Assembly: GCA_963677745.1 (NCBI GenBank) | Contig: OY782391.1 | Location: 320,001-384,000 of the forward strand | DNA: 64,000 bases | Origin: Candidatus Altimarinota bacterium | Lineage (GTDB): Bacteria; Patescibacteriota; Gracilibacteria; UBA1369 | Direction: 5' to 3' | Shown: positions 1 through 64,000 of the stretch, piece after piece | Position numbering within the stretch: position 1 is the stretch's first letter | Layout of the letters: each line of letters opens with the position of its first letter | Made by a program: the position numbers and the translations under genes | Notes under the pieces: generated by a model | Told to the model about the DNA's origin: nothing | Seen by the model: only the letters and a program-made list of their open reading frames with translations | Databases searched by the model: none

Positions 1-6152: not shown

Positions 6153-9100
6153 ATGATTCTCACTACCTCACCGCTGTCGGATCAATCAGAACAGGCGGAA
6201 CAATCAGACCTCCTGAAACCAAACACTACGCCCGATATCCCCGGGTTTACCGATGTTTATTCGCAACAAGCCAGGGAAAAGGCCTGGAAAAACGTCCTGG
6301 AAGTGGCCGGCACACTGACTCCCGGCAAAACCATGGCACTGATGGAAGACCGGTTCGCGCCATATTGCATCCCGCTGATCGGAACTTTCACAGCTGAGGA
6401 TATTGATCAAAAATTACCGGAATTTGCCCATCAAATCCTCCATGAGTTTCAGCATGAGCTGATTTTTTCTCTGCTGGACAACCGGTTGTATCAGTCCCAA
6501 AAAAACGGCTCTTGTTTTGTCTTATGGGCCAAGAACCTGCTGGAAAACACAGCTGTCCCCCCCACACTATACAAGAACTGGAAAGCCGGATTTCCGGATG
6601 ATTTCCAAACCAATCTGGTTATTTTTCTGCAATATCTGGAAGCCAGCCACATCAATTATGACCCCAATTATTTTATCGAAACGGTCAATCAGGTGGACCG
6701 GGATTTAAGTCCATATCTGACCAACCGTCTTCAGGGAGACAGCCTTTATCTAAAAGTCATGTCGGCCGCTGCTCTGCAAAGACAGGAGATAGAAAAAACC
6801 CAGGTGCTTTTTGGCAATAATGCCTGGGTCATGCACCCCTTTACCGATGTGATTTTGGAAATGATTCAGGCAGCCTACCCCGGGCAAAAACTGATGACCG
6901 GACACCCCCAGACCATCCTGGATTATCCGGAAGAAGTCCACCAGGCTTACCTGCGGGACATGGGCAGAATTTTCGACCGACATCCCGAATTGACCCGTCC
7001 CGCTGATATCCCCGTAAATGTGGCAGGTGACTTTGAAGATCCCCTGAGAATCGGCAAACAATATTGGGAAATCCTGGCCTCTACTCCCCTGCCTCCGGAA
7101 ATAATCAATAACCCGTCCACCGCCAAAAAATACATGAACCGTCAGGGATCGATTGAAAAAATCGGCAACAATGTCTTCCATCAGTGGGGAACTACGCTGG
7201 TAAAAAACCTGCCGGACAAACGTGCCGATGGCACCGTTATCAACTATACCAGCGACAAAAACATCAGGTTTTACACCGAATATCAGTCCAGGATGAGACA
7301 GCTTCCGCTGTTCCTGGGCATCGACGTGTTCCTTGATATGTACAGACATTGTACCGGCCTGAAGAAGACCCAGTTTTTCCGCGCTCAAGTAGCCCCGATT
7401 CTGGATTCAGACCCGTCGGGAGTCAGCCTTTACAAATTTTTTAACAATTACAACTGTGATCCGGATTTCCGCCGCGATTTGCTCGGACTCTTGAAACACA
7501 AGGAAAAGTATCTTGACCATTTCATTTCATTGGCCGGAAATGCCCGGATCCCCCGACTGGCTGCCTTTGCCATGAAAGTACTGGCCGATTATTGCGGCTC
7601 CAGCTTTCCCCCTCCAAATTCCGACGGTCTCCTGATACCGGTTGTGGAAAAAACAAATCCACGACTGAAAAATGTAATCAGAAAATTGTTTCCTGATGAA
7701 GAATCCCTTCATGACCAGGTACTGGCCGAAAATTTCATGGTATTCACTTATTTTGTTTACGCCAACAATTTCACCTATAGCCACAACCAGACATCCAACG
7801 GTATAACGAAAAACCCCATTCTCATGTCGAGCAGGGGTGAGGTAACTCCTTATCAGAAAGAACAACTGTATATCCGTCTCTTCACCACCATTCTGAACCG
7901 CAGGGAATTTTTGGATAAATTTATTCTGGAAGAACTGAGAACAAAAGGACTGACCTATCTGGCAGTTGGATTAAAAGAACGCCTGGCCGCCTTACCCGTC
8001 CTGGCCAGACAGAGCGAAGAACATCTGGGAACTATCCGGCTGCGACTGGCTTCTCCCAAAAGAGCCGGACAAGAAACTTTTGAACTTCTAAAAAAGATCG
8101 ACCGGTCCAATCAACCGGATTTCGATAAAAGTGAAAATTTCGTCCGGAACTGTCCTCCTGCTCCCTGCCCCCTGAATTGCGTAATTAGCGTCGACCTGAC
8201 CGGAAACCCCGGTGAAGACTTTTATGTCGTAATCGGCAACACCACTCCGCAAATTATCCCTCCGGTCGACTTTCCAATGCATCTGATCAGACCACGGCTG
8301 GTATCCGACGCAGTACTGCTGGAAAACATCACCCACAATCTGCCCGACGGAGAATCCGACAAAATCCCCGATGAAATAAAGGCAATTATTTACCGGCTTT
8401 TCATCTGTGCCGTCTACACCTACCTGCTGGAAAATCACAGTGATTTATTGGTACCTCCGTCCGACTCCACTCCACCGGCCATCCTGCCCGGAACTCCGGC
8501 CGCAGCCGCATTGCCTGACTCCGCCCAAGCAATTCCTCCCGTCCCGGACCGGCGGCGTCCCAAAAAGAAAGACGACAAGGACACGCTGCTGACTGTGGAT
8601 ATGCGTGATGACCAACAGGAGGAAAGAAGCCGTATGTCCACGCGCATCAACGCCAGACTTACCGAAAACCAGGAGAATCTGCTTAAATTCCTAAACGGCC
8701 AACTGCCTGCGGATGAACTCCCCAATCTGGTTGTACACCGCCAGCTGCCCGGCATGGAGGAAAAACAGTTCGTTTATCAAAGAATCAAACCGGAAGATCT
8801 GCCCGCCATGCTGGCCGCAGGAACACTGTTCGGACCTGATATTCATATTCTGGTTGGAACGCCCTACCTCTGCGCCCAGGGTTATCTGGGACAAAAAAAC
8901 CTGCCGCTCCGGCAAAGTATTTACCGCATCTCCCGCGACACCAGAACCCTCAATGCCGAAATGGCCTATTATGACTATTACCAAAAATCCGGACTGCCCG
9001 ATCTGGGACCACTACACAGCGTGGATGCCGTCTTGCGCCTGCGTGAAAACGCCGACCCCGGACAAAACGGCGACTGCGCCTCGATTAAATACAGCGATCA

Positions 9101-10217
9101 TCTGGGCAAAGAGCATGAAGTAGTGGGAAAAGTTTCCCGGCCCGATCCGGCCATCCATATCATGCAGAGACTGCAGAACGACGGCTATATGGATCATTGG
9201 ATACAATCACAAAAACGTGTACTGGAACAGGAAATACTCGCCGCCCAAAACGACACCCGCCTGACCGACGAACAGAAAAAGCTGGAAACCACCATTAGAA
9301 CAAAAGAGCTGGAAAGTCTGGAAGAACTTAAATTAAAGCTGCTCTACAACACCCGTCTGTTGCCCGACAAAATCCGCGGGGAAACAGGCTCCTCCATCCA
9401 GATCGGTTTGGGTTGGGTGGAAACAGATATTTCTTTTAACCAGGGAACTTATATCAGTATGGAAGAATTTCTGATCGCCCATGCCGACCAGTTCCCGCTG
9501 CTGACAGACTTTATTAAAATTCCTGCGGAATGTCCCGAGCAGAAACGGCCAAAAACCACACTGGAACTGGAAAAACAGGATATTATCCGTGAAATTCATT
9601 CTTTGGCCGAGCTGGTTACCTATCAGAAATACAAGGATATCTTCGGGCAGAAAACCGACGCCGCCAATGGCAACGGCAATGGTAATGGGAATGGAAACGG
9701 GAACGGACAAGCGGTAAAAAATTCGGCCGACAGCCGTCAGAAAACGATGCTGGCCTGCGAGGCCCATTTGTCGGCGCTCATCACACTTTACAAAGACCTC
9801 CAGCCGGTCATGGACCGGGTGCTGGTCGGCTCGAAAAGTTTTGATCTGCTGACCATCCGCGGCGACCAGGCTTTCCTGTGGGAGGTAAAAAGCATTAATA
9901 CCGGCGACCGCAACGAAGATAAACAATTGCGCGCCGCCCTCGGCCAGCTGCCTGAATATCAGTTCTTCGGCATCGAAAACCGTCCGGAAATAAATTCGGG
10001 AATCACCACCGTCACCAAGGCCGTTTTACTTAGTGAAAAACCCCAAATGCTCAGTAATGGCAGCAACCAGACCGCCCAAAATTACCTGAAGTTTCTGGAA
10101 AACCAGCTGGGCATATTCACTTTTTGGCTGGAGGAAGGCCGCCTAAACGGATCACCCGCGGCCATGGAAAAGCTGAAAAATTTTCTACTGCCTGACCAAT
10201 CCGCCCCACCCGAATGA
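6153..10217 (+). CDS. Large hypothetical protein with C-terminal PD-(D/E)XK endonuclease-like domain
   Basis: 1354-aa ORF; FDLL...LWEVKS...QLRAALGQLPEY near the C terminus, after an (NG)7 linker. Confidence 0.8.
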   Translation: MILTTSPLSDQSEQAEQSDLLKPNTTPDIPGFTDVYSQQAREKAWKNVLEVAGTLTPGKTMALMEDRFAPYCIPLIGTFTAEDIDQKLPEFAHQILHEFQHELIFSLLDNRLYQSQKNGSCFVLWAKNLLENTAVPPTLYKNWKAGFPDDFQTNLVIFLQYLEASHINYDPNYFIETVNQVDRDLSPYLTNRLQGDSLYLKVMSAAALQRQEIEKTQVLFGNNAWVMHPFTDVILEMIQAAYPGQKLMTGHPQTILDYPEEVHQAYLRDMGRIFDRHPELTRPADIPVNVAGDFEDPLRIGKQYWEILASTPLPPEIINNPSTAKKYMNRQGSIEKIGNNVFHQWGTTLVKNLPDKRADGTVINYTSDKNIRFYTEYQSRMRQLPLFLGIDVFLDMYRHCTGLKKTQFFRAQVAPILDSDPSGVSLYKFFNNYNCDPDFRRDLLGLLKHKEKYLDHFISLAGNARIPRLAAFAMKVLADYCGSSFPPPNSDGLLIPVVEKTNPRLKNVIRKLFPDEESLHDQVLAENFMVFTYFVYANNFTYSHNQTSNGITKNPILMSSRGEVTPYQKEQLYIRLFTTILNRREFLDKFILEELRTKGLTYLAVGLKERLAALPVLARQSEEHLGTIRLRLASPKRAGQETFELLKKIDRSNQPDFDKSENFVRNCPPAPCPLNCVISVDLTGNPGEDFYVVIGNTTPQIIPPVDFPMHLIRPRLVSDAVLLENITHNLPDGESDKIPDEIKAIIYRLFICAVYTYLLENHSDLLVPPSDSTPPAILPGTPAAAALPDSAQAIPPVPDRRRPKKKDDKDTLLTVDMRDDQQEERSRMSTRINARLTENQENLLKFLNGQLPADELPNLVVHRQLPGMEEKQFVYQRIKPEDLPAMLAAGTLFGPDIHILVGTPYLCAQGYLGQKNLPLRQSIYRISRDTRTLNAEMAYYDYYQKSGLPDLGPLHSVDAVLRLRENADPGQNGDCASIKYSDHLGKEHEVVGKVSRPDPAIHIMQRLQNDGYMDHWIQSQKRVLEQEILAAQNDTRLTDEQKKLETTIRTKELESLEELKLKLLYNTRLLPDKIRGETGSSIQIGLGWVETDISFNQGTYISMEEFLIAHADQFPLLTDFIKIPAECPEQKRPKTTLELEKQDIIREIHSLAELVTYQKYKDIFGQKTDAANGNGNGNGNGNGNGQAVKNSADSRQKTMLACEAHLSALITLYKDLQPVMDRVLVGSKSFDLLTIRGDQAFLWEVKSINTGDRNEDKQLRAALGQLPEYQFFGIENRPEINSGITTVTKAVLLSEKPQMLSNGSNQTAQNYLKFLENQLGIFTFWLEEGRLNGSPAAMEKLKNFLLPDQSAPPE

Positions 10218-10254
10218 TCCCCCTCCTCCGAACCTCTCCCGTCAGAAAACGTTT

Positions 10255-10287
10255 AAAAAGAGCCCGGCGGTTACGCCGGGCTTTTTT
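10255..10287. terminator. Bidirectional intrinsic terminator
   Basis: AAAAAG-AGCCCGGCG-GTTA-CGCCGGGCT-TTTTT between convergent genes. Confidence 0.9.
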
Positions 10288-10301
10288 CATATTTATAATT
10301 C

Positions 10302-13300
10302 CTAACTTGTTTCACCAACCACAATCATCTTGGCCGATTCGGCGCGTGTGACATTATTGGCCGGACCGCAGACACCGGTCGGATTGCCGCTGGCATCTTT
10401 ATATCCGCCGACAATTCCATGGGCTAAAGCAAAATTGAAATACGGAGCATACCATTCCGACTGAATCACATCGGTACAAGCGTTGTTGGCAGCCGCAGCA
10501 GCAACCTGTTCAGGGGTAACCCAGGTCAGCAAAATCATTTTGAGTGCCTCACTGCGAGTGGCATTGGCGGTAAGTTTGAAAGTACCATCGGTATAACCTC
10601 TGACAATTCCAAGCTCCTTGGCCTTGGCAATATAAGCCGCAGCCCAATGACCGGCAGGGACATCGCGGTATGGAGACACCGTAACCGCAGGAAGTACTCC
10701 ATATTTTACTTTCATCAACAAAACAATCAGTTCGGCACGCGTAATCCGATTTTCGGGTTTAAACTGATGAGTCGCATTGCCGCTGGCATCGGTATATCCA
10801 TCCACACCGGCCTGATGCAGTTCATTGATAAATGTCTCCGCCCAGTGACCGGCAACATCGTTAAAGAAAGCTGTTTCACCGGTAGTTTCCGTAGTCGTGT
10901 CGGTGGCAGTAGTGTCATTAACATTGTTTCCGGTGGTACCGGTACAGTTGGTACCGCTGCAGGACGCACGACCAAAGGCCGCCGACCCACCACCTCCGCC
11001 TCCACCTCCGCCGCCTCCGCCGGCACTGACAACCGTAAAGGCGAAGCTGTTGGTACCTGATAAAGCATTACCGGCCAAATCCTTGGCGGTGGTCAAAGTA
11101 ATAGTCACGGCAGATCCGGCCGTCCAGGCGACCGCATGGGTCAGCGTTACCGTCTTATTGGCATTGGACCATACCGGAGCAGCATAAACCTTACCGGTAC
11201 TGTCGGTGAAAGCAAAAGTAGCCGTATCGATAGCTTCACTGAAATTGATAACTACCGTTCCCGCCTGAGGCACACTCACGGCCCCATTGGCCGGTGCGCT
11301 GGAGGACATTGTGGGAGGAGTATTGTCTGCATCATATTCACTGAAACCGGTAACATCATACGTAAGAGTCTGAGCCAGGGCACTCCAAACGAAATTGGAA
11401 ACCGTACCATGCCCGCCGCTCAGCACATAGGAATCCAGCGGACCGGCAGTATTGGGAATATTTTCAATCACAGCACCCAGATCATCTTTCACCGTTAAAG
11501 CGGGTTGCACTGCCGTAGGCATACGCATCATCAGAGTGGCTCCATAGTCCAGAGCGTAAAGAGCCGAGCTGTCCACTCTCATCACAGTATTGGAAATTGT
11601 CACGTTGGTACCGAAAGCCGACAGCGCATTTACCGTCCCCATATCAGTCAGATTGACCGGATCGGTAAAGGTAAGTCTGCCATAATCATTCACACCATCA
11701 TTGGCATTGAAAGATAGTCCGACAATATTGGTGAAATCGATAATATCGGAAAAATCAGTCGTAAAAGCATTATTCAGATAGGTAAACGCCGGATCAAATT
11801 TCGGATTCACGTTGAATACCCCGACAAATGTGTCTGAGAGATTGCTTTCAGTAATATTCCCCGCATCATCAATTAACTGGAAATTCATCACGTAACCAGT
11901 CTGCTGGGAAGGCCAAGCTGAAAGATTGGCCAGGTCAAAATCAGAAGTTGAGGAAGTGGGGCTACCCACCGTCATAGGATCAGCTTTGGCAGGATTGGCA
12001 AAATCCCCGGTATTGCAAAGACTGTTCGGGGAATCATCTTCCATGGAAGTAAAACAGAGATTTACAGCCGCCAGAGGATTACCATCAACCTCAACGATAT
12101 TATTCACCTGCACTCTCACATGATCCTCTGCCGGACTGTCATAGTAATACCAAAGGTTGGTAGGCCAAGTGGTTGCCGCACCGGCCTGGGTGAGTGCCAC
12201 GACCGGAGTAAGCACAGTAAAGAGAGGTTTAATAGTATCAATCGTATAGTTGTTGGTGCCGGCGGTTGTCGTTACATTTCCCGCATCGTCAGTGACAGTC
12301 ACGGTAACGTTGTTGTTAATATCGTCCTGTGAGGTTAAAGCCAGAAAACTCGTATAAGTACTGGCACCGGGAAACGATCCGTTGCCTGCCGCAGGACTTC
12401 CCGAACCATCAAGATCCACAGTATTAAAATCGACCGAAGCAATATCATCATTGGCACCACTCAGATAATCAGCGCAACCTGCTGTGTTATCCCAGGTTGG
12501 CGTGGCAAAATCGCCATTGTTGAAAGCTCCACCCGTTCCATGCGCACCCGCAACAGAAATACAAGCAGTCGTCACAACCGGAGCCTGCGTATCAATATTA
12601 AATACGGCCGGAACACTCGGACCTTCCACGTTACCCGGTACATCCGTAGCCAAAGAACTTTCGACAGTAACCCCCACACTCTCCTCGTCAACATCGGTCA
12701 AATCAAAAGTTTCATACCAGATATTGGGACTGTTCCATAAACCATTGGTAATACCATCAGCATTGGACACAAAAGCCCCTACATTTCCGGCAAAAGTAAT
12801 CGTAGGAGTTGAAAGCGGATCCATCGGTTCGCTATAAATAACCGTAGCATCCTGTAACAAAGTTGTGTCATTGAGCAATACCGATCCACGATAGACATTT
12901 GCGATAGGAGCAGCCTCGTCATCAACAGTTGCAGCCACCCAATCCTGCGGCTGATTACTATTTACATCAATTACATTACCCAAATTAGTAAAACTCAAAG
13001 TGGGCGATACCGCACCACCGGTTTTGCCCGCATCGGCAGACACATCCAATCGCACATCAGACCCGACTGCCACACCAGCATAAGCATTGGTTATATTGAC
13101 ACTGCCCGGATTGGGAAAAGACCATTCCCCTCCGCCAATACCCGACATGTTTACAGGCTCGGTAAAACTGACATCAACGCGGTCTACCGTACCGTCGGAA
13201 GTTATATCTTTATAGTCATAATCAATCGGCACCGGATTCGCATAATCAAACATACCGGTAATGGTAAAATCGGCGGAATTATTAGGATGAGCACTGGAAT

Positions 13301-14807
13301 CAACAATGTTATTGCCCGCGGTAAAACTCAAGTCCGGTTCTGTTCCGGCAATACCTACTCCGGTAATATCCGCATTGGCAGTAGCATCCAAAGACACTTG
13401 ATCCTGATTTGTACAGCTACTACAACCGGTAACATCAAAACCTGTCAGATCATTTGGTGTCGCCGCCCAGTCAGTATCCTGATAGACATATGTCACTCGT
13501 TCGGAAAAAACCACCCCGACATAATCAACCTGTCCATCATTATCAGTATCAACATAATGTGCCCCAAGCATAATCGGAAGAGCAAAATCCGTAGCGGCAG
13601 TGGCCCCCCCCTCAATGGCAATGCGATTTCCTGCTGCATCTCCTAAACTCCCGTTGGCAGTAATCTGTACCGTGGGTGTAGCAGCAGAGTCACAACCACT
13701 ATTATTGACACGAACACATGAACCGGGATTTTCCAATAATTGAACCAGAAATTGATCATCGTTGGCCACTCCGGCGGTATCATAACCGGTAACCGTATAG
13801 CCCGGCACAGTTACTGTCAGCGTGGAAAAATTATCATTTAAATTTTGCGAGGCAAACATTCTGATCGCATCAATTTTACCATTGGCATCCTGATCTTCCG
13901 TATGCCGGGCCACAATCGTCGGGGTGATTGTATCAACGGCAAGCCCTTCTCCACCACCCAAATTATCATTAACCTGATCATTACCATGAACATCGCGGGC
14001 ACCAATAATACTATTTGCTAAAAGAGTTACTTCCTCATTGACATCGGCTACTGTAAAAAACGCCCGATAGGTGTTTTGGTCCATCCAATATGATGAACCT
14101 GTATTAGTCAGAGTACCTGAAGTAATGATGTTTGGAGTAAAACCAAAGACTGGAGGTAGCGGGCTCATATTATCCTCACTACCGGTAATCGGATTCGTAA
14201 AATCAACCGTGATATGAAATGTATCAACACCGACCAGTGCATCATTAATTAAAGTAGTACTCAAAGCAGACGGCACCACATCTGACACCGGAGCGGCTGT
14301 ATCCACCAATTCCGCCATATTGTTACTGAACCCAGACGCTGCGGCCGGATCATCGGAATCCGAAGCCGTTATCATAACTTTAGAAGACGGACTTCCGCCA
14401 GCCACATCAATTCCGCTGGCACCGGCATCGGCAATCATAAAAGTTGTTTCCCAAAGATCATTGACACCATTATTACAGGTATCCACCGCCAAAGCCTGCA
14501 TGAATGAACCTCCATAAGTTGTTAAATCAACAGTTACCGTTGGAACTGCAGTAGTACAATCACCATTTGCCACATTATCGGTATTGCTGATGTCCGCATC
14601 GATTTCTATGGTATCACCGATATTGGCAAAGGTATTTCCATCGGCATCAGTTAACAAAGTTAAGGAAACACTATTGACAGTGATACTCCCCGGTGCCGCC
14701 CTGGCCACCTCAATTCCGGTTGCATTTAAAACCAGACTGGCTGCCAGAACAATCAGTGAAAAAGGCACTAACGGTGTTCGCCGAAAGTGTCGGTGAAATA
14801 TTTTCAT
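10302..14807 (-). CDS. Large secreted S-layer-homology surface protein with Ig-like (Big) repeats
   Basis: Signal peptide; Thr/Asp/Val-rich beta repeats with D-x-D-x-N/D-G-x-I/V-D motifs; Big_5-like PTMSSSAPANGA..FSEAID; poly-Gly linker; three SLH repeats (FNDVAGHWA..ITRAE, YRDVPAGHWA..ATRSE, CTDV..WY..VTRAE). Confidence 0.9.
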   Translation of the reverse strand: MKIFHRHFRRTPLVPFSLIVLAASLVLNATGIEVARAAPGSITVNSVSLTLLTDADGNTFANIGDTIEIDADISNTDNVANGDCTTAVPTVTVDLTTYGGSFMQALAVDTCNNGVNDLWETTFMIADAGASGIDVAGGSPSSKVMITASDSDDPAAASGFSNNMAELVDTAAPVSDVVPSALSTTLINDALVGVDTFHITVDFTNPITGSEDNMSPLPPVFGFTPNIITSGTLTNTGSSYWMDQNTYRAFFTVADVNEEVTLLANSIIGARDVHGNDQVNDNLGGGEGLAVDTITPTIVARHTEDQDANGKIDAIRMFASQNLNDNFSTLTVTVPGYTVTGYDTAGVANDDQFLVQLLENPGSCVRVNNSGCDSAATPTVQITANGSLGDAAGNRIAIEGGATAATDFALPIMLGAHYVDTDNDGQVDYVGVVFSERVTYVYQDTDWAATPNDLTGFDVTGCSSCTNQDQVSLDATANADITGVGIAGTEPDLSFTAGNNIVDSSAHPNNSADFTITGMFDYANPVPIDYDYKDITSDGTVDRVDVSFTEPVNMSGIGGGEWSFPNPGSVNITNAYAGVAVGSDVRLDVSADAGKTGGAVSPTLSFTNLGNVIDVNSNQPQDWVAATVDDEAAPIANVYRGSVLLNDTTLLQDATVIYSEPMDPLSTPTITFAGNVGAFVSNADGITNGLWNSPNIWYETFDLTDVDEESVGVTVESSLATDVPGNVEGPSVPAVFNIDTQAPVVTTACISVAGAHGTGGAFNNGDFATPTWDNTAGCADYLSGANDDIASVDFNTVDLDGSGSPAAGNGSFPGASTYTSFLALTSQDDINNNVTVTVTDDAGNVTTTAGTNNYTIDTIKPLFTVLTPVVALTQAGAATTWPTNLWYYYDSPAEDHVRVQVNNIVEVDGNPLAAVNLCFTSMEDDSPNSLCNTGDFANPAKADPMTVGSPTSSTSDFDLANLSAWPSQQTGYVMNFQLIDDAGNITESNLSDTFVGVFNVNPKFDPAFTYLNNAFTTDFSDIIDFTNIVGLSFNANDGVNDYGRLTFTDPVNLTDMGTVNALSAFGTNVTISNTVMRVDSSALYALDYGATLMMRMPTAVQPALTVKDDLGAVIENIPNTAGPLDSYVLSGGHGTVSNFVWSALAQTLTYDVTGFSEYDADNTPPTMSSSAPANGAVSVPQAGTVVINFSEAIDTATFAFTDSTGKVYAAPVWSNANKTVTLTHAVAWTAGSAVTITLTTAKDLAGNALSGTNSFAFTVVSAGGGGGGGGGGGGSAAFGRASCSGTNCTGTTGNNVNDTTATDTTTETTGETAFFNDVAGHWAETFINELHQAGVDGYTDASGNATHQFKPENRITRAELIVLLMKVKYGVLPAVTVSPYRDVPAGHWAAAYIAKAKELGIVRGYTDGTFKLTANATRSEALKMILLTWVTPEQVAAAAANNACTDVIQSEWYAPYFNFALAHGIVGGYKDASGNPTGVCGPANNVTRAESAKMIVVGETS

Positions 14808-14926
14808 AATTAAAAATTAAACTTTACTGCAAAAGAAAATACATCTTTATTACAAAATGTTCTTTAAAAATGCTTGCCCAATTTCCGTTTTAAAGCGTGC
14901 CTCCGATTAATCCGGTCCACCACAAT

Positions 14927-14959
14927 AAAAAGAAGCCATCCTTGCGGATGGCTTCTTTT
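14927..14959. terminator. Intrinsic terminator ending the large minus-strand RNA
   Basis: AAAAGAAGCCATCC-TTGC-GGATGGCTTCTTTT perfect 14-bp stem (GCAA loop on the minus strand). Confidence 0.9.
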
Positions 14960-15516
14960 GTACCTAACTAAAACCTTACTCTGTCCCCTAAGATTTTTTA
15001 AGATTGTTCACAAAGTTGAATACAAGATAAGTTATATCTGGCTTTACAAGTGTATTTCCCTTGAAGCGACCCGACTTGCGTCAAGCGACCCAAGCTTAAT
15101 TGGTGATATTCAGACACGAACCTTGGTAAAGACTTTCTTCACCAGTATTTCATATAGATGATCTTACCTTGAACAGCGTTACCACTATTCTCGTTCAATC
15201 ACAGAATGTTTTCTTCCTTTCCTGTCTTTCGATAAGAAGGATCGTTAACACCCTCATAGAACCAACCAGTTCAAACACATTTCTTTTTTATTCATCCTTC
15301 GGGACTCCCCGAGAACGACATAAAAAAGGAACAATCCCTATTGAGCGTCCCTCATAACCCCTTTCGAAGTTACTTAAGCGAGCAAGACCGAAGTCTTACT
15401 TTAACAACAGGTTTTCTTAGAGAACCTACCCACTTTCGTGAGGAGGAAAGTTTATAGGAAGGGCCGAAAAACCATTTTATGGTCTCTCAACTCTTCCTAA
15501 AAGCTTTTTTTTGTGA
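14960..15516 (-). ncRNA. Large (~560 nt) highly structured non-coding RNA, family unassigned (ROOL/GOLLD/OLE-type candidate)
   Basis: No minus-strand ORF of 60 aa or more; many hairpins with GAAA, GCAA, GUAA and UUCG tetraloops and G-U pairs on the minus strand; flanked by promoter, boxA and terminator. Confidence 0.75.
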
Positions 15517-15527
15517 TGTCAAAGAAC
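15517..15527 (-). promoter_or_regulatory. boxA antitermination-like element
   Basis: GTTCTTTGACA on the minus strand ~20-30 nt after the predicted TSS; resembles rrn boxA. Confidence 0.6.
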
Positions 15528-15552
15528 GGTTTCTCTTTTCAGTCTTCATATC

Positions 15553-15581
15553 ATTATACTACCGACAAACTAATATTGCAA
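15553..15581 (-). promoter_or_regulatory. Near-consensus sigma70 promoter for the large RNA
   Basis: TTGCAA-17 nt-TATAAT on the minus strand. Confidence 0.8.
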
Positions 15582-15667
15582 GAATAATCTTTTATCGTCT
15601 GCCTACTTACGATAAGATTTTGAACGAATGGTTTCTGTTATAAGATAGCAGTCGTAATCACCACCGT

Positions 15668-16465
15668 ATGAATAAACATTTCCGACTTAAATCCATAGTG
15701 GGCCGCGGTGCCCAGAATATAGTCGGCAGACTGGAAGATGACGACCGGCTGATCAAATTCCCCCACTGGACCGGTGCCAGATGGGACAAAAGCAGCGCGA
15801 AAAGCATCCTCGGCGATCTGGGAATTCATCTCCGCCGGAGCAATCCCATTCCGGAAACCAGCGTTGTGACCGAGCCTACCATTGATTTCGGCAGAAAAAT
15901 CATCAAACCGCCCTTTGCCGTGCTGGCCGAGGAAATCAGGGGAAAAGCACTGCGTGAAGCCGATCTGGTTAATCCGGACATCAAAGACCAGTTCAGTACC
16001 CTCATCAAAACCTCTCTGGCCATCCGGGAAGAAACCGGCTCCGGCGTGGACTTCATGGGCTTTGAATCAATCGGACATCTTTTTGAATATTTCCTGGGCA
16101 AAATTTCCGCTGACCAATTGGCAGCCTGTAATATTTTGATCGATTCCCGGGGACAAATTAAATTGATCGACACCAGTCTGCTTTCACCGGCCCGCGCCCC
16201 CTTCGGAGTGGGCTGGGCCATCGATTTCCTGATCGACGTACAGCACGGTTTGATGGCTGAAGTCCTGCAGGACCAAGAGCTGCTGGGTAAATGCAGCACA
16301 GACAACCACTCCCGGCTGATGACAAAACTGGCGGAAAAAGTTTATCAGTTGTCGCGCAGCCAAGATCCAGAAAAATTACCGGATCTCAGATCACCCCGTC
16401 ACCAAAATTTATTAAATGCCAACCATGCCCTCCCCCTTCACGGCCTACATCCTGGAGTGCAGTGA
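15668..16465 (+). CDS. Atypical protein-kinase-like fold protein
   Basis: IVGRGAQNIV Gly-loop, LIKFP lysine, NILID...IKLIDT. Confidence 0.6.
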   Translation: MNKHFRLKSIVGRGAQNIVGRLEDDDRLIKFPHWTGARWDKSSAKSILGDLGIHLRRSNPIPETSVVTEPTIDFGRKIIKPPFAVLAEEIRGKALREADLVNPDIKDQFSTLIKTSLAIREETGSGVDFMGFESIGHLFEYFLGKISADQLAACNILIDSRGQIKLIDTSLLSPARAPFGVGWAIDFLIDVQHGLMAEVLQDQELLGKCSTDNHSRLMTKLAEKVYQLSRSQDPEKLPDLRSPRHQNLLNANHALPLHGLHPGVQ

Positions 16466-16700
16466 TCAAACTCTCTATATTGGTTCCACCAACGACCTGC
16501 CCAAAAGACTGCATGCCCACAATCACCTCAAATCGGGGGCCAGATATACCAAAGCCCGGCGTCCGGTCCGGCTTATTTATCAGGAAAATTTCGAAACTTT
16601 CAGCGAGGCCAAAAAACGCGAGGCCGTTTTAAAAAGACTTTCCCGCAAAGAAAAACTTCTGCTAATCGCTGCCGGATTGCCCACTACAGAACGGATTTGA
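16416..16700 (+). CDS. GIY-YIG nuclease family protein (UPF0213/YhbQ-like)
   Basis: [44 protein letters not shown]..LK. Confidence 0.9.
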   Translation: [94 protein letters not shown]

Positions 16701-16716
16701 TACAGCCTTTCCATTT

Positions 16717-17406
16717 TTACCAGAGCGGAGCTTCCACCAGTTTTGCCGTTTCTCCCCAGACTTTCAGAGGATTTGACTGATGAGGATGACCTTCCACCTG
16801 TACTATTTTCCAGGGAACCAGCTGATCCGTTGGCAAACCGTCCTTTTCCAGAATGGCTTTGGAAGGCAAAAAGACCAGATTCTCCTCGTCCATCATGCGA
16901 ATCACCACCATAGTATAGTCCTGCTCAAACTTTACCGAAACAATGCGACCGCCCAGCGTAGTGTTTCGGTCAAAATCGTAACTGTCCCTGGGTTCAAAAT
17001 TCTGATCGGGTGACCGCTTGATGGTATCAGGATTCATCTGATAGTTGATGGCTGCTATCTTCCAACTGCCGTCTTCTTTGGCAAATCCCACCAGCATTTC
17101 AATCCGCTGTGTTTTACCGGGATTCTGGACGTCGTTAAGGTTGGCAGTCAGATTAAGCGCAGCTTTTTCTCCTTCGGTTCCCAAATTTTCCACCTGATAA
17201 GAGATAGGCTGCATGGCCACCGCCATATCGGCAAACTGCGCCAGCTCCTCCGGTCCGATTTCCGGCGGATACATCTCCGACTGTAACCGGCCGGTTAAAA
17301 GTTTTTTGGCTTCGTCAAAATTTCTGGCGCGCACCGCCGAAACATATTGATCATAGACAGCCTGTAAATCGGCGACAGCAGGTGAATTGGAATTATTTTC
17401 GGTCAT
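16717..17406 (-). CDS. Hypothetical protein with NTF2-like N-terminal domain
   Basis: YVSAVRARNFDEAKKLL...KEDGSWKI pattern. Confidence 0.7.
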   Translation of the reverse strand: MTENNSNSPAVADLQAVYDQYVSAVRARNFDEAKKLLTGRLQSEMYPPEIGPEELAQFADMAVAMQPISYQVENLGTEGEKAALNLTANLNDVQNPGKTQRIEMLVGFAKEDGSWKIAAINYQMNPDTIKRSPDQNFEPRDSYDFDRNTTLGGRIVSVKFEQDYTMVVIRMMDEENLVFLPSKAILEKDGLPTDQLVPWKIVQVEGHPHQSNPLKVWGETAKLVEAPLW

Positions 17407-17456
17407 GGTAAATAATTAGAAACTAATCCAATTATAAACCTTTTTACCAAAAATCT

Positions 17457-18143
17457 TCACGGCAAATCTGACCAGTCATCATCAAAATCAATCTTCAATT
17501 CTTCAAGATTGTGTTTTTCATTCTTGTCCCGGACAATCGTGCTCACCACCAGGCGCTTGAAAAGAGCCTGATTCAAACGATAGATCAGCACGCCCCCCAA
17601 CTTCCCCAGGCAGGTTAAATCTTCTTCCCGGATTTGAGAGACAACCTGAATTACTCTTTTCTGCTGGCTCAGATCATTACAGCGATCGATAAATTTACTT
17701 TCAATAAATAATTTTACCTTTGCCAGCCAGTCTCCCTCCAGATCAAACAGATAAACTATCCCCTGATCCACCAGTACCCTTTCCATCTGTTGCGGCGTGG
17801 GAGCCAGTTGCTCCTCCTCCATTTCAAACAGATAAGCCATACGTCCTTTCAGACGGGGCAGTTTACCAATATCCCCCGCGGATATTTTGGCTTTCACTAT
17901 CCTTTCAAACACCGCAATCGCCCGGCGCTTAACGGCGCTGATAATGCGGCTGCGTTCCTCTTCTTCAGAAGCCAAAGTCATCTCAGACAACCTGGTGCCA
18001 TTGAGCAATACCTGCTCCATCAAATCATGCACACACCTCTGAAAAGGATCCAAAGCTCCCAGTACTGGTGGATTACCGGAAGTCTCCGTTTCTTTATCAT
18101 CTATTTTTTCTGAATTGTCTTTCATCAATCTGGCCATCATCAT
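17457..18143 (-). CDS. Hypothetical protein
   Basis: 228-aa ORF with no recognised motif. Confidence 0.65.
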   Translation of the reverse strand: MMMARLMKDNSEKIDDKETETSGNPPVLGALDPFQRCVHDLMEQVLLNGTRLSEMTLASEEEERSRIISAVKRRAIAVFERIVKAKISAGDIGKLPRLKGRMAYLFEMEEEQLAPTPQQMERVLVDQGIVYLFDLEGDWLAKVKLFIESKFIDRCNDLSQQKRVIQVVSQIREEDLTCLGKLGGVLIYRLNQALFKRLVVSTIVRDKNEKHNLEELKIDFDDDWSDLP

Positions 18144-18253
18144 AGATAAGACGGTATCTTATCTCATTTTAGCGTTTTGTCAACAGCCTTTGAGCTTCTA
18201 AAACGATCGTGAATTCTGTAAAATCAAAATGTGTTTTTAATTTAAATTCCAAC

Positions 18254-18610
18254 ATGAATCTAAAAAAACAAATGATCGGAATAGGACTCTTAACAACCAT
18301 TTTACTGGCCGGATGCGGCGCAGCCACTTTCGAGAATTTCAGTCTGATCGGTTCGGCCAAAGATGTTAAAGATTCCACCATCGGAAAAAATATCCAGAAA
18401 ATATATATGACGGACGGTAAACTGGAAGACGTGTGCAGCGAACAGGCCAATCTGATTACCGCCGCCAACTGGAAAGTCAGTGACGAAATGCGGAAAGAAA
18501 GCACTTACCATACCGCCACCTACACCGACGGCCAGGCCTATCTGACCCTGATGTGCAGCCAACAGGAAAACAATGCCGGCATCAAAGTAACTTTGACCCT
18601 GCAAAAATAA
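18254..18610 (+). CDS. Lipoprotein
   Basis: Lipobox LLAGC after an MNLKK signal peptide. Confidence 0.8.
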   Translation: MNLKKQMIGIGLLTTILLAGCGAATFENFSLIGSAKDVKDSTIGKNIQKIYMTDGKLEDVCSEQANLITAANWKVSDEMRKESTYHTATYTDGQAYLTLMCSQQENNAGIKVTLTLQK

Positions 18611-18629
18611 ATACCTAACAACTTATCTT

Positions 18630-18926
18630 ATGTCCTTTAAAAAAGCAGTCTACCTTTTTCTGACGATGATTCTGTTCGTGATGCTGATGAGCATCATCCA
18701 TACTTTTCTGAATTTCTGGTATTTCTACGCCTTCGCCACCGAGCTCAGCCAGCCCACGCTCACCACTTTTTGGCTTTTCTCCACCTATCTGCCGGTCTAT
18801 GTTCCGGTCCTGTTGCTGATCGCCGGACTGATCAGCGGCTTCTTTGTCGGCATGCGCTGGTGGCAGATTGTATATGTGGAAAAACGGCATTGGAGCTTCC
18901 GGAAAAAGACTAATCGAAAAAAATAA
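18630..18926 (+). CDS. Small 2-TM membrane protein
   Basis: Two hydrophobic helices and a GMRWWQIVYVE tail; stop overlaps next start. Confidence 0.75.
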   Translation: MSFKKAVYLFLTMILFVMLMSIIHTFLNFWYFYAFATELSQPTLTTFWLFSTYLPVYVPVLLLIAGLISGFFVGMRWWQIVYVEKRHWSFRKKTNRKK

Positions 18927-20461
18927 TGAAAAATTTTTTCAGGATTCTGCTTTTTTCTTTTATTATTGGCAGCTTTTCCTCAACCGCGCTGGCGGTACCG
19001 CCACCTGATTTTCTTTTTAATATCGGTGGACAGTTGATTCAGGTTTTTTCCATATTGATGATTTTTTTGTCGGCCGCCTCAGTCACCGTTACCCAGTTTT
19101 TAAAAGCCTACCTGAAAAAATTCAAACATAAAAAAGCGCTCTGGATCGGATTGGCAGTAGCGATTGTGGCAATCTCTTCCCTGAGTGCCTATTTTTATCA
19201 GCAATACGCTCAAAAACAGGCTTATCAGGAGTGGATTTCCGAAAGTGAAGCGGCTCAACCAGTCGGTGACAATTTTGAAAATCCGCTGGATCAGCTGAAA
19301 ATTGCCGACACTGCCACTTCCACCACTCCCGCCTCAGCAGCACCCGCCATCGCTGCCCCGTCCGAACCGGAAAGCCGCTATATCCAATTTATCAGACAGT
19401 ACTATTCCAATCTGACCAACGGCAAAATCGACGAAGCCTATGCAGTCTCCAAAAAATCCGTACCCCTGGAAACCTTCCGCAGCTGGTATACCAACACCAG
19501 TGCTATTTCCATCGACAGCCTTCAGTCTATCGACCAATATAAATATTCGCTGCGTCTGACCCTGACCGAAAATAATGAGACTCAGTCCTATGCCACTCTG
19601 CTGACCCTGGCCGAAGATGCTTCCGGACAAATCCGGATCGCCGAATCCCAGGTCAGAACACTGGGTGCGCCCGTACCGGTTACCACCACTTCTGCCGCAA
19701 CTACTGCAACAACGATTCCTGCCACTGCGACCGTTCCGGCCGCGACGCCCGCCGCCCAGCCCTCTCTTCCGACTTCCGACGATAACAGTTTCTTCAATCA
19801 AAACCGCACTCTGCCCGTAGCAATCAATAACACTGACTTCCAAAAAGCAGCCGGAACCAATCCTCTTCTCTATGTTCTGGATGCCCGCGAAGACGAGGAA
19901 TATGACATCGGGCAGTACCCGGGCAGTCACCACATCCGTTTTGCCGACCTGGCGGCGGGCGAATGGATACAGGTACCCACCGACCGCGTCGTTTACGTCT
20001 TCTGCTGGTCGGGCATGCGCGGCAAAGAAGTGGCGGATTTTCTGCGGACCAAAAATATCGTCGCCCGCTATATTGAAAATGGCGCCGACGACTGGGTGAA
20101 TTTCGGCGGCCAGTGGAACGGCAGTGTCAAATTTTCCTCCCGCTATGGCGAAGCCCGTTATCAGAAAGTTTTCACTTTGAGCGAAATGAAGAAACAGATC
20201 GAAACGGGCACAGTGATCGTGGACTCCCGGCCTGCCAATAAATATGCCAAACACCACCTTCCCGACAGCATCAATATTCCGATGATTTACACCTCCACCA
20301 GCAAAATACCGGCCGCCCTGGCCCAGGTACCGGCGGGCAAGACAGTAATCACCGTCTGCGATGATTTCATCAGTTGTTTTGACGCCAAAGTCACGGGAAT
20401 CAAGCTGGAAAAAGAGGGACATATATTCTTAGGCCGTTATAACAAACCATGGGAATTTTAG
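18926..20461 (+). CDS. Membrane-anchored tandem rhodanese-domain protein
   Basis: VLDAREDEEYDIGQYPGS..CWSGMRG and IVDSRPANKYAKHHLPDSINIP..C; N-terminal TMs; Thr/Ala/Pro linker. Confidence 0.85.
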   Translation: MKNFFRILLFSFIIGSFSSTALAVPPPDFLFNIGGQLIQVFSILMIFLSAASVTVTQFLKAYLKKFKHKKALWIGLAVAIVAISSLSAYFYQQYAQKQAYQEWISESEAAQPVGDNFENPLDQLKIADTATSTTPASAAPAIAAPSEPESRYIQFIRQYYSNLTNGKIDEAYAVSKKSVPLETFRSWYTNTSAISIDSLQSIDQYKYSLRLTLTENNETQSYATLLTLAEDASGQIRIAESQVRTLGAPVPVTTTSAATTATTIPATATVPAATPAAQPSLPTSDDNSFFNQNRTLPVAINNTDFQKAAGTNPLLYVLDAREDEEYDIGQYPGSHHIRFADLAAGEWIQVPTDRVVYVFCWSGMRGKEVADFLRTKNIVARYIENGADDWVNFGGQWNGSVKFSSRYGEARYQKVFTLSEMKKQIETGTVIVDSRPANKYAKHHLPDSINIPMIYTSTSKIPAALAQVPAGKTVITVCDDFISCFDAKVTGIKLEKEGHIFLGRYNKPWEF

Positions 20462-22488
20462 AAAACCTGATTGTGTTTCCACGGGATTTTGACCGGTTCA
20501 AAGAACAGATCGGCAAAAAAACTCTCAACCTGAAACAACTGGTTGATCTGGACTACCGGGTCCCGGGCTATCTTGCCATTCCCTCCTCCGTCTGCACCCG
20601 GATTTTTCAGGACTCCGGAAAAATCCTGCTGGATCAGATTTGCCGGCAGATCAGGGAAGAAGCTCCCTATTCACTTTATGCCGTCCGCTCCAGCGCTTTG
20701 ATCGAAGACAGCAGTGAAAAAAGTCTGGCCGGCCAGTTTCACACCGAAATTGAGGTTGCCCCCGACCAACTGGCCAGCGCCATCATGACGGTACTAAAGC
20801 AGGCTCACCATTTTTTGGACGGCCAACTCGGACAATTTTCCATACTGATCCAGCAATATATTATTCCGGATTACGCGGGAGTTGCCTTTACCCGCGACCC
20901 CTTGGGCAACCGGGAAATTGTCCTGGAATATCATCGCGGCCGCGGTGAAGAATTGGTGAGCGGTAAAATCAAACCGGAGCGGCTGAAATTTCTGCCCGGC
21001 AATGTCCCCGCCGTATCGGCCCTTCCCGATTTAAAAAATATTGCGCGAAAATTCCGCGAAATTGAAAAACATTTCGGATTTGCCCAGGACATCGAGTGGT
21101 GCCTGAAAAACGGAACATGGTATTTTCTGCAGACCAGACCGGTTACGACCATCAGCGTCAGTCAGTATGAACAATGCCTGTACCTTGATCAAATTTTGCC
21201 TGCCGGAGAAAATTATTATTATGAAAAGACCGAAATTTCAGAGATTGCACCCGCTCCCACACCTTTCACCTGGAGTCTGCTGGAGAAAATCTATGCTCCC
21301 AATGGACCGGTTTCCCAGGTCTATCAAAAATACGGAGTCCATTACGCCGGAAAAAGTTTCCTGCTAAAAATCGGCAATGAACTGCTGGTGGACCGGGAAC
21401 GGGAATTGGCAAACTACCTGCCTTCCTACAGTTATTTTTCCGGGAAACAACTCCAGCCACGTCTGGCCCGCCTGTCGGGAATTTTTAAAACCATTGGAAA
21501 CATCCTGGCACTGAACCGGATTTCACTTCAAAACGATACTCTGTCCAAAACAATCAAAGAAGCACTGGAACAACCGGCGGAAAAATCTCCGGACTTCACG
21601 GAGCTGCTGCAACTGTTTATGAACAATTACCAATTGATCTTCGAAGCCAACCTGCTGGCCGACAAAGCTCTGAAAAATCTGACCCTGGCCGTTAAAAACG
21701 AGCCGATCGGTATCGCCGATTTACTGGGGGCCAGGCCCCCCTTCAATTACGAACCTCCGCCGGTACCCGTTCTGCCCGATTCCAGTTGGACTGGCAACGC
21801 TCTGGAGATCGCCAATGAGGAAAATTTCACGGTTTTCTCCCCCGCAATTCACGGCAGCAAGACGGTTGACTCCTGGTGGAGAGACCTTCCGGCCTGGAAA
21901 CAAACCTGGCTGAAACCGGTTATCTCCCAGGCTCTCTATTTCACAAAAATCCGCGAATACGGACGCTGGCTGACCGTCAAAGGAATCAACCAATTACGCC
22001 GGGAAATTTTGGAACAAGCCCGGCAAGCCGGCTTCAAAACTCCCCGGGATGCATATTTTGCGGAAATCGAAGAACTTCTCACGGGAAATTTCTCCGAAAA
22101 AAATTGTCGGCCCCGCAAAATCATCTTTGAAAAACAATCACAATTCCATTTTCCGTCACGGCTGACCAATATCTGCCATGAAGAAAAAAAACAACTGCAG
22201 GGAGTGTCCGCCGGCGTAGCCGGCGGACAACTGGTGACACTCGACCAGTTAGACGCACCGGGGGATAAAATTCTCTATACCAAGACTTTGACACCCGATC
22301 TGACAGCCTATTTCGACCAAATCAAAGGAATAGTTTCCGAAGAGGGAGGTTTGCTTTCCCACCTGGCCATCATGGCCCGTGAAAACAAACTGCCGGTGAT
22401 AGTCGGATTCAGCCTGTCTGACAGCAAGATCAAAATTGGCGACCGCCTGCGGATCGACGGTAATACCGGAACGATTTCCAACGGTTGA
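20449..22488 (+). CDS. PEP/pyruvate-binding ATP-grasp plus phosphohistidine swivel protein (PEP synthase/rifampin phosphotransferase-like architecture)
   Basis: AVRSSALIEDSSEKSLAGQF, QDIEW..LQTRPVT and GGLLSHLAIMARE motifs. Confidence 0.88.
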   Translation: MGILENLIVFPRDFDRFKEQIGKKTLNLKQLVDLDYRVPGYLAIPSSVCTRIFQDSGKILLDQICRQIREEAPYSLYAVRSSALIEDSSEKSLAGQFHTEIEVAPDQLASAIMTVLKQAHHFLDGQLGQFSILIQQYIIPDYAGVAFTRDPLGNREIVLEYHRGRGEELVSGKIKPERLKFLPGNVPAVSALPDLKNIARKFREIEKHFGFAQDIEWCLKNGTWYFLQTRPVTTISVSQYEQCLYLDQILPAGENYYYEKTEISEIAPAPTPFTWSLLEKIYAPNGPVSQVYQKYGVHYAGKSFLLKIGNELLVDRERELANYLPSYSYFSGKQLQPRLARLSGIFKTIGNILALNRISLQNDTLSKTIKEALEQPAEKSPDFTELLQLFMNNYQLIFEANLLADKALKNLTLAVKNEPIGIADLLGARPPFNYEPPPVPVLPDSSWTGNALEIANEENFTVFSPAIHGSKTVDSWWRDLPAWKQTWLKPVISQALYFTKIREYGRWLTVKGINQLRREILEQARQAGFKTPRDAYFAEIEELLTGNFSEKNCRPRKIIFEKQSQFHFPSRLTNICHEEKKQLQGVSAGVAGGQLVTLDQLDAPGDKILYTKTLTPDLTAYFDQIKGIVSEEGGLLSHLAIMARENKLPVIVGFSLSDSKIKIGDRLRIDGNTGTISNG

Positions 22489-22506
22489 ATTACTCCCGCC
22501 GGTCAA

Positions 22507-23307
22507 TCAAAGACACCCGCAAACCGCCGCATCCAGTTGCCGGGCAACTTCTGTTTCCGGACACTTGAGAACAAGGGACATTTCCCGGGCCAGCATTTCC
22601 CGGGCCTTTTTAAGCAGCATGCTTTCGCCATAGGACAGAATGTTTTTTTGAACCTTGGTTCTGGATAAATCGCGAAAGACCTCTGCCAGATCAAAGACCG
22701 ATCCGGTAGTCATTTTCTCTTTATAAACACGGAAACGCCTGACCCAGATTTCATCCGAATCTACCGGACGGTTTCCCAGAATTTCAAAAATTTCCTGTAC
22801 CTGCTCGCGGGGAATCAGCAGACGCATCCTGACCTCTTTGGACATTTCCAGAGGAACCATCACTTTGTGCTCGGTGTTGATTATTTTTAAGACAAAAAAC
22901 TTTTGTTTTTGCCCGGCAATAATCATCTCTCTCAATTCTGTCACTTCCGTTACACCGAAGCCGGGATAGACCGCCAAATCTCCGACCTTAAATCCTTCCT
23001 CCGCCTGTTCGGAAACCAGCTCGCCTTTCTTAACTTTCACCCCGTGATCATCCGGCCGGCCATAAAGCCCCTTCACTTCATCTTTTTCCAGCACCGAAAC
23101 GGCAATTTCATATCTTTTGTTCTCGGCTTTGCGTATTCCGGCCACCTCTCCGGCCACTTCATCCGGCGGCTTGGGTCCGCTGGGCTGTACTACTTCGGCT
23201 GCCTCAATGCTCTGTCCGTCTTCCAAATCCCTGTCAGCCTGCCAAACCAACAGATCTTCTTCAGCCGTCGACAAAACTTGCCCTTCGTTTTTATTGTCCG
23301 GCATCAT
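22507..23307 (-). CDS. carD: CarD family transcription factor with acidic N-terminal extension
   Basis: FKVGDLAVYPGFGV, VMVP, WVRRFR..KMTTGS..LAEVFRDL, LSYGE. Confidence 0.85.
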   Translation of the reverse strand: MMPDNKNEGQVLSTAEEDLLVWQADRDLEDGQSIEAAEVVQPSGPKPPDEVAGEVAGIRKAENKRYEIAVSVLEKDEVKGLYGRPDDHGVKVKKGELVSEQAEEGFKVGDLAVYPGFGVTEVTELREMIIAGQKQKFFVLKIINTEHKVMVPLEMSKEVRMRLLIPREQVQEIFEILGNRPVDSDEIWVRRFRVYKEKMTTGSVFDLAEVFRDLSRTKVQKNILSYGESMLLKKAREMLAREMSLVLKCPETEVARQLDAAVCGCL

Positions 23308-23412
23308 GCAATTACATTTAATTACACCACAAGCTTGGAACCTGTCGTATTTTTTGTCAATAGGAGCTGGCCGTAAGACTAACCCCAAACCCACAACTAA
23401 TCCCCGAAATTT

Positions 23413-24603
23413 TTATCCAACAAAAGTCAGAGCCATCCCGCGTTTTTCGGCGCGGCCTGTACGTCCGATCCGGTGTATATAGTCGTCATAAGTGGCCGGC
23501 AAATCGTAATTGATCACGTGACTGACATCGGCAATGTCCAGGCCGCGCGCCGCCACATCCGTGGCGATCAGTACCTGCACCCGGTTGGACTTGAAATCAT
23601 TCAGAGCCGACTGTCTTTTGCCCTGGGATTTGTTGCCGTGAATGGAAGCCACCTTAAAACCGTTATTGATCAGATGTTTGGACAGCTTTTCCACACCGTG
23701 TTTGGTTTTGCCAAACACCAGTACTTTCTGGAATTCTTTTTTGACCAGCAATTCCTGCAATATATCAACTCTCTGTCTGCCTCCGCTGATGCGGATAACG
23801 TCCTGATCGATAGTGGCCGCCGTATCACGAACCTTCACGGAAATCCGCTCGGGATTTTTCAAAAAGTCATTGATTAGTGCCTCCACCTCGCGGGGTAGAG
23901 TCGCAGAAAAGAACAGCGTCTGGCGATCCTTGGGAATGGTGGAAAATATCATTTTGATATCGGGCATAAATCCCATATCCAGCATCCGGTCAGCCTCATC
24001 CAGCACCACATTGTGACAAATGCTGAGATTGAGCACCTTTCTCTGAATCAGATCTTTGATGCGGCCGGGAGTACCGATGATAAAACTGACGTTTCTGCGT
24101 AAATCACGAATCTGCGCCATAATATTGGCACCACCGATACAAAGTGCGGTTGTAATCCCCAGACCGGAAGAAAAGATAATAAACTCCTCTTTGATCTGTT
24201 GGGCCAGTTCTCTGGTCGGAGCCAGAATCAATACTTTTTCATTGCGGTTTTTCAGTACTTTATTCAGTAACGGCAATAAAAATGCCGCCGTCTTGCCGGT
24301 ACCGGTATTGGCGATGCCCACCAGATCCTTGCCTTCCAGAATCAACGGGATGGACTGATCCTGAATTGGCGTAGGCTTCAGGTAGCCCTTGCGGATGACA
24401 TTTCTTTTCAGGCTTTCTTCCAGGGCAAAATCTTTAAACAAGTACTTGGGAACAAATTCCTGAACCTGTTCGGTTGCCGCGGCTCTGTTGATAAATTTGG
24501 ACACGTCAATCTGCTGGTCTCTGAACCCGCGTTTTTGATTTCCTCCAAAATGTGACGGCCCCCCCCTTCTGCCGCTGCGGCCGCCGTAGTTTCTTCTATA
24601 CAT
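23413..24603 (-). CDS. DEAD-box RNA helicase
   Basis: PTPIQ, TGTGKT, PTRELA, TPGR, DEAD, SAT, ARGLD, HRIGRTGR. Confidence 0.95.
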   Translation of the reverse strand: MYRRNYGGRSGRRGGPSHFGGNQKRGFRDQQIDVSKFINRAAATEQVQEFVPKYLFKDFALEESLKRNVIRKGYLKPTPIQDQSIPLILEGKDLVGIANTGTGKTAAFLLPLLNKVLKNRNEKVLILAPTRELAQQIKEEFIIFSSGLGITTALCIGGANIMAQIRDLRRNVSFIIGTPGRIKDLIQRKVLNLSICHNVVLDEADRMLDMGFMPDIKMIFSTIPKDRQTLFFSATLPREVEALINDFLKNPERISVKVRDTAATIDQDVIRISGGRQRVDILQELLVKKEFQKVLVFGKTKHGVEKLSKHLINNGFKVASIHGNKSQGKRQSALNDFKSNRVQVLIATDVAARGLDIADVSHVINYDLPATYDDYIHRIGRTGRAEKRGMALTFVG

Positions 24604-24695
24604 AAAAAGTTTATAGCTACTAGAAAACCGATAATATATTAAGAACACAAGAAAGTCAATAGCGCAACTATCAAATCACCAGGAGAAATTTTCCC

Positions 24696-25412
24696 CTAAA
24701 GCAACGACATTTCCAGGCGCACGGATTCGGCGATTTGCCGCACTTCCCACTCCGCTTCCTGAAGCGGAGAACTGCGGTGGAACTGCTGGGATGTCAACAA
24801 ACGTTTTCTGCGCAAATATTTTCTCAGGTATTTTTTATTGAAAACCCACAATACCAGTCCGCAAACTATAATAATTCCCGCCAGCTGGATATTGATCACC
24901 ACCGACTTTAACAGTTCCAGGTTTTTGCCCAGCGTATATCCCAGACTGCCCATCAATGAAGCCCAGGCCAGACCACCGGCTATATTAAGTCCCAAAAACA
25001 GCGCATAAGGCACCTCAAACACACCGGCCAGCAAAGCCGCATAAATTCTGAGCAGCGGCGTGAATCTGCCGATAAAAATAGTGGAACTGCCGTATTTAAG
25101 AAAAGTAATTTCAGCTTTTTTTATTTCGTGGGCCTTCATGATCTTCCATTTCTGCAGTTTGGCAAACAGGAAGTCTCTGCCCAGTTTTCGGCCGATCCAG
25201 TAACCAAAATTATCGCCGACTATCGCCGCCACCGCGGCCAATCCGATCACCGCAAAAATATTCAGATGTCCCTGGGCAGCCGCAATACTGCCGATCAGCA
25301 ACACCGTCTCCCCGGGAAACGGAAAACCCGTACATTCAATCAATATACCCAGAAAAATCACCCAATAACCGTAGGTTTGAATCAGATTTAATATAAAGTC
25401 CCAGTTTTCCAT
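24696..25412 (-). CDS. DedA family membrane protein
   Basis: PFPGETVL, GDNFGYWIGR, GRFTPLLR motifs. Confidence 0.92.
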   Translation of the reverse strand: MENWDFILNLIQTYGYWVIFLGILIECTGFPFPGETVLLIGSIAAAQGHLNIFAVIGLAAVAAIVGDNFGYWIGRKLGRDFLFAKLQKWKIMKAHEIKKAEITFLKYGSSTIFIGRFTPLLRIYAALLAGVFEVPYALFLGLNIAGGLAWASLMGSLGYTLGKNLELLKSVVINIQLAGIIIVCGLVLWVFNKKYLRKYLRRKRLLTSQQFHRSSPLQEAEWEVRQIAESVRLEMSLL

Positions 25413-25515
25413 TAGTCACAATAAAAAACGACTTAAGTCAAGCACGGGGAGTATATCCTTTTCAAAAAAAGAAAACCAGCCCAAAAATGGATCTTTTAAA
25501 AGGCTTTTTCTCCCG

Positions 25516-26274
25516 TTAAAGCACATTGGCACCCCGGCCCCCGTCAATTACGGTTACCTGACCGGTGATATTGCGTGCCTCCGGGGAAACCAAAAAATAA
25601 ACCGCGTTGGCAATATCCTGCGGCATATTGAAGCGATGAAGGGGAATCGAACTGATCCGGCGCTTCACCTCCGCCGGATTTTTCATAAACGACATAAACC
25701 CGCTCCAGGTATAGCTGGGAGCAATGGCGTTGACCCGAATCTTGGGAGCCAGCAGCAGCGCCAGTGATTTACTAAAATGTATTACCGCCGCCTTGGCCAG
25801 GGCATACTCAAAACTGCTTTTGCGCGGATAAAGACCGGCCACCGAAGCAATATTGACGATATTGCCCTTGATTTTCTGTTCCAGCATTTTTTTAGAAACC
25901 ATCTGTGAGATGAAATAGACGCTTTTCAGATCCACCGACATGGCATGATCCCAGTTTTTTTCAGTTGATTCAAAAAAGCCGTTTTCAGGATATACCCCTG
26001 CATTGTTGACCAGAACATCCACCCTGCCGAATTTTTTATAAACTGCCTGTACCAGCTTTTTCATCTCGGACATTTTGGAAAAGTCCGCCTCAAAAAACTC
26101 GGCCTTTACTCCATAATCCTTGCGCAGGGACTTCAGCAGGTCGTTCTCCTCTTTATCCCAGACATGACAATGCAGAGCCAGGAAAGCCCCCTCTTTGGCG
26201 AAGCGTTCGGCGGTCGCCCTGCCGATAGCCCTGGAAGCACCCGTAATAAACACAACCTTTCCTTTATATTTCAT
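25516..26274 (-). CDS. SDR family oxidoreductase
   Basis: TGASRAIG, NNAG, YALAK, VNAIAP, ITGQ. Confidence 0.93.
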   Translation of the reverse strand: MKYKGKVVFITGASRAIGRATAERFAKEGAFLALHCHVWDKEENDLLKSLRKDYGVKAEFFEADFSKMSEMKKLVQAVYKKFGRVDVLVNNAGVYPENGFFESTEKNWDHAMSVDLKSVYFISQMVSKKMLEQKIKGNIVNIASVAGLYPRKSSFEYALAKAAVIHFSKSLALLLAPKIRVNAIAPSYTWSGFMSFMKNPAEVKRRISSIPLHRFNMPQDIANAVYFLVSPEARNITGQVTVIDGGRGANVL

Positions 26275-26297
26275 ATTTTGATTTTATTTTTAACATT

Positions 26298-27428
26298 TTA
26301 TCGCAACGGCAGACTGATTTCAAAATTTACGCCTTTCCGTCCGGCATTGGACAATAGATTAATACGGCCGCCCAGCTCTTCCACCACCTGCCGGCAAAAA
26401 TACAAACCGATCCCGTGTCCCGATTGATCCTTGTGTTGGGGCGCCCGATAGGCAAACTCAAACAGTTTTTCCGGATCCTCATCACCTATCCCCCTTCCTT
26501 CGTCCCTGATCGAAATCATCAGTTTATCAGCCATCTTGTTGAGAGTAATCTCCAGCGGCTGGTCGGAAGGATGCCCGTACTTGTAGGCGTTTCCCACCAG
26601 ATTTTCCATTACCTGCATCAGCAGATTCAGATCAACCGCCACTGTCCCTTCCAATCCGTCAGTCGTCTCAAGATTACCGTGAAAGGAGTGTTTTACAAAC
26701 TTCTGATGAAAATTCTTAAGCAAATCAACCAGTGACATTACCTTCAGCTCCGGTTTGATCTTTCTTTCCCCGGTTCTAAGCAGCCGAAGCGCCAATGCCG
26801 AATTGAATTTCACCTGTTCATAGGCGGCCGTTATCATGGTGCGGTAATTTCTCCTCATCTCCTCCGGCTCACCCCCCGTTCCGACTGTCGTGGCCTCCAT
26901 CTCGGCCGCCATCAGAACGGCCGCCACCTGATTGGCATTATTATGTATCAACAAAGCCACTGCCTGGCGATTGTCTTTTTGTTCTTCTCCGTTTTCCCAG
27001 TTTCTCAAAAAACCGTCCAGAAAAATCTTGGCCAAACTTTGCTTCAGATTGCTTTCCCTCGATTGTTGCGCGTCCGGGAAAGTGATCTTGACCCTGCTCT
27101 CACCCACGGCAAAAAAAAGTGACGGTTTAAGCTCTATCATACTATATGTTCTCACCCCGGCCTCGGAATCGCCTTCCACGGAAAACTCATCAAACAGCGG
27201 TGGTAAAGAAAACTTTTCCAAAGGCCTTTTCCCCCATACGATATCCCCCTCCGGAAAAAAATATTTTAAAATCATCTCAACCCCCTCTTCTTTACTGGAA
27301 AACTTTCTGCCCAACAAATCCATCAGTTCCCGCAACTGCGACCCATTGAGTGTGGGTTCCACCGTCATTTCCGCACTGTCTCCCTCCTCCTGTCCCTGAC
27401 TCCTACCCAACATTCCGTTTTTTGACAT
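26298..27428 (-). CDS. Soluble sensor histidine kinase (HATPase_c)
   Basis: ENLVGNAYKY, DEGRGI, F box, GHGIGL; divergent H-box IHNNANQ. Confidence 0.85.
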   Translation of the reverse strand: MSKNGMLGRSQGQEEGDSAEMTVEPTLNGSQLRELMDLLGRKFSSKEEGVEMILKYFFPEGDIVWGKRPLEKFSLPPLFDEFSVEGDSEAGVRTYSMIELKPSLFFAVGESRVKITFPDAQQSRESNLKQSLAKIFLDGFLRNWENGEEQKDNRQAVALLIHNNANQVAAVLMAAEMEATTVGTGGEPEEMRRNYRTMITAAYEQVKFNSALALRLLRTGERKIKPELKVMSLVDLLKNFHQKFVKHSFHGNLETTDGLEGTVAVDLNLLMQVMENLVGNAYKYGHPSDQPLEITLNKMADKLMISIRDEGRGIGDEDPEKLFEFAYRAPQHKDQSGHGIGLYFCRQVVEELGGRINLLSNAGRKGVNFEISLPLR

Positions 27429-27493
27429 TGGAACTTTTTATGGGCCTGTCTGATTATAGACCTACCCCCGCCATTGTCCATCCAATAGTAAAT

Positions 27494-28387
27494 TCAATTC
27501 TCGATCAGCTGATGAAAATACCAGCGCACCGAGTTCCAGTTATTGTTTCTGGGCAACAGAATATATTCACCCTTGTCCTGTTTGCAGGCCTCCTGTTTTG
27601 CTTTCAGTTCTTCCGGAGTCAATTGCAAATTCTTTTTATCCCTGGCCAAATCGTCCAGACATTTTTGCTGTTTCTGCTCGCCGGTATTCTTGGATTCCAG
27701 AACATTGCCTGAAGACAGAACGTTACCGCTCTCAATTTCAAATCCCTGATAACGGAAATATGAGGCTATAGCCTCGGCCAGATTAATATCCGTTTCGGTT
27801 TTTTCCAGCACGGTCTTGGCCATTCCCGACAGTCTATCCGCATCGCCGAAGCCGAAGGCCCTGGCCTTGGTCTGAACCGCCTTGATGATCATCTGCTGTC
27901 TTTCGGCGCGGGCAAAATCACTGCTGGTGTGGCGCGTGCGGGCCAGCCGCAGCGCCTGTTTACCCGACAAATGATAATCCCCAGCGCGGTAATAGAGCGT
28001 CGACCAGACGCCATTGTCCAAAGTCCGGTAAGTTGGATCAATCACCGGATCGTCCAGATGCACATCAATTCCCCCGATCAAATCGATCACGTCGATAAAG
28101 GCATACATGTCGATCAGAATATATTTATCAATCTGGTAACCGCTGATAGTGGACAATACGCGTTTCATCTCGTCCATTCCGTACAGCGCGTAATAACTGT
28201 TAATTTTGCGGTTGTTGTAGTACAAATCCCGCGGCAAACTGACCAGCGTAATTTTCCTGGTCACGGAATTAATATTGGCATAAATCATAGTGTCGACCAG
28301 TCCCCCGTTTTTTCCCGCCACTAAAATATTCATCTGCCCGTCAACCACCTGGGCTTTATCTCCATAGTCAGGAATTTGCGACGGCAA
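27494..28387 (-). CDS. LCP (LytR-CpsA-Psr) catalytic domain; probably the -1 frame continuation of the upstream ORF
   Basis: DTMI, SLPRDLY, KINS, IDLIGGIDV, ALRLARTRH..SDFARAERQQ; weak TTG start and no TM anchor. Confidence 0.88.
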   Translation of the reverse strand: MPSQIPDYGDKAQVVDGQMNILVAGKNGGLVDTMIYANINSVTRKITLVSLPRDLYYNNRKINSYYALYGMDEMKRVLSTISGYQIDKYILIDMYAFIDVIDLIGGIDVHLDDPVIDPTYRTLDNGVWSTLYYRAGDYHLSGKQALRLARTRHTSSDFARAERQQMIIKAVQTKARAFGFGDADRLSGMAKTVLEKTETDINLAEAIASYFRYQGFEIESGNVLSSGNVLESKNTGEQKQQKCLDDLARDKKNLQLTPEELKAKQEACKQDKGEYILLPRNNNWNSVRWYFHQLIEN

Positions 28388-28389
28388 AA

Positions 28390-29454
28390 TCAGGTCTTTT
28401 TTTTTGAGCCGTCGGTCAGAAAGGATTTTATATCCAGCTCCTGCTCGTCCTTCAGCACTTTGATCATTCCCGAACTAAGCTCCAGAAAAACGGAGAATCT
28501 GACCTTTCCGGACTGATCGGTCACATCAAAAATATATTTGTTGTTTTCCTCACGGGACTTCTCGGCAACCTTAAGTCCCAATCCCTGCAGCGTTTCCACA
28601 AAAGCCTTGTCCTTCACCAGCCCCTCCAACTCCTGTTTTTTCTTGAGCAGTTCCTGTTCCACCTGCAGTCTGGCTTTTTCCTCGGCCAGCTTGGCATCGG
28701 CCTGAACCTGCAACTTTTTGGTTCTGACCGCATCCAGATTTTTAATCATAAAATCGGCCAGTCTGGCGGAAAAAACAGTCTTGGTATAATCGGCCAATTT
28801 TTCTTCCCCCAAAGCGCTCTGTACCATAAATTTATTTTCATCGGCGCTGAAAATCAGACTGTAAAGCGGTTGACCGAACAGCAAATTTTTTTGTCCGTCA
28901 GCCAGTACATCCGTCCCGTCAATAAATTTAACCTGCAACTCGGCGCGTTCTCCCGGTTGCAGCCTGGCGCCGGTCAGCCTGTCCGACAAAACCTTATCGA
29001 CAAACAGAGCTTCGAATAGCGGCTGCGCCGCCTGACGGTTTTTCACAATATCACTCTCTTGGACCACCGAATCCAAAAAAGCAAACATCGCCACGGCATT
29101 GTCTGATCCTTTTTCATCTTCGATTCCGGTCTTTTCCCGACTTCCCTGATCTACCGAATAATTCTTCTCCGGCAGCAACAAAAACCTTCTGATTTCATTC
29201 AAATCATCCGCAAAAACCTTTACGTCTCCCACCAATCCGCCCATCTCGTCCACCACGCCCTGATTATACTTATCGACCCGGTTGACCGTACCGTTCATCA
29301 GCCAGATCTGCGCACTGTTCCAAAGCAGCACCACCAGAATAAACAGCAGCGTGTAGCGGCTCCAGCCGGACTGTGACAACAGTTTCTTAACCGATTCCTT
29401 GCTGAGATCCTGAATGTTCTTTACATCATGTTTCACCATAACAACTGTCGACAT
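28390..29454 (-). CDS. Membrane-anchored N-terminal part of the LCP protein
   Basis: Single TM near the N terminus; ends GSKKKT-stop right after A9G. Confidence 0.75.
   Translation of the reverse strand: MSTVVMVKHDVKNIQDLSKESVKKLLSQSGWSRYTLLFILVVLLWNSAQIWLMNGTVNRVDKYNQGVVDEMGGLVGDVKVFADDLNEIRRFLLLPEKNYSVDQGSREKTGIEDEKGSDNAVAMFAFLDSVVQESDIVKNRQAAQPLFEALFVDKVLSDRLTGARLQPGERAELQVKFIDGTDVLADGQKNLLFGQPLYSLIFSADENKFMVQSALGEEKLADYTKTVFSARLADFMIKNLDAVRTKKLQVQADAKLAEEKARLQVEQELLKKKQELEGLVKDKAFVETLQGLGLKVAEKSREENNKYIFDVTDQSGKVRFSVFLELSSGMIKVLKDEQELDIKSFLTDGSKKKT
28396..28405 (-). other. Slippery site A9G (contains A_AAA_AAG)
   Basis: A -1 shift joins 28390-29454 to the LCP frame (..GSKKK-DLILPSQIP..). 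Confidence 0.65.
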
Positions 29455-29549
29455 AACTTGTCTTGCCCTGCTATTTAATCCCAAATCGGATAATAGGGCA
29501 AACAAATTTATTGCCCGAACAGTAATGTCCTGATAATATACCGCGGAAT

Positions 29550-30026
29550 ATGAAAATAAACACTTCACAATTGGTTCCAAGCCTGATTTTCCCCCTGGTG
29601 GTAGGCCTCACCAGCGGCTATTTGGCGATGGATGGCATGGCCGGGTTTTATGAAAACCTGGTCAAACCGCCGCTCAATCCCCCGGGATGGATTTTCGGCC
29701 CGGTCTGGACTCTTCTCTATATCACAATTGGACTGTCTCTCTATCTTTTCTGGTCGGCCCGCGGCAAAGCTTCCGCCAAACAAAAAGGTTACCTGTTTTT
29801 TATTCTCCAACTGGTCTGCAATTTTCTCTGGTCACTGATTTTCTTCAATTTACACGCCATCTTATGGGGATTGGTGGATATTATACTGATGTTGATTCTG
29901 ACCATCACCACTATCTATTATTTCAACAAAATCAGCCGCAACAGCGCGCTGTTGCTTCTGCCCTACCTGGTCTGGATTTCCTTTGCCACTTATCTGAACG
30001 CAGCCATTTTATTTCTGAATCCCTGA
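29550..30026 (+). CDS. tspO: TspO/MBR tryptophan-rich sensory protein
   Basis: YENLVKPPLNPPGWIFGPVWT..NFLWS..LLPYLVWISFATYLN. Confidence 0.93.
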   Translation: MKINTSQLVPSLIFPLVVGLTSGYLAMDGMAGFYENLVKPPLNPPGWIFGPVWTLLYITIGLSLYLFWSARGKASAKQKGYLFFILQLVCNFLWSLIFFNLHAILWGLVDIILMLILTITTIYYFNKISRNSALLLLPYLVWISFATYLNAAILFLNP

Positions 30027-30030
30027 ACGC

Positions 30031-30672
30031 TTAAAAATCTTCAGGGTTCAGTTCTCCCAACCCCGTCACAAACTTGTCGGCCGGGTAATTTTCCAGATCA
30101 TGACCGTCGGGCGGTTTCAAACCGATACAATACATACCGGCCAGTTTAGCTGCAATCATGCCGTTTCTGGCGTCCTCCACCACCACACATTCGGATGGTT
30201 CGCGGCCCAGTTTGGCCGCGGCTTTCAGGTAAACTTCCGGATCGGGTTTGGTTTTGCTAACATCGTCAGAAGTAACAATTACTTTGAAAAATTCAAGTAA
30301 TTTCAATTTCTCCAGAACTTTTTCCGCCCTGGCCCTCTCTGAACCAGTGGCCAAGGCAATATCCCGGCCATCTTTAAATAATTTTTTTACAAGCTTCCTG
30401 CTTCCTTTCATTGCTTCGAGTTTTTGATACTGAGGTTCCTGAATCATTTGTTCTTTCTCCTGAACGGCTTTTTCTAAATACTCTTCCAGACCATACTGCT
30501 TCAATAACTGGCCGAAAATTTCCCTGGTAGTTTGCCCCGCAAATCTAAAAGTTACTTCTTCCGGACTGATATCAATACCATATTTACCCATCACCTTTGA
30601 CCAAACCTGTGCATGGAATTTTTGTGTATCGGAAATCACTCCGTCCATATCGAAAATTACCGCTTTTTTCAT
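30031..30672 (-). CDS. HAD family phosphatase (beta-phosphoglucomutase-like)
   Basis: FDMDGVISDT, ATGS, KPDPEVY, VEDARNG. Confidence 0.92.
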   Translation of the reverse strand: MKKAVIFDMDGVISDTQKFHAQVWSKVMGKYGIDISPEEVTFRFAGQTTREIFGQLLKQYGLEEYLEKAVQEKEQMIQEPQYQKLEAMKGSRKLVKKLFKDGRDIALATGSERARAEKVLEKLKLLEFFKVIVTSDDVSKTKPDPEVYLKAAAKLGREPSECVVVEDARNGMIAAKLAGMYCIGLKPPDGHDLENYPADKFVTGLGELNPEDF

Positions 30673-30674
30673 TT

Positions 30675-33281
30675 TTATTTTTTTACTGCAAATTGAATCT
30701 GATCATCCACGAAATCGATAAATATTTTATCACCTTCTTTAATTTTTTCCTCCAGAATTTGCAGGGCCAGTTCATCCATGATTTTAGTCTGGATCAGACG
30801 CTTGAGCGGACGCGCACCAAACAGATCGTCAAATCCGGCTGAGACCAGATACATGGCAGCCATTTTGGATATTTCCAGATCAATATTCTTCTTCTTGAGA
30901 CGCTTGCGGACCAATTCCACATGCAGTTCCACAATCTTGGAAAGTTCTTCCTTGGTCAGACGCTGGAAGACAATAATATCGTCCACGCGGTTCAAAAATT
31001 CCGGCCGGAAAAATCCGTGCAGTATTTTCAGCAGGACTTTTTGTTGTTCATCGGGATCCTTGGCCAGATCGGCAATTTCGGCCGAGCCCAGATTGGATGT
31101 CATAATGATTACCGCATTTTTAAAATCCACCGTGCGCCCCTTGGAGTCTGTCAAACGCCCGTCATCCAGCACCTGCAACAAAACATTGAACACATCGGGA
31201 TGGGCCTTTTCGATTTCATCAAAAAGCAGAACGGTATAGGGATGCCTGCGGACGGCTTCGGTCAGTTGTCCGCCTTCCTCATAACCCACGTAGCCGGGGG
31301 GCGAGCCGATCAGGCGAGCCACCGAGTGTTTCTCCATGTACTCGCTCATATCTATCCTGGTAATCATCCGTTCATCATTGAACAAAAACTGGGCCAAAGC
31401 CTTGGCCAGCTCGGTCTTGCCCACACCGGTCGGTCCGGCAAAAATAAATGATCCCATCGGCCGGTTCTCTTCGGAAATTCCGGCACGATTGCGGCGGATA
31501 GCCTTGGATACGGCATCAATGGCTTTCTTCTGCCCGATCACTCTCCTGGCCAGTGCCTTGTCCATCTCCACCAGTTTCTGGGATTCCTCTTTGAGCATCT
31601 TGGTCACAGGTATACCGGTCCAGTGCGATACAACTTTGGCAATATCTTCTTCCGTTACCTCTTCTTTTAGAATTTTCCGGTCTTTCTGAACTTTGGCCAG
31701 TTTGGACTGAGATTCCTTGATCGATTTTTCCAGATTGGGAATCAGCCCGTAATTGATTTCGGCTACCTTCTGATAATTGCCCACTCGCTCGGCCTGACCT
31801 GCCTCCAGTCTCAACTCATCAATTTTTTTTGTGGATTCCTTGATCTGATTGATCGATTCTTTTTCGTTTTTCCAGTGCAGTTCCAGCTCCTTGTTTTCGG
31901 CGTTCAGATCAGCCAATTCCTTTTCCAGTTCTTTCAGTCTGGTTTTAGCCTCTTTATCGTCTTTCTCTGCTTTTAAAGCTTCCTTTTCGATCTCCAGTTG
32001 GGTAATGCGGCGGTGGAGTACGTCAATTTCAGTTGGTTTGGAATCAATCTCTATCTTCAACACCGAGGCCGCCTCATCCATCAGATCAATGGCCTTGTCG
32101 GGCAGGAAACGGTCGGTGATATAGCGGCTGGACAGCTCCACTGCCGCCACAATTGCATTGTCGCGAATCCGTACCCCGTGATGAACTTCATACTTTTCCT
32201 TGATGCCGCGCAAAATGGAAATGGCATCCTTCAGTGACGGTTCACTGACCATCACCGGCTGGAAACGGCGTTCCAGTGCCGCGTCTTTTTCAATATATTT
32301 GCGGTATTCCTTGAGAGTCGTAGCCCCCACGGTACGTAACTTCCCACGGGCCAGCGCCGGCTTGAGCATATTGGAAGCATCGGTACTGCCCTCCTGCGCG
32401 CCGGCGCCCACAATCGTATGCAACTCATCAATAAATAAAATAATCTCGCCGTTGGAAGCCTCGATCTCGGAAATAATCGCCTTCAGCCTTTCTTCAAATT
32501 GGCCGCGGTATTGCGTTCCGGCCAGCAGATTCCCCATCTCCAGACCCAAAATACGTTTATTTTTCAGGACATCGGGAACATCGGAATTAATGATCTTATT
32601 AGCCAGACCTTCCACCACTGCCGTCTTGCCTGTTCCAGGCTCCCCCACCAGCACCGGATTATTTTTGGTACGGCGGGAAAGAATCTGCATCACCCGGCGG
32701 ATTTCATCATCACGACCGATCACCGGATCCAGTTTTCCCTTGGAAGCCAGCTCGGTGAAATCAACGGTATATTTTTTCAGCACCTGGTATTTCTCCTCCG
32801 GATCTTTGGAAGTGACTCTCTGGGTAGAGCGAAAACCTGCCAGCACTTTGAGCACTTCGTCCTTGCCCATCTGCACCAGCTTGGCTACCTCGGCCACGTC
32901 CAGCAAAGCCAGAAAAAGATGCTCGGTGGAGACATATTCGTCATGCAGTTTGGCCGCCTCGCTCTCGGCATTTTCCAAAACCTTCTTTAGTGATTGTTCA
33001 AAATATGTTTGACCGGAGTTTCCCGACGTGCGGCTATTATAGTTATCGCCGCCGCCGGACACCACCGGCATCGAGGAAAACTTTCCCTCGATCGAAGACA
33101 AAATAGCCTCCGGATTTTTCTCGGCTTTTTGCAGGAGCCCCGCCACCACACCCCCTTTTTGCTCAATCAAAACAGACAACAGATGCCAGGGGGTCAGGGT
33201 CTGATGTGACTTTTTGTTGGCCAAATCCAGCATCGCCTGTATGGCTTCCGTGGCTTTGGTAGTGTAATTTTCGAAATTCAT
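30675..33281 (-). CDS. clpB: ATP-dependent disaggregase ClpB
   Basis: Clp N-domain, GEPGTGKT, middle coiled coil, [19 protein letters not shown]. Confidence 0.97.
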
Positions 33282-33322
33282 AAAATTGGGGTTTAAACGC
33301 TTTATTAAGCATTCCAAACCCA

Positions 33323-33362
33323 ATTATAATACCGTTTAGCACTCAAGGCAAGTGATTGCTAA
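33323..33362 (-). promoter_or_regulatory. CIRCE (HrcA operator) overlapping the clpB promoter
   Basis: TTAGCACTC-N9-GATTGCTAA at 33336-33362 (one mismatch to consensus); minus-strand TTGCCT-17-TATAAT at 33351-33323. Confidence 0.9.
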
Positions 33363-34666
33363 CGTCTTTTTGCATTCTTTTCCTCAGGCCATTCATCGAT
33401 GGTAACGACCATCTCGGCAGCTCCCGCTGCTTGATCAGTTACTACCGCCGGAACGAGCTTTTCTTCTTGCACCCGTAAGCATCTCTTCTCCAGCTCTGGG
33501 CCGGCAATTCTGATTTTCTTTTTTTCCCGAGCGGCCTTAGGGATTTTTTCCTCATCGGAAGGTACCCGCCCAAACAAATCCCGATTGGCCGAAATCAGCT
33601 GTATGGCTTCAGAAGCTTTCATCTCCAATTCTTTTAGTCGTCCGGCAATCTCCTGCGGATCATTCAATTTCGGCAATCCGACAACCCATTTTTGTACCTC
33701 CAGCATCAATCGAACAAATGACTGAACCTCAGCCGGCACCTCCATCTGTTGATAATGTTTACTGATAGCCTGCCTGGAATCAATGGCTGGAGCAGAAACA
33801 AGCTTTTTTACGGCGTAGCTTGAAGCACCGGCGGAAAACAAAGCCGGTATCAGCACATAGAAATACATTAAAATTTTTGGTCCGATCGGACCTTCCATCT
33901 GCGATAAAAACGTCAGCATATAACTGCACAAAATCACCCCCGGGACAGATATCGGCAGTACTGCGCCCGGTCTCAAATGATCCCAATAACTCATCTGTTT
34001 AAAATGATCCAAACGTCTTTGCACTCTGGAGTTTTCCCCCATCAGCAGCCAGGCAAGTATTCTGACCTGATCCAGTTCACTGGCAGTACCGGTAACACTC
34101 ATTTTTGTAGCAGTTTGAATCAAAGCAATATCCAGCCAAGTTTCATTTTGCTCTCCGACAAATTCGATCAATTCCTGAGCCAGCATCAACGGATTCTCTT
34201 TGTCTTTTTCCCGAAACTTGGCCAGCCTTTGCTCCATCTGGCTGCGCGCACTCTGCCTGTATGACACGGCCTCTCCTGACGGTTCAGGAACAGACCGGGC
34301 AATTTTATCCATTAACTGTTCTGACATTCGATGTTCAAAATCACCATTGCGATGCAAAGAATCATAATCATGGATAGACGCTTGGTCTGGCGGGATAATT
34401 AAAGGTAAAGCATCATATTCCGCTTGAATCTGAACCAGCTGTTCCTCACTCAATAATTTCAATTCCTGAAAGAGTTTAACTCTCAATAAAAGCGAATGCC
34501 ATAAAGCACGTCCATTCCTCCGGTGATCTGTTTCGTCCAGAACCAATTGCTGCAACAACTGTAGGTCTTTGGTCTGATCGGTCAGAGAAGAGCATATTGT
34601 GGCAATCTCAGGTAACAGCGCATCCAATATCTCACTCGAATTTTTGCCAGAGGATAAGGAGTCCAT
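33359..34666 (-). CDS. Hypothetical protein with two central TM helices
   Basis: 435-aa ORF. Confidence 0.7.
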   Translation of the reverse strand: MDSLSSGKNSSEILDALLPEIATICSSLTDQTKDLQLLQQLVLDETDHRRNGRALWHSLLLRVKLFQELKLLSEEQLVQIQAEYDALPLIIPPDQASIHDYDSLHRNGDFEHRMSEQLMDKIARSVPEPSGEAVSYRQSARSQMEQRLAKFREKDKENPLMLAQELIEFVGEQNETWLDIALIQTATKMSVTGTASELDQVRILAWLLMGENSRVQRRLDHFKQMSYWDHLRPGAVLPISVPGVILCSYMLTFLSQMEGPIGPKILMYFYVLIPALFSAGASSYAVKKLVSAPAIDSRQAISKHYQQMEVPAEVQSFVRLMLEVQKWVVGLPKLNDPQEIAGRLKELEMKASEAIQLISANRDLFGRVPSDEEKIPKAAREKKKIRIAGPELEKRCLRVQEEKLVPAVVTDQAAGAAEMVVTIDEWPEEKNAKRR

Positions 34667-34814
34667 ATTCTATCAAAAATACTAAAGACTGCATTTTGCG
34701 ATAATTCTACCATTTTGTCAATAGTGACTTCTACCCCTCACCGCATTGCCAGCTCTCACTAACTATTGACTTTTAGACCAAATATTGTAAGATACACCCT
34801 TAATAAATCCCTCT

Positions 34815-36260
34815 ATGACTCCCCGGACCAGCAGATTTGCCTTTACCAAACCCGATGGCACCATGGATAAACCACTGGAAACAGCGGACTTCGAACAAAC
34901 CTTCCGGGAACTGTTGCAAATTTTATCCAACCCGCCCCAAAAAGTTGATAAAAACACTTTTCATTGCTTTGGCGGTACCCGCTGGATCATTAACTTCTCA
35001 TCCTTAAACGCTTACCCCGGTTTCATTGGTTACCTTTGCAATATCCATCTTTCCAATTCCGGAAAACGTGAGGACTCCTATGACGCGAAAACAATTAAAC
35101 CACACCGCTTCCAGCTGATGGCCAGAAAAAATCCTGAAAATCAGTTGAAGTGGATTGGATTGGTCTATCGTGAAGAAACCGGGCAGGAAATCTTTCTTCC
35201 CCGTCCGGTAGGAATGGATCTGGAAGAATTTGCCAAACAGGTCGTCTGCCTTTTGCAGGCGGAGGAAGGTTTTGCAGTCGAAGAAGGCAGCCTGCATTTT
35301 GACCTGGATAAAATAAATCACCTGACCGAGCAAATTCGCGGGCGCGTCGCCGCCAGCTTCACCAGTTATAGCGACAGACAATTCGCCCTGGAATATATTG
35401 GTAATCCAACGGTTATTCCCGAACCGGAACAAAGAACCACTCCTTATTCCGAGCTATTGCCCCAATTCGAGGTTCCTGAACTCCGCGCCCAAACCCGCCG
35501 CCGTGTGCGCGACGTAGCCAGCGAAAACGATTCCTTCGGCAAACAGCAATGGCGCGCCACCCTGGAGAAAAATTTCCGGGAGGCTTTTCCGGAAGGAGCA
35601 AAATCCATTCACCCCATAGAGCGCTCTGTACTGTGCTTTCCCGGAGCCGGAGGCAAAGAAGCCGAATTCTGGAAAAGACAGGGATTCCAAGATGACGAAC
35701 TGGTCCTGATTGAAAAAGATCCCCAGATCGCCACTGATTTGAAACTTAAATACCCGCTGGCCACGATCATCAATCATGAAATGGGCGACCGCTCCCGGAC
35801 CCGACTTTTTGATTTACTACGTAGGCAGATGCCCCTGATGGATTTAATGAAAAATCCCCGTTTTTCAGTGATCAGTCTGGATCCGGAAGGCCGGCTGACC
35901 GAAGATTTCGTCGCCGACATCATGGATATCACCGAACATGCCTCTTCCCCGCTTTTCTTTGCGGCAAACTTTAATCTGAAAAGGGAAAACCATCAGATAG
36001 TAAAATTATACAAAAAAATTGATACAGGAGCCGGACCATATCCCTGCCATCAGTGGCGCACGGATATAATCAGGGCACTGACCGATTATATCTTTGACAG
36101 AAATCTCTCCGAATCACGACGTAAAAGGGACAGCATACTGCACGACCAAAGAATTTGGAATCGTGAAACTACTTGTGATGGAAATTACGAAGGCGACAGC
36201 GATGCCACCCGCATGTATTGGACCATGGCCAAATTAACCAGAAGATATGGAGAATCTTGA
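34815..36260 (+). CDS. Hypothetical protein with C-terminal SAM-dependent methyltransferase-like fold
   Basis: VLCFPGAGGKE, LVLIEKD and FSVISLDPEG spaced like Rossmann MTase motifs I, II and IV. Confidence 0.6.
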   Translation: MTPRTSRFAFTKPDGTMDKPLETADFEQTFRELLQILSNPPQKVDKNTFHCFGGTRWIINFSSLNAYPGFIGYLCNIHLSNSGKREDSYDAKTIKPHRFQLMARKNPENQLKWIGLVYREETGQEIFLPRPVGMDLEEFAKQVVCLLQAEEGFAVEEGSLHFDLDKINHLTEQIRGRVAASFTSYSDRQFALEYIGNPTVIPEPEQRTTPYSELLPQFEVPELRAQTRRRVRDVASENDSFGKQQWRATLEKNFREAFPEGAKSIHPIERSVLCFPGAGGKEAEFWKRQGFQDDELVLIEKDPQIATDLKLKYPLATIINHEMGDRSRTRLFDLLRRQMPLMDLMKNPRFSVISLDPEGRLTEDFVADIMDITEHASSPLFFAANFNLKRENHQIVKLYKKIDTGAGPYPCHQWRTDIIRALTDYIFDRNLSESRRKRDSILHDQRIWNRETTCDGNYEGDSDATRMYWTMAKLTRRYGES

Positions 36261-39200
36261 CTCACAATCAGCAGCCGCCACAGCGGAAACCAGCGAGATG
36301 TTTTCCACCGTCAAAAAAACTACCGAAAAGGCAGCTCCGCTTGACGCTGCCCTGGAACTGGCCGAAACCCATCCGGATTTTATCGAAACCCTGGCCAACG
36401 GGCCGATCCCGCGTCTGCCGACGCTGGAACCGCGACAATATCAAACTGATTGTCTGGAAAATCTGCGCCAGGCCTATCTGGACGGTGTGATTTCCGCTCT
36501 GGCTGAAATCGGTACCGGAGCAGGAAAAACCGCCATCGCCCTGAATCTGATCGCCGGAATCCCGGGAAAAGTGCTTTGGCTGGCTCCATCAAATGCCGCC
36601 CTCTCCCGCGCCGTGGACGAAACCGAAAATCTGCGACTAAACAAAAAATGCCAGACCCTTAATGGCAAACCGATCGACCCCGACACCGATATCGTGTTCT
36701 CCACTGTGGGGATGCTTAATTACAGCGGGAAATTCGAGCAATTCGATCCGGAAGAATTTTCCCTGATTATTTTTGACGAGGGCCACCATTCCATGGGCAA
36801 AGCCACCCGCAGAATGCTGGAGCATTTCCAGGCCTATCACCTCTACCTCACCGCTACCCCGGAAATGTGCGCCGGACATCTGCACAAATTCGCCCGGCCG
36901 GTTTTCCGTTACAGCTCCGAAGCCTTGATTCATAACGACAACTTCCCTTTCTGGACGCTGCGCCGCTATGAAGTCACCGGTGAAAAACTGAATGAAGCCC
37001 GAGTAATCGGTGATAATTATGCGCTGGCCGCAGAAGAGGAAAATCAGGTTCTGAATATGCCCCACCGCTATGCCATCACCCTGCAGGTCTTACAAAAAAC
37101 CGTTCCAGCCGGTGAAAAAACCATCAGCTTTTTGCCCTCGGTCGCCGCTTCCCGCAAATTTGTGGAGGACATTGTTGCCAAACATCCGGAACTGAAAGGC
37201 AAAGTTGTACATGTGGACGGAAAAATGGACAAGCGCGTTGTCCGGGCCATCGCCAAAGAGTTCCGTTCAGGCCGCATCCTGGCCGTCTGCTGCAATGATC
37301 TGTTCACCGAAAGTCTGGATATTCCGGACATCAAGCACGTAGTTCTGGCCGACCCCTGCTGTTCGCCGCGCGTACTGCTGCAGAGAATCGGGCGCGGTGC
37401 CCGCCCGGCCAAAGGCAAAACCCATCTGACCATCCACGACGTTATTTCCACCGTGGCCAACCTGGAGGATGCCCGCAAAGGCACCGCGCCGCTCACCGTC
37501 GCCGCCGCCCTCAAGGCTCAAACCTACGCTCCCGATATTGTCCTCAACGGCCCCAATAAAGACAAAGTGCTGTTCGAGAAAAGCGGCGGCGACGGCCAAT
37601 CGGTAAGCTTTGTTGATAATACACAGGTGGAAACCGAAGACCTGCCCTTTCATGAAAGAATGATTGACATGACTTTCATGTCCAACCCGGACAGCGCCTT
37701 TGCCCTTTTTAAACTCTTCGCCCGGGAACATTTCCAGACAGCAGTGGAAAACCTCATCCTCTATCCTGACAATTACACTTCCATCAAACCGCAGCCCCGC
37801 GTCCGACTGGCTTATGCCGATCAGCATGAAACCATCATCACCTTCCGCGATGCCGTGACAGCCGTCCGCCTCTATCGCCTGCAGGACAAACTGCTGCAAC
37901 TGATGCAGGAAGATCTGGACACGCTCTGCAGCAGTTTCAATGATAGAGTAAAAGCGGCAAGCAAAACGGAGCAGAAAAAGGCCAAGACTGAATCTGCAGA
38001 AACCCCCAAATCCCAACAGCTGCTGCAAAAGATAATTCGTGAATTAAAAGAACAACCACCCGTACCTGATTATTATCGCGACAGAAGCGAAATCAACAAA
38101 GTTGTCCTGCTGCAAAGCCAACACCTGATGAGTAAAAACCCAAAAACACTTTACGGAATGGGTACCTGGCAGCCTGACCAGGAGCCCCGCAACCAGGCTC
38201 TGCAGGAATATTTTGAAACATCAGACGCTTACCATCATGACAAACAAACCGGCGCGACCGGCAGAACATATCCTTTCCGCGTCAAAAAACACAGCAACGA
38301 ACCGGATGACATCGTCCGCGCAAACGTAGGTAAAATCTTTGAAGAAAGCCAGAAAGTGGATAGCAATAATGAGCTGATCTGTTCGCTGTTGAACGAACCC
38401 GACACCTATTTTCTTTACGTCGCCCAAAAATTTCCCCAGATGTACGTCTGGTTCGAACTGGTCAGCAAAGCTCTGCGCCAGGGTACCTACCAACTATATT
38501 TTTCCCCGAAGGATATCAATCTTGATATGGCCAACTTTCTGCTTTTTGTCGGAATAATAGCTGGAGACTTTGCCTTTGAATCCACATCTTCCTGGCCGGA
38601 ATTCCATATCAGCGAAAGTCATGAACACAACGCCCACAGCAGCTATCTGGTAGTCAGTCTCAATCATCTGCGACCAGGCCAGCCCCCGCTCACCACCAAA
38701 CCTCCCAAATCCCCACTGGAACTGGTTAATGCCGATACTCCTCCGGAAGAGGCACTGCGTCGTATCGCCAATAATACCCAAAAAGAAATCGACCTCCCGG
38801 CCTATCTGGAAAAGATGGAAACCATGTCCGAACAGGTACTGATCCAAAGTAAAAATAGGGCTGGAAATTATGCACCCCGCTCTAACGTTTTCAGACAGCT
38901 GTTCCACAATCCCGATACTTTTCTAAGCCACAGCCCGCAAGCGACAAATATCTGGCGGGGACTGGTCAAATACATGGATGCCTCCAGTCGTCTTTCCACG
39001 GAAGAAAAAAGAAAAAACAATGACTGGAGCACCGGAAAATCTTATGATTTTCGCGTTCAAAAATCCTCCTATGCCTTTGCTCCGGAAGTTGTGACTAGGG
39101 CCGACCAATTTAATAACGAATGCAATAAAATCACCCCCAACCTTAAACTGCAGCGGGAGGTATTCGGAGAACCGGACACCGTTTTTCTGCTCACTCAAAA

Positions 39201-40224
39201 AGATTATCCGCAATTACAGGTCTATTTCAGGATGGTACACGACGCCTTGTCAGAGGGGATCCCTGCTTTATATTTCACACCCGAACAAATCAATTCCGAC
39301 CTTAGCAACTTTCTGCTTTTCATCGGAACTCTATCTGGCGATCATGATTTTGAGGACACGAAAGTCTGGCCGGAATTTTTCATAGAAGATGTCATGACCA
39401 GTGAAGGCCCCTTTCTGACCGTTAACCTGAAACATCTACGCCTGAATACTTCAATACCCAGACAGTCCCGCTCCAGAAAAACCAAAATCGCCAAGGACAC
39501 CCCCAATCTGATTGCACTGGAAAAAGCCGTCACCGACATCAAACCGGTACGCTGGAGCCGTTACCGGGAGAAAATGTCCAAAGTATTTTCAGAAGTCATT
39601 GAAAATAGTCTTCAGTACAAATCCAGATTCGAAACAGTCCAGTCGGAAATGTTTTCTGCTGATTTTCTCACTCCCGGACACACTCCTACTCCAAGAATGG
39701 AAAAAGCCTGGCAGGGTATCAGGGAATATTTTATGACCGCTCAGGTACGCCGCGCAAAAACCCCGCCCAAAGACCGAAAAAAATATCCCTTCCGCGTGGA
39801 AATCAATCATCCCGCTGCCGGCAGGCTGGTACCTTCCCGTGAAATCATCCGGGCGGCTGAAACCCTGAACACTGCATTCAACACACCTCATGACAAAGTT
39901 GACGATGTTAAATGCGTCCATTTACTGGATCAGCCGGATGTCTACTTTGCCTACATGGCCAGCAACTATCCCCAACTGAGTCTGTACTTCAAATTGGTGG
40001 CCGAAGCCTTATCCAAAGATATAAAAGTCCTGACATTTTCAGCAAAACAGATCAACAGCGACCCCGAAAATTTCCTGCTCTTTCTGGGCACCATGTCGGG
40101 CGACTGCCAGTTCATGTTTGAGAATCCGGTATTCCCAGAATTCTGGATTTCGGACGGCCGTCATGGAGAAGGCTCAATCGTTGTCAGTCTCAAGCATCTG
40201 GATCTGCAGATTGCTCAGAAGTAG
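36247..40224 (+). CDS. SF2 (ResIII/DEAH-type) helicase with three tandem C-terminal repeats
   Basis: PRQYQ, GTGAGKT, DEGHH, TATP, ESLDIP, QRIGRGAR; three ~250-aa repeats. Confidence 0.88.
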   Translation: MENLDSQSAAATAETSEMFSTVKKTTEKAAPLDAALELAETHPDFIETLANGPIPRLPTLEPRQYQTDCLENLRQAYLDGVISALAEIGTGAGKTAIALNLIAGIPGKVLWLAPSNAALSRAVDETENLRLNKKCQTLNGKPIDPDTDIVFSTVGMLNYSGKFEQFDPEEFSLIIFDEGHHSMGKATRRMLEHFQAYHLYLTATPEMCAGHLHKFARPVFRYSSEALIHNDNFPFWTLRRYEVTGEKLNEARVIGDNYALAAEEENQVLNMPHRYAITLQVLQKTVPAGEKTISFLPSVAASRKFVEDIVAKHPELKGKVVHVDGKMDKRVVRAIAKEFRSGRILAVCCNDLFTESLDIPDIKHVVLADPCCSPRVLLQRIGRGARPAKGKTHLTIHDVISTVANLEDARKGTAPLTVAAALKAQTYAPDIVLNGPNKDKVLFEKSGGDGQSVSFVDNTQVETEDLPFHERMIDMTFMSNPDSAFALFKLFAREHFQTAVENLILYPDNYTSIKPQPRVRLAYADQHETIITFRDAVTAVRLYRLQDKLLQLMQEDLDTLCSSFNDRVKAASKTEQKKAKTESAETPKSQQLLQKIIRELKEQPPVPDYYRDRSEINKVVLLQSQHLMSKNPKTLYGMGTWQPDQEPRNQALQEYFETSDAYHHDKQTGATGRTYPFRVKKHSNEPDDIVRANVGKIFEESQKVDSNNELICSLLNEPDTYFLYVAQKFPQMYVWFELVSKALRQGTYQLYFSPKDINLDMANFLLFVGIIAGDFAFESTSSWPEFHISESHEHNAHSSYLVVSLNHLRPGQPPLTTKPPKSPLELVNADTPPEEALRRIANNTQKEIDLPAYLEKMETMSEQVLIQSKNRAGNYAPRSNVFRQLFHNPDTFLSHSPQATNIWRGLVKYMDASSRLSTEEKRKNNDWSTGKSYDFRVQKSSYAFAPEVVTRADQFNNECNKITPNLKLQREVFGEPDTVFLLTQKDYPQLQVYFRMVHDALSEGIPALYFTPEQINSDLSNFLLFIGTLSGDHDFEDTKVWPEFFIEDVMTSEGPFLTVNLKHLRLNTSIPRQSRSRKTKIAKDTPNLIALEKAVTDIKPVRWSRYREKMSKVFSEVIENSLQYKSRFETVQSEMFSADFLTPGHTPTPRMEKAWQGIREYFMTAQVRRAKTPPKDRKKYPFRVEINHPAAGRLVPSREIIRAAETLNTAFNTPHDKVDDVKCVHLLDQPDVYFAYMASNYPQLSLYFKLVAEALSKDIKVLTFSAKQINSDPENFLLFLGTMSGDCQFMFENPVFPEFWISDGRHGEGSIVVSLKHLDLQIAQK

Positions 40225-41029
40225 CCTCCTTTTGACCTTCCTCCTCCTGTTGAGCTGCTTTCTGTTCCAACTCTGCCTTGTAGACCTGCCACATGCTGTT
40301 TGGCTTATTGCGGAATTTCGCGGTCACATGGGCATAAAAAGCGGTAGACTGCATTGTGGTTATACCAAACTGACTGCTCAGCCACTCAGCACAATACTTT
40401 CTGGCAGAATCACAATCCATCCAGTCCTTCGGATCCATTTCTGTACGCTTGGCCAGTTCAATAAACGGATGGAACTTCAACCAAGCCTTGTGTTTCTCAT
40501 CCTTTAGCATTGTCCCGGCCCCTTCACGCAACTCAACATCTAAAGCTAGCGAACGCATTTCACCAAGAATCCCGCTTAAATGATGGATAACCGTCCTAAA
40601 AAGCAGATCAATGGAAGACAGTTCTTCCTCCTTAACTATCTTTCTCTTGCGCCCCTTTTTCAAAGGTTTAGCCGGCGCCGGTCGCAATGCAGCCTCCAGC
40701 CTCTTTCCGGATTCGGTAATGTCCACCATCTCGTCCACCATTTGCTGAATATTAAGTATTTCAGCCAGCTCCGGAGGCAGATTTTGTTTTTCTATCGTAG
40801 CTACCGCCAGGAAATATTTTTCACTCATACCTTCCAGCATGGCCAGCAGACTGTCGCGTTCACTGATGGGCATATTACGGTTGACCAGCATTGAGCGGGT
40901 CTGTTGGCGCATCAACAAAATAGTTTTCAAAACATCGCTCAGATGATGCTGCGGCACTATTTCAGCAGTTTCAACCAGTTCCCTCGATAACCTGGCCTGT
41001 AATTCTTCGCCGTCAATTAAAGTTGTCAT
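40190..41029 (-). CDS. Hypothetical protein
   Basis: 279-aa ORF, convergent 35-bp overlap with the helicase. Confidence 0.7.
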   Translation of the reverse strand: MTTLIDGEELQARLSRELVETAEIVPQHHLSDVLKTILLMRQQTRSMLVNRNMPISERDSLLAMLEGMSEKYFLAVATIEKQNLPPELAEILNIQQMVDEMVDITESGKRLEAALRPAPAKPLKKGRKRKIVKEEELSSIDLLFRTVIHHLSGILGEMRSLALDVELREGAGTMLKDEKHKAWLKFHPFIELAKRTEMDPKDWMDCDSARKYCAEWLSSQFGITTMQSTAFYAHVTAKFRNKPNSMWQVYKAELEQKAAQQEEEGQKEATSEQSADPDA

Positions 41030-41170
41030 AAAATTAAGTAAAATTCGTTGATGTAACTATAATCTAGTCTAAACATTTGTCAACATTTGCCATTCCTGCC
41101 AATTTCTGCCACCATACTCGCGCAAATTGGCGGCGTTATTATAGAAGCCGACCACTGTCACCAATATTAT

Positions 41171-42283
41171 ATGGAACTCATCGCCACCTGCGCTTTCGGA
41201 CTGGAAAAACTGGTTTATCAGGAGCTGAAAAAGCTCAGCCTCTGGGTAGTGAAAACCGAGGACGGCCGGGTCACCTTCAACGGTGAACACGACGACATCG
41301 CTCGCGCCAACATCTGGCTGCGCACAGCCGAACGTGTGCATATCAAACTGGCCGAATTCCCCGCCAAAACCTTCGATGAACTTTTCGACCGCACAACCGC
41401 ACTGGACTGGCCGGCCATCCTGCCCCAAGGGTCCAGCTTCCCCGTGCTCTGCACCACCAGCAAATCCACACTGCACCACGAACCGTCCATACAGAGCATC
41501 GCCAAGAAAGCCATCGTAAAAAACCTGCAGAAATATTACGGCATAGACCAGATTCCCGAAAAAGGACCGGAATATTCCGTTCTGATCCGCCTGCATAACG
41601 ACATCTGCACCATCAGCATCGACACCTCCGGCGAAAGCCTGCATAAGCGCGGCTACCGTCCGCAGGCCGGCCTGGCACCGATTAAGGAAACCCTGGCCGC
41701 CGCTTTGGTACTGCTTTCCGACTGGACACCGGAGCGAACGCTTTTGGATCTGTTCTGCGGCAGCGGGACTATTCTAATGGAGGCGGCCATGATCGGTCTG
41801 AACATCGCCCCCGGCCTCACCCGCCGCTTCGCTTTTGAAAGCTGGCCGGAATGGACCCCGGACAAACTCGCCGCCCTGCGCGCCGAGGCCGCCGCCGCCC
41901 GCCTGGATCTGCCCATGCACATCTACGGCTATGACATCGACCCCAATGCCGTGAAAATCGCCCAGGCCAATTCCACCCTGGCCGGGCTGGAAAAAGTCCT
42001 GCATTTTGCCATCACCGACTTCCATATTCTCAATTTCGACAAGATGAAGGACTGCACCATCATCACCAACCCGCCCTACGGCGAGCGCCTGTCTGAGCAG
42101 TCCGAGGTGGAAAAAACCTGCCGCGACCTGGGCACCTCTTTCGTCAAAACCACCAACTGTTCCCTCTTTCTGATCACCGCCTTCGAAAAATTTGAAGAAG
42201 CCTTCGGTAAAAAAGCCGCCAAGAACCGCAAACTCTTCAACGGCAAACTGAAGTGCTATCTCTACCAATATCCGGCTGTCTGA
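41171..42283 (+). CDS. THUMP-domain RNA methyltransferase (RlmL/YpsC-like)
   Basis: TCAFGLE, DTSGESLHKRGYR, APIKETLAAA, DLFCGSGT, NPPYGER, RKLFNG. Confidence 0.93.
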   Translation: MELIATCAFGLEKLVYQELKKLSLWVVKTEDGRVTFNGEHDDIARANIWLRTAERVHIKLAEFPAKTFDELFDRTTALDWPAILPQGSSFPVLCTTSKSTLHHEPSIQSIAKKAIVKNLQKYYGIDQIPEKGPEYSVLIRLHNDICTISIDTSGESLHKRGYRPQAGLAPIKETLAAALVLLSDWTPERTLLDLFCGSGTILMEAAMIGLNIAPGLTRRFAFESWPEWTPDKLAALRAEAAAARLDLPMHIYGYDIDPNAVKIAQANSTLAGLEKVLHFAITDFHILNFDKMKDCTIITNPPYGERLSEQSEVEKTCRDLGTSFVKTTNCSLFLITAFEKFEEAFGKKAAKNRKLFNGKLKCYLYQYPAV

Positions 42284-42377
42284 ACAAACCGCATCCGACA
42301 GTCATTTATCACCATAATTTCCCGGCAGAAAAAAGCTGTGCTAAAATGCCGGCGTTTAATTCTTTTGTAATATAAAT

Positions 42378-42794
42378 ATGACCGAAAACACCACCGCCGA
42401 ACTCACCGCCGCAACAGTTGAACAGATCGCCGCGGAAAATTTTAACAAATGGAATGCCGCACTCCAGACCAGAGACGCCAAACAGGTCGCGGCAATCTAC
42501 AGTGAGGACTCCACCTTTCTGCCGACCATGTCCGGAGAATTCAAAAAAGGCCGACCCGGAGCCGAAGAATATTTTCATCATTTTCTGGAAAAATTCCCCT
42601 CGGGAGAAGTTATAAACGGGGCCGCCCAGATTCTTTCCCCTACCAGTTATCTGCACTCCGGACTTTATAATTTTACAGTCGGACCGGAAGACAAAAGAGA
42701 AGTTGTTCAGGCCAGATTTACTTATGCCTGGTCAAAAGACGAACAGGGCAACTGGTTAATCCGCCACCATCACTCTTCCGTCAAACCTCAATAA
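42378..42794 (+). CDS. NTF2/SnoaL-like protein (COG4875, iota-class carbonic anhydrase-like)
   Basis: FNKWNAAL, FLPTMS, YFHHFL, ARFTY, C-terminal HHHSS. Confidence 0.85.
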   Translation: MTENTTAELTAATVEQIAAENFNKWNAALQTRDAKQVAAIYSEDSTFLPTMSGEFKKGRPGAEEYFHHFLEKFPSGEVINGAAQILSPTSYLHSGLYNFTVGPEDKREVVQARFTYAWSKDEQGNWLIRHHHSSVKPQ

Positions 42795-42802
42795 TCATTT
42801 CC

Positions 42803-43570
42803 ATGTCTGAATTATTGTTATATAGCTGGAACGTCAACGGCCTCCGTGCCGCAGAAAAAAAAGGCTTCATCGATTGGGCGCGTAAAACCGGTGCCGACAT
42901 AATTGCCCTGCAGGAAACCAAATGCCATCCCGAACAGCTCTCCGAAAAAATCCTCAATATCGACGGGTACAAAAGTTACTGGAAATCCGGCGAACGCAAA
43001 GGCTATTCGGGAGTAGCCATCTATACCCGCCTTAAACCTCTGAAAATTCTCGACACCTTCAACGACCTGGTTCTCAACGATGAAGGCAGACTGCTCGGCC
43101 TGGAATTGGAAAACTTCTTTTTCTTCACAGGATATTTCCCCAACGGCGGACAGGGCATGCACCGCGTGGAATATAAACTGGACTTCTACAATCGTTTTGA
43201 AAAAATGATTGAGTCCCTGCCCAAACCCGTCGTGTTTTGCGGCGACGTAAATACCGCCCACCACGAAATCGACCTGGCCAGACCCAAAGAAAACCGCAAC
43301 ACATCAGGTTTTATGGACGTGGAAAGAGCCTGGCTCAACCACCTGATTGATCAAAAAGGTTACATCGACTCCTTCCGGCATTTCCATTCTGAACCCAACC
43401 GCTATTCCTGGTGGGATATGAAAACCAAAGCCCGCGAGCGGAACATCGGCTGGAGAATCGATTATTTTATTGCCAGCCCCAAACTAAAATCTCATCTGTT
43501 GGCAGCCGACATAGACTCACACGTTCAAGGATCGGACCACGCCCCGATCTATCTCAAAATTAAAATCTGA
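42803..43570 (+). CDS. xth: Exodeoxyribonuclease III
   Basis: SWNVNGLRA, LQETK, GYSGVA, EGR, GDVNTAH, GWRIDY, SDHAP. Confidence 0.96.
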   Translation: MSELLLYSWNVNGLRAAEKKGFIDWARKTGADIIALQETKCHPEQLSEKILNIDGYKSYWKSGERKGYSGVAIYTRLKPLKILDTFNDLVLNDEGRLLGLELENFFFFTGYFPNGGQGMHRVEYKLDFYNRFEKMIESLPKPVVFCGDVNTAHHEIDLARPKENRNTSGFMDVERAWLNHLIDQKGYIDSFRHFHSEPNRYSWWDMKTKARERNIGWRIDYFIASPKLKSHLLAADIDSHVQGSDHAPIYLKIKI

Positions 43571-43582
43571 GCTGAGAACGAA

Positions 43583-44359
43583 TCAGGATTTCACTTTCTT
43601 ACCGGCGTACTTTTTCAAATCCGACTTCTTAACCACCAGATTGAGCAAAGACTTGTCAGTCTTCTTGGGAATCTGGCAAACGGCTTCTTTGCACTGGATT
43701 TTTCGCAATTTCTTTTCCTTCTGATAAAGCTTGTGGAAAGTATCAATCATCACAATCGCCTCATCGTCATCTTTGGCGATATAGACATAGTCAAAATCCT
43801 GCGGACTGACCAGATTGCCCGGCAATACGTCCTTTTTCATCCAGGCTATCAGATCCTTCCACATATGTCCGATCAAGATAATTGGCTTGTAATCAACATG
43901 ATGAACCTGAAGATGCTGCCACATATAATACAGTTCCAGCAAAGAACCAATACCTCCGGTGGTAACCACCATCACATTGGACAACGCCAGAAAAGTATCC
44001 AGACGCTGGGAAAAATGCCTGAAACGATGCCGTATTTCCAGATGTCTGTTGCCCTTATTTTCAAAAGGCAAATAAATCACCAGACCGATTGAATCGGCCA
44101 CCCCTTTGGTGTCACCGGCCATATGACCGGCATTGGCTGCCTCCATCAGGCCTGGGCCGCCGCCCGTAACCACATCATATCCGTGTTGGCCTACTTTTTT
44201 GGCCAAATCAAAGACCTCCTGATAAATTTTATCACCGGCTTTAATTCTGGCCGAACCAAATATCGCCACACGAAAATGACTTCTTTTTCTGATCTCCCGG
44301 TCGATATCGAGTGACTTGATTTTTTTATGATTCACCAGTTTCTCCAATTTGATTGCCAT
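43583..44359 (-). CDS. LOG family nucleotide phosphoribohydrolase
   Basis: FGSAR, TGGGPGLMEAANAG, LPFE, GGIGSLLEL. Confidence 0.9.
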   Translation of the reverse strand: MAIKLEKLVNHKKIKSLDIDREIRKRSHFRVAIFGSARIKAGDKIYQEVFDLAKKVGQHGYDVVTGGGPGLMEAANAGHMAGDTKGVADSIGLVIYLPFENKGNRHLEIRHRFRHFSQRLDTFLALSNVMVVTTGGIGSLLELYYMWQHLQVHHVDYKPIILIGHMWKDLIAWMKKDVLPGNLVSPQDFDYVYIAKDDDEAIVMIDTFHKLYQKEKKLRKIQCKEAVCQIPKKTDKSLLNLVVKKSDLKKYAGKKVKS

Positions 44360-44456
44360 ATTGTTTTTTATTTTAGATTTTTGTAATCCCTCCATTTTAC
44401 CATATTCGGACACATTAAAAAAGCCCCCCGATCCCCTCCCGGCCAAAGAATTCACG

Positions 44457-45758
44457 CTACTTACCGGCAACCAACATTGCCCTGGTCAGTTTCTTGGACA
44501 ATTCCACTCCCGGTTGATCATAGGCATCTATTCCAAAAAGCTCGCCCAGATAGGCCACCGACATCTCCAGAATAACCAGCAACTGCCCGAGACTTTCGGC
44601 ATCAAGTTTATCCAGAGTGATTTTTACCGACGGACGGTTTTGTTTTACCAGCGCCTTAAAAGTCCCTTCCAGTTCTTTTAACAACAACCTGTTAAAAGAA
44701 AGATTTTCCAGATAGGACAGTTCTGGCGGATGCCAGTTTACATCCCTGGAAATTTTCAGATCGGTCTCCGGACGGGCCACTTCCAAAAACAAAAACAACT
44801 TGTCATTCGGACCTTCGTTATAGAGTTGATTCTGAGCATGCTGATCGGACGCACCCAGGGCCGCCACGGGAGTAATTCCGACTTCCACCCGCCGGCCTTT
44901 CCGGTCAAACTTTTTCCCGATGCTCTCTGCCAAAAGCTGGCCGTACCAGTCTGCCAGTCCTCTTAATTTCTGCGCATAGGGCCAGAAAACAGTAATAGAT
45001 TTGCCCTTTTTGTATAACAGATATTGAGTCAAAGCCAGCCGCCAGGCCGGATTGAGCACAGTATTTGATTTCAGGGATTCTGTGCGTCCCTTGCGGGCAC
45101 CGGTCAGAATATTGTCAATTTTGAAACCCGCCAAAGCCGCCGGCAACAACCCCACCACCGTCAGTGCGGAAAAACGTCCACCCACCTTTTGGGGAACGGG
45201 AAAAACCGGTAAACCCGGCGTCTGACCGGCCAGTTTCCGCAATAATCCGCCGTCGGGATCGGTGACAAACACAAAATGCTTTTTCCAGTCCAGTTTTTTG
45301 GAAACAATTCTGTTTTTGAAATACAGAAACTGGGCTAGAGTTTCGGCTGTCCCGCCGGACTTGGTAACGACCAGAAAGAGGGTCCGACGCAAATCAACAC
45401 TCTGTTCAAACTCGGACAATAAAACCGGATCAATATTATCCAGCACGGTTAACCTCGTTTTCGAATTGTCTTTTTCAAATAATTTACCCAGAGCCTGTCC
45501 GATACATCTTGCTCCCAGCGCCGACCCTCCGATTCCCAGAACCACAATCTCCCGATAAACCCCCTTCACCCCGTCGGCAAAATTCTTGACCGCTTTGACA
45601 GCGGCACGATCATCCAGAACTTCCAGAAAATCCTGTTTCCGGGATTTGAATGCCTTCAAATAAGCGGGAAATCGCTGATTATATTTTTGGTATTCCTTTG
45701 AACGAAGTCCCTCCGCAGCGGCAATTTCTTCCAATGGACCGAAATCAAATTTCACCAT
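44457..45758 (-). CDS. pgi: Glucose-6-phosphate isomerase
   Basis: GIGGSALG, TKSGGTAET, VGGRFSAL, QLLAESIGK, DQH, YDQPGVELSK. Confidence 0.95.
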   Translation of the reverse strand: MVKFDFGPLEEIAAAEGLRSKEYQKYNQRFPAYLKAFKSRKQDFLEVLDDRAAVKAVKNFADGVKGVYREIVVLGIGGSALGARCIGQALGKLFEKDNSKTRLTVLDNIDPVLLSEFEQSVDLRRTLFLVVTKSGGTAETLAQFLYFKNRIVSKKLDWKKHFVFVTDPDGGLLRKLAGQTPGLPVFPVPQKVGGRFSALTVVGLLPAALAGFKIDNILTGARKGRTESLKSNTVLNPAWRLALTQYLLYKKGKSITVFWPYAQKLRGLADWYGQLLAESIGKKFDRKGRRVEVGITPVAALGASDQHAQNQLYNEGPNDKLFLFLEVARPETDLKISRDVNWHPPELSYLENLSFNRLLLKELEGTFKALVKQNRPSVKITLDKLDAESLGQLLVILEMSVAYLGELFGIDAYDQPGVELSKKLTRAMLVAGK

Positions 45759-45760
45759 AT

Positions 45761-46414
45761 TTATTTTTGCAAATTTTTAACTTTCTCCCAATCAGCCAGA
45801 AACTGGGCAATACCTTTGTCGGTCAGAGGATGCTTAAACAGCAGTTCCATCACCGACGGTGGAATAGTGGCAATATCGGCACCAGCCAAAGCGGCCGCCG
45901 TCACATGTTCGGGATGGCGGATGGAAGCCGCCAACACCTTGGCCTCAAAATTATAATTGCCGAAAACCGTCACCATTTCCTCCACCAGCAGCATGCCGTT
46001 TTCGGAAATATCATCCAGCCGGCCCACAAACGGGCTGACCAGTTTCGCGCCTGCCTTGGCAGCCAAAAGCGCCTGATTAACAGAAAAAACCAGCGTCACG
46101 TTGACATTCACGCCTTCATCGGTCAGAGCGCGGCAGGCGCGTATGCCATCCATGGTCATGGGCACTTTGACATACACATTATTGGCCCAGGTTCGGTATA
46201 TTCTGGCCTCGTTGATCATTCCCTGAAAGTCTGTGGCAATCACTTCCGAACTGACCGGACCTTTGACCACCTCACAGATTTCTTTGATCCTCTTTTCCAG
46301 TGAAACACCTTCCTTGGCCACCAGTGAAGGATTGGTAGTAACCCCGTCCACAATCCCCAAAGTGGCATATTTCTTGATATCCTCCAGATTGGCTGTATCC
46401 AGAAAAAATTGCAT
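45761..46414 (-). CDS. tal: Transaldolase / fructose-6-phosphate aldolase
   Basis: FFLDTAN, GVTTNPSL, VYVKVP, NVTLVFS, SPFVGRLDD, AASIRHP. Confidence 0.93.
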   Translation of the reverse strand: MQFFLDTANLEDIKKYATLGIVDGVTTNPSLVAKEGVSLEKRIKEICEVVKGPVSSEVIATDFQGMINEARIYRTWANNVYVKVPMTMDGIRACRALTDEGVNVNVTLVFSVNQALLAAKAGAKLVSPFVGRLDDISENGMLLVEEMVTVFGNYNFEAKVLAASIRHPEHVTAAALAGADIATIPPSVMELLFKHPLTDKGIAQFLADWEKVKNLQK

Positions 46415-46552
46415 ATTTTTGTTTTAAATTAATTCATAGCAAGTTTAAGCCAAAGACAATAAAAAGGAACAGTTTAAAGTTGACAAAAAGGGCTTTATGG
46501 ACAAAAATTACACCTTATTTTTGCTCTTCACTGAACATTTACCCCTCTCCTA

Positions 46553-46999
46553 ATGACAATTAATCTGCCATCTCAACAAGATCTCATTGCACCGGACAGA
46601 AACCTGCTGCTGATTGACGACGACCCCGTTATCCGGAGAAGCATCAGAAGACTGTTGGTTAAACATTTCCGGCTGGTTTTGGAAGCAGCCGACAGACTTT
46701 CCGCCCTCCAGGCCATCAACGGTCTGGGAGAAACAGACATCATCCTTTCCGACCTGCATCTTTCCGCAGGAAATCATGGAGAAGGTTTTCAAATCGCCGA
46801 AGTCACCCGAGAAATGCGAAAAGAAAGAGGCCTGACCTTTATCCTCTGTAGTAGTGAAAGCACCGAAGGGGGCCTGATCCAGATTGGAAATCAATTATCC
46901 GCCGGCATAATCGATGCCTTTATTCCAAAACCCTATGACATCGAAGATTTGAGAATAACCATTCAAGAGGCTCTGCGCAATACGCAAAACCGGCAATAA
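46553..46999 (+). CDS. Single-domain response regulator receiver
   Basis: LLIDDD, IILSD, FIPKPY. Confidence 0.88.
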   Translation: MTINLPSQQDLIAPDRNLLLIDDDPVIRRSIRRLLVKHFRLVLEAADRLSALQAINGLGETDIILSDLHLSAGNHGEGFQIAEVTREMRKERGLTFILCSSESTEGGLIQIGNQLSAGIIDAFIPKPYDIEDLRITIQEALRNTQNRQ

Positions 47000-47011
47000 A
47001 TTGCCGGTTTT
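46986..47011. terminator. Inverted repeat, probable bidirectional terminator
   Basis: AAAACCGGCAAT-AA-ATTGCCGGTTTT between convergent genes. Confidence 0.7.
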
Positions 47012-47075
47012 TCTACTTTCATTTTTTAGTACTGAGGAAATCCCACGGATTGAATCCAGAGGATTGGTGGATCAA

Positions 47076-49484
47076 CTAATTATCCCATTTCCAGTGTATC
47101 ACCTCCGGTAAATCCACACCGTTCTCCATCACGTATTTTTTATGCAATTCCAGTTTCTTCTGATATTTCTTGATCAGAGCCTTGGCCTTGCGGGCGTATT
47201 TTTTATTATTAACGCCGGCTTTTTCCAAAGCCTCGATAACCATCTGGAAACGGGAGGTGCCGTTTCTGACCTGCATGTCAAAAGGAGTAGTGGTTGAACC
47301 CTCTTCGTTGTAACCGTGAATGGAAAATCTTTCGGCATGGGGATGTCCGAACAGCAATTTCTTGATGGTTATTCCATAGCCGTGGAAATTGAAGATAATT
47401 GGTTTGTCCTTGGTGAAATATTTCTCAAACTCTCCCAGATTGGATGGCCCCAGATGCCTTTTGGCAGGGCCAAAACCATAAGCGGTCATCTCACTCACAC
47501 AGACAAAACGCGTTTTAAATTCAGGTATTTCATGGCGAAGAATATCTACGGCGGCCACCATTTCCTCAACCATATAATCGCCCGCCGCCCCCAGCACTAT
47601 ATCCGGATCCCGCGACCCGTCCGGATCAATCCAGTCCCAGACCATCACCCCCTGATCAAACTGGCGGCGGGCTTCCTTCACCGACAGCCATTGCGGCAAA
47701 TCAGTTTTACCTGCCACCACCACATTCACTTTGTCCCGGCTCTTGAAATTCTGTTCCCAGGTCACCATCAAACTGTTGGCATCCGGCGGGAAATAGACCG
47801 ATACAAAATCACCGTTTTTTTCCAGGGCGTTACTAATGAATCCTACGTTCTGATGGGAGAAACCGTTATGTTCCTGTCTCCAGCAATTGGAGGTCAGCAG
47901 ATAATTCAGTGCGGAAATCGGTTTGCGCCATTTGATTCTCTTGGCCTGTTTGATGAATTTACAATGCTGATCCACCATACTCACGTTGATCATGGAAAAA
48001 GCTTCATAAGTGCCAAACATTCCATGACGTCCGGTCAGTATGTACCCCAGCAGCATCCCCAGTAAGGTGTGTTCGGACAGCATTTCAATCACCCGGCCCT
48101 TGGTCACGATGCTTTCATCCTCTTTTTTCACCGGCCAAATATACTGTCTACCGGCACCCACGAACAATTTCTGCATTTTGTTTGATTCGGTCTCATCCGG
48201 ACAGAAATAGCGGAGCGTCTTGTCCTTTTTCAGATCATTTACAAATACTTCAGTCAGCCATTCGGTGGCCAGACGGGTGGATTGCCCCATCACTTCTCCA
48301 TGATGACCTTTGAATTCAAACTTCTCCGGTTTAACCATCGGCAGCTCCTTCACTATCTGCCCCCCGTAGGCATGCCTGCATTTGCCCATACGCAAATCGC
48401 CCTGCGGAACATATTTGATGACTTTGGGCAGGGGGCGTCCCTTAGAATCCACCAGAGTTTTGACCTGATATGATTCCAGCCAGTCGGACAAAGCTTTGAA
48501 CTGCAACGGATCATGTTTGGGATCAGCCAGCGGGATACCGTGTGAGCGGTAATTATCTTCAATTTTTTTGTCACCGAGTTTTTTCACGCCGCTCCAGCCT
48601 TTCTTCGTACGCAAAAGAATCACCGGCCAGGCAGGCTTGGACACACCTTTCTTTTCCTTGGACTGCCTCCAGATTGTCTTGATATCCCAATAAGCCTCAT
48701 CCATGGTGCGAGCCATGTCTTCATATAATTTATCTCCGCTTCCCTCCACGATATATGGTTTGTAACCATAACCGAGAAACAGATGGGTCAGTTCCTCATC
48801 GCTCATCGTTCCGTAAATAGTCGGACCGGAAATTTTATATCCGTTGATATGAACAATCGGCAATACAGCGCCCGATTCGGCAGGATTAAAAAATTTATTG
48901 GAATTCCAGGCGGCAGCCAGCGGTCCGGACTCAGCTTCGCCGTCACCCACCACGCAAACCACCATCAGACCCGGATTGTCCATCGCGGCCCCAAAAGCTG
49001 TAGCCAGTGAATAACCGAGTTCACCTCCTTCCAGAATCGAACCGGGCACATCCGGCGTCACGTGACTGGGCAGTTTATAGGGCCAGGAAAAACCTTTCAT
49101 CAGTTTGCCCATTCCTTTTTCGTCGCGGGACATTTCTTTGTAATATTCGCCCATCGTGGCATCCGCAAAATTATTGGCCAGAATAGCCGGAGCGCCATGC
49201 CCGGGACCGGTAATAAAAATTGCCTTCTGCTTATAGCGGGAAATCAAAAAATCAGTCTGGGCATAAATAAAATTTAGCCCCGGAACCGTTCCCCAGTGTC
49301 CCAGTATCCTTTCCTTAAGATTGTCCTTGGACAGAGGTTTCCTTAACAAAAAATTGTCCTTCAGATACAATGACGCAGCTCCGATATAATTTGTATAGGC
49401 ATGGTAATCCTTAAACCATTGGAGCTGTTCGGCCGTCAAAAAACTTTTGGTCTTGGAGACAGCCTTGGCAGTTGACTTTACCAT
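47076..49484 (-). CDS. xfp: Phosphoketolase (XFP family)
   Basis: GHWGTVPG, GPGHG, EGGELGY, GDGEAE, PDETESN, LSEH, HNGFSHQ; start at MVKS (49484). Confidence 0.95.
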   Translation of the reverse strand: MVKSTAKAVSKTKSFLTAEQLQWFKDYHAYTNYIGAASLYLKDNFLLRKPLSKDNLKERILGHWGTVPGLNFIYAQTDFLISRYKQKAIFITGPGHGAPAILANNFADATMGEYYKEMSRDEKGMGKLMKGFSWPYKLPSHVTPDVPGSILEGGELGYSLATAFGAAMDNPGLMVVCVVGDGEAESGPLAAAWNSNKFFNPAESGAVLPIVHINGYKISGPTIYGTMSDEELTHLFLGYGYKPYIVEGSGDKLYEDMARTMDEAYWDIKTIWRQSKEKKGVSKPAWPVILLRTKKGWSGVKKLGDKKIEDNYRSHGIPLADPKHDPLQFKALSDWLESYQVKTLVDSKGRPLPKVIKYVPQGDLRMGKCRHAYGGQIVKELPMVKPEKFEFKGHHGEVMGQSTRLATEWLTEVFVNDLKKDKTLRYFCPDETESNKMQKLFVGAGRQYIWPVKKEDESIVTKGRVIEMLSEHTLLGMLLGYILTGRHGMFGTYEAFSMINVSMVDQHCKFIKQAKRIKWRKPISALNYLLTSNCWRQEHNGFSHQNVGFISNALEKNGDFVSVYFPPDANSLMVTWEQNFKSRDKVNVVVAGKTDLPQWLSVKEARRQFDQGVMVWDWIDPDGSRDPDIVLGAAGDYMVEEMVAAVDILRHEIPEFKTRFVCVSEMTAYGFGPAKRHLGPSNLGEFEKYFTKDKPIIFNFHGYGITIKKLLFGHPHAERFSIHGYNEEGSTTTPFDMQVRNGTSRFQMVIEALEKAGVNNKKYARKAKALIKKYQKKLELHKKYVMENGVDLPEVIHWKWDN

Positions 49485-49541
49485 TTTGAAATTTATTAAA
49501 ATTTGTTTTTGTTGAGAAGAGTATAGCAGAAAAAAATTTTT

Positions 49542-50624
49542 ATGCATTCGAATTTTTGGCAAAATCTGGCTAACCCAATACTCGGACTGTCCCCCATGGA
49601 CGGCGTGACCGACGCTGCTTTCCGTTTTATCGTCGCCAAATACGGACAGCCCTCCGTTATTTTCACGGAATTCATTAATGTGGAGGGACTGGCCCACGGA
49701 GCGGTAAAGACCCTGCCGGCCTTCCTTTATGACCCGATTGAAAGACCTCTGATCGGACAAATATACGGCATCACTCCCGACAATTTTTATCAGGCCTGTT
49801 TTATCGTCGCCGAACTGGGGTTCGACGGTATCGACATCAATATGGGCTGCCCCTCCAAAGCTGTATCCGGCCACGGCGGCGGCGCCGGTCTGATCAAAAA
49901 ACCCAAACTGGCCTGCGATATTCTCAAAACCTGCCGCCGCGCCGCCGCCGACTGGGCCGCCGGCAAAACAGTCCGGGAAGCCGGTGTCCACCAAGACCTC
50001 CTGCCCTTCATCCGCCAACAGCAAAAACTTCGCGGCGGCCCTCCCCCGCGCCGCCTGCTCCCTGTGTCCGTCAAAACCCGGCTCGGTTACGACAAAATCA
50101 TCACCGGATCCTGGATTGAAACACTGCTGTCCTGCGAACCCGACAACATCACCCTGCATGGCCGCACCCTCCGTGAAATGTACACGGGAGAAGCTCATTG
50201 GGACGAAATCGCCAAAGCGGCAGAAATTGTCCACGCCGCCAAATATCCCGTCACCATCCTCGGTAACGGTGACGTGAAATCCCTGTCCGACGCCCGCCGA
50301 AAAATCGCCCAAAACGGCGTGGACGGTGCCCTGATCGGCCGGGCCAGTTTCGGCGAACCATGGATTTTCAGCGACGCACCTCCCCCCGACCTCCCCGAAA
50401 AATTCCGCATTGCTTTGGAACACTGCCAAAAACACGAAGAAATTTTCCGGATCAACAAGGCCGCCGGTTCCACGCTCACGCCGACCCAAATTTTTGCTCC
50501 CATGAAAAAACACCTCGGCTGGTACTGCCGCGGCTTCGCGGGCGCCAAAGAATTACGAATGCAATTGATGAGCGCCGACTCCACCGCCGAAGTCAAAAAA
50601 ATCCTGCACCCCTGGCTCGAATAA
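49542..50624 (+). CDS. dus: tRNA-dihydrouridine synthase
   Basis: SPMDGVTD, DINMGCP, VSVKTRLG, LHGRT, GNGDV, IGRA. Confidence 0.94.
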   Translation: MHSNFWQNLANPILGLSPMDGVTDAAFRFIVAKYGQPSVIFTEFINVEGLAHGAVKTLPAFLYDPIERPLIGQIYGITPDNFYQACFIVAELGFDGIDINMGCPSKAVSGHGGGAGLIKKPKLACDILKTCRRAAADWAAGKTVREAGVHQDLLPFIRQQQKLRGGPPPRRLLPVSVKTRLGYDKIITGSWIETLLSCEPDNITLHGRTLREMYTGEAHWDEIAKAAEIVHAAKYPVTILGNGDVKSLSDARRKIAQNGVDGALIGRASFGEPWIFSDAPPPDLPEKFRIALEHCQKHEEIFRINKAAGSTLTPTQIFAPMKKHLGWYCRGFAGAKELRMQLMSADSTAEVKKILHPWLE

Positions 50625-50643
50625 AAGCCCCTCCCCAAAAACC

Positions 50644-51033
50644 TCACTGGTCTTTTCCCAGTTTCTTCCGCAGCCGCGCATCCATGTATACCATCTGCTG
50701 CTCATTATAACCGAAATAATGAGCGATCTCGTGCAGCAACACCTCCAAAATCAAATTCTCCAATTCCTGCAGATTTTCCACGGAAGCCAGAATGGTTTTC
50801 TCAAATAACGTGATTTTGGACGGCTGCACCCCCCGAAACACAGAATAGGGAGCGGTTTTGGGCACTCCCTCAAACAGCCCCAGCAAAGTTCTCCGGCTAC
50901 CGCGATAGGGTTCCGGCGGCCATTCCTCCACCACAATATCCACGTTTTCAATCTGGTCACGAAATTCCTGCGGGACCTTTTTTTCCAAAGCCCGCCGCAC
51001 CATCAATTCAAATTCCAGACTGTCCAAAATCAT
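50644..51033 (-). CDS. Zincin_1 (DUF1025) minimal metallopeptidase
   Basis: LLGLFEGVP, PSKITLF, HEIAHYFG. Confidence 0.88.
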   Translation of the reverse strand: MILDSLEFELMVRRALEKKVPQEFRDQIENVDIVVEEWPPEPYRGSRRTLLGLFEGVPKTAPYSVFRGVQPSKITLFEKTILASVENLQELENLILEVLLHEIAHYFGYNEQQMVYMDARLRKKLGKDQ

Positions 51034-51073
51034 AATATTGTTTATAATTTACCCGCATCACCCGCTTTCATCA

Positions 51074-51649
51074 ATGCAACAAATATTCTACCACGGCCGG
51101 AACCTGCCGTTAAAAATAGATTATCATCCGCTCAAGAAATCCCGTCTGGAAATCCACCCGGACCACATTTTGGCCACCCTTTGCTATGACCTCAGCACTA
51201 AACAGCAATCACATCAACTGCAGATTCTCACCGAAAAACTTTACCGCCGTTCCACCGAACGCATCATCGAGGAAACCCTGCTGCTCCTGAAAACTTATGC
51301 GCCTCGCCCCATCCGCGGCATCCGCTACAAAAAAATGCGTTCCCGCTGGGGCTCCGCCTCCGCCAACCACAATCTGAATTTCAATATCGACCTGGCCAAA
51401 TTGCCCCTGGAAGTCCAGCAATATATTGCCATTCACGAGTACTGCCACCTGTTCGAAATGAATCACTCCGCCAAATTCTGGGACAAAGTCCACCAATTCG
51501 ATCCGCTCTACCGTGAACACCGCCGGCAGCTGCGCCGTTTGGAAAAAAGCTGGCGTCCATCAACACCTGTTATTGCAGCGCCGGTTTTGGCAACACCTTC
51601 CGCTTCCGGACAGGATGGTTTTTGGAATAAACTTTTCAGCAACAAATAA
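51074..51649 (+). CDS. YgjP/DUF45 family zinc-dependent hydrolase
   Basis: MRSRWGS, YIAIHEYCH..NHSAKFW. Confidence 0.88.
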   Translation: MQQIFYHGRNLPLKIDYHPLKKSRLEIHPDHILATLCYDLSTKQQSHQLQILTEKLYRRSTERIIEETLLLLKTYAPRPIRGIRYKKMRSRWGSASANHNLNFNIDLAKLPLEVQQYIAIHEYCHLFEMNHSAKFWDKVHQFDPLYREHRRQLRRLEKSWRPSTPVIAAPVLATPSASGQDGFWNKLFSNK

Positions 51650-51717
51650 CCATTTGCCGATTTGTTCAATTTAGGTAAAATCTCCCTGTAAGTCCGACCT
51701 GCGGACTGCCCACGACT

Positions 51718-51791
51718 GCGGTATTGGTTCAATGGTAGAATGCGACCTTCCCAAGGTTGAGACACGGGTTCGATTCCCGTATACCGCTCCA
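51718..51791 (+). tRNA. tRNA-Gly(CCC)
   Basis: Cloverleaf with GCGGTAT/ATACCGC acceptor, anticodon arm CGACC-TTCCCAA-GGTTG, T-arm ACGGG-TTCGATT-CCCGT, U73 and encoded CCA. Confidence 0.97.
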
Positions 51792-51798
51792 AAAAATT

Positions 51799-52089
51799 AT
51801 GGAGAAAAAACAACTGGAAATCATTTTCGGGCTGGCCAGACAACTCCCCATGTTTAAAGGCATTGAGGACGGGAATTTGCGTGAAGTAATTCAGGAAAGA
51901 TATGGAAACAGCCCCCTGGACAAACTTGAAGCTTTAATTAAAAATTTAAAATCACAAATAGAAATTGGCGCACAAAAACTGCAAAAAAATGTTGAAAAAG
52001 TGAAATCCTTAAAATTTCAGGAAGAAACACAGTCAGAGAAAGACAAAAAACTGGCAACGGATCTGCTCAAGCGACTTGAAGAATTGTAG
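51799..52089 (+). CDS. Small hypothetical helical protein
   Basis: ATG 7 nt after the tRNA CCA; 96 aa. Confidence 0.65.
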   Translation: MEKKQLEIIFGLARQLPMFKGIEDGNLREVIQERYGNSPLDKLEALIKNLKSQIEIGAQKLQKNVEKVKSLKFQEETQSEKDKKLATDLLKRLEEL

Positions 52090-52131
52090 TTTTGTGGTAC
52101 AATTAAATAAATACATTATAAAAACAAAACT

Positions 52132-52587
52132 ATGGGTGGCGAAATTCAAAGTGAATCAGCAGACCAGGCCAAGGCAGCTCAACAGGAACAAGCCCGGGCC
52201 GGCTTCCAGCAACTTGAGGAAGGACAACCGACAGAGCTGAAAGAAGGAGCCGACAAGAAAAATAAGACTGAATTCGAGTATTCCCCTGGAGAAAACGGGC
52301 CCGCTGCCACAAAAAGTGCTGATTTTCTTAAAACAACTAATAAATTCAAGAAAGATGATACCGACGAATACATACAAGACTTGAAAAACGCCATCAGCAA
52401 ACTTTGGGATGCTCAAAAAATAAAAGTTAACGACGTAAAACAGGGCAAGGGCGGCGTTGGTAGAACAAAAGACCTCACAACAGTAGAGTCTGATACTGAA
52501 GTTGATTACGGAGGCGGTAAAATAATCAAATTCAAAATGACCAGCAATGTTGAAAACAAAACGCACCAGCTCCAAGTCCGCGTTTAA
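52132..52587 (+). CDS. Hypothetical hydrophilic protein
   Basis: 151-aa ORF; TGG-TACAAT extended -10-like motif upstream. Confidence 0.7.
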   Translation: MGGEIQSESADQAKAAQQEQARAGFQQLEEGQPTELKEGADKKNKTEFEYSPGENGPAATKSADFLKTTNKFKKDDTDEYIQDLKNAISKLWDAQKIKVNDVKQGKGGVGRTKDLTTVESDTEVDYGGGKIIKFKMTSNVENKTHQLQVRV

Positions 52588-52595
52588 ATTTAATA

Positions 52596-53216
52596 TTACA
52601 ATCCAAAAGCTTCCACCTGCTCTGCCTTCAGTGCCGGTCTGGTCTTGAAAGTCGGTAAAACAATCCCCTGCACGCCGTTTTGCAAAGCTTTCCGCAAAGC
52701 AAGCAATCCTCCGATATCCGCAAACTCTTCCCCCTGATATCGAAAGACGTCCAGATCGATATTATCGTTATTCAGAAATTCCTGCATCAGCAGCTGCCGG
52801 CCTATCCCAGTAAGAAATTCCCCGCTTTCATGCCCGTCAGCAAATATACTTTTTGACAAATCCAGCCCACTGCGCTTGGCAATCACATAAGCACATGTCC
52901 CGCCCTCTGCCACTTTGTGAGGGTGACAATAAGCGGTGATCTGGTCAAAATCAGGCCTCATCCACCGTATCATATCGCACCACACTTTTCGTTGTACCGC
53001 TTCCATTGGCCAGTCCAATACCCGCTGCAACATTCCTCTGTTCAATTCTACCTGACCAAGAATAACCATCTCTGTTCTGGCCAGATTTTCTACCAGGGAT
53101 TTAACCTCTCCTTCATAACGAAACCAGACTCGCCGCGGCAAAGCAACCTTTTCCCCGATTCCAGGCAATTCTATCTCCCCCTGTGTTTGAAAATAATTTT
53201 CCAGATTATTGTACAT
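52596..53216 (-). CDS. Hypothetical protein
   Basis: 206-aa ORF. Confidence 0.65.
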   Translation of the reverse strand: MYNNLENYFQTQGEIELPGIGEKVALPRRVWFRYEGEVKSLVENLARTEMVILGQVELNRGMLQRVLDWPMEAVQRKVWCDMIRWMRPDFDQITAYCHPHKVAEGGTCAYVIAKRSGLDLSKSIFADGHESGEFLTGIGRQLLMQEFLNNDNIDLDVFRYQGEEFADIGGLLALRKALQNGVQGIVLPTFKTRPALKAEQVEAFGL

Positions 53217-53344
53217 ATTTTGATTCCCGGACTATTGACTAATTCGGATTGTATGCTAAAGACTAAACATTCGCAACTTTTGATTTTCCTGTCAGTTGAT
53301 ATCCAAGAATTCCAATAAAAAAATATCTATCCCCTGTAACAAAT

Positions 53345-54184
53345 ATGCCCAATCATCCCGAAATCCCCACCGCCATCACCACCCTCAACGGAACTGCCCT
53401 GCCCTTTAGTGAAATTGACAATATTTTTGCCCAATCCGACCTGGGAAAAATTCTGCAGGAAAATATCCGTTATGAAGGATACAAACCTCCCCACCTGCCC
53501 AAAACAGACTGGCAGAAAATATTGGGCGCGGACATCAACAATCTTGCCCACATGCCGTTGACCAGAGGAATCACCCGCAGTTTTCTGCGCCATCAGCAAC
53601 AGGAGATTCCCTTCAGCCAGGAGAATTCCCAAATCCTGCTGCTGGCCGCCACCACCCATGACTGGGCCGAAGCAATTGTCGGCGATAAAAACGGTAATCT
53701 GAAGACAGAGGCCGACGAGGCCAAAGAATCAGATGTATATGCCCAGCTGTTGAAAAAATATTTGGGAAATCTCCTGCCGTCACAAATATTGAATAAAGCT
53801 CATGAGACAGCCACCAATCGTGACTCACAATTGGGCTGGATATTCAATTCCATCGAGAAAATAGGCTATCTGCGCAGCGGTCTGAATGCCTGGGAAATAG
53901 GCCAAAAAGCCGATCCGGATCTTAAAAAGCACCTGCATTGGATGGCCTCCAACGTTATCGGCAGTCAAACTGTTCCCTTAATCCGTTATGCCGAAACCCT
54001 ATATCCCGTCTACCAATACCTGGATAACGCCCGTTTCAAAATTATCCGGATTTTCCAGGAAATGCCCAAAAATGTCTTTGATCAATTTCCCGTTGACGAC
54101 AAAAACGAACGAGCCGCCCAAATCGAAAAATTTATGGACGCCAAAAAGGCCTGGTACAGAAGTCTGTTCGGACCAATATTTTAG
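53345..54184 (+). CDS. HD-domain hydrolase (YfbR-like)
   Basis: RY..NNLAH...THDWAEAIVGD...E. Confidence 0.8.
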   Translation: MPNHPEIPTAITTLNGTALPFSEIDNIFAQSDLGKILQENIRYEGYKPPHLPKTDWQKILGADINNLAHMPLTRGITRSFLRHQQQEIPFSQENSQILLLAATTHDWAEAIVGDKNGNLKTEADEAKESDVYAQLLKKYLGNLLPSQILNKAHETATNRDSQLGWIFNSIEKIGYLRSGLNAWEIGQKADPDLKKHLHWMASNVIGSQTVPLIRYAETLYPVYQYLDNARFKIIRIFQEMPKNVFDQFPVDDKNERAAQIEKFMDAKKAWYRSLFGPIF

Positions 54185-54299
54185 ATTTGCTTATCCGATT
54201 ACCTTGGGCTAATATGCCGTGGCCAGCCTTTTATAAATGTTTTAAAGTATACTTTTAGGCCGACCGCAGTAGTATAAAAAAACTTTCAAGATTTTCCCT

Positions 54300-56111
54300 A
54301 TGAAAACCCTCTCAATCGCCATCATCGCTCACGTCGACCACGGTAAGACCACTTTAACCGATCATCTTTTACGCCAGGGAGGTGCTTTCAACACCCATGA
54401 AAAAGTGGAAGAACTGGTAATGGACTCCAACGACCAGGAACGGGAACGCGGCATCACCATTTTTGCCAAAAACTGTTCGGCTTTTTATAAAGATATCAAA
54501 ATCAATATAGTAGACACTCCAGGCCATGCCGATTTCAGCTCCGAAGTGGAACGCATCCTCAAAATGGTGGACTGCGTGATTCTGCTGGTGGACGCCAAGG
54601 AAGGCCCCATGCCCCAGACCAAATTTGTACTGGCCAAATCACTCAAACTGGGCCACAAACCGATCGTGGTCATCAATAAAATCGACCGTAAAGACCAGCG
54701 CGCCGAAGTCGTGGTGGATCAAGTTTTCGACCTGTTCGTCAAACTCGGCGCCACCAATGAACAGCTGGACTTCCCCATCCTCTATGCCATCAGCCGCGAA
54801 GGTATTGCCAAATATGAAATGGCGGATGAGGGCAAGGATCTTACCCCTCTTTTCGAAACCATCCTCAAACATGTCCCGTTATTCGATGAATCCCTGTCCG
54901 AAAAACCTCTGCAGTTGCAGGTGACGAACCTCGGTTATGACGATTACATCGGCCGCATCGCCATCGGAAGAATTCTCAAAGGCGTACTAAAAGTCGGCCA
55001 AAACGTCACGGTCTGCAAAATCGACGGCAGCAGGAGAACTTCCCGTGTCACCAAAATTTTTATCTACGAAGGCATCCGCCAGACGGAAGTCAATGAAGCA
55101 CCTGCCGGCGAAATTGTGGCCATAGCCGGATTCCCGGACATAACCATCGGCGAAACCGTCACTGACCCGGCCCTTCCGGTACCACTGCCGCTTCTGCAAA
55201 TAGACGAGCCAACCCTGCAGATGAATTTTCTGGTCAATAACTCACCTTTTGCCGGCAAAGAAGGCAAATATGTGACCACCCGCCATATCAAGGACCGTCT
55301 GGACAAAGAACTGCAAACCAATGTCGGACTGAGAGTGGAATCACTGGAAGGAACAGATGGCTACAAGGTGTCCGGCCGCGGTGAACTGCATTTATCGGTG
55401 CTGATTGAAAGCATGCGCCGCGAAGGTTTTGAACTGCAGGTATCCCAACCGGAAGTTATTTACAAGGAAATCAACGGCGAAAAATGCGAGCCGATCGAAC
55501 AATTGATCATTAGTGTCCCCGAAGAATTTTCCGGAACGGTAATTGAAAAACTGGGCCGCCGCAAAGGTGAAATGAAAGATCTGGTCACCGAAAACGGCGT
55601 TACCCGCATCGAATACGAAATTCCCACCCGCGGTCTGCTGGGATTCCGCTCGGAATTTGTGATGGATACACGCGGAGAAGGATTGATGGATCACAGCTTC
55701 ATCAGATACGACCTCTACCGGGGAGCCATTGCCCAGAGAGGCAACGGCGTGCTGATTTCCGGTGAGAAAGGTGTTACCGTAGCCTACGCGCTCTTTTATC
55801 TTCAGGAAAGAGGTACCCTTTTTGTCCCGCCAGTCACTCCAGTCTATGAAGGCATGATTATCGGTGAAAATGCCCGCGGCGAGGACCTGACTGTCAATCC
55901 CTGCAAGGAGAAAAAGATGTCCAATATGCGCACCACCGCCTCCGATCAGGCCATCAAAATAACCACCCCCCGCGAAATCACGCTGGAACTGGCACTGGAA
56001 TACATCCAGTCCGACGAATTGGTCGAGGTAACGCCCAAATCCATCCGTCTTCGCAAGAAACTGCTTACCGAATTGGACCGTAAAAGAGGTTCCCGCGACG
56101 TTGTTGCTTAA
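54300..56111 (+). CDS. typA: Translational GTPase TypA/BipA
   Basis: [47 protein letters not shown]. Confidence 0.97.
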
Positions 56112-56194
56112 TTTTCTGTTTCCGGCCGGCAACAACTGTAATATTTTAGGGTAAATTCGGTTATATATACCGTAAAACAGCCTTAATTTTAATT

Positions 56195-57037
56195 ATGAGC
56201 AGGATCGTCATGTCAAAACAGCCCGGCAAGGAAGAAAACTTCTCCGAAAAAAACGGTCAAATTTCTTTTGTCAGAACCACCGCCACCCCGATTTCCGTGA
56301 ACAAAATTCATGATATCGACGAATACGCGGATCTCCCTGCCGTCAAAGAGAATCCATCCGATTCGGCGGAAAAAATCTCCGGGCAAAGCGTGAAAATATT
56401 GTTCGGAAATACCGAAAGCCGCAGGGAATATTATGCCCCCACCCATCTGCTGCACACCCTCCCGCCCGGCTATCCGATTACCGGGGCCATCGACCTTTTG
56501 CTTAAATTTCTGGAAGGGCTGCAGGAATGCCGGAAAACCGAACTGGCCAATCTGGAATCCGTTCAGCAGCTCAGGGAAAAACCTCAGGGCGATCTCAACC
56601 GGCAATGGGAAGTTTATATGGCTGCCTGTGCAGAAAGAGACAAAGCTTTGTTCAAATTCACTCACAAAAAGACACTGACCGCTCTTCAAACCGGCATTAC
56701 GGAACAAATCAAACAATTGCACGGCTCACTTAACCGTCTTTCAGTATCTAATTTTCCCCCTCCGGAAACCGTCCCTGTGGACCAGGCCTTCAAAGATTAT
56801 ACGGAACGCCTCGACAGATGTCAGAAAAGCCATGAGGAAACTCTTCATACGGTACAAACAGACATCAGACTCTGCCAGTTGCGTCTGAAGGAGCTGGTTG
56901 ATCAATATTTTGACGAAGCCGAAAAAATCGACAGCAAGACCTGGGAACTTTGTCTGGCCAATCAACAAATCTATGAACTGCACTGGCAGATTATAAACTT
57001 TATCAAGGATCTGGAACCTGATGTGGCAGATCAGTAA
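56195..57037 (+). CDS. Hypothetical coiled-coil protein
   Basis: 280-aa ORF with helical heptads. Confidence 0.65.
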   Translation: MSRIVMSKQPGKEENFSEKNGQISFVRTTATPISVNKIHDIDEYADLPAVKENPSDSAEKISGQSVKILFGNTESRREYYAPTHLLHTLPPGYPITGAIDLLLKFLEGLQECRKTELANLESVQQLREKPQGDLNRQWEVYMAACAERDKALFKFTHKKTLTALQTGITEQIKQLHGSLNRLSVSNFPPPETVPVDQAFKDYTERLDRCQKSHEETLHTVQTDIRLCQLRLKELVDQYFDEAEKIDSKTWELCLANQQIYELHWQIINFIKDLEPDVADQ

Positions 57038-57099
57038 ATCCCCTCTTTAAGCTAAGCGGATTTTGTGCTATAATAAGCAGATTATTGTTATAGCACCAC

Positions 57100-58071
57100 A
57101 TGGCTGCACCCATTAATACCAATACAGATGTCGGTACCGGCGCCGAAAGCGGGACTATCGACTTTGCCAATCTGGGCCCTTATCTTCTGACCAAATTTCT
57201 AGGGGTACTGGAAGCCGCCCTGATCATTATCATCGGTATTTTTGTGATCCGTTACGTCAAACGCTACCTCAACAAAATCGCTCTGGAACACGAACAACAG
57301 AAAACCGCCCTCAATCTTTTCGAGAAATTGACCACCGGTTTTATCATAGTCATTTCCATCACCCTGGCTCTGAAAATCGTAGGAATAGACATGACCCTGC
57401 TGGTCAGCGTCACCATCCTCGGTCTCAGTTACGGTCTGCAGGACATCATCAAAAACTATGTGGCAGGCATTTTAATCATGTTCAAATCCCCCTTTAAAAT
57501 CGGCGATATCATCAACATCAAGGGACATACCGGCAAGGTAGATAAAATTGATTTTCAGTCCACCACCCTGCGCACTTTTGACCAAAAGGACGTCACGATT
57601 TACAACAGCGACGTAATGACCCAGTCTATCATCAACCATTCCCGCAGCGACATCCGCCGGCTGGAACTGGATGTCACTCTGGGCTTCGGTTCGGACTACC
57701 TGCATGCCATCAAAGTGTTTGACCAGATTGTTCGAAACCATCCCAACGTGCTAAAAAAACCGTCCCATAAAATTATCTTCAAAAAGTTCGAGGACAACGG
57801 AATTACTTTTACCATCCGCTGCTGGGCACAACTTCCCTGCAACCTGCTGGCCATTAAATCCGATCTGGCTCTGCAAATCAGTCAGGTTTACGACGAAACA
57901 GTTGTCTTCCTGCCCCACGGCAAGGATATCCAGGAAAACAGCGACTACACCCTCAGTGAAACCAACAAAGCCAGACAGGAAGCCCTGCGTAAAGCCGGCA
58001 ACCTGACCGTGGACGACACCCAGCCCATCCCGGCCGACGCCGAATTGATCGATTTCGAGGAAATTGAGTAG
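57100..58071 (+). CDS. mscS: Small-conductance mechanosensitive channel
   Basis: GLQDIIKNYVAGILI..PFKIGD..GKVDKI. Confidence 0.92.
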   Translation: MAAPINTNTDVGTGAESGTIDFANLGPYLLTKFLGVLEAALIIIIGIFVIRYVKRYLNKIALEHEQQKTALNLFEKLTTGFIIVISITLALKIVGIDMTLLVSVTILGLSYGLQDIIKNYVAGILIMFKSPFKIGDIINIKGHTGKVDKIDFQSTTLRTFDQKDVTIYNSDVMTQSIINHSRSDIRRLELDVTLGFGSDYLHAIKVFDQIVRNHPNVLKKPSHKIIFKKFEDNGITFTIRCWAQLPCNLLAIKSDLALQISQVYDETVVFLPHGKDIQENSDYTLSETNKARQEALRKAGNLTVDDTQPIPADAELIDFEEIE

Positions 58072-58090
58072 GATTTGCCGTTTTGAAAAT

Positions 58091-58119
58091 TTGACATTTA
58101 CCTGACTCTCGTCTTTAAT
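58091..58119 (+). promoter_or_regulatory. sigma70 promoter
   Basis: TTGACA-17 nt-TTTAAT. Confidence 0.6.
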
Positions 58120-58156
58120 AAGGCAGCTTTCGCATGAATATATCAAAAAATTCCCT

Positions 58157-64000: not shown

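Follow-up and report, generated by a model that had tools for sequence, protein, structure and literature searches.

A new family of large structured non-coding RNA with a boxA-like leader in one order of the Candidate Phyla Radiation

We found that the window (the whole analysed stretch of 64,000 nucleotides from Candidatus Altimarinota bacterium contig OY782391.1) carries on its minus strand, at 14927-15589, a stand-alone gene for a structured non-coding RNA (ncRNA) of about 600-620 nt, in which a sigma-70 promoter is followed, from 5' to 3', by a boxA-like word, an A-rich linker, a 52-nt hairpin, a body of ~480 nt and an intrinsic terminator (Table 1). We show that the locus is an independently transcribed gene and that its product represents a previously undescribed family, confined in the genomes searched to a single order (Peribacteria/Peregrinibacteria, going by the titles of records) of the Candidate Phyla Radiation (CPR). 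Being longer than 400 nt, non-coding, built of many covariation-supported helices and encoded by a gene of its own, it falls among the large ornate bacterial ncRNAs, which are a descriptive class and not a homology family. The earlier note on this DNA, made from the sequence alone, had called the region a ROOL-like or new large ncRNA, and the second half of the call is borne out by the lack of an Rfam 15 match, full-length relatives in 18 genomes, 17 covarying helices and RNA-library contigs covering the body. A literature search, with supplementary motif lists outside its scope, did not find such an RNA in print for these bacteria.

Table 1. Features of the ncRNA gene, in window coordinates
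Feature	Position	Strand	Basis
Promoter: extended -35 word GATTATTCTTGCAA, 17-nt spacer, -10 TATAAT	15589-15576 (-35 word); 15558-15553 (-10)	minus	promoter scan
boxA-like word GTTCTTTGACA in the 5' leader	15527-15517	minus	sequence and alignment
A-rich single-stranded linker, boxA to helix 1	15503-15516	minus	alignment, consensus fold
Helix 1, long hairpin UAGGAAGAG.../...CCCUUCCUA with variable tip	15451-15502	minus	covariation
Closed multi-domain body, helices 2-16	14974-15450	minus	RNAalifold, pair counts
H2, long-range closing helix	15450-15443 with 14981-14974	minus	
H4, long-range closing helix	15425-15415 with 14993-14983	minus	
H6, long-range closing helix	15336-15329 with 15009-15002	minus	
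H8, long-range closing helix	15279-15274 with 15056-15051	minus	
H3, H5, H7, H9-H15 and H16, within the closing helices			
3' tail UUUUAGUUAGGUAC, conserved, apparently unpaired, before the terminator	14960-14973	minus	alignment (GUUUUAG..GG), consensus
Intrinsic terminator: 14-bp stem, GCAA loop, U tract	14927-14959	minus	sequence, MFE fold

We show that a fold of 17 helices is under purifying selection; four of them, long-range and nested, close its core. The consensus structure, obtained with RNAalifold on 20 aligned rows (an earlier fold used 10 rows), comprises 140 pairs in total, helix 1 and the terminator included; 93.5% of its cells are paired, compared with 40.5-48.7% when the partners are slid, and 93 of the 140 pairs are changed on both sides, compared with 29-42 for slid partners. 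None of 500 shuffles reached any of the pairing measures, and every one of the 17 helices contains at least two pairs changed on both sides. Helix 1 alone has 18 pairs, 10 of them changed on both sides, with 95.8% of its cells paired. The minimum free energy fold reaches -211 kcal/mol and is far better than its dinucleotide-shuffled controls, as the ncRNA call would have it (z = -12.4 for the minus strand, 20 dinucleotide shuffles; z = -6.45 for the plus strand). Upon examining individual elements, we observe that H16 is capped by GCAA or UUCG and has GGUCGC words on its flanks, and that H5 bears UUCG- and GAAA-capped hairpins, both seen only in the 10-row fold. All eight hairpins picked out earlier by eye (15455-15499, 15429-15443, 15355-15372, 15221-15236, 15381-15400, 15281-15331, 15172-15189 and 15069-15086) recur in the consensus structures, and the proposed long-range pairing of 15443-15453 with 14971-14981 is helix 2. 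A second proposed pairing, of 15510-15516 with 15008-15014, is not conserved (per position, 3 to 12 of 18-20 sequences pair), and since helix 2 is also nested in the consensus, the pseudoknot that the two were to form is unsupported. A scan for additional covarying helices returned only U-run and A-run noise, so that neither a further helix nor a pseudoknot was accepted. Conserved letters make up 100 of 261 in paired columns and 58 of 275 in unpaired ones; the latter include the junction words UUAAAG, UCCUUUUU, ACGAU and UCAAG..AAAG, and conservation also extends to GGA-rich words and to two copies of GGUCGC.

The terminator proposed earlier, located here at 14959-14927 as a 14-bp GCAA-loop hairpin with a U tract, corresponds to helix 17, in which all nine consensus pairs are changed on both sides; hairpin and U tract are present in 20 of 20 rows, and a simple terminator scan did not list this terminator. 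Protein-coding or dual-function use of the region, with a small ORF accounting for the conservation, is hardly conceivable. A sense ORF of 25-33 aa does end at one alignment column in about 8 of 20 rows, and an antisense ORF of 62-108 aa occurs in 7 of 20, but neither is found in all rows, alignment indels are not in threes, and substitutions preserve base pairs, including the G-U pairs that, as had been pointed out, make sense only on the minus strand. The longest sense ORF within the ncRNA is 39 aa and no ORF is common to all homologues, in agreement with the initial reading that a long ORF is absent.

Next to this internal evidence, the RNA matches no catalogued family. Rfam 15 gave no family at gathering score, and a search of 1101 bases with permissive filters gave nothing meaningful at E ≤ 10, with the models for ROOL (RF03087), OLE (RF01071), GOLLD (RF01998), RNase P, tmRNA, SRP RNA, 6S RNA and group I/II introns all unmatched. 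The label "ROOL-like" stands only for size and ornateness, the ROOL, GOLLD and OLE models being without a match. The earlier note had recognised no RNase P, tmRNA or intron hallmarks; RNase P RNA and tmRNA are encoded elsewhere in the genome (405247-405740 and 701797-702237, respectively), and the ncRNA lies between genes with its own promoter and terminator.

Expression of the body is indicated by contigs from four metatranscriptomes of four studies, which cover 14963-15450 at 98-100% identity with a word depth of 5-128. The stretch was present in 21 runs from 9 studies, 13 of the 21 being RNA libraries, which were selected for containing it and whose contigs show neither strand nor level. 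These near-identical contigs terminate at the two large hairpins, with ends at 15450 and near 14963-15001 that are probably assembly breaks, and leave helix 1 and boxA uncovered. In the contig data for X6, X7, X11 and X12, none lies on 14000-14923 or 15512-16500, an absence that carries no evidential weight. Another reading is that the RNA is a ribozyme, its conserved junction nucleotides forming an active site for self-processing or for action on another substrate. Large ribozymes in general combine nested long-range helices with conserved unpaired junction words, and the size and architecture of the ncRNA may recall that build. We nevertheless regard catalysis as improbable: RNase P, group I, group II and small ribozyme models do not match, the gene has its own promoter and terminator with no flanking exons, and there is no sign of cleavage or ligation junctions, the two contigs that omit parts of the ncRNA carrying other letters there.

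The control elements point to a link with ribosome synthesis. The promoter first read as TTGCAA-17-TATAAT (15581-15553, minus strand) was recovered by the promoter scan with 10 of 12 matches; the transcription start predicted from it lies at about 15547-15545, and the -35/-10 pair is in the same place in all 11 homologues examined. When both strands of the 1.34-Mb genome are considered, the pattern GATT[AT]TTCTTG[AC][AC], which was composed after its three sites were seen, occurs at three sites, namely the 16S promoter, the 23S promoter and the ncRNA promoter. Among relatives the extended promoter word is only partly common, being present in G021 and absent from G033, G051 and others. Because the extended -35 word is common, in its own genome, only to the two rRNA promoters, it suggests co-regulation of the ncRNA with ribosome synthesis. 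Downstream of it, the boxA-like word fits the BoxA consensus GYTCTTTAANA (PMC5725501) at 10 of 11 positions, with an A-to-G change at position 8, and is conserved in position across all 20 rows of the alignment. The boxA call of the earlier note is strengthened by the 16S leaders of G033 and G021, which carry the perfect consensus word GTTCTTTAACA, one position off the ncRNA word; the own 16S leader has a less canonical boxA, GGTCATTAACA, and a weaker one still precedes the own 23S. Seven other genomic copies of the boxA word were examined, all of them without promoter-like sequence upstream and coding-looking by eye. The A-rich linker varies in length across the 20 rows and is unpaired in the consensus. 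As in rRNA-type Nus/boxA units, boxA is placed early in the transcript and NusB (PF01029) is encoded in the genome, as it is in 21 of 21 genomes (G000 included), while the Rho_RNA_bind domain was found in none of the 21. In the part of PMC5725501 that describes its own BoxA-target search, non-coding RNAs are left out of consideration.

Two further readings draw on this rRNA-like control. The first is a regulatory decoy or sponge comparable to 6S RNA or CsrB, in which an abundant, rRNA-paced RNA would bind and titrate a protein such as RNA polymerase, one of the Nus factors or ribosomal proteins, or a regulator that binds RNA; the promoter word and boxA would couple its level to growth, GGA-rich and GGUCGC words are conserved, and an accessory gene that is sometimes duplicated (two copies in G005) would fit. 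However, about 530 nt in 17 helices with four nested closers go far beyond the structural needs of known sponges, the conserved letters favour paired columns and not repeated loop motifs, and a 6S-like RNA is already encoded elsewhere (602254-602414, 41 bits, below the cut-off), all of which makes a sponge unlikely. The second, which we hold with little confidence, is a fourth "ribosome-programme" RNA, large and stable, made in some Peribacteria from an rRNA-type promoter with boxA/Nus synthesis and perhaps acting on or with ribosomes or their assembly line as an accessory ribosome-associated or biogenesis RNA. If true, a boxA would here lead a structured RNA other than rRNA for the first time, and the CPR would gain their first family of large ornate RNAs.

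We observe full-length relatives in 18 genomes, amounting to 19 distinct copies in three families of one CPR order, and other family members come from records named Candidatus Peribacteria, Peregrinibacteria, Gracilibacteria or Patescibacteria group, which agrees with the initial impression of a CPR-like genome. BLAST found copies in 10 of 61 genomes (G000 included). Searches with a 177-position CM (R1) scored, in each genome, 18-75 candidates out of the several hundred from a first look and may thus have missed divergent copies and overstated the patchiness; they returned copies in 8 of 36 genomes of the family sample, in 16 of 151 of the order sample (f1, 5/22; f17, 7/21; f19, 3/11; 0/96 in 16 other families), in none of 135 from other orders of the class and, in the phylum sample, in 1 of 151, which is G000 only. 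All nine divergent copies from the CM search span the entire RNA, and 8 of 8 metagenome contigs were confirmed by CM. A pattern match in a 'Bacteriovoracaceae' MAG (L029) was confirmed by neither nhmmer nor CM and is therefore dismissed as chance. In the RNA tree, f19 is a single clade, the rows of f1 group together and f17 is split into two groups, which is not accounted for by simple vertical descent.

The patchy distribution, the two copies in one genome and the disregard of the f17 labels by the RNA tree are what an RNA of a mobile element might display, be it a phage-borne ornate RNA, as many ROOL and GOLLD copies are, or the guide RNA of an IscB/TnpB nuclease. Against such an origin, which we consider very unlikely, the neighbours examined include no integrase, phage, transposon or nuclease genes, the RNA tree agrees with the family labels outside f17, and among the at least 120 matches of a loosened, too degenerate pattern in viral contigs, 0 of the 80 listed loci were CM-confirmed. 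Locus neighbours vary and are ordinary housekeeping genes. The gene downstream in the window encodes a 1501-aa SLH/Big_5 surface protein (10302-14807, minus strand), and its position on the same strand, 120 nt from the ncRNA, together with the long stable leaders that S-layer genes often have, would suit a cis-acting leader or attenuator. Yet a strong terminator closes the ncRNA, and at 10 other loci it is followed by unrelated genes (ATP synthase a chain, oxidoreductase, HD protein, MarR and others), some of them on the opposite strand; with no common downstream gene, the cis-leader reading counts as refuted and retains a very small probability.

Since complete genomes of close relatives have no copy, we infer that the ncRNA is accessory and not essential. 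G020, which is of the same genus as G033, assembled in one contig and 100% complete, has no copy by CM, and the corresponding site is too tight to accommodate one; the two loci share only the oxidoreductase gene downstream, which a different gene abuts in G020, and this fits loss or gain alike. Partner proteins were sought by subtracting G020 (without the RNA) from G000 and G033 (with it), covering the whole of G033 and 80% of G020; this left 105 candidates, most of which map to a part of G033 that seemingly corresponds to the uncompared part of G020. Two candidates checked across the order do not track the ncRNA and were rejected as partners: a 134-aa protein of no family is encoded by 64 of 151 genomes, G020 among them, and a MiaB-like radical-SAM/TRAM enzyme by 121 of 151, with six RNA-bearing genomes lacking it (E ≤ 1e-60).

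We also examined the signal recognition particle (SRP). Neither an SRP RNA nor an SRP GTPase gene was found in the own genome, an SRP RNA was found in none of 61 genomes of the order, and an SRP54-type GTPase in none of 151 from the class; that many CPR have lost SRP subunits is already published (PMC8080830). The ncRNA was considered as a hidden SRP RNA and rejected: with copies in no more than 16 of the order's 151 genomes, it does not track SRP loss. A lineage without detectable SRP and without detectable Rho is the setting in which a "ribosome-programme" RNA would operate.

Overall, the explanation that we favour, at about an even chance and by analogy with other large RNAs, is an ncRNA of a new family that is synthesised with the help of Nus factors and may act in trans as an abundant scaffold. 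About 20-30 nt into the transcript, boxA would recruit NusB and NusE, and RNA polymerase would be modified as on rRNA operons, where the antitermination complex is described as helping rRNA to fold and the leader-trailer helix to form (PMC10250234, PMC8632103). Because these genomes yielded no Rho RNA-binding domain, the gain would probably be fast, pause-free elongation and chaperoned co-transcriptional folding, and not protection from Rho; the tethered 5' end could aid closure of the long-range helices H2, H4, H6 and H8. The finished transcript would be stable and abundant and act in trans, most likely by scaffolding an assembly of RNA and protein or of RNA only, in the manner of OLE, ROOL and GOLLD. 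Neither a partner protein nor a ligand or target came to light, and this scaffold role draws on analogy and on the exclusion of rivals.

Large intricate bacterial RNAs are rare; those known belong to the central machinery (rRNA, RNase P, tmRNA, introns) or stand as puzzles (OLE, ROOL, GOLLD, raiA). The present family adds a CPR host group to them, and its alignment and covariation-supported secondary structure make it ready for cryo-EM. Furthermore, boxA and the rRNA-like promoter word connect an RNA other than rRNA with the Nus machinery in bacteria that yielded no Rho, and a chaperone role of that machinery becomes testable beyond rRNA.

Among the puzzles, ROOL is a stand-alone, ornate RNA of about 580 nt with many helices (PMC5737381, PMC12286853) that forms an RNA cage (PMC12286853). 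The ncRNA is of comparable size, stand-alone and ornate, with many helices, but has no RF03087 match, belongs to another phylum and is chromosomal without phage genes nearby. It further differs in its boxA and rRNA-like promoter word, and we know of no description of either for ROOL. OLE, an abundant RNA of about 600 nt with a high degree of structure, works at the membrane together with proteins (PMC3413148). The ncRNA shares the length and the elaborate folding, whereas it lacks an RF01071 match and a conserved partner-gene setting and is hosted by CPR, compared with extremophilic Firmicutes for OLE. The OLE neighbourhood includes the partner-protein gene oapA; the ncRNA flanks share no gene family beyond close relatives, and the neighbour Pfams are unrelated. 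GOLLD is likewise large, ornate and bacterial; the ncRNA is shorter, without an RF01998 match, and no phage context was found. The raiA motif RNA is stand-alone, abundant and structured (PMC12968392). It shares with the ncRNA a stand-alone gene and structure, and differs in that no model match is seen and the taxa are other ones. Its size is about a third of that of the ncRNA. Finally, compared with rRNA units that are transcribed with a boxA/Nus complex, the ncRNA matches neither the SSU nor the LSU model, lies apart from the 16S and 23S genes and is missing from most relatives, but like those units it combines a consensus promoter, a boxA and a long untranslated RNA that pairs its 5' and 3' parts over hundreds of bases.

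The minus strand of window 14927-15589 is a complete, compact transcription unit, and its signals are listed in the table below together with the neighbouring genes and the contigs discussed later. The promoter and the terminator claimed in the earlier note were both recovered. The transcript folds at -211 kcal/mol and better than dinucleotide-shuffled controls (z = -12.4 against 20 shuffles; z = -6.45 for the opposite strand), and the longest sense ORF measures 39 aa, in keeping with the claim that a long ORF is lacking.

Window coordinates of the RNA gene's signals, of nearby genes and elements, and of contigs from four public metatranscriptomes (X6, X7, X11, X12)
Feature	Position	Strand	Remarks
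Promoter TTGCAA-17-TATAAT	15581-15553	-	promoter scan, 10/12 matches
boxA-like word GTTCTTTGACA	15527-15517	-	roughly 20-30 nt from the start of the predicted transcript; A-rich linker next
Almost wholly helical stretch of the RNA	15502-14974	-	
Terminator: 14-bp hairpin, GCAA loop, U tract	14959-14927	-	end of the RNA
1501-aa protein, SLH and Big_5 domains	10302-14807	-	giant gene beside the RNA
1354-aa protein, no Pfam family	6153-10217	+	giant gene beside the RNA
X6 contig, 488 nt	14963-15450		9 differences; word depth 128
X7 contig, 481 nt	15001-15450		6 differences; word depth 26
X11 contig, 324 nt	14998-15316		2 differences; word depth 31
X12 contig, 269 nt	14998-15255		0 differences; word depth 5
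Two tRNA-like elements, 72 nt	712-783 and 1832-1903	+	

The RNA gene is shown to stand alone and to be under selection for an elaborate fold. The alignment has 20 rows from 18 genomes, which amount to 19 distinct copies: one pair of rows does not differ in the part that both cover, and one genome supplies two copies. A 77-nt fragment from the end of a contig of the related genome G007 was left out, as were the eight metagenome contigs described below. On the 20 rows RNAalifold predicted 17 helices (H1-H17, the last being the terminator) and 140 pairs. Standard pairs fill 93.5% of 2784 cells; sliding the 3' partners by 1-3 columns lowers this to 40.5-48.7%. Under the same sliding, the number of pairs with changes on both sides drops from 93 to 29-42 and the covariation score from 0.489 to 0.096-0.131. 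Predicting the structure on the alignment used for testing somewhat favours it over the slid controls, although the margin is large. None of 500 column shuffles reached the observed value in any of five measures, and every consensus helix contains at least two pairs with both-side changes. The leader is followed by the long hairpin H1 and then by the body. Four long-range helices, H2, H4, H6 and H8, close this body in nested fashion and enclose hairpins with GAAA, UUCG, GUAA and GCAA caps as well as one with the conserved loop GAAAGUC. All eight hairpins drawn earlier from the single sequence reappear in the consensus, and the long-range pairing of 15443-15453 with 14971-14981 is H2; the second proposed pairing, 15510-15516 with 15008-15014, forms in just 3-12 of 18-20 sequences per position, which leaves the suggested pseudoknot unsupported. 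Additionally, invariant G-U pairs, for example 571 with 590 (20/20 rows) and 449 with 494 (19/20 rows), make sense solely on the minus strand, as had been read from the source sequence.

No ORF is common to all 20 rows on either strand, and a coding explanation of the conservation is extremely improbable. The genes flanking the RNA vary between loci: in the window they encode the 1501-aa SLH/Big_5 protein and proteins without a family assignment, and elsewhere they include a trehalose-phosphate-synthase-like GT20, an oxidoreductase, the ATP synthase a chain, an HD protein, RecR, STAS, a DEAD helicase, NUDIX, MarR and a methyltransferase, which makes a cis-acting leader very unlikely. Furthermore, no phage- or transposon-like genes were seen among the neighbours, and among the 80 matches listed for a loosened pattern no viral contig was confirmed, so that an RNA carried by a mobile element is highly doubtful.

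BLAST of the RNA against relatives found it in 10 of 61 genomes, the source genome included, at 68-85% identity and with two copies in one genome. With R1, a 5'-domain covariance model (177 positions, 11 sequences) with which 18-75 candidates per genome were scored out of several hundred from the first look and for which "not found" means not found with this model, the RNA was detected in 8 of 36 genomes of its own family, in 16 of 151 of an order sample (families f1 5/22, f17 7/21 and f19 3/11; 0/96 in 16 other families), in 0/135 genomes from other orders of a class sample, and in the source genome alone among 151 of a phylum sample. The nine divergent copies added after this search are all full-length, from leader through terminator. 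A strict pattern scan of genome contigs returned 12 loci, 11 confirmed by nhmmer and one a chance match, and the same pattern yielded eight metagenome contigs, all confirmed by covariance model at 110-175 bits. The record titles of the loci read Candidatus Peribacteria, Peregrinibacteria, Gracilibacteria, Altimarinota or Patescibacteria group, which bears out the guess of a CPR-like host; one "Bacteroidia"-labelled record is identical in sequence to another record. The RNA gene is accessory; R1 does not find it in G020, whose genome is complete in one contig and which shares its genus with the RNA-bearing G033, and the G020 site adjoining the shared oxidoreductase gene has no space for a copy. 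In the RNA tree f17 is divided, genus g41 grouping with f19 and g68 with f1 (both 100/99 support), a pattern that ancient paralogy or intra-order transfer could explain, and the two copies of G005 are each other's nearest relatives.

Parts of the stretch occur in 21 public runs, 13 of which are RNA libraries; the 21 runs come from nine studies. Four metatranscriptomes from four studies, chosen for containing the stretch, were compared with window 14000-16500, and all four contain contigs of the RNA body; further, more divergent contigs also map to the RNA and probably come from relatives. This shows that the RNA is present in RNA libraries of several habitats, the contigs being silent on ends, strand and level and not constituting a mapped transcript. 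Past 15450, the X7 contig has 31 letters that we take to be a conserved 23S rRNA stretch, and this extended contig is probably chimeric.

The boxA-like word pointed out earlier fits 10 of 11 positions of the gamma-proteobacterial consensus GYTCTTTAANA (PMC5725501, which states that its own BoxA-target search did not consider non-coding RNAs), and GTTCTTTGAAA, GATCTTTGAAA, GTTCATTGAAA or GATCTTTAAAA stands at the same place in other rows. G033 and G021 have a perfect BoxA word, GTTCTTTAACA, in their 16S leaders; the corresponding leader carries GCCCTTTAACA in G051 and GGTCATTAACA in the source genome. Over the two strands of the source genome together, the extended -35 word GATT[AT]TTCTTG[AC][AC] has exactly three sites, the 23S, 16S and RNA promoters. 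The pattern was drawn up with these three sequences in view, so that the count of three follows by construction; the search adds that a fourth site is lacking and that nine extra letters upstream of the -35 hexamer agree. The word also occurs in G021 and is absent from more distant members. In the source genome the 16S (144335-145832, minus strand) and the 23S (about 136.8-139.6 kb, minus strand, placed via a short motif and then by reading the sequence) are unlinked and have separate, near-identical promoters. Between them lie two tRNAs, under another promoter-like sequence, and no fewer than two stretches that look protein-coding.

NusB is encoded in all 21 genomes searched, the source genome included, and the Rho RNA-binding domain (PF07497) was found in none of 21 (the source genome and 20 relatives); boxA/Nus function here would be Rho-independent. 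By extension from what is established for rRNA antitermination complexes (PMC10250234, PMC8632103), boxA would recruit NusB-NusE to the elongating polymerase. As no Rho was found, the benefit would lie in speed and in chaperoned folding: the 5' region, being tethered, would remain close to the exit channel for the roughly 220 to 470 nt that pass before the 3' strands of H8, H6, H4 and H2 come out. Reasoning from analogy and from the exclusion of rivals, we give roughly even chances to the RNA acting in trans as the stable scaffold of a ribonucleoprotein or RNA-only assembly; a protein sponge appears unlikely, and a ribozyme somewhat more so. Subtracting proteins with a G020 homologue from those shared by the source genome and G033 (G033 whole, G020 80% covered) left 105 partner candidates, most of them in the G033 part seemingly matching the uncovered part of G020. 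Two candidates checked across the order do not track the RNA.

Other features of the source genome were also noted. The two tRNA-like elements of the window lie on either side of a NERD-domain gene (928-1665); each combines an acceptor stem with a perfect T arm (GGGGGUUCGACUCCCC) and ends in a CCAC tail. A third similar match lies at genome 1106861-1106931 (minus strand). In the tmRNA model the two elements match just the tRNA-like ends, at scores of 30 and 26 bits that lie below the cut-off, and ARAGORN does not call either a tRNA. Each has an extra outer stem, GCTGGCC/GGCCAGC versus GCTGGTAAC/GTTACCAGC, in which letters differ and pairing is kept, and a TATAAT-like word stands after each element; the pair may represent a mobile element's ends or a small structured RNA. 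SRP RNA was found neither in the source genome nor in 61 relatives, and an Ffh M domain was not found in the source genome. Nor did an SRP54-type GTPase turn up there or in the 151 class genomes searched; PMC8080830 already mentions that many CPR bacteria have lost two SRP subunits. RNase P RNA (genome 405247-405740, 494 nt) and tmRNA (701797-702237, 441 nt) are much longer than their Rfam models (367 and 374 positions), which suggests lineage-specific insertions.

At the gathering score, Rfam 15 lists a tRNA alone in the whole window, and at E<=10 with permissive filters the 1.1-kb region gives chance-level matches only, mostly to terminator-like ends of unrelated sRNAs, with none to ROOL, GOLLD, OLE, RNase P, tmRNA, SRP RNA, 6S RNA, introns or rRNA. 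In the source genome, a single contig of 1,335,835 bases (97.9% complete), RNase P, tmRNA, 16S and 23S rRNA were all found outside the RNA's locus, and a 6S-like RNA elsewhere scores just under the cut-off. No prior description was found in the literature searched, supplements with possible motif lists lying outside that search. We rate the RNA as a new family within the known kind of large ornate bacterial RNAs. Of the earlier proposal of a ROOL-like or new large ncRNA, the new family and a likeness to ROOL in size and ornateness stand, whereas membership of ROOL falls with the absent model match. OLE and GOLLD are likewise similar in size and ornateness, but their models are unmatched at E<=10, and the signals resemble those of an rRNA transcription unit, although the RNA itself is not rRNA. 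Among large ornate RNAs, it is distinguished by its CPR host range, its boxA and its rRNA-type promoter.
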